Shown in pieces: positions 1 to 25,803 of a DNA stretch of 25,803 nucleotides. The notes under the pieces are model-generated. The model did no database searches and was not told the origin of the DNA. It worked only from the letters and a program-made list of their open reading frames with translations. Made by a program: the position numbers and the translations under genes. Numbering within the stretch: the first letter of the stretch is position 1; each line of letters opens with the position of its first letter. This DNA comes from a virus (Duplodnaviria; Caudoviricetes), in IMG/VR virus record IMGVR_UViG_3300032237_001287, positions 1-25,803 of that record. The stretch is one strand, 5' to 3'.

Positions 1-18
1 AAGGGGGAATGCACGCAT

Positions 19-47
19 ATTATAGGCACTATCTTTCGGATTTTCAA
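19..47 (-). promoter_or_regulatory. sigma70-type promoter firing leftward out of the window
   Basis: The minus strand reads TTGAAA (47-42), a 17-nt spacer, then TATAAT (24-19). This is near-consensus with optimal spacing. Confidence 0.7.
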
Positions 48-63
48 GTGCGGTTGGGACGGG

Positions 64-78
64 TAGTGGCGTTGACTA
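64..78. repeat. palindromic TAGT-N7-ACTA site overlapping the stop of the 46-aa ORF
   Basis: Minus strand TAGTCAACGCCACTA has perfect 4-bp inverted arms around a 7-bp spacer. The TAG is the ORF stop codon. Confidence 0.65.
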
Positions 79-216
79 CGGGAACTGGCGGCGGTAATCT
101 TCAAGCCATTCCTCGCCCATCAATTCTACCAGTTTTTCGTGGGTGAGGTTGTCAATCCATTCAAGACAGGCTTTAAAGCGCTGCTTGTTTTCCTCCGGTG
201 TAATTTCTTCAGGCAT
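76..216 (-). CDS. small hypothetical protein (46 aa), not in the ORF track
   Basis: Hand translation: MPEEITPEENKQRFKACLEWIDNLTHEKLVELMGEEWLEDYRRQFP*. The ATG lies 14 nt after the fibre stop and the composition looks helical. No clear SD. Confidence 0.6.
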   Translation of the reverse strand: MPEEITPEENKQRFKACLEWIDNLTHEKLVELMGEEWLEDYRRQFP

Positions 217-218
217 GG

Positions 219-233
219 AAGTGAGTAGGACTA
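219..233. repeat. TAGT-N7-ACT(T) site overlapping the tail-fibre stop codon
   Basis: Minus strand TAGTCCTACTCACTT. It shares GTAGTC-N5-CACT with the site at 64-78. Confidence 0.6.
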
Positions 234-3101
234 CTTGCCTTCCAGCGCAGTGATTTTGGCTTCAAGAGTTTCAATGCGCTCCATTGCTTCCTGCAAAGCC
301 TTGACGGCCTTCATGTAGAGGACGGATAGATTGATGCCTTTGGTAACTTCGCCTGTTTCTTTACCGTTTTCATCGCGGTCAAGAATTTCAAAAACAAGGT
401 TGGGGCTAACTTGCTCAAGTTCCTGAGCAATCGGACTAATTTGACGGTGAGTTTCGTATCCAGTCTCCTCTTTGAAGTTCCAGTTGCGAATGCGAAACGC
501 TTTTACATCTTTCCACTGTGAACTTGCATCAACAATATTTTCTTTTAACTTTTGATCGGAAATACTGGTATAGCTACCATTCGTATTGGTGACGTTGCCA
601 TTTGTTGTCACTTGAAATGAAACAGTACCATTTAATGGAGCAGTAGCTGAATACGCGCCTCTAAATAAATAGTTTGCACTGCCAGCAGCGCTGGAGCTGC
701 TGGCAATAAAAACATCAGGGTTTGTGCTATAAACGCCGCTTTTGCCATCATTATTTATCTGCATTTTTGTCGTAGGACTAGCCGACCCGGATGGCGTAGT
801 GGAGAACACTAGGCGCGAGGGCATGGAGCCACTAGCTGGCGTCCCATCAGTTGTTGCGCGAATTGTTGCACCAGTCCTAAAGTTAGTGCCATCATTGCCG
901 GTGAAATTTATGATGCCAAGGTCAGTAGTCCCTACTAAAGCATTGGTGCCTGTTGTATTTGTTTGTGAAATACCAAAATTCAAGGTAGGTGGATAGCCAG
1001 AAAGCGAATAATTTAATATTGAGATTCCGTTACTGTAGGTATTTGTAGTGGTTTGAACTTGATAGAATGGTGTAGTGTTGTCTGCGGCTAGGTAGAAATT
1101 ACTACACGCAGTAGACGTGCCAACTAAGAGCCTGCGACTCGTATCAATTCTTGCCGCTTCAGTTGCGCCAATCCCAAACGAGATAACTCCATCTCCAGAG
1201 TTCCTCATCTGAATCTGAAGATTCTGGCCGGAGTTGCCAATGTAGCTACCGTTGGATGCTCCGTACGTTCCCCCGCTGTCAGGAATAATAAAGTAATTGC
1301 CTTGCTGCAGTAGAACGTTACCGCCACTTACATGGAGTTTTTCGCTAGGCCCAATAGTGCCAATCCCTAATCGGCCCGAAGAATCAAATCTCGCAACTTC
1401 GCTATAAGGATTAGCGCCAACACCAAAAAGAATACCAGCTTGTCCCGCTAGTCCTAGATATGTACTTGAAGTTCCGCTTGCATCAAGAACCGCAGATTGT
1501 GTTTTGAACAAACCATAATTTCCCCACGCAGTAGAAGTTAACGTAATTCCAGCGCCTTGCGTAGAATTGGACACAAGACTAAAATAAGTTGCAGCACTTC
1601 CCCCAGCGTTTGAATTTATAACTTGTGCTGTTGGCTGGCTGTCATTGTTATTTTTGGCAACAGTCAACAAATAGCCGGGGCTAGTAGTTCCTATGCCTAG
1701 TCCAGTTGGCGTAAGGCGCATCCTCTCCGTGGGAGTTGATGCAGTGCTGTAGGAAGAAACCGCGAAAGCAAGTGCTCCTCCGTTATTTCCCGCTGCATTT
1801 GGGTTTAGCCCCTGAATTGCAGCTGCTGCTTCATTCCCGCCATAGGTATTGGCCAACCAAAAATCAATTTGGGCAATGTTGGAAGCACTTGCGGCTGAAC
1901 CATTCCGAAGGCTTAAGATATTTGCAGTAGTAGAAGAGCCAAACACGCCATTCAGATGTAATAACGTCTGCGGGCTAGTAGTCCCCAAGCCTAATCGCCC
2001 ACTGGAATCCAACGTCATCGCCGGAGTGAAGCTGATGGTATTGCCTGCGGTGCCGGAGGGGGCGTTGTACCAAACGTGCGCACCGGCAATTTGATTATAG
2101 TAAGAAGCTGCGGCAGTAGATTTGTATTTATATGTTGTGTTGTAGTAAGCATTTCCAATTATTCCAACTTGATTGGTAAATCCAAAAACACCACCATAAG
2201 AGGAAATATCTAAGCCGACAAGTCCACTCCAAACACTCGGCGTAACCCCAATCCCAACGTTGCCGCTGCTGTCCAGGCGCATTTTTTCATTATTATTGGT
2301 GCCAAGTATTAAGTCTCCATTAGATTTGTTAAAAAAATAAGTGGTTGTATTTATTTGCCCCCAAAACGAAGAGCCTGTTGTGCCAACAGAATCATCTAAG
2401 ACAATGGTTGGGAGACTAGTGCTAATTGCAAGACCGGTAGAACTTGAAGAAAGGCTGGCTTGAAGAATTGCGGTTGGGTTACTTGTAGCAACACCAAGAT
2501 TCCCGCTCGCATCCACATACAACCGCCCAGCCCCACTAGTACTGATGGCTAGTTGGTCTGTGCCTGGAGAGTAGATTCCAGGTGCATAAGTAGTTCCGGT
2601 ACCAACAGCAACCGCAGGTGCCGTAGCCGAACCAGTTGACACTACGGAAAGATTACCGTTTGAATCAATTGTGGATCGAAGAATTCCTGCAGTAGCAAAA
2701 CCTAACGTAGAAATACCAGCTAAGTAAAGTCCTGTTGTTTTTGTTGTATTAAACGTAATGCTAGGTGTTGCGGCTGTACCGTCTGGGTAACTGACGCCAA
2801 CATTGACATAATCTGCGCCAGCAAGAACAACACCCCAGAAAGCCTCTCCAGTTTTAGGCGCGGAACTAAAAACAATGTTGGTACCGGAAAATTTAAAACC
2901 TTCTGCACCCGTTGGATCAGGTTTCTGCGGTACACCGCCAACAGAGATCAGAACGTTCTGCTCATTAAGGGGGAAGGGTACAGGAGCAACTCCGTTAACT
3001 TTAAGGGCAAATGATGTCGTTGTACCATTAAAACTTGCGCTTAAGCTATCGATCAAAAGATAAGATGAATAAGCAGCTTGCAGAGTATTCCCCAGGTACA
3101 T
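231..3101 (-). CDS. long modular tail fibre / receptor-binding protein with C-terminal intramolecular chaperone (peptidase S74-like)
   Basis: 956 aa, G/S/T/A-rich, with repeated (R/T)xDSSG(N/R)(L/V)G(I/L)G junction motifs. The C-terminus has SDQKLKENI (Ser codon at 558-560; S-D-x-x-L-K autocleavage signature) and a coiled coil (KALQEAMERIETLEAKITALEGK). Confidence 0.9.
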   Translation of the reverse strand: MYLGNTLQAAYSSYLLIDSLSASFNGTTTSFALKVNGVAPVPFPLNEQNVLISVGGVPQKPDPTGAEGFKFSGTNIVFSSAPKTGEAFWGVVLAGADYVNVGVSYPDGTAATPSITFNTTKTTGLYLAGISTLGFATAGILRSTIDSNGNLSVVSTGSATAPAVAVGTGTTYAPGIYSPGTDQLAISTSGAGRLYVDASGNLGVATSNPTAILQASLSSSSTGLAISTSLPTIVLDDSVGTTGSSFWGQINTTTYFFNKSNGDLILGTNNNEKMRLDSSGNVGIGVTPSVWSGLVGLDISSYGGVFGFTNQVGIIGNAYYNTTYKYKSTAAASYYNQIAGAHVWYNAPSGTAGNTISFTPAMTLDSSGRLGLGTTSPQTLLHLNGVFGSSTTANILSLRNGSAASASNIAQIDFWLANTYGGNEAAAAIQGLNPNAAGNNGGALAFAVSSYSTASTPTERMRLTPTGLGIGTTSPGYLLTVAKNNNDSQPTAQVINSNAGGSAATYFSLVSNSTQGAGITLTSTAWGNYGLFKTQSAVLDASGTSSTYLGLAGQAGILFGVGANPYSEVARFDSSGRLGIGTIGPSEKLHVSGGNVLLQQGNYFIIPDSGGTYGASNGSYIGNSGQNLQIQMRNSGDGVISFGIGATEAARIDTSRRLLVGTSTACSNFYLAADNTTPFYQVQTTTNTYSNGISILNYSLSGYPPTLNFGISQTNTTGTNALVGTTDLGIINFTGNDGTNFRTGATIRATTDGTPASGSMPSRLVFSTTPSGSASPTTKMQINNDGKSGVYSTNPDVFIASSSSAAGSANYLFRGAYSATAPLNGTVSFQVTTNGNVTNTNGSYTSISDQKLKENIVDASSQWKDVKAFRIRNWNFKEETGYETHRQISPIAQELEQVSPNLVFEILDRDENGKETGEVTKGINLSVLYMKAVKALQEAMERIETLEAKITALEGK
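797..2722. repeat. dispersed in-phase TAG-N9-CTA palindromic sites inside the fibre gene
   Basis: Exact matches at 797-811, 1112-1126, 1355-1369, 1685-1699, 1979-1993, 2537-2551 and 2708-2722. The spacings 315, 243, 330, 294, 558 and 171 are all multiples of 3. Confidence 0.7.
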
Positions 3102-3105
3102 GGTT

Positions 3106-3726
3106 TTACTTCACCTCAGTAGTATCAATTGTAGCTGTAGCAGGCTCCGCAGCGACCGTAAACTCAACAGGGGAGGGCACGGATTTTGAAACCGCAAAAG
3201 AAGCCGTTTCAAGGGCAAGATCTGACTCGGGATCTAAAACTTGTACAGGCTCTGTGACCGTTGCAGTAGCCGGCGCGGAAGGTGGGGCCACTTCTTCAAC
3301 TGTCACAGCCTCTGCTTCATGTTCAGCCACTACATTGGCCGGAGTTTCCACTGGTTCAGGAGCCTCTTCTTTTGGCTTAGTATTAGGACCCGCCGTAGAG
3401 GGTTTTTCCGGCCAAATAATACCAATCGGGTCACAATCAGCAAAGGTTTGTGGGATATCCCTTAAGACCTGGCGATAAACGGCCCATGCATGTTGATCTA
3501 CCGTGCAACCGGGAATCATTGTCCAATCAGACGCTGCTAATTCCTTGTCACGTCTTTCAATTGCCTGCTCCCACGTATATGGCCTTACGCCAGGATTTGG
3601 TTTTGGCTCGTTACCCTCTTCCACCCATTGCAAATAAATGGTGTAATCAGAATTTGTTTCATCTGCTGGAATTAATGCATTATCTTCTAGGCGCAGGATG
3701 CTGCTTGAATCTGTTAGCTGGTACAT
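3106..3726 (-). CDS. tail fibre assembly chaperone-like protein with acidic low-complexity tail
   Basis: Contains RDKELAASDWT...WAVYRQVLRDIPQ...WPEKP (phage tail assembly chaperone pattern), an N-terminal IPADETNSDYTIYLQWVEEGNEP module, and an E/P/A/T-rich C-terminus. TAATG coupling to the upstream gene at 3724-3728. Confidence 0.75.
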   Translation of the reverse strand: MYQLTDSSSILRLEDNALIPADETNSDYTIYLQWVEEGNEPKPNPGVRPYTWEQAIERRDKELAASDWTMIPGCTVDQHAWAVYRQVLRDIPQTFADCDPIGIIWPEKPSTAGPNTKPKEEAPEPVETPANVVAEHEAEAVTVEEVAPPSAPATATVTEPVQVLDPESDLALETASFAVSKSVPSPVEFTVAAEPATATIDTTEVK

Positions 3727-4604
3727 TATGAAACCTCCGCAGAGTAAGTAATGCTTGCTGTTGCCTTAGACGTTTGAGATTCAACAAGGACTTCACCGTT
3801 GCCACTATAGCTATATCCTGCACCACCGCCAGCTGCCGTTGGCGTTGTTCTCATTGTGACAATATGGTATTTGGCTTGATTTAACAGCGACGTATCCACA
3901 ATCCAAGCAGCGCTTGTCTTTTGGTAATAGCGCTGACACAATCCAAGCTCTTGTTGATAGCTACGCTGTTCAAAAGTGCTGCTTACTAATCCGGCTTCAA
4001 GTTGTACGTTACCAATTGTCCATGTCCCACTGGTTTGTGAGCCAACAGTGAATACAATTTCAACTCCAGTTGTAGCAGCTGCGGGAATTGCAATATTTGC
4101 TGAATACCGTGTCACCGTACTTGAAACCGTAAACGTACCTGTAGCAATTTGCGTCCTAGTTGCTGTACCAACGGTGCCAAAAGTATCAGTTGACGTAGCG
4201 TAATATGCGGTCCAGGTTACTGTTGTTAATAGAGAATTGGCCAGGTCAACGCTGAGAGTAGCGTTGCTACCAGCAAGATCATAAGAATTGAGTGCTTCGA
4301 TACGTTGGCCAATGCCAACAGCTGTAACAGAAGCCGCACCTGTGATCTGCAAACGGTTTCTAACCGCACCAGAACCAGAAACTTGTGCTGCCGTAACGTT
4401 TGCACCAGTGGAGTAGACATACCAACGATCAACGGTGGGATAGCCGGTACTGGCAGTTGGAACCGCCGTACCAGCAGTTACCGTAGCTGATGTACCGCGT
4501 TGTGCAATCTGCATTGCACCGTTGATCAGGCGATTACGAAAAGGGCCAACAACACTGAATACGTTGGAGTTAAGTTGGTTGGCATCAACTTGAGTAAGTG
4601 CCAT
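3726..4604 (-). CDS. tail fibre/spike protein with putative carbohydrate-binding jelly-roll domain
   Basis: FRNRLINGAMQIAQRG...DRW...QRIEA...VQLEAG...FEQRSYQQELGLCQRYY is a pattern typical of phage tail-associated proteins. Confidence 0.7.
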   Translation of the reverse strand: MALTQVDANQLNSNVFSVVGPFRNRLINGAMQIAQRGTSATVTAGTAVPTASTGYPTVDRWYVYSTGANVTAAQVSGSGAVRNRLQITGAASVTAVGIGQRIEALNSYDLAGSNATLSVDLANSLLTTVTWTAYYATSTDTFGTVGTATRTQIATGTFTVSSTVTRYSANIAIPAAATTGVEIVFTVGSQTSGTWTIGNVQLEAGLVSSTFEQRSYQQELGLCQRYYQKTSAAWIVDTSLLNQAKYHIVTMRTTPTAAGGGAGYSYSGNGEVLVESQTSKATASITYSAEVS

Positions 4605-4963
4605 TATGTCTGCTGCAGATAACTAATGGTTACATCCAATGCCGAGGCAGTATCAGAGCTGGCTCGAAGGATATCGTTTGCCGTCATGATAATTTTACTG
4701 CCTGAGATCATTTCAAGAGATGAACCGGCAGGTACGGGGGCATTCTTCAACAGATAAACACCAGTTCCCCCACTTGGTAGCAAGTACACATTACTGTTAG
4801 CGCTGCTTCCGGTTTTATTAGATACCAGGATGCTCAAAATGATCAATGTTGCTGAGCCGCCAGCCGTAACAATATCAAAAGTTGTCGCAGTATTGGATTC
4901 GTTTGTGCCTGTGGTGGATTGCACCAAGCTGGACTTTGTACTTCTTGTGAATGTATTTGCCAT
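4604..4963 (-). CDS. small beta-rich tail structural/adaptor protein
   Basis: 119 aa, MANTF...LLKNAPVPAGSSLEMISGSKII...LDVTISYLQ. This type is commonly seen in cyanophage tail modules. Coupled by TAATG to the next gene. Confidence 0.65.
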   Translation of the reverse strand: MANTFTRSTKSSLVQSTTGTNESNTATTFDIVTAGGSATLIILSILVSNKTGSSANSNVYLLPSGGTGVYLLKNAPVPAGSSLEMISGSKIIMTANDILRASSDTASALDVTISYLQQT

Positions 4964-4964
4964 G

Positions 4965-5369
4965 TCAGCCTAGAGCAACGATGAGGGCGAGGTTGTCAGA
5001 GGAAGTAAACGTCCCCCCAATTGAAACATTACCTGTAATAGCAACATTTCCGGGGATGGTGATAGCACCAGATGAATCTATTGTAAGCCCTGCCACACCA
5101 TTGGTTACCAGTGCAACGGAACCTAACACGGGACTATAGATGCCGGTGCTGGCACTATTAGCAAATTTAATAGCACAGCTGGACAGCGAACCGGGCGATA
5201 GACTGATGTTTGTGCAATCTTCACGCAAAAGCGGATAGCCACCCGCCTTGACGCCATTGTTGACGACAACCGTATTCTTCGTGATATCTACAACAACTTC
5301 ACCAACAGCTCCAGTGAAGCCGCTGATATCGGTCGTCGTGCCTCTACGAAATTGTACTTGTGTTGACAT
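4965..5369 (-). CDS. short tail-fibre protein with Mtd/hyaluronidase-type N-terminal domain
   Basis: Starts QVQFRRGTT...FTGAVGEVVVDITKNTVVVNNGVKAGGYPL and ends LALIVALG. Confidence 0.7.
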   Translation of the reverse strand: MSTQVQFRRGTTTDISGFTGAVGEVVVDITKNTVVVNNGVKAGGYPLLREDCTNISLSPGSLSSCAIKFANSASTGIYSPVLGSVALVTNGVAGLTIDSSGAITIPGNVAITGNVSIGGTFTSSDNLALIVALG

Positions 5370-5373
5370 AATA

Positions 5374-7356
5374 CTATCCTAACGCAATTGCAATCGCAGT
5401 AGCAAAATCCTGCGAAGCAAAAGTTCCTGTCTCATCTGGAATTGTCATCGTACGGTTTGCTGTCAAAGTAGTAGGGGTAAAGGTAACGGCGTAACTACTG
5501 GATCCTCCTGCCCGGCCATTGAGAATAATGCCATCTTGCGTTGAGGTCTGCCTAAAAGTTTGCCCAGTGGTATTTGTAAAGGTATTGGCGCCAGTAAAAG
5601 CGTTATTACTCCCTAGGTAAGCAATGGTGCCCCCTGCCCCAAAGGCGATGGTGGATCCATCTGTACCGGTAAATGTCAGCGTATTGGATGCTGTCAGGGT
5701 TTTACCATCAGCAACAGCCAGGGTGGATCCCGTGGCGGGAGCTGTGATGGCTAATTTATTGATGCTCGTAGCAGATGCAACACCCAAGGTAGGGGTAACC
5801 AGCGTTGGTGATGTTGCAAGCACAACCGCGCCGGATCCTGTTACAACCGTAATTCCTGTACCATTGATTTTTAGAACGTTACCGGTAGCCGCCGTATCAA
5901 AGGTCTTATTTGTTAAGACATCCGTTGTTGCCTTACCAATTAGCGTATCAGTAGCGGCAGGTAACGTAAGGGCACCAGAGGCGGTGGCAGAAGCCAGTAG
6001 GGAAGTTGTTCCAGAAGTTGAACCACTGAAATTTGCTCCCGCGCTACCAATTGTTGGTGTAACCAAGGACGGTGACGTAGCAAAAACAAGGGAACCCGTT
6101 CCTGTTTCGTCGCTGATTACGCCAGCCAGTTGAGAAGATGTTGTAGAAGAGAAGAAGGAAAGGTTATTGGTGCTTAAAGCGATCGTCCCAGAAGCATCTT
6201 GAAGAGTGGCTGTACGGGTTGCGGTTGGGTTTGTGACGACAAGTTTTGTTGAATTGACGCTAGATACGGTACCTTGAAATATCAAGGCGCTTGCGGTACC
6301 ATCTAGATATAAAGAATTGGCGGCACCGAGGGTTCCACCGTAGAGCGTCGTTGCCGTAAGGGATGTTAAACCAGCTACCGTACTTGTATTGCCGCCAAGG
6401 GCAATAGAAGTGCTACCGATCTGGATGTTGGAATTAGCAAGCTGGCTATTTGGTATTGCGCTGGTACCAAATGTCCCTGTACTGGAGTTATACGTTAAAC
6501 CGGAGCCTACAGCGACGCCGAGACTTCCACGAATATTGGCATCAGTAACAACAGCAAAATCGTAATTGCCAGTCGAGCTGCTATAAGTGAGCGTGCCATA
6601 TCCGGTACCGGTTGTAGAAGCGGAAAGAACCCCTCGGATATTGGCCGAAGTGACTACATTGTAAGTGATCGTCCCGGTACTGCTGTTGTAGCTAAGGCTG
6701 CCAAAACCTGTACCGCTATTGGCAACCGAAATTGAATTCAACAGCGCCAGGGTACCGCTGGCATCTGGCAACAGGATTGATCTTGTACCCGTAGGATCTA
6801 TGACGTTAAGTGTTGTTTTGTTTGCATCAGCAGTTGCACCTTCAAAAATGATGCCGGTGCTTCCTAGGGTGATGCTGCTAGCTGCTCCCGCTGCACCTGA
6901 AATGATGTTGGTGCTTCCTGTTACCGTCGTAGCGGTAAGACTTGTGAGACCAGAAATGGTACTAGAAGAACCACCAAGCGCAACCGTGGTACTACCAAAT
7001 GTTACTGAGCTGTTTGCTAACTGGCTGTTTGGGATGGAGCTGGTACCAAATTGACCTGTGCTCGTGCTGTATGTAAGACCAGATCCCGAGGCTACGCTAA
7101 GGCTTCCACGAATGTTTGCATCGGTAACAACCGTATAGGTAAATAAACCGGTTAACGTGTTATAAGCCAGTGAACCATAACCTGTGCCACTATTACTTAC
7201 TGAAAGCGCCCCAAATACACGCGCATTGGTGTAATAAAGATTGCTACCCTCAAGCAGATCTGATGTAGTATTACCGGCAAAATCTAACTTGTCGGTTGGC
7301 GTATTGACTTCTTGGAATAAACCGTTGACTAAAGCTAAGGGTTTTCTGGTTGCCAT
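5374..7356 (-). CDS. tail fibre protein (660 aa) with internal duplications
   Basis: S/T/G-rich, with TSDLLEGSNLYYTNARV, repeated GxLxYxxxTGxxxYxVVTDANIRG units, PTxTRxxxLxDASGT and LATSPTLVTPTLG motifs. Ends AIAIALG. Confidence 0.8.
   Translation of the reverse strand: MATRKPLALVNGLFQEVNTPTDKLDFAGNTTSDLLEGSNLYYTNARVFGALSVSNSGTGYGSLAYNTLTGLFTYTVVTDANIRGSLSVASGSGLTYSTSTGQFGTSSIPNSQLANSSVTFGSTTVALGGSSSTISGLTSLTATTVTGSTNIISGAAGAASSITLGSTGIIFEGATADANKTTLNVIDPTGTRSILLPDASGTLALLNSISVANSGTGFGSLSYNSSTGTITYNVVTSANIRGVLSASTTGTGYGTLTYSSSTGNYDFAVVTDANIRGSLGVAVGSGLTYNSSTGTFGTSAIPNSQLANSNIQIGSTSIALGGNTSTVAGLTSLTATTLYGGTLGAANSLYLDGTASALIFQGTVSSVNSTKLVVTNPTATRTATLQDASGTIALSTNNLSFFSSTTSSQLAGVISDETGTGSLVFATSPSLVTPTIGSAGANFSGSTSGTTSLLASATASGALTLPAATDTLIGKATTDVLTNKTFDTAATGNVLKINGTGITVVTGSGAVVLATSPTLVTPTLGVASATSINKLAITAPATGSTLAVADGKTLTASNTLTFTGTDGSTIAFGAGGTIAYLGSNNAFTGANTFTNTTGQTFRQTSTQDGIILNGRAGGSSSYAVTFTPTTLTANRTMTIPDETGTFASQDFATAIAIALG
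6350..7205 (-). repeat. diverged tandem duplication within the fibre gene (approximate limits)
   Basis: The block VVTDANIRGSL..GSGLTY..STG.FGTS.IPNSQLANS....GST..ALGG..ST..GLTSLTATT occurs twice, and the GTG(Y/F)G(S/T)LxY unit occurs three times. Confidence 0.8.
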
Positions 7357-7358
7357 AT

Positions 7359-7886
7359 CTAGCTCAGCTTTATTGGAGGATTAAGTTGGATGGAAAACTG
7401 AGTTGCCGTCACAGCTTGTCCAACATTGGTGACATACTTTCCGGCCCCACTTGGTGGCGTCGTTGTGATTAACCCAGCAGTACCCGCAGATAGATAATAA
7501 TCGTTGCCTACACTCAATCCAGATGTTCCAAGGATACCTGCAACCAAAATTTGTATTAGATTTCCTACTGTCTGTGTTTCATTGGCAAATCCAGCGACAT
7601 GAGCCTGGGCTTCCGTACCGTTTGCAATTGCTAAATACGCAAGTCCTGTTGAATGATTTAAATAAACAGCTTGTCCTTGTGATATTGTTTCACCAGCAAG
7701 AACCTTAAACCCTACATCCGGGGCCACATAAGCGGGGAACCCTTCTTTAAGGTCGATGATGGCATCAACAAGACCTCTATAATTGGGCGCGTAGGGTTCC
7801 CGAGTCATTGCAAAGCCATTACCGGACATCAAGTCCACGAGTGCTTCAATCGCACCTACTATATTGGGATCGTAGGTAGCGGTCAC
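7359..7886 (-). CDS. virion structural protein, capsid-cement/DUF2190-like beta fold
   Basis: AGETISQGQAVYL...VAGFA...GLSVGNDYYLS..AGLITTTPP...VGQAVTAT, plus a duplicated N-terminal Y(D/A)PN..G...A..DL motif. GTG start. Confidence 0.6.
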   Translation of the reverse strand: MTATYDPNIVGAIEALVDLMSGNGFAMTREPYAPNYRGLVDAIIDLKEGFPAYVAPDVGFKVLAGETISQGQAVYLNHSTGLAYLAIANGTEAQAHVAGFANETQTVGNLIQILVAGILGTSGLSVGNDYYLSAGTAGLITTTPPSGAGKYVTNVGQAVTATQFSIQLNPPIKLS

Positions 7887-7906
7887 ACCTGTACTTATTC
7901 TTGCTT

Positions 7907-7935
7907 TATTCTAAGTTGTTGAACCCATTAGAATA
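7907..7935. promoter_or_regulatory. back-to-back -10 boxes forming an 8-bp inverted repeat
   Basis: TATTCTAA (7907-7914), 13 nt, TTAGAATA (7928-7935). This gives TAGAAT on each strand, facing the two divergent genes. Confidence 0.55.
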
Positions 7936-7957
7936 GGGGAAGCATATTAAGTTGAAC

Positions 7958-8215
7958 GTGGGCCTAGACATTATTTTTGCAGCTGCTTCTGGGGCCATCG
8001 GAGCATTCACCGGTATCAGCAAGGCTTTTGCTGGCTTTCAAAATAAAATTGACCGGCGCCTGGAGCGTATTGAAGACGATTTGGATACCCTAGAGGATCG
8101 CGTCATCCGTGATTACGTGCTGAAAGAAGATTTCAGGCGTGAAATGGAAGCCGTACATAAAAAACTGGATCGTATTCTGGATTATTTGATACGAACTGGG
8201 GGATTGACGAGTTAA
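7958..8215 (+). CDS. small membrane-anchored coiled-coil protein (holin/lysis-accessory-like?)
   Basis: Hydrophobic N-terminus IIFAAASGAIGAFTGI, then a charged heptad region ending YVLKEDFRREMEAVHKKLDRILD. It fills the gap between minus-strand genes. The start is GTG 7958 or TTG 7952, and the stop overlaps the convergent gene's stop (TTAA 8212-8215). Confidence 0.7.
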   Translation: MGLDIIFAAASGAIGAFTGISKAFAGFQNKIDRRLERIEDDLDTLEDRVIRDYVLKEDFRREMEAVHKKLDRILDYLIRTGGLTS

Positions 8216-8637
8216 GTCGCCAACCACGACGAACTGGCTGAATCATAAATATACATTTTGCTTAAAGATTTATCGTAGTGCAACTGCCCATTAACAGGAT
8301 TAGATGGTTTGCCTGCAAAAATAGATGCCACTGCTTTAGTGGTTTGCCAGGCAGAACCATCATAAATCTTAAAAATTTGAGTGCTTACTGTATCTAGCCA
8401 GGATTCCCCCTTGGAAAGGCTTGTGTAGCCCGTTGGGAGAAGGTTTGGGGCCGTACTACCGATGAAGGTTGGGCCGACCTTGATGAGCCCTGTACTAGGC
8501 GATGCGGTATTGTCCGCGAAGTAAAGGCCGGGATCTCCGGGGTTGTTGTTTACAGCGACCTCAGCGGGTCCCAACCGTGTCGGTAAAGGGCGATCGTACA
8601 AAAGCGAAGAACGCCGACTTAAAACCTGTTCCGTCAT
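8212..8637 (-). CDS. tail-fibre proximal/anchor-type structural protein
   Basis: RRSS..RP....AEVAVN....PGLYF...LIKVGPTFIGSTAP...GESWLDT...KIYDGSAW, followed by a second PSNPVNGQLHYD...YIYD...W repeat. Confidence 0.7.
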   Translation of the reverse strand: MTEQVLSRRSSLLYDRPLPTRLGPAEVAVNNNPGDPGLYFADNTASPSTGLIKVGPTFIGSTAPNLLPTGYTSLSKGESWLDTVSTQIFKIYDGSAWQTTKAVASIFAGKPSNPVNGQLHYDKSLSKMYIYDSASSSWLAT

Positions 8638-8649
8638 GGCAAAATGTGG

Positions 8650-11091
8650 TTAATCGTAGGTGCCGCAATCGATTACGGTGGGCTGAGCCGTAAGCGGATC
8701 GTAGGTGCTGCAATCTATTGTACTCATTGCAACCGCAATACCTGTGCCAGATCCAACCCCAGTTGCTTGAAATTCAATATATTGGGCGTTGGATGCTGCA
8801 CCAATAGCCGTAAAGTCCGTGGTGCCGACGCTATCAATGACATACCAAGCTCCAATAACGAAAGAACCTGCCGCTACCAGCGTATTGAGCGGATCCATGG
8901 GCAAACCATTCAAATATTGCCCTGCATCAATTAAACCAAATTGATAGTTATTGGTGTAATTGATTAATGGCTCATTCAAAAATCCAAATTTTGTACTAAC
9001 AATGAGCGTTGGATTAAGGTTTACAACTTTGCTAACAACAGAAATCAAGCGTTGCGTGCTGTTCTGAAGAGTGCCATCTGCAGCTACAATATTTCCGTTT
9101 GCATCCCTTTGAATATTATCTGTCAACAATGATGTAAGTATGTAAGGTTGATAATTGCCAGTAGATTGCGGTTGATTTTTGAAATCTTTTGTTTGTGCCG
9201 CACCACGCCAATCTTTACCCATCTTTAGCATGGCGAGGCGTTCAGCGCCTTGCTTAACGCGGGAATGTTCTTTCCTTAGGTTTCCGTAGAACAAATCCGC
9301 TCCATCACCTACTGGATGATCACTTGGTTCTTTTATCCAAGCTGAAACATAATCATGTTCTTTTAAGTTTTGGATAGAACAGTAACCGGAAGTGGTTTGT
9401 GCGTAAGGATAAGCAATTGTAAAAGTATTGGCATCTTGTACGCTGCTAATACTGTATTGGCCGCTTAATACCGCTCCACTTGTAACCACAAGTTGCACTT
9501 TTGTATTTGCTGTCAACCCATGATTTAAGGCTGTGATGAGTACACTAGTGGTGCCCGATTGAACAAAAGATCCTGAAATGTTTAACGGCGCACTTCCTTC
9601 CTCGTGCATCAAAGAGAAAAGGGAAGCGTAAATATGCTTGCACCAGCGGAGTTGATAGTATTGCAATCCGGTGTAGCACGTATCTTGCTTATCCCCGTAA
9701 TCAGGTAATTGATAAAAATCGTTGCTTGCCACGTAACCTAAATCACTAAACACCCCAATATTTTCCCGCAAATTTGTAATGCTGTTATCTTTATTTAATA
9801 TTGTGCCCGGCTTGGTTGATGTGATTGCGCTTTGTGGGAATTTATTCCTACTATTACTGCTGTAAAGATCATACGATTCCCGCCTTGTGTAGTCTTGGCA
9901 AGTGCATTGATAACGTAATTCTGTGGTAAGAAAATTGCCAACTAAAAATCCACGATGAGCCGGCGTTACGATGTCGGTCATTGTGTCAACAGTTTTTGCG
10001 CCATAGCTATGGCTGCGTTGGCAAACGATTTCATTATTTGTTACGTCAATAGACTTTACCGTATAACCAACATAATCGTCATAATTAAATTTCTCGATCA
10101 ACCTATACACGATTGCGTTGCCGCTGGTTGAACCATTTTCAATTGTTGTAACCGTAAAAGCAATGCTTGAAGTTACGGTAATTAAATACAACCCTGAAAT
10201 AACGTTTCCAGTTGTGGCATTTAAGTTGATTTCGTTGCCAGTAGCAAGCCCGTGCGCCGTGTTACATGTAACCGTTACGGTGCTTCCCGTCCGCGAGTAG
10301 GTTGCAGTGATACCAGGATCCGCCTCACTGATGCGGTCAGTAATCCTTTCGCCAATTAATGAATTACTTGGTGCAGGCAAATAACGAACTTTGGCTCTGG
10401 TTTCCGTCCAGCGGGAGTCAGAAAATCCTGTGGATAAAGCAGCCGAAACATTTCCTACGGTCGTTGCGCTAATGGCTGATGTACATGTAAAGGTATCATT
10501 TGTTTTTGCTGTAATAGCAAGCGTCGCCGTAGTAGCTGTTCCGCTAAGGAATGACAGGTAAATATTATCGCCAAGTTGATAACCGTGCCTGGGCATGGAG
10601 ACTGTTATTGTAAAACCCGATTGAGAATAGGGGGCAACTGAAGCATCCCCCAAGTAGCACACACCGAGAATGGGCAAGCCAAAATCATAGAAATTCAAAG
10701 CATTGGCGTCACGCATTGCCACGATATGCTCTCCTGTTTCCGTTGAAGAACTTGGGTACGTGAACAGCCTTGCAGGTATGAAAATTCCTGGATATTGTTG
10801 AAAGGCACAATATGAACGATAATCGCCTATGTCACCCCTCTTGGTTGAAGCAGATGCAAATACGCTCTGCATAACGGTATAAATTTCGTACCCACGCCGC
10901 CAACGGGCCCATAAAGAGTCCCGATCGTAAAAGCGAATACGACTCTTGAAATCATCTTTGTGTGGCGTAAACTTAAAAGGATTATCAGCAACTCCGTAAT
11001 TACTGAGTGCAGATATCTTATCCCCAGGACTATTAAATCCTTTTGTTATACTATCGTTAAATTTGCCGGTAAACCCGTCAAATCGAGCCAT
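8650..11091 (-). CDS. large structural protein with split SWIM-type zinc finger and three HG beta-repeat domains
   Basis: YQCTCQDY (9898-9906) and WCKHIYA (9634-9642). Three (Y/F)xxxGxxxxV...HG(L/Y)...V/I.L....G domains. The C-terminus has AGSFVIGAWYVIDSVGTTDFTAIGA and a doubled IDC(S/G)TYD. Confidence 0.7.
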   Translation of the reverse strand: MARFDGFTGKFNDSITKGFNSPGDKISALSNYGVADNPFKFTPHKDDFKSRIRFYDRDSLWARWRRGYEIYTVMQSVFASASTKRGDIGDYRSYCAFQQYPGIFIPARLFTYPSSSTETGEHIVAMRDANALNFYDFGLPILGVCYLGDASVAPYSQSGFTITVSMPRHGYQLGDNIYLSFLSGTATTATLAITAKTNDTFTCTSAISATTVGNVSAALSTGFSDSRWTETRAKVRYLPAPSNSLIGERITDRISEADPGITATYSRTGSTVTVTCNTAHGLATGNEINLNATTGNVISGLYLITVTSSIAFTVTTIENGSTSGNAIVYRLIEKFNYDDYVGYTVKSIDVTNNEIVCQRSHSYGAKTVDTMTDIVTPAHRGFLVGNFLTTELRYQCTCQDYTRRESYDLYSSNSRNKFPQSAITSTKPGTILNKDNSITNLRENIGVFSDLGYVASNDFYQLPDYGDKQDTCYTGLQYYQLRWCKHIYASLFSLMHEEGSAPLNISGSFVQSGTTSVLITALNHGLTANTKVQLVVTSGAVLSGQYSISSVQDANTFTIAYPYAQTTSGYCSIQNLKEHDYVSAWIKEPSDHPVGDGADLFYGNLRKEHSRVKQGAERLAMLKMGKDWRGAAQTKDFKNQPQSTGNYQPYILTSLLTDNIQRDANGNIVAADGTLQNSTQRLISVVSKVVNLNPTLIVSTKFGFLNEPLINYTNNYQFGLIDAGQYLNGLPMDPLNTLVAAGSFVIGAWYVIDSVGTTDFTAIGAASNAQYIEFQATGVGSGTGIAVAMSTIDCSTYDPLTAQPTVIDCGTYD

Positions 11092-11100
11092 GGCAATTGA

Positions 11101-11871
11101 TCAATAGTAGCCGCCTTGCAAGTTGATATAGAAACCGTTTGTAAGTGCTGTGGTGCCACCAACTGCGGCATACAAAGCAGATCCGTTGCCAATCATCAGT
11201 CCACGCATTTTGGGAGATACTGTACTATTGGTGCTGGTAAAATTCGATCCACTATGCACAACAGGTTGGTTAACCAAAGGCAAAATACTATTCAAAGTCA
11301 AGCTATAGTTAATATTTGCTGCAATGCTAGGAATACTTACCGTAAAAAGAGGGAAAAATTGATTGGTACTTGTGATACTGCTCACGTTAACAAGATAAAA
11401 ACAAAAGTCCGTGGGTGGATAGAATGTTACGTTACCGCTGGTAGTTAGTGTTGACGCACTGACGCCAGCAAAAGTATTTGCGGTGATTGCAGTAACTGTA
11501 AGGACTTCATCCACGCCACTGCCAGTTGTGTAATCCAAATATACTTTTTGGCCTACTTGAAGGTTGTGGTTAGCGTAGGTAACAGTTAAAGCAGTACCAA
11601 CTTGATTATAGGTGCCGCCGGAGCCAGTGACTGGAGCAAAGTAGTTATTAGAAAATTGGCTGTATTGGAACCAAATTTCATCAATATATGCGCCACTAAT
11701 GGAATTATCCGTGCCTGCAGTGTTTACATCAATAAGCTGCGTTGCATTACCAATTGCCGTCGGAATAAGGCTTGTGGCAAAAGATTGGCCCGATGCAACC
11801 GTCACCAACGTGCTGTCCAGCAACGGACGGTCAATCATCATAGGCTGTTTATTTGTGCTTGTAGATGACAC
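11101..11871 (-). CDS. putative virion structural protein with one HG-like beta domain
   Basis: 256 aa, GTG start. YNQVGTALTVTYANHNLQVGQKVYLDYTTG resembles the repeats in the downstream gene. Ends QGGYY. Confidence 0.65.
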   Translation of the reverse strand: MSSTSTNKQPMMIDRPLLDSTLVTVASGQSFATSLIPTAIGNATQLIDVNTAGTDNSISGAYIDEIWFQYSQFSNNYFAPVTGSGGTYNQVGTALTVTYANHNLQVGQKVYLDYTTGSGVDEVLTVTAITANTFAGVSASTLTTSGNVTFYPPTDFCFYLVNVSSITSTNQFFPLFTVSIPSIAANINYSLTLNSILPLVNQPVVHSGSNFTSTNSTVSPKMRGLMIGNGSALYAAVGGTTALTNGFYINLQGGYY

Positions 11872-11916
11872 GTTCTTCTTGACCAGGGGTTCTTAGCTGT
11901 ATTGTAGCGCAATCAA

Positions 11917-12078
11917 TTATTTCTTTTTGTTTCGCTCTTCAAGTTTAAGTCGGGCTTTCTTCACAGCCTCTCTGCGCTTTTCTTTATCGCTTTCTTTTGG
12001 CTCATCACGGCCTTCCGTTTTTTCCCCTGCTTTTTTCTTAAAATGGGCAAGGAGTTCCGGGGGCATTTTTGAAGCCAT
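11917..12078 (-). CDS. small highly charged basic protein (53 aa), not in the ORF track
   Basis: Hand translation: MASKMPPELLAHFKKKAGEKTEGRDEPKESDKEKRREAVKKARLKLEERNKKK*. Fills the intergenic gap on the operon strand. Confidence 0.75.
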   Translation of the reverse strand: MASKMPPELLAHFKKKAGEKTEGRDEPKESDKEKRREAVKKARLKLEERNKKK

Positions 12079-12123
12079 TACAAACAGTAAAAGGTTACGC
12101 TATCCGTATTTTAGTCCTAACAA

Positions 12124-12351
12124 TCAAAGCAGTGTTTGCTCGGCAGAACCGATATCAATTGTACCAGGGGGTGCTGGCGGCATCAGTGGGGTATAGTCCC
12201 CGGATAAATGTAAGCCTCGGAATACATTGGCACCTTCTCCGCCCATGATCAAATGAAGCTTATCGCCGGCCATTCGCGTGCGTTTTTCCGGTCCGCGCCC
12301 ACCACCACCTGAAAAGGATGATTGGATTTGACCTGATCTGGTATGTGCCAT
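12124..12351 (-). CDS. hypothetical protein (75 aa)
   Basis: ATG 5 nt after the previous stop, on the operon strand. Contains RMAG. Confidence 0.6.
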   Translation of the reverse strand: MAHTRSGQIQSSFSGGGGRGPEKRTRMAGDKLHLIMGGEGANVFRGLHLSGDYTPLMPPAPPGTIDIGSAEQTLL

Positions 12352-12356
12352 TTTAA

Positions 12357-12893
12357 TTAGCCCGATTGATTGTCGTAAGTTCTTTGATAACGCCTGCCTG
12401 TATTTGGGTTCACATACGGGTCATCATATACAATACCGTCGCCGCTGTCATAATAATAATGATCACCGCTTTTTCCCACGGAAAAGTAGTTATCTGTTGG
12501 TGTTGCATCTGAAGGAGGATTCCACTCGGGAGCAGCCGGCGGCGGCGGCGGTGGCGCAGGGGCGGCTGGTAGGGATGTCGGTGTTGTAGAAGGTTGGCTA
12601 TCCGTAGTAAGGGTGGAATCTGTTGGCGCCTTATATGAAGCACCTTGTTGAGTATATTTGTTTGTACTTACATTTTTGTTGGCGCCAAAGGCTTCCCCTG
12701 CCATTCTTATGGAGGCTAGGTTGGTAGGATCAAGATTGGAAATAGCAAGCCTATTTTGTGCTTGTTGTGCATCTGAAAATGGTAACGCAGAAGCTATATC
12801 CGGTGCAGAAACGGTTGGCAGAACCCTAGATGTTTGTTGTGAAGGGAGCTTGCGCCCCGCAAGCCCAGTTGCGCTCTTGCTAGATTGACCCAT
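12357..12893 (-). CDS. hypothetical protein with poly-Pro linker, possible internal virion protein
   Basis: 178 aa, largely disordered composition, with PAAPAPPPPPPPAAP, a Y/D-rich C-terminus and RMAG. Confidence 0.65.
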   Translation of the reverse strand: MGQSSKSATGLAGRKLPSQQTSRVLPTVSAPDIASALPFSDAQQAQNRLAISNLDPTNLASIRMAGEAFGANKNVSTNKYTQQGASYKAPTDSTLTTDSQPSTTPTSLPAAPAPPPPPPAAPEWNPPSDATPTDNYFSVGKSGDHYYYDSGDGIVYDDPYVNPNTGRRYQRTYDNQSG

Positions 12894-12936
12894 TTCAAAT
12901 TTTAAATGTTCCCTTCATACCAATATAAGCCATTCC

Positions 12937-13695
12937 CTACACGTAGCTCCCTTGCCCGGCGGACATCAAAGCACCTATAATTGCATTTGGTGAGGCAATG
13001 GGAATAGTGTTTTGTTGCGCCGCTTGTACGCTAGGTGCATTTAAATCAAAAGCTTGACTTAAACCACCGTAATCCCTGGGTGTGGCCATCGCTTTCAAAA
13101 CATCTTTTACCTGAGTGGCGTAAGAATTAGCAAACGTTACTGGGTCCGTTTGCGGTTGCGACGCAATTTGCTGCGGTTGCGTTGTTTCACTTTGTTGCGG
13201 CTGTCCCCCACCAGCACTAGGAACTCCTAAGGGTGCCGGTTGCCCCAATTTCTGAATTAATTGGTTTGCAACATTTGGGTGCTTATCAAAATAAAAATTC
13301 CCGTTTGGAGAAAACATAATGTCATCGGGGTGCTTATTTGCAAGCAGTGATTGCCCACGAAATGATGTCGCTCCCTGCCCCGCCTGCAAATAACCCGACA
13401 TTAAGTTGGGGTTTTGCAGTATTTGCATAGCCTGGTTGTACTTGTTTCCGTATATTTTTGCTCCAAAACCTGGGTCCGTTACTTGTCCTACAGAGTAAGG
13501 GTCATTTGCTACAAACTGTTGAGGGGCTTTTACTAATGATGCAATGCTGGCACCAGGATTTAGCGCTTTCCGTGCAAGGATTGTTTGTAGTACGCCACCG
13601 ATATCTTTGCCTGGGGCCGCCTCTCCCCCAGCCGTAAATGCTGCTGCGCTTAAATCTTGTGGCGTTAAGCCTAGTAATTCAGAGGTTAATGCCAT
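12937..13695 (-). CDS. SleB/Hydrolase_2-like cell-wall hydrolase (virion-associated lytic transglycosylase) with Q/P-rich tail
   Basis: Motif order GGEA (putative catalytic Glu), VLQTILAR, IASLVKAPQQF, GATSFRG, GNFYF matches the SleB family pattern GEA..V..V.NR..I..V...QF..GA..F..H.F. Confidence 0.65.
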   Translation of the reverse strand: MALTSELLGLTPQDLSAAAFTAGGEAAPGKDIGGVLQTILARKALNPGASIASLVKAPQQFVANDPYSVGQVTDPGFGAKIYGNKYNQAMQILQNPNLMSGYLQAGQGATSFRGQSLLANKHPDDIMFSPNGNFYFDKHPNVANQLIQKLGQPAPLGVPSAGGGQPQQSETTQPQQIASQPQTDPVTFANSYATQVKDVLKAMATPRDYGGLSQAFDLNAPSVQAAQQNTIPIASPNAIIGALMSAGQGSYV

Positions 13696-13697
13696 GA

Positions 13698-14177
13698 TTA
13701 CCTGAGTTCCTCCATAAAACGGATACGTGTACCAATTGCAACGTCCGCAGGACCAGGTAATGCTTGAATAAATTCTGCACCTTCCCGTTCAAAGCGGTAG
13801 CGAGCTTGTTCAGGATTGCGATAGTTTGGAACGTAAAGATGCAACGCCAATCTATCGGTTTCAAACATGTAAATTTGAATCCACGTCTTCAAGGTATCCT
13901 TAAAGTCCGTGGTGCTGATTGTCCGTGTCACGTCACCAGCAATATTCTCTAACCGCCCCTTAGGGACTTCGGTATTATTGACGCTACCTGTCATGTCGGT
14001 GCGTTTTTCCGCTTCATCACACCGACCAATTTGCTCTACAATCTTGCTATACCAAAAAGAATCTTGAATGTTGTTTAATGCTTCTGCCAGCCGAGCTTGG
14101 TCGCCAGCCGGCACCGAGGTTATATTATAACCAAGGTGCCACCGTACTTTTGACTGGTAGAAGGTGTCAAGTTGCAT
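13698..14177 (-). CDS. putative head-completion / head-tail adaptor protein
   Basis: 159 aa, helical, with an N-terminal KVRWHLGY (adaptor-like 'VR.hLG'). It lies downstream of the capsid genes, so the call is largely positional. Confidence 0.45.
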   Translation of the reverse strand: MQLDTFYQSKVRWHLGYNITSVPAGDQARLAEALNNIQDSFWYSKIVEQIGRCDEAEKRTDMTGSVNNTEVPKGRLENIAGDVTRTISTTDFKDTLKTWIQIYMFETDRLALHLYVPNYRNPEQARYRFEREGAEFIQALPGPADVAIGTRIRFMEELR

Positions 14178-14617
14178 TATTCAACGCGAACTAAGTTCTC
14201 TTTGATAATCTCATCCCAGTCTACTCGCTTGATGCTTTTGAGTTGATCTAGGCGTACAAATTTTTCGCCAGGCATCGATGTTTGCAAGTCTTTAATATCG
14301 CGTGCTGTTTTAAGACCAACACCTGGCAATGTATCTGCAATTTGCCTGGCGCTGGCAGTATTAATGTTCAACCGAACATCCAAAGGAAAAGTTTCTTTAT
14401 TTGATGGCTCAGGGGGATTAACGCCATCTTCTTTCAATACTTCACGCAACCGTTCCGTGTTACGTTCTTTTTCGTTGGTTGCGGAAAGATGCGGGACGAG
14501 GTTCTCTTTTTCAAGATAATGAACCTCGTCCTGCGCATCGACGCACATTACGATCCCGTCACCATAATCCGAAAGGACTTCAACGAGACCGCCCGTCAGC
14601 TTGTACTGGTAAAGCAT
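14177..14617 (-). CDS. helix-hairpin-helix (ComEA-like) DNA-binding protein
   Basis: LNINTASARQIADTLPGVGLKTARDI...F..LDQLKSIKRV matches the ComEA/HHH_3 pattern. Confidence 0.8.
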   Translation of the reverse strand: MLYQYKLTGGLVEVLSDYGDGIVMCVDAQDEVHYLEKENLVPHLSATNEKERNTERLREVLKEDGVNPPEPSNKETFPLDVRLNINTASARQIADTLPGVGLKTARDIKDLQTSMPGEKFVRLDQLKSIKRVDWDEIIKENLVRVE

Positions 14618-14664
14618 TTAAGGTTTGAATGCAACTACCAGTACATTAACTGACTTAACCTTTA

Positions 14665-15525
14665 TCAGCCGTTCACGCCGGCACCGTCATCACCACCAAT
14701 CTGGGACTTAAAGTCAATGAAGCCCTGGATTTCATTCCAGCCTGCAGCATCTGCAGGGCGGAGGTAGTTGATGCGGCACACGATGTAGCCAGTTTTGTTG
14801 TTGGCCAGATCGGTAGCGCTGATGCTCACGCCAGAACCGTTTGCGGTCGTGGCAGCAGCGGTCAACACACTATACACACCAAAGGTGGTATTAGAGGTGA
14901 CCTTGTAGAACATCGAGCTGTAGAAGTCAGCAGCGAGGATACCACCGGAGGTAACGGAGCTGGTGAAGGGCAGTGAGCCGGCAGTGGCGTTACCGTTAGA
15001 CAGAGCAGCGGTACCCTGGGTCAGGGCACTGGAGGCAACAGTCAGGTAGGCAACAGCGTTACCGATACCAAGTGCTTTGTTGGCGGTAGACACACCAGCG
15101 GGGACGCCACTGTTGTCAGGGCCAAACAGAAGCAGGTCGCTGGTGGTACCAACGAGGTCAGCGGTCACAGGCACGCCAGGGAAACCGGGCAGTGCACCGG
15201 TACCGTAGCCAACACCGGAAGGGATGTCCTGACCGATCGAAATAGAAGCACCGTAGATGTACGAAGGCTGGCTGCTGGAAGCAGGGACAGTAATCGCACT
15301 CAAGTTGTCACGCACACGGTCATCGGGACGACGATCGGGTGAGGGGACAGTAATGGTTGTGAAGGTCTTGGCAGCAGTGGTGCTGGCAATGGGCACATAA
15401 CCAATAATTTCGTACGCCTCAATACCGGGCCAACCGAAGACACCTTCGTTGTTGTAGCCAGAAAGGCGGTTGACCTGGGTGCCGGGATAAAGTACGCTGC
15501 CAGCGTTAGTCTTGTAAGTAGCCAT
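14665..15525 (-). CDS. putative minor capsid/decoration or other abundant structural protein
   Basis: Directly follows the MCP, with a strong SD (GGAGG at 15536-15540) and the same C-ending high-expression codon bias as the MCP. Beta-rich, G/A/T/S-rich. Confidence 0.6.
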   Translation of the reverse strand: MATYKTNAGSVLYPGTQVNRLSGYNNEGVFGWPGIEAYEIIGYVPIASTTAAKTFTTITVPSPDRRPDDRVRDNLSAITVPASSSQPSYIYGASISIGQDIPSGVGYGTGALPGFPGVPVTADLVGTTSDLLLFGPDNSGVPAGVSTANKALGIGNAVAYLTVASSALTQGTAALSNGNATAGSLPFTSSVTSGGILAADFYSSMFYKVTSNTTFGVYSVLTAAATTANGSGVSISATDLANNKTGYIVCRINYLRPADAAGWNEIQGFIDFKSQIGGDDGAGVNG

Positions 15526-15542
15526 GGGTTAGTTGCCTCCTA

Positions 15543-16682
15543 TCAAACGATGGTGAACGCGGTGGTGCAGAAGTCCTTGTTCAGGTTAGCAAAACCGGCG
15601 TACAGCTGCCAAATCAGAATGATAAAGCGGCTGAAGTCGTCGTTGTTGTTAATGAGGACTTGAGCATTGGGGCCACCGATACCAATACCAACCGCCTGGG
15701 GACCGAAGAACAGGCCAGGGGGAGTGGTGTGGGTCACGGAGCCAGCACCATCACCGATATCGCAGGTGACAGTCAGGTTGGTGAAGTTGGTTGATTCAAA
15801 GAAACGCACACCTTCAAACACGAAGCCGGTAGGCATGATCGGTTCGCCAGCCACAAAAGCAGCTTGGCCATACTGACCACCACCGTAGATGGCTTGGTTG
15901 GGACCCATGGCGCCCATCATCGGGTTGCCTTGGCCCATGCCGGGGTAACGTGCAACTTCACGGAAGCCTTGGTCAGCACGCAGATCCTTCATGAAAGAGG
16001 GATCAGCAATACAGCGGTAGTAACCATCTTGGAAGACGGGAACGTTACGCTTACGCAGACCTTTGACAACCTCCAGAAGGTCGCTCTTCACGTTAAACTT
16101 GTAACGCTCAGAAGCATATTCGGTAGCGGTGTAGGTGCTAACGGTACCGCTGGAGTTGGTGTGGTTGTTGGGGTAGTAGTAACCACCTTGGGTATCGGAG
16201 GCTTGGCCGCGTGAGAAGGACTTGTACAGTTCGTCCAGCAGCACGCGATCACGCCAGCGGCGGTAGTCATCCAACAGGGTCAGCGAACCGATGGACTGGT
16301 GGAACATGTTAAGGTTCCCGGTGTCCAGCAGCAGGCGCTGAGCGGTCATCAGCGTTTCCCGAGCAATCTTAAAGGTGCTGGGAGCGTTGGCATTGGTCGG
16401 GTCAGCAGGACCAGTGTACTCGCGGAGAGACACCAGAACCTTGTCCTTCACAATGGAACGGCTGTTAGCGGTACCAATGGTCTGGTCCTGGGTACGCTCA
16501 CGGTTGGCCTTGGTACCGGGGTTGCCCCAGAAACGGTACCGGTCCAGCTGAACGGTTTGGCCAGGCTGTTTGGTGAAGTCATGAACAACGACGGGCTCAG
16601 CCGCCATTTCCACGATGTAAGCCGGATGGGGGCGGTACAGTTCCGCACCCAACAGCTTCGGGAAATCATTATCAATGAACAT
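15543..16682 (-). CDS. major capsid protein (HK97 fold, N4-gp56-like)
   Basis: 379 aa with HDFTKQPGQTVQLDR, VSLREY, GFVFEGVRFFES, FFGPQAVG and DDFSRFIILIW. Lies after the portal/scaffold genes and has strong codon bias. Confidence 0.85.
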   Translation of the reverse strand: MFIDNDFPKLLGAELYRPHPAYIVEMAAEPVVVHDFTKQPGQTVQLDRYRFWGNPGTKANRERTQDQTIGTANSRSIVKDKVLVSLREYTGPADPTNANAPSTFKIARETLMTAQRLLLDTGNLNMFHQSIGSLTLLDDYRRWRDRVLLDELYKSFSRGQASDTQGGYYYPNNHTNSSGTVSTYTATEYASERYKFNVKSDLLEVVKGLRKRNVPVFQDGYYRCIADPSFMKDLRADQGFREVARYPGMGQGNPMMGAMGPNQAIYGGGQYGQAAFVAGEPIMPTGFVFEGVRFFESTNFTNLTVTCDIGDGAGSVTHTTPPGLFFGPQAVGIGIGGPNAQVLINNNDDFSRFIILIWQLYAGFANLNKDFCTTAFTIV

Positions 16683-16783
16683 GTTGGTTATTCAGCGTAA
16701 GGGTTTAGCTGACACCAGGAAGAAGATTCCTGGGTTGATGGCGATTACAACGCCACCAGAAACCTGGAACTTCTGTCCCATTA
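16683..16783 (-). other. structured 5' leader of the major capsid gene
   Basis: Consecutive stem-loops at 16766-16779, 16756-16767, 16739-16755, 16715-16733 and 16692-16712. Confidence 0.55.
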
Positions 16784-16789
16784 AGTAAA

Positions 16790-16799
16790 ATTATAGCAA
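16790..16799 (-). promoter_or_regulatory. extended -10 promoter of the capsid gene
   Basis: TTGCTATAAT (TGnTATAAT), about 108 nt upstream of the MCP ATG. Confidence 0.7.
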
Positions 16800-16828
16800 C
16801 TACTTACTTACGCCTGTTAATAAGAAAA

Positions 16829-17128
16829 TCAAAAACCGCCGATCACGTTGCCGGGGTTATAGGTGTTCGGATTAACGGTACCCATCATGTGAAATGGATT
16901 TACTGCACCGTCGCTTGGTTGGAGATCTGCGGGTTGATTCAATCCAATCCCGGCGCTCTCTGGCGTGATTCCACCCGAAATCATGGCGTTACGCATCAGG
17001 GCTGCAGCTACTTCTGGATGCTTGGCAGCAGCGGCAGCCGTTGGGGTGCTTGCTTTTTTGGAAGTAGTTTTTTTGCCGCTAGCGACTTGTGCTTTTGCTT
17101 TGGCGGCCTTGGCTTTATCGGTATTCAT
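16829..17128 (-). CDS. hypothetical protein with K/A-rich N-terminus
   Basis: 99 aa, KAKAAKAKAQVASGKKTTSKKAS. ATGA overlap with the upstream gene. Confidence 0.7.
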   Translation of the reverse strand: MNTDKAKAAKAKAQVASGKKTTSKKASTPTAAAAAKHPEVAAALMRNAMISGGITPESAGIGLNQPADLQPSDGAVNPFHMMGTVNPNTYNPGNVIGGF

Positions 17129-17751
17129 CGGCGTTGTCCACGAGCAGCCATTTGCTGTTGCATCATCATTTGCTGTTGCATTTGGGTGATGGGGAGAGGA
17201 CCACGGAGAGGCAAGCCGCTCATCATCATGCGTTGTTCGTTGCTGAGGATAGCATCTTGAACAATTTCAGCGCGACGGGTGGTATTGCCCGAAAGCAGGC
17301 CCATGGAGCCCAGGGGAGAACCGGGGAGGTTCAAGTGGAGGTAACCAGCCTGCAGATCATCCGCCATGGGGCCACCTTGACCCATCATGGGAACAGCACC
17401 AGCGGGACCACCGGCTGGGGCTGCACCTGCGTTGGTCAAGGTAATACCGGCAGGGGCGGGACCGGACATCCGTTGCATCGCCGGGTTATGGGGGTTATTG
17501 GCGTAGTTAACGGAGTGACCGGTGGAGCCACCATGCGTTTGGCCGTGAGCACCAAGCTGGGCGGCAGCAGTGGGCTGAGCCAGAAATTGCGAAACTTGGC
17601 CCAGGATGCCACCACCGGGGGCGCCGTATTGTGCTGCCATCTGCGCTGCACCACCGGCAGGCTGTTGCCCCATGGCTTGCATTTGGCCGGCAGGGGCCTG
17701 AGTAACGTTTTGATAACCCTGCGGCTGTTGGCCACCACGTTGCGGACGCAT
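17125..17751 (-). CDS. low-complexity Q/G/A/M/P-rich hypothetical protein
   Basis: 208 aa on the operon strand, with the stop coupled to the next start. A more ordered segment is DDLQAGYLHLNLPGSPL. Confidence 0.7.
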   Translation of the reverse strand: MRPQRGGQQPQGYQNVTQAPAGQMQAMGQQPAGGAAQMAAQYGAPGGGILGQVSQFLAQPTAAAQLGAHGQTHGGSTGHSVNYANNPHNPAMQRMSGPAPAGITLTNAGAAPAGGPAGAVPMMGQGGPMADDLQAGYLHLNLPGSPLGSMGLLSGNTTRRAEIVQDAILSNEQRMMMSGLPLRGPLPITQMQQQMMMQQQMAARGQRR

Positions 17752-17822
17752 CTGTATTAACCCCGATTTAATTAGGATTGTATTGCTACCTTTTATTTTA
17801 AACTCATTAAACCTGATGCATG

Positions 17823-17865
17823 AAAAAAGTGCAGCTATTCCGCCATGGGAAGAATTGCTGCACTT
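17823..17865 (-). terminator. intrinsic terminator after the portal/scaffold genes
   Basis: Minus strand AAGTGCAGCAATTC-loop-GAATAGCTGCACTT followed by TTTT. Confidence 0.7.
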
Positions 17866-17912
17866 ATTTTATCCGTTTTACCAATAAATGGATTTTATCG
17901 GTTATCCGAGTA

Positions 17913-18956
17913 TCACTCCATCACAAGCAGTTTTTGGCGGAAAACATCAGGATTGGATTGCGCTGCATTTAAGTAACGCCATGCGTTGGCGGGATCACGA
18001 TCAGCAAGGGTGCCGAAGCTATCCCAGAAGGCTGCAGGATTGCCCTGAGCCTGGGGCTGAGGGGGAACGGGCATCTGAGGGCGCTCGAACTGCTGAGGGG
18101 CCGCTGCGGTGGGGATAGGGCGGTATCCGGTATTGATTACAGGAGCGGGGCGATATCCAATCTCTTCATCGGGAATCGGGTAAGGACCATTCTCGCCAAA
18201 GAATTGCGTGGTGTAATCAGCAAGGACATCGGGATCGGTCAGAATGATCTCGTATGCCTTATGCTCATTGGCCAATTCTTGCAGCAGGCCAACAGCTTGC
18301 ACCAGTTGGCTATTGGTGATGATCAGATGATCTTCAAGACTGCAGGAATACTCATTCAGTACGCGAGCAGCATCAGGACCAAAGTGATCAATTACCTCAA
18401 GGCTTTTGGGGCTTACCCCGTTTGCCAACAACTGCTCCCGGCTGATTTCCAACGAGGTTGGGGAAGAGTTGCTGAAGGATACCTGGTTGCTGCTGGCTCC
18501 AGGCATAGAGGTCAGCGGAGCCTGGTACGGGTTGTTGCTGTACTGGGTTGCCGGCTGTGAACTGTAATTGGCCGGGACGGTTGGTTGACTCGGCGCGGAC
18601 TGTTGACCCTGGAAGGGGAATTGGACCGGCGAACTCAGGAGTCCGACCACCCGGTTGAATGCCTCCTTGTAGGGGTTCTCCGCTACCGGGGCCGCCACCG
18701 GCTGGGCCACCGGGGCCTGCTGGTACGCCTGGGGGTATGATTGAGTAGGCTGGTATTGGGGCGCTACTCCCATCTGGGCCGGCATTTGCGGGGCTGGGGC
18801 CGACACCGGCTGGTAAGGTGCCACCCACTGAGGCGTTGTTGCCACCATCGGAGCCTGAGCTGCCGTCTGCTGGGCTACCGGCGCCGCGTAACTGGTCGGC
18901 TGGGTCTGGTAAGACTGGGGTGCCGATTGGATCGGCGCTGCGGTATCGGCCTGCAT
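17913..18956 (-). CDS. putative capsid scaffolding protein
   Basis: 347 aa between portal and MCP, with P/Q/A/Y-rich disordered segments, a central helical region and a compact C-terminus (FWDSF...AWRYL...FRQKLLVME). SD AAGAGG lies just upstream of the ATG, inside the portal ORF. Confidence 0.6.
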   Translation of the reverse strand: MQADTAAPIQSAPQSYQTQPTSYAAPVAQQTAAQAPMVATTPQWVAPYQPVSAPAPQMPAQMGVAPQYQPTQSYPQAYQQAPVAQPVAAPVAENPYKEAFNRVVGLLSSPVQFPFQGQQSAPSQPTVPANYSSQPATQYSNNPYQAPLTSMPGASSNQVSFSNSSPTSLEISREQLLANGVSPKSLEVIDHFGPDAARVLNEYSCSLEDHLIITNSQLVQAVGLLQELANEHKAYEIILTDPDVLADYTTQFFGENGPYPIPDEEIGYRPAPVINTGYRPIPTAAAPQQFERPQMPVPPQPQAQGNPAAFWDSFGTLADRDPANAWRYLNAAQSNPDVFRQKLLVME

Positions 18957-20685
18957 AGGTTACCTCTTTTTGTAAACTCTCTAAAGTTCGGTAAAGGAAG
19001 GGGGTGAGATTTAGCCTGGGATCCGCAGCCATGGGAAGGTTGGGTTGCTGCGGATGCGGCGTCTTCATCTGTAGATTGACTAGGTCAATAAACGATGAAT
19101 AAGCCCTTTGTACTTCCCCGACCATTCTAAACGGAAAACCAGAAAGCATTCCTGCAATCTCGTCATCAGTTTTGGACGGGAAAAGGTACTTCAGTGCTTC
19201 AATGCTATCAACACCTAATTCTTGTAGGTTTCTTGTGAAAATTGACTGGTTTAATTTATCTTGTGGAGTATCTTCATAAACCGGTCCCATCCAGCGCCAG
19301 CAAATGCTTCTATCGCCATCTGGAATTAGTCCTAAAACCCCATCCGGGATCTGCTTAGTATTGATTACATCATCAATACCAGCCCGTAAAGTTGTTTCGT
19401 ACTTGGTCTTGGCTCGTTTGAATTTAAGTGCCAGCTTAGGATCGTTGGGATCCTCTGGTGGAATTGGGTAAACCAATCCCAAGGATTGCGCCAAGGTCTT
19501 GCGGAAGATTTGTTCTTCCTGGAAGATCATTAGTTCAAAGCAACGGCAAATTCCGTAGGTGTACAGCTGCAAGCATTTTTTCTTTGCTGTTGCACTGACG
19601 CGGCCATAGGCAGATTTAATTTCTGTTGCGGTAACGTTTTGGATACTTAAGTCATCAATGCCGCCCAGCGCCAAGCGGATTTCGGAACGGAGTTGATCGA
19701 CGTAACGAGATTGTTCGGCGCTCACTGCATTGGGCGTGATGAAACCGACACGATCTGTGGGCTCCAGGTTGGCGATAACCCTTGGCACGCGCATACCGGA
19801 ACCCGGGCGGCCAATGTATCCTGGTGCGTTTCGTGATGTGGGATCCTGTTTGTAAGTAGAACTTGAGAGGCTAAATTCCGATTGGAAACCTGATTGGCTT
19901 GAAATACTGGGTCGTTGCGCCGTATCTCCTTCGGCCTTTTCAATGATGTCTTGCTTGGGTCTGGAGGACAGCAGCGTTGGGTTACCAAAGAATGAGAGGT
20001 TTGCGCGTATATTTTTAACCATTTCATCGTGGGCAACAACTTGATTGGCGAGCCACTCAAATTCGCCGCTACCCTCGGTGCCAAATGCATCCGGGTTGTT
20101 AAAAACTTCTACGCATGGGATAAATTCAAGCGTGTTGACAACCGTTTGCTTGTTTAATGCCGCAAAGGCTTCCGGCATGTCAAACTTCAACTCTTGTTCG
20201 CTATGGTACTCTTCAATTTCTGTTGCGGTAATCCGCAGTCGCATGTAACGTTTGTCCGTGGAAAGGCCAACTCCACCAAGGCCACGCGATGACTTTACCT
20301 TGTACGGATAAATAATGATGACTTCATCCAGTTCCCCTTCTGGCGTGTAGTAGGTGCGATAAGCATCCTTATCAAACCAGTACAGGCGATACGTTTTTTT
20401 AGTGGGCCGAATATAAAAAAGCCCTTTACCGTAGGCCAAAAAGCGGTCCCAAATGGAATCAAGCCTGGCGTCTAACTTATTAAATTTAATGACTTGCTGG
20501 ATAAAATCAAATCGTTGCGAACCAAAGTTATCTTGATGTGGGTAAAATTCGACACCCTGCCGGATGCCAAACATCTTCATCTGCCCTAAATGTGAATTTA
20601 TCAGCATCGTGTCTGCCGCACCGCTTGACTCACGGTTTACGGCGGCACGCAGCATTCCATCCAGGGTCGTGTTTGTTTCGCTCAT
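18397..20685 (-). CDS. portal protein with long overlapping C-terminal extension
   Basis: Follows the terminase. The helical core of about 575 aa has GKGLFYIRP, NTLEFIPCVEVFN, GSGEFEWL and TATEIKSAY. The last ~186 codons overlap the scaffold-like gene in another frame. Confidence 0.8.
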   Translation of the reverse strand: MSETNTTLDGMLRAAVNRESSGAADTMLINSHLGQMKMFGIRQGVEFYPHQDNFGSQRFDFIQQVIKFNKLDARLDSIWDRFLAYGKGLFYIRPTKKTYRLYWFDKDAYRTYYTPEGELDEVIIIYPYKVKSSRGLGGVGLSTDKRYMRLRITATEIEEYHSEQELKFDMPEAFAALNKQTVVNTLEFIPCVEVFNNPDAFGTEGSGEFEWLANQVVAHDEMVKNIRANLSFFGNPTLLSSRPKQDIIEKAEGDTAQRPSISSQSGFQSEFSLSSSTYKQDPTSRNAPGYIGRPGSGMRVPRVIANLEPTDRVGFITPNAVSAEQSRYVDQLRSEIRLALGGIDDLSIQNVTATEIKSAYGRVSATAKKKCLQLYTYGICRCFELMIFQEEQIFRKTLAQSLGLVYPIPPEDPNDPKLALKFKRAKTKYETTLRAGIDDVINTKQIPDGVLGLIPDGDRSICWRWMGPVYEDTPQDKLNQSIFTRNLQELGVDSIEALKYLFPSKTDDEIAGMLSGFPFRMVGEVQRAYSSFIDLVNLQMKTPHPQQPNLPMAADPRLNLTPFLYRTLESLQKEVTYAGRYRSADPIGTPVLPDPADQLRGAGSPADGSSGSDGGNNASVGGTLPAGVGPSPANAGPDGSSAPIPAYSIIPPGVPAGPGGPAGGGPGSGEPLQGGIQPGGRTPEFAGPIPLPGSTVRAESTNRPGQLQFTAGNPVQQQPVPGSADLYAWSQQQPGILQQLFPNLVGNQPGAVVGKRGKPQKP

Positions 20686-20712
20686 TACACGTTAAATCGC
20701 GGTGTGTTTATC

Positions 20713-20892
20713 CTACTCAATTTCGTAGCCAGCAGCAAGCCGTTTGAACATGATCACGTTGTCCTCTACCTCAATATCAAAGCGCTCACCAGGTACAAGA
20801 CCCAGGTCATGGCACAATTCATCAGGGAGGGAGAAGACAGCAGAGCCGTAGCCGTCTTGTTCCAGTTCAATGGGAAAGTAGCTGTAATTCAT
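20713..20892 (-). CDS. AbrB/MazE/SpoVT-like small DNA-binding protein (59 aa), not in the ORF track
   Basis: Hand translation: MNYSYFPIELEQDGYGSAVFSLPDELCHDLGLVPGERFDIEVEDNVIMFKRLAAGYEIE*. LPxEL...LGLxPGExFxIxVEDxxI fits the swapped-hairpin signature. Confidence 0.75.
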   Translation of the reverse strand: MNYSYFPIELEQDGYGSAVFSLPDELCHDLGLVPGERFDIEVEDNVIMFKRLAAGYEIE

Positions 20893-20955
20893 TGAGTGAT
20901 TACTCAGTTTAGTTCCAGAATACTTTATTGCAGCCTACTTTTGACAGCGGTAGTT

Positions 20956-22479
20956 TTAGTATTCAAGCTCCAGTTTCCCCCTAGCCATCAAGCCATTGCA
21001 TAGCCAGACCAACGCATCTACACAATCATCGTGGGAGCTGACCCCAAAGTTAATGATCTCATCCGTTAGCGCTTGGAATTTACGGTATTTATTGAATTTG
21101 ATCTTATGTTGTTCAAATAAACCCATGATGCCACGAAACCTTGCTACTTTGTCCCCACGAAATCCCTTGACTGGGTGCCATAAAACATTGTAAAGACCGT
21201 GCTCAACAAGGCAAATACGTTTGAAATCCGCCTCCAGGGAGGCTTGGTAAGCCACGGCCTCAGACCACACGTCAACGCTGGTTCCTGTTGGGATATACCT
21301 AGTGCCTTCTTTGTAAACGATGCCCCATTCAAACATCATTTCCATCATTGCCTCCAACTTTTCCAAGTTGCCCATCAGCCGGATGCGTTTGCAATCAATG
21401 ACATACACCTTGTCACCAACACGTCCGCCAAGGACAAATACGCTGTAATCATTACGCTCCCGTACGCCAGCAGATAAATCAACCCCGATGCCGAGGCGAT
21501 CAAACTCGGTTGGAATTTTCCCTTTAATGATCAAGTCGGGGGATAGGGATAGTTCGCTGGTCTGTACAATTTGGTTCTGGTACTGAAAACTGAAGCTGAT
21601 GGGGGCCTGGCGACGGCGGTCTTGCAGGTATTCCAGCGACCACATTTCTGGCCAGTAGGAGGATTCCTCTCCTGACTCATCCACAATTATTGCTGACTGA
21701 ACCAGTTGAATCCAGTCTTTTTCGGGGATGAAGGTGGTACCGTGCATATCATCATGGCGGAATCTAGTGCCAAGACAAATTGCTCTTCCGCCTTCAAACA
21801 TGGTGGGAGTAATAACAGAGTTCCAGTTATCCTCCATTGCCAATCGGATTTCGCGGTTTTTTATTTCGTCGGCGGACTTACAAATGTCATCGATCACGCA
21901 TAAATGGCTACGCTTAGAAGTAACCGCCCCTTTTAGGCCCGCGCAACATAATGTAAATTCTTCTTCACCTGTAGATTTAACACCAGCAAATTTCCAATCA
22001 ATGCTCCAATACTCGTTGCTATTGATTCCCTTGGCAATTTTTACCATGGGGAAGATTTCTCTATAGGTTTTGCTTTCTTCAATGATCCTCTTGATGGCCG
22101 CGCTTTTAGGCCTGGCTACATCAACCGTGTACGAAATATACAGGATTTTTAACGGCTTCTGATGCAAGGCATGCACGCCAATGGTCCAAGCGCAGAACAA
22201 ACCTGTGACGGTACTTTTTGCTGACCCACGAGGGCTAAGTATGTCTACGTTCGGGCCACCTATACCAATCAAACATTCGGTATCTTGTCCTGTACACAAG
22301 TATTTATGCCACTCTTTATGGTGCGCTGCCGGTGGTTTGTCCCCGACAACATCACAAAAATAAGCAAAATCTGTTCTTGCTCTTTCAACATCTACATCTG
22401 ATGTCTTCTTTACAATTTGTTGTTTTGCTGCAGCACGCGCAGTCCTGCGGTAAACGCTGTAAAGACTTGTGCCCGCCAC
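20956..22479 (-). CDS. terL: terminase large subunit
   Basis: Walker A PRGSAKST, Walker B LCVIDD, coupling motif GTR, and RNase H-like nuclease residues GVDLSA, NDYS and HDDCVDA. GTG start. Confidence 0.95.
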   Translation of the reverse strand: MAGTSLYSVYRRTARAAAKQQIVKKTSDVDVERARTDFAYFCDVVGDKPPAAHHKEWHKYLCTGQDTECLIGIGGPNVDILSPRGSAKSTVTGLFCAWTIGVHALHQKPLKILYISYTVDVARPKSAAIKRIIEESKTYREIFPMVKIAKGINSNEYWSIDWKFAGVKSTGEEEFTLCCAGLKGAVTSKRSHLCVIDDICKSADEIKNREIRLAMEDNWNSVITPTMFEGGRAICLGTRFRHDDMHGTTFIPEKDWIQLVQSAIIVDESGEESSYWPEMWSLEYLQDRRRQAPISFSFQYQNQIVQTSELSLSPDLIIKGKIPTEFDRLGIGVDLSAGVRERNDYSVFVLGGRVGDKVYVIDCKRIRLMGNLEKLEAMMEMMFEWGIVYKEGTRYIPTGTSVDVWSEAVAYQASLEADFKRICLVEHGLYNVLWHPVKGFRGDKVARFRGIMGLFEQHKIKFNKYRKFQALTDEIINFGVSSHDDCVDALVWLCNGLMARGKLELEY

Positions 22480-22533
22480 TCAGGATTAATCGTATGTTGA
22501 CTTCAGCATACAGCAAAATCCTTTAAGTTGCCT

Positions 22534-23043
22534 TTAGGATTCCTCTTGCAGGATTTTGGTCCACACCGCCATGGATGCTTCTTGAAGGGGGCCTTCAATG
22601 GGGTCATCGCGAAAAATTAAAAGCATCTCCCTTAATGCACGGTCTGCGCCAGCTAGGATTAGCCCCTGTTTATCGGTTAAGTGCTTTTCATCGTTTAATT
22701 GTTTGATGGTGCCACGTAACTCTTTTTGAAGCATGGCAATACGGGATGTTCCCATGTCTTGCTTGACCATGCCCATATCGATGGCATCACGCAACTTTGC
22801 AATGTCTTGCTGCATGGCGTCAATTTCTTCCTCCATGATGGCGGCAAAATTACGTTTTTTGTAATTTTCCTTGGCCCAGTCATGGCACTCCACGATGGTT
22901 CCCGTAAACCCCAGGAAACGGGAGTACAGGTACATTTGTATTGGAGAGCTTACTTGTTTGCAAAAAGCAAAGAAAGATTCTCTATCTTTTTCGCTTAATT
23001 TATCCAGCCAGTTGGTTACGCTTTGTAGGCTTGCCTGGACCAT
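22534..23043 (-). CDS. helical/coiled-coil protein, possible terminase small subunit
   Basis: 169 aa immediately upstream of terL, with an N-terminal helical bundle and a coiled coil. The assignment is positional. Confidence 0.45.
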   Translation of the reverse strand: MVQASLQSVTNWLDKLSEKDRESFFAFCKQVSSPIQMYLYSRFLGFTGTIVECHDWAKENYKKRNFAAIMEEEIDAMQQDIAKLRDAIDMGMVKQDMGTSRIAMLQKELRGTIKQLNDEKHLTDKQGLILAGADRALREMLLIFRDDPIEGPLQEASMAVWTKILQEES

Positions 23044-24806
23044 TGGTAATCACGTTGTGCTTTGTAATTATCATACGCTTGTTGCTGCTGTTGCGTGAGG
23101 CGCTGTTGAACCCCAGTTTCCGTGGTCTGGGCAACATTGTATTGACCAGCCATTCTGGTTTGTTCGACTCCATACTTACCAGTTGTCTCAGCGCCTTGTA
23201 CAGCGTATTTACCCGTTGTTTCAGCAACCTGTGTTTGAGCCCCAGCTTCTAGTGCTTTACCTTGTACATCATATTTGCCTGTTGTTTCTGCAACACCTAA
23301 TTGAGTTTCTTTGGCTGTTTGCGCAACTTGTGTTTGAGCCCCAGCTTCTAGTGCTTTACCTTGTACACCGTATTTACCCGTTGTTTCTGCAACACCTAGT
23401 TGAGCTTCTTTTTCTGTTTGCGCAACTTGTGTTTGAGCACCCGCTGCTACTTGTTGTCCTTGGACGTTATATTGTCCCGCCATGCGTTGCTGTTCTACGC
23501 CATATTTACCTGTGGTTTCCGCAGCCCCTAATTGTGCTTCTTTAGCCGATTGTGCAACTTGCGTTTGAGCCCCGGCTTGTATTTGCTGTCCTTGAACACC
23601 GTATTTACCTGTTGTCTCTGCAACAGATTTTTGCGCTTCTGATTCTATTTGTTGGCCTTGAACATTATATAAACCTGTAGTCTGCGCAACACCTAATTGA
23701 GCTTCTTTGGCTGTTTGAGCAACTTGTGTTTGGGCACCTGCCGCTATTTGTTGTCCTTGAACGTTATATTGTCCTGCCATGCGTTGCTGTTCTACACCGT
23801 ATTTTCCCGTTGTTTCTGCTGCACCAAGTTGCGCTTCTTTGCCCAATTCAGCAGTTCGCGTTTGAGCACCCGCAGCTATCTGTTGCCCTTGAACGTTATA
23901 TAGGCCTGTGGTCTGCGCAACACCTAGTTGAGCTTCTTTTTCTGTTTGCGCAACTTGTGTTTGAGCCCCCGCTTGTATCTGTTGCCCTTGAACATTGTAT
24001 AATCCCGCCATGCGTTGCTGCTCTACGCCATATTTACCTGTAGTCTCCGCAGCCCCTAATTGTGCTTCTTTAGCCGATTGTGCAACTTGCGTTTGAGCCC
24101 CGGCTTGTATTTGCTGTCCTTGAACATTGTATAATCCCGCCATGCGTTGCTGCTCTACGCCATATTTACCTGTAGTCTCCGCAGTTCCTAGTTGCGCTTC
24201 TTTGCCCAATTCGGCAGCTCTTGTTTGAGCACCTGCAGCTATCTGTTGCCCTTGGACGTTGTATAGGCCTGTGGTCTGAGCAACGCCTAGTTGCGCTTCT
24301 TTGCCCAATTCGGCAGCTCTTGTTTGAGCCCCCGCTTGTATCTGTTGCCCTTGGACGTTGTATAGGCCTGTGGTCTGAGCAACGCCTAGTTGCGCTTCTT
24401 TTGATGTTTGTGCAACTTGTGTTTGTGCTTCTGCTTGTGTTTTTGCTCCTGCTAAGCCATAGGTCCCTTGGATGCTGGCAACATCCCTTTGCCCCCCTAC
24501 TTGAGCTTGCGTGCCCGCCAAAGTATATTGTCCTTGCAGATTGGCAAGATTGGCTTCGCCCTGGTATTGCGTTTGTAAATTTAAGCGCTGTTGTTCACCT
24601 TGTGTTTGTAGCGTGGTGCGTGCTTCTGCGCCTGTTGCTTGGGCCTGCCTAATATTTTGAGTTGTGAAAAAATCACTATTGATGCGATCCAGATTGGACC
24701 CCATCCGCATATTGAGAATTTGCTGCTGTTCACTGACATCCATCAATGCTGCTTGGTTTTGCAGCGCTTGACTTTCTACATTTACGACATCAACGTTAGC
24801 TGCCAT
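23016..24806 (-). CDS. Gln-rich hendecad-repeat protein, putative ejection/DNA-tube or tape-measure-like protein
   Basis: About 47 uninterrupted 11-aa units (AQTQVAQTxKE / AQLGVAxTTG(L/K) / YGVEQQRMAG(L/Q) / YNVQGQQIxAG). SD GAGGA upstream. Confidence 0.75.
   Translation of the reverse strand: MAANVDVVNVESQALQNQAALMDVSEQQQILNMRMGSNLDRINSDFFTTQNIRQAQATGAEARTTLQTQGEQQRLNLQTQYQGEANLANLQGQYTLAGTQAQVGGQRDVASIQGTYGLAGAKTQAEAQTQVAQTSKEAQLGVAQTTGLYNVQGQQIQAGAQTRAAELGKEAQLGVAQTTGLYNVQGQQIAAGAQTRAAELGKEAQLGTAETTGKYGVEQQRMAGLYNVQGQQIQAGAQTQVAQSAKEAQLGAAETTGKYGVEQQRMAGLYNVQGQQIQAGAQTQVAQTEKEAQLGVAQTTGLYNVQGQQIAAGAQTRTAELGKEAQLGAAETTGKYGVEQQRMAGQYNVQGQQIAAGAQTQVAQTAKEAQLGVAQTTGLYNVQGQQIESEAQKSVAETTGKYGVQGQQIQAGAQTQVAQSAKEAQLGAAETTGKYGVEQQRMAGQYNVQGQQVAAGAQTQVAQTEKEAQLGVAETTGKYGVQGKALEAGAQTQVAQTAKETQLGVAETTGKYDVQGKALEAGAQTQVAETTGKYAVQGAETTGKYGVEQTRMAGQYNVAQTTETGVQQRLTQQQQQAYDNYKAQRDYQWSRQAYKA
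23130..24430 (-). repeat. coding tandem repeats built from 33-bp units (99- and 132-bp higher-order periods; approximate limits)
   Basis: Near-identical blocks start at 24241 and 24340 (99 bp apart) and at 23986 and 24118 (132 bp apart). Confidence 0.9.
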
Positions 24807-24826
24807 GGCAAATCCTCAGTAAGTAC

Positions 24827-24836
24827 AGTATAGCAA
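24827..24836 (-). promoter_or_regulatory. extended -10 promoter
   Basis: TTGCTATACT about 20 nt upstream of the ATG at 24806. It resembles the capsid promoter. Confidence 0.55.
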
Positions 24837-24849
24837 GCTCAGATAAAGC

Positions 24850-25464
24850 TTAACCAATGGTTCGGGTTATGGCGTACCTGGGATCAGTGCCAAGTTTTGC
24901 CGCAGCAACACCTGCAAGCAACTGCTCTGCTATGGATTTATTTAAAGCTGCAGTGCCTTCTGCTGATGTAGCCACTGCTCCCGTTGTGGCAACATTACGA
25001 GCAACTTGCCGTGTGGGAGATAAAATGTCCCCTTGCAGCTGGAATCCTAGATCCGCAGCTTTGGCCGCATTAATGTTAGCCAGCCAGGCTGGGGCATATT
25101 TTAAGGCAGCTTGATTTGTTACATCAGCAGAAGCACCAAGATAATCCAAGGCATCTTGTGCGTTATACAGCCCATACTGGCCAAGCAAGTTAGATTGACC
25201 GGGCGCTCGAATGGTGCCGGTCGCTGCTGCGGTAAGGGGGGAGGAGTAATCTACAGGATTAAAACCTACGCTGGTTTTTGCAGCATTAAAATAATTTGGA
25301 ATTGAACTATCAATTGCATTGGCGCCAGAATTCAACAGGGGGCTGGTCCGCATGTACTGTTTAAGCCATGGGATATTACCGCTGCTGCTATTAAATGCTG
25401 TACCGTAGAAATCTGGAGCAAACGATTGCCCAGAAAGGAGGCTATCAATGAGACCGGAAGCCAT
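24850..25464 (-). CDS. hypothetical protein, possible internal virion protein
   Basis: 204 aa, A/G/S-rich, ATG 2 nt after the previous stop. Confidence 0.65.
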   Translation of the reverse strand: MASGLIDSLLSGQSFAPDFYGTAFNSSSGNIPWLKQYMRTSPLLNSGANAIDSSIPNYFNAAKTSVGFNPVDYSSPLTAAATGTIRAPGQSNLLGQYGLYNAQDALDYLGASADVTNQAALKYAPAWLANINAAKAADLGFQLQGDILSPTRQVARNVATTGAVATSAEGTAALNKSIAEQLLAGVAAAKLGTDPRYAITRTIG

Positions 25465-25466
25465 GA

Positions 25467-25803
25467 TTAGACATACCCGCCACGGGTCGTAGCAGCATTA
25501 ATCATCCCACCCATCCCTTGTTGTGCCATGGCTTGTGCGCCTAGCTGGGCTTGGTTCATGGCTTGTGCTCCCTGCGCCAATTGGGTACGGAGTTGGGCAC
25601 CAGCCGCTTGGCGAAGAAGGTCAGCTTGTGCGCCTTTTTGAATCATGTCAAATTCATAGGGCATCAATATTTTTTGCTGTTGAAGCGCACCCTCTGCTTC
25701 CATGATACCCCGCGCTATTTGACCTCTTTCGGGCGAGTTAAAGGCGGTGACGTCTGTATATGTTCTTGGACCGTATTGGCCTGTGAGGCCCGGTGCCACG
25801 GGT
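25467..25803 (-). CDS. hypothetical A/Q/G/M-rich protein, probably truncated by the window edge
   Basis: The frame is open to the end of the window, so the GTG at 25799 is probably internal. Confidence 0.6.
   Translation of the reverse strand, partial: PVAPGLTGQYGPRTYTDVTAFNSPERGQIARGIMEAEGALQQQKILMPYEFDMIQKGAQADLLRQAAGAQLRTQLAQGAQAMNQAQLGAQAMAQQGMGGMINAATTRGGYV

Follow-up and report, generated by a model that had tools for sequence, protein, structure and literature searches.

The tail-fibre gene in this 25,803-nt stretch of viral DNA (the window, analysed at its full length) raises the question of why a palindromic motif, TAG-N9-CTA, recurs within one coding sequence, and whether, as an earlier note on this DNA proposed, the copies are crossover sites at which a recombinase shuffles fibre modules. 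All seven 15-mers listed in that note were found at their coordinates (starting at 797, 1112, 1355, 1685, 1979, 2537 and 2708), and they share one codon phase of the open reading frame at 231–3101 on the minus strand. In synonymous-codon shuffles of the gene, 1.37 motifs are expected on average, and none of 20,000 shuffles reached seven. After a family-wise correction for the best of 1,024 palindromic 3-N-3 motifs, 259 of 5,000 shuffles did as well, which makes the enrichment in the single gene borderline (p ~0.05); the proof of the motif is carried by its homologues.

In fibre genes of this cyanobacterial virus and hundreds of others, the motif belongs to a 31-bp site in which a 7-bp spacer, specific to its slot, is flanked by mirror-image arms of 12 bp each (consensus AGGCCTAGTAGT). 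TAG-N9-CTA is the real core of such a site in six of the seven motifs, while the 3-9-3 architecture first supposed is replaced by 12-7-12. The arm symmetry was discovered in non-coding copies selected by spacer, which lie in another frame than the fibre copies. When a matrix of 48 left halves (outer positions -12 to -5) was applied to 61 reverse-complemented right halves, the score was 0.94 against a null of -5.16 ± 0.54 (0 of 20,000 as high), with a signal at the mirror offset alone, and the symmetry was replicated in 57 new right halves from new contigs (0.2 against -5.13 ± 0.55). Start-codon, stop-codon and fibre C-terminus contexts were excluded by controls as its origin. In scans seeded on the 15-mers, 445 distinct sites had a 7-bp spacer, compared with 3–22 across lengths of 4–11 bp. 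Judged from sequence, this arrangement corresponds to the loxP/dif-type layout of a simple tyrosine-recombinase crossover site, although the arms are rather degenerate for one; of 12 class-arm tests, 3 showed outer arms no better than synonymous resampling, and the perfect TAGT-N7-ACTA pattern has no occurrence in five recombinase-bearing genomes because the arms there are degenerate.

The DNA-level constraint suspected from the window was confirmed in homologues. Among 95 distinct GIGT-type contexts, Val is encoded by GTA in 58 of 66 cases and Thr by ACT in 78 of 81, with variable flanking codons. S-CBP1 encodes seven of the same peptides with no site, and four large isolates have sites for none of 12. 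Many non-coding copies lie at gene ends, some immediately before promoters, and a distant small-gene array carries the same site with new spacers.

When the approximately 25,800 positions of the window were ranked by an arm matrix trained on non-coding sites only, the motifs starting at 797–2537 took ranks 2 to 6 and 10. Two sites overlooked in the earlier note, with cores at 219–233 (starting at the fibre stop codon) and 64–78 (after it), ranked 1 and 7, both being members of the training set. The one-mismatch copies at 923, 2417 and 2690 are present, but they do not stand as sites (ranks 350, 35 and 403), and neither does the motif at 2708. The location of sites at module boundaries, also claimed for the window, was found in homologues. 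The features are as follows.

231–3101 (-): gene of the 956-aa tail fibre, with a modular body and a Peptidase_S74 chaperone at the C-terminus (aa 848–903)
2708–2722 (-): seventh motif of the earlier note, probably incidental (rank 304, no outer arms, motif in 2 of 10 aligned lineage members)
2529–2559 (-): 31-bp site, in frame (LAISTS), spacer CATCAGT, score 17.2, rank 3
1971–2001 (-): 31-bp site, in frame (LGLGTT), spacer CTTGGGG, score 18.0, rank 2
1677–1707 (-): 31-bp site, in frame (LGIGTT), spacer CATAGGA, score 14.0, rank 6
1347–1377 (-): 31-bp site, in frame (LGIGTI), spacer GATTGGC, score 15.2, rank 5
1104–1134 (-): 31-bp site, in frame (LVGTST), spacer TGGCACG, score 15.7, rank 4
789–819 (-): 31-bp site, in frame (LVFSTT), spacer GTTCTCC, weaker arms, score 8.7, rank 10
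211–241 (-): 31-bp site, fibre stop codon within left arm, spacer CCTACTC, score 21.2 (highest of the window, though part of the training set)
76–216 (-): 46-aa ORF cassette flanked by two sites
56–86 (-): 31-bp site, located at the stop codon of the cassette, spacer CAACGCC
19–47 (-): sigma-70-like promoter, 11/12 matches, 17-bp spacing, directly after the last site

The 15-mers of the sites at 1347–1377, 1104–1134 and 789–819 were found in approximately 900, 650 and 790 IMG/VR stretches, respectively. The 46-aa cassette ORF, which had no PHROG match, is present in the relative L001, and a short stub takes its place in L004. The window follows L001 to the end of the site at 56–86 and L004 from its start, leaving a crossover interval of 16 bp, and the promoter at 19–47 belongs to the right-hand partner segment. 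Contigs from four runs end or diverge at 60–64, within the same site.

As had been predicted, mosaic breakpoints are concentrated at the sites. Strict sites hold 26 of 196 sharp breakpoints against 3.4 expected and, with one mismatch allowed, 63 against 12.9, an enrichment at conserved islands that is partly built in by alignment ends; the other 133 lie away from sites. Breakpoints cluster at the spacer edges (+4 and +10). In the region downstream of the fibre, the switch between partners in relatives falls within 2–22 bp around the spacer; 11 of the 14 narrow intervals there (at most 22 bp) overlap the spacer, and one is exactly the 7 spacer bases. Inside the fibre, triplet intervals are mostly 48–71 bp wide. 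All 14 pairs with the in-frame GATTGGC spacer switch within about -5 to +20 of the core start, pairs with TGGCACG and GTTCTCC switch in neighbouring conserved boxes too, and mapping of the LVFSTT pair gave a mixed outcome at low power. Within a slot, the spacer is invariant and the arms vary, following their own flank; one spacer links 19 left flanks to 33 right flanks, and the right arm moves with the right flank. Such flank combinations around an invariant spacer suggest exchange between replicons at a like central region. The slot specificity of spacers was thus borne out in homologues, whereas integron-like, homology-independent exchange was not, since exchange appears to be spacer-matched.

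Inversion as a mechanism was ruled out by the orientation of the sites, 717 forward and none reverse, and by the lack of minus-strand fibre matches in 231 loci. Joints in contigs of four runs, considered as excision circles, proved in the contig data to be other phages sharing two sites.

A linked tyrosine recombinase, also anticipated earlier, was found beside the fibre in some homologues, although there is none on this contig. The fibre lies directly upstream of the recombinase in 33 of the 34 loci with at least 3 kb upstream, and the gene is mostly directly behind a site; site density is 1.1–1.9 per kb upstream of it versus ~0.1 per kb after it. These loci span 11 backbone clusters, including two complete S-EIV1-like genomes. 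In L517, L518 and L525 the recombinase is present with no adjacent site. The linked enzyme matches PF00589 at 51.2 bits (cut-off 27.1), and R141, K175, Y234-x-x-R237 and Y269, which we take to be catalytic from family motifs, are invariant in 55 sequences, with the H/W position reading GN and a median dN/dS of 0.048. Its structure model (~284 aa) predicts a core-binding and catalytic fold only, with no N-terminal arm-binding domain, and the model's fold matches were Tn1549 Int (82–397 fragment, the best), XerA and lambda Int (75–356); a PDB search with a single recombinase sequence gave no match. The enzyme has the features of its class and is an intact tyrosine recombinase of the S-LBS1 'integrase' family. 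As signs of a tRNA-type attP, a tRNA gene was found close to the recombinase in 1 of 32 loci, and 1 of 74 genes had a T-arm motif nearby. A search of genome contigs, reaching close relatives only, found no close copy in a cyanobacterial genome; its three matches all lay on MAG contigs labelled as other phyla.

The recombinase follows the fibre in 16 of 82 site-bearing loci (five pairs being the same contigs), and site number does not differ with and without it (5.4 versus 4.7, p = 0.16). It is absent from this 30%-complete contig and from all five of its closest relatives, of which one is complete. In the four runs that contain the window, nothing covered the L009 recombinase gene at ≥80% identity, a result that does not by itself prove absence. 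Isolates S-CBP3, S-CBP4, S-CBP42, WH11-B and S-H1 have sites and no close copy of the recombinase. The cultured phage S-LBS1 carries enzyme and sites together, its gene A12 (82.6% identity to the linked recombinase) being directly after a site-bearing fibre.

Taken together, these results indicate that the TAG-N9-CTA sites are real and support the interpretation given in the earlier note. With a probability of about two in three, the sites are crossover points for a tyrosine recombinase of the Cre/Xer type. This enzyme, most probably the fibre-linked one, would exchange modules of the fibre and small genes downstream of it between phages with the same spacer. One recombinase monomer would bind each arm and strands would be exchanged across the 7-bp spacer, so that like slots alone would recombine, and module order and reading frame would thereby be kept. 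A single crossover would yield a hybrid or cointegrate, and module replacement would take two crossovers, or one plus homologous recombination. Phages without the recombinase gene, possibly including this one, may be served in trans during co-infection or may have inherited their modules from carriers. The best reading is thus a Cre/pdif-like, spacer-matched exchange between co-infecting cyanophages, with the enzyme probably often in trans, and we infer that the enzyme acts on the sites. There is perhaps an even chance that this amounts to a community-wide exchange standard, in which unrelated picocyanobacterial phages would share a single recombinase, encoded by a minority of them and supplied in trans during co-infection, and a 7-bp spacer code, in frame in fibre genes and at gene ends, that would assign each module or accessory gene to its slot and let receptor-binding parts move between non-homologous phages without frameshift.

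In integrons, the recombinase gene ends an array of small site-bounded gene cassettes, and the attC sites recombine as single-stranded hairpins. The present loci likewise have a recombinase gene at the end of such an array; unlike in integrons, each site is a 31-bp dyad with two arms and exchange seems to require spacers that match, and the linked enzyme had no NCBIfam match to an IntI-family model at E ≤ 0.001. The missing N-terminal domain also sets it apart from lambda-type lysogeny integrases. The available portion of PMC11705084 describes, for the Acinetobacter pdif/xrs (XerCD) system, several sites per mobile replicon that bound variable modules and, where they have a common central region, recombine between replicons, with cointegration and resolution. 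Compared with that description, the present sites also bound variable modules and the enzyme may also be able to act in trans; here, however, the replicons are phages, most sites are in frame within one gene, all are direct with symmetric arms, and the spacer is 7 bp with a single phage-encoded candidate enzyme, instead of XerC and XerD on 6-bp central regions. Xer models gave the linked enzyme 23 (XerD) and 20 bits (XerC), with cut-offs of 330 and 335.

In the accessible part of PMC6109161, Rin of Bifidobacterium prophages inverts stored tips in one genome at one repeated asymmetric 11-bp site. Like the enzyme of that shufflon, the present one is a phage-encoded tyrosine recombinase that lacks an arm-binding domain and lies beside a receptor-binding gene that it is proposed to vary; unlike there, no site here is inverted, spacers are slot-dependent and inverted fibre pieces are lacking. 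As in shufflon, Rin and Gin invertases, a recombinase lies beside a receptor-binding gene (33 of 34 loci, not this contig), but inverted sites with opposite-strand stored segments were not found. The T-even gp38 motifs and PeSL, in the available parts of PMC3157838 and PMC2839356, are conserved elements that part variable adhesin segments or small genes and, like the present sites, mark exchange points; those parts speak of similar repeats or protein motifs and name no dedicated recombinase. Here, in contrast, spacers differ, mirror arms are kept and intervals narrow to 7 bp; shared boxes would suffice for some in-fibre switches, but not for the 7–16-bp intervals or the mirror arms. The available section of PMC6157547 assigns the S-LBS1 A12 'integrase' to lysogeny with other putative att motifs, saw no integration and does not mention the present 31-bp sites.

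The sites may be genuine and yet be used by another enzyme, a host or other phage tyrosine recombinase, with the linked gene as cargo or as the lysogeny integrase it was read as in S-LBS1. The equal abundance of sites without the gene in cis, their presence in isolates lacking it and its cargo-like position right behind a site would fit this, as would the lysogeny role proposed in that section of PMC6157547 and the host-provided enzyme of Acinetobacter (PMC11705084, same portion). We nevertheless consider it unlikely: the gene keeps accompanying site arrays in backbones that are unrelated, and recurs beside a second tail-protein family, its product lacks an arm-binding domain, tRNA genes are rarely nearby (1 of 32 loci), the search of genome contigs for close relatives found no close copy in a cyanobacterial genome, and S-LBS1 integration was not observed in the section cited. 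Somewhat less probable again is ordinary recombination driven by homology in short boxes of conserved sequence, of the kind seen in T-even fibres or PeSLs, with the palindrome an inherited accident. The location of most breakpoints away from sites, wide in-fibre intervals, switches in other boxes and the contribution of alignment ends to the enrichment speak for it, but it leaves unexplained why coding and non-coding classes that are not homologous have 12-bp mirror arms in common, why the spacing is fixed at 7 bp and crossovers are confined to 7–16 bp, and why the same site occurs with new spacers in the distant small-gene array.

Dyad symmetry by itself indicates dimer binding only, and the dyads might bind a dimeric regulator or packaging protein, with short identity there gathering crossovers; the non-coding copies at gene ends, some just ahead of promoters, would suit such a role. 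An operator, however, needs no slot-invariant spacer with arms varying by flank, and the concentration of breakpoints at the spacer edges also argues against this explanation, which we hold to be very improbable. That the motif is a by-product of a repeated GxxGIGT peptide and codon bias is hardly credible. In its favour, the peptides are repeats homologous to one another, and the family-wise p value for the single gene is marginal, but the synonymous shuffles and the missing sites in S-CBP1 (0/7) and the four large isolates (0/12) oppose this origin, and the non-coding copies in another frame already contradict it.

Precise, frame-preserving exchange of receptor modules between unrelated phages is usually ascribed to homologous or illegitimate recombination. 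If spacer-matched exchange by a recombinase is true, it would provide a concrete, testable mechanism for module exchange in hundreds of cyanophage contigs, by which unrelated viruses could trade host-recognition parts. The S-LBS1 'integrase', used as evidence of lysogeny in freshwater Synechococcus phages, would then be reassigned, and the system might yield a compact recombinase together with many natural spacers that exclude one another.

In addition, a divergent copy of the recombinase adjoins an unrelated tail protein, and high-scoring sites flank again. In this second tail-protein family, in-frame sites number 3 in L526 against a shuffle maximum of 3, and 4 in L527 against a maximum of 2, which is suggestive of in-frame sites within this family as well.

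The window is a whole viral contig of 25.8 kb, 30% complete, whose terminase shares 62% identity with the cyanophage S-EIV1 enzyme. It carries this gene:

231-3101, (-) strand: tail fibre ORF, 956 aa, with a Peptidase_S74 chaperone

A gene with an Mtd_N (major tropism determinant N-terminal) domain lies upstream of the fibre gene (4965-5369). The seven TAG-N9-CTA sites that the earlier note had read as crossover points for recombinase-driven shuffling of fibre modules are all present, with an eighth at 64-78, and the seven within the gene share a single codon phase, as described. Their enrichment was borne out, synonymous shuffles of the fibre gene containing 1.37 sites on average and none of 20,000 reaching seven. 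After correction for the best of 1,024 palindromic motifs, 259 of 5,000 shuffles of the fibre gene did at least as well as the real one, and given this choice of motif the evidence from the gene alone is therefore borderline. The reality of the motif is decided by homologues, not by the single gene. The same 15-mers are repeated within divergent flanks in 27 related loci, and three of these turn up in IMG/VR in roughly 790, 900 and 650 stretches (estimates of stretches, not genomes). The proposed DNA-level constraint was also recovered in 95 distinct GIGT-type contexts picked by peptide, with GTA as the codon for 58 of 66 Val and ACT for 78 of 81 Thr; in the same contexts the preceding Arg uses the four CGN codons about equally. 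Isolate S-CBP1 encodes seven such peptides with zero sites, four large isolates score 0/12, and the site codons are not demanded by the protein.

The core described earlier is real, but its extent was drawn too small. Copies also occur in non-coding DNA, both at the stop codon of the fibre gene and where small genes downstream of it end. In these copies, gathered by five 7-base spacers, the left flank and the reverse-complemented right flank share one 12-position profile without any arm filter. An arm matrix was built from outer positions -12 to -5 of 48 dereplicated left halves (104 of 124 contexts retained, the criterion being a recognisable left inner arm). On this matrix 61 right halves scored 0.94 against a null of -5.16 ± 0.54 (0/20,000), at the mirror offset only. 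The signal was stronger in 37 halves without a nearby ATG, persisted without fibre C-termini, was not found at 512 ordinary gene starts, and was replicated in 57 new right halves from later scans (0.2 vs -5.13 ± 0.55). In loci seeded on the 15-mers, a spacer length of 7 yielded 445 distinct high-scoring sites, among which 56 spacers are represented, the other lengths from 4 to 11 yielding 3-22. With the matrix trained on non-coding copies only, six of the coding sites of the earlier note took ranks of 10 or better in the window; its site at 2708 fell to rank 304 and its near-copies to 35, 350 and 403. The outer arms of the coding classes exceeded synonymous resampling in 9 of 12 tests. From the mirror arms, the fixed spacing and the coding-site ranks, the unit is therefore a 12-7-12 dyad. 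All 717 scored sites in 231 loci have one orientation. Simple tyrosine-recombinase sites such as loxP have arms around a central spacer, and the 12-7-12 unit has the layout of such sites, loxP and dif included. For dif, arms and a central region are described in PMC11705084.

Mosaic breakpoints, which the earlier note expected within the 15-mers, fell there in part. Among 196 sharp breakpoints from 66 dereplicated regions, strict sites account for 26 (3.4 expected) and sites of at most one mismatch for 63 (12.9 expected), an enrichment to which conserved islands contribute to some degree by drawing alignment ends; 133 lay elsewhere. Downstream of the fibre, crossovers at the non-coding sites are narrow: 11 of 18 two-parent intervals overlap a spacer, these being 11 of the 14 intervals of ≤22 bp, with one that coincides exactly with the seven bases of the spacer. 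The window matches the related locus L001 as far as site 64-78 extends and L004 from the point where that site begins, an interval of 16 bp, and in four runs from one study contigs diverge or end at 60-64. An entire second fibre gene, lying between two CCTACTC sites, sets loci L014 and L015 apart (12-bp interval). Spacers are slot-specific. CCTACTC joins 19 left flanks to 33 right flanks, its right arm being identical in 9 of 13 pairs with a common right flank vs 16 of 148 with only the left in common; for CACCTTC the figures are 58/58 (55 from one flank, the recombinase start) vs 0/5. Within the fibre the picture is weaker than at the downstream sites. The switch adjoins the core in 14/14 GATTGGC pairs, which are not independent and whose 15-mer was set by the search itself. 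In TGGCACG and GTTCTCC pairs, switches occur at the site but also in adjacent conserved boxes, and most in-fibre triplet intervals span 48-71 bp, so homologous recombination contributes too. A reading of the palindrome as incidental is nevertheless contradicted by its 12-bp arms and by crossovers that stay within the spacer.

The whole is a real feature, most likely a site-specific module-exchange system of cyanophages, and we put the probability that the sites are recombinase crossover sites at roughly 80%. That the recombinase gene linked to some arrays is the actor is also probable, though less firmly so. This PF00589 gene directly follows the fibre gene in locus L009 and isolate S-LBS1. 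In a set of 76 viral loci carrying it, this fibre gene lies upstream in 33 of the 34 that have ≥3 kb of upstream sequence and in 50 of the 54 that have ≥1 kb, and site density is 0.7-1.9 per kb up to the recombinase and about 0.1 per kb beyond it. These loci form 11 backbone clusters (two are singletons for want of called upstream genes, and two are both S-EIV1-like) and include two complete S-EIV1-like genomes with terminases 63% identical to that of the window contig. The recombinase tied to the arrays is intact, its predicted catalytic residues being invariant in 55 sequences with a median dN/dS of 0.048. Its structural model (pLDDT 76) matches XerA as well as Tn1549 Int and lambda Int fragments that comprise the core-binding and catalytic parts; no arm-binding domain was found in the structure comparison. 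Homologues number 1,378 at E ≤ 1e-20, and no close copy was found in cyanobacterial genomes. In locus L099 a divergent copy (61%) faces an unrelated tail protein, with three non-coding sites of score 13-15 within 190 bp, the background of such hits with wrong spacer lengths being 2 per 325 kb. A site directly follows the recombinase also in L515 and L516, and none does in L517, L518 and L525.

Against this link, the recombinase was not found on the window contig, and the same holds for five close relatives, of which one is complete. It follows the fibre gene in 16 of 82 site-bearing loci (five pairs being duplicates), site number does not depend on its presence (p = 0.16), and five marine or estuarine isolates have sites and lack it. 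Because it is missing from the window and most site-bearing loci, the model requires either that it act in trans or that modules be inherited from carriers, and either route could serve phages without the gene. The recombinase would bind the arms and exchange strands across the seven spacer bases, presumably between co-infecting genomes with matched spacers, and the moved modules may change host range. Acinetobacter pdif modules (PMC11705084) are closest in working but depend on XerCD, to which the linked recombinase does not belong; the Rin shufflon (PMC6109161) has a similar layout but inverts, whereas no inversion was found here, and integrons differ in that no IntI was found. No description of the 31-bp sites was found in a search of mainly open-access literature (PMC6157547, PMC6109161, PMC11705084, PMC2839356 and PMC3157838 were compared).

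Sites also bound other genes. In one recombinase-bearing genome a further array lies 35 kb away from the fibre; there, three small genes each terminate in a perfect core, and the spacers are new. In two genomes (G006:C1:26381-27484, L108; G007:C1:23400-23620, L109), accessory small genes distant from the fibre terminate in these sites, and spacer CCGATCA closes a different gene in each. In L030 (4888-4961) a complete tRNA-Arg(ACG) gene is a cassette exactly between CCTACTC and CACCTTC sites, before the recombinase. Locus L012 (5021-8830) carries two direct CATCTCG sites. Behind the second lies a spare C-terminal half of a fibre gene, lacking a start, which a single crossover would put in place of the expressed tip. 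With or without the recombinase, the array ends in a DUF7936 gene (L001:6137-6457; in many loci it comes behind the recombinase) that may anchor the region on its right-hand side. In a second fibre region of G001, a recombinase-less relative, three strong sites surround a 76-aa ORF (L112:780-1092), and in contigs from sequencing runs X1 and X3 the start of a similar ORF is joined to site 64-78 of the window. In L044 (830-2560), small 'MTD...PPPEL' ORFs whose ends are repeated follow one another as a single block between sites, without being individually site-bounded. A second tail-protein family (phrog_19943/24898; L099:5910-7715, L527, L529 and L530), unrelated to the fibre, carries sites in one phase at peptide positions that its members share, along with common downstream spacers, which is suggestive only.
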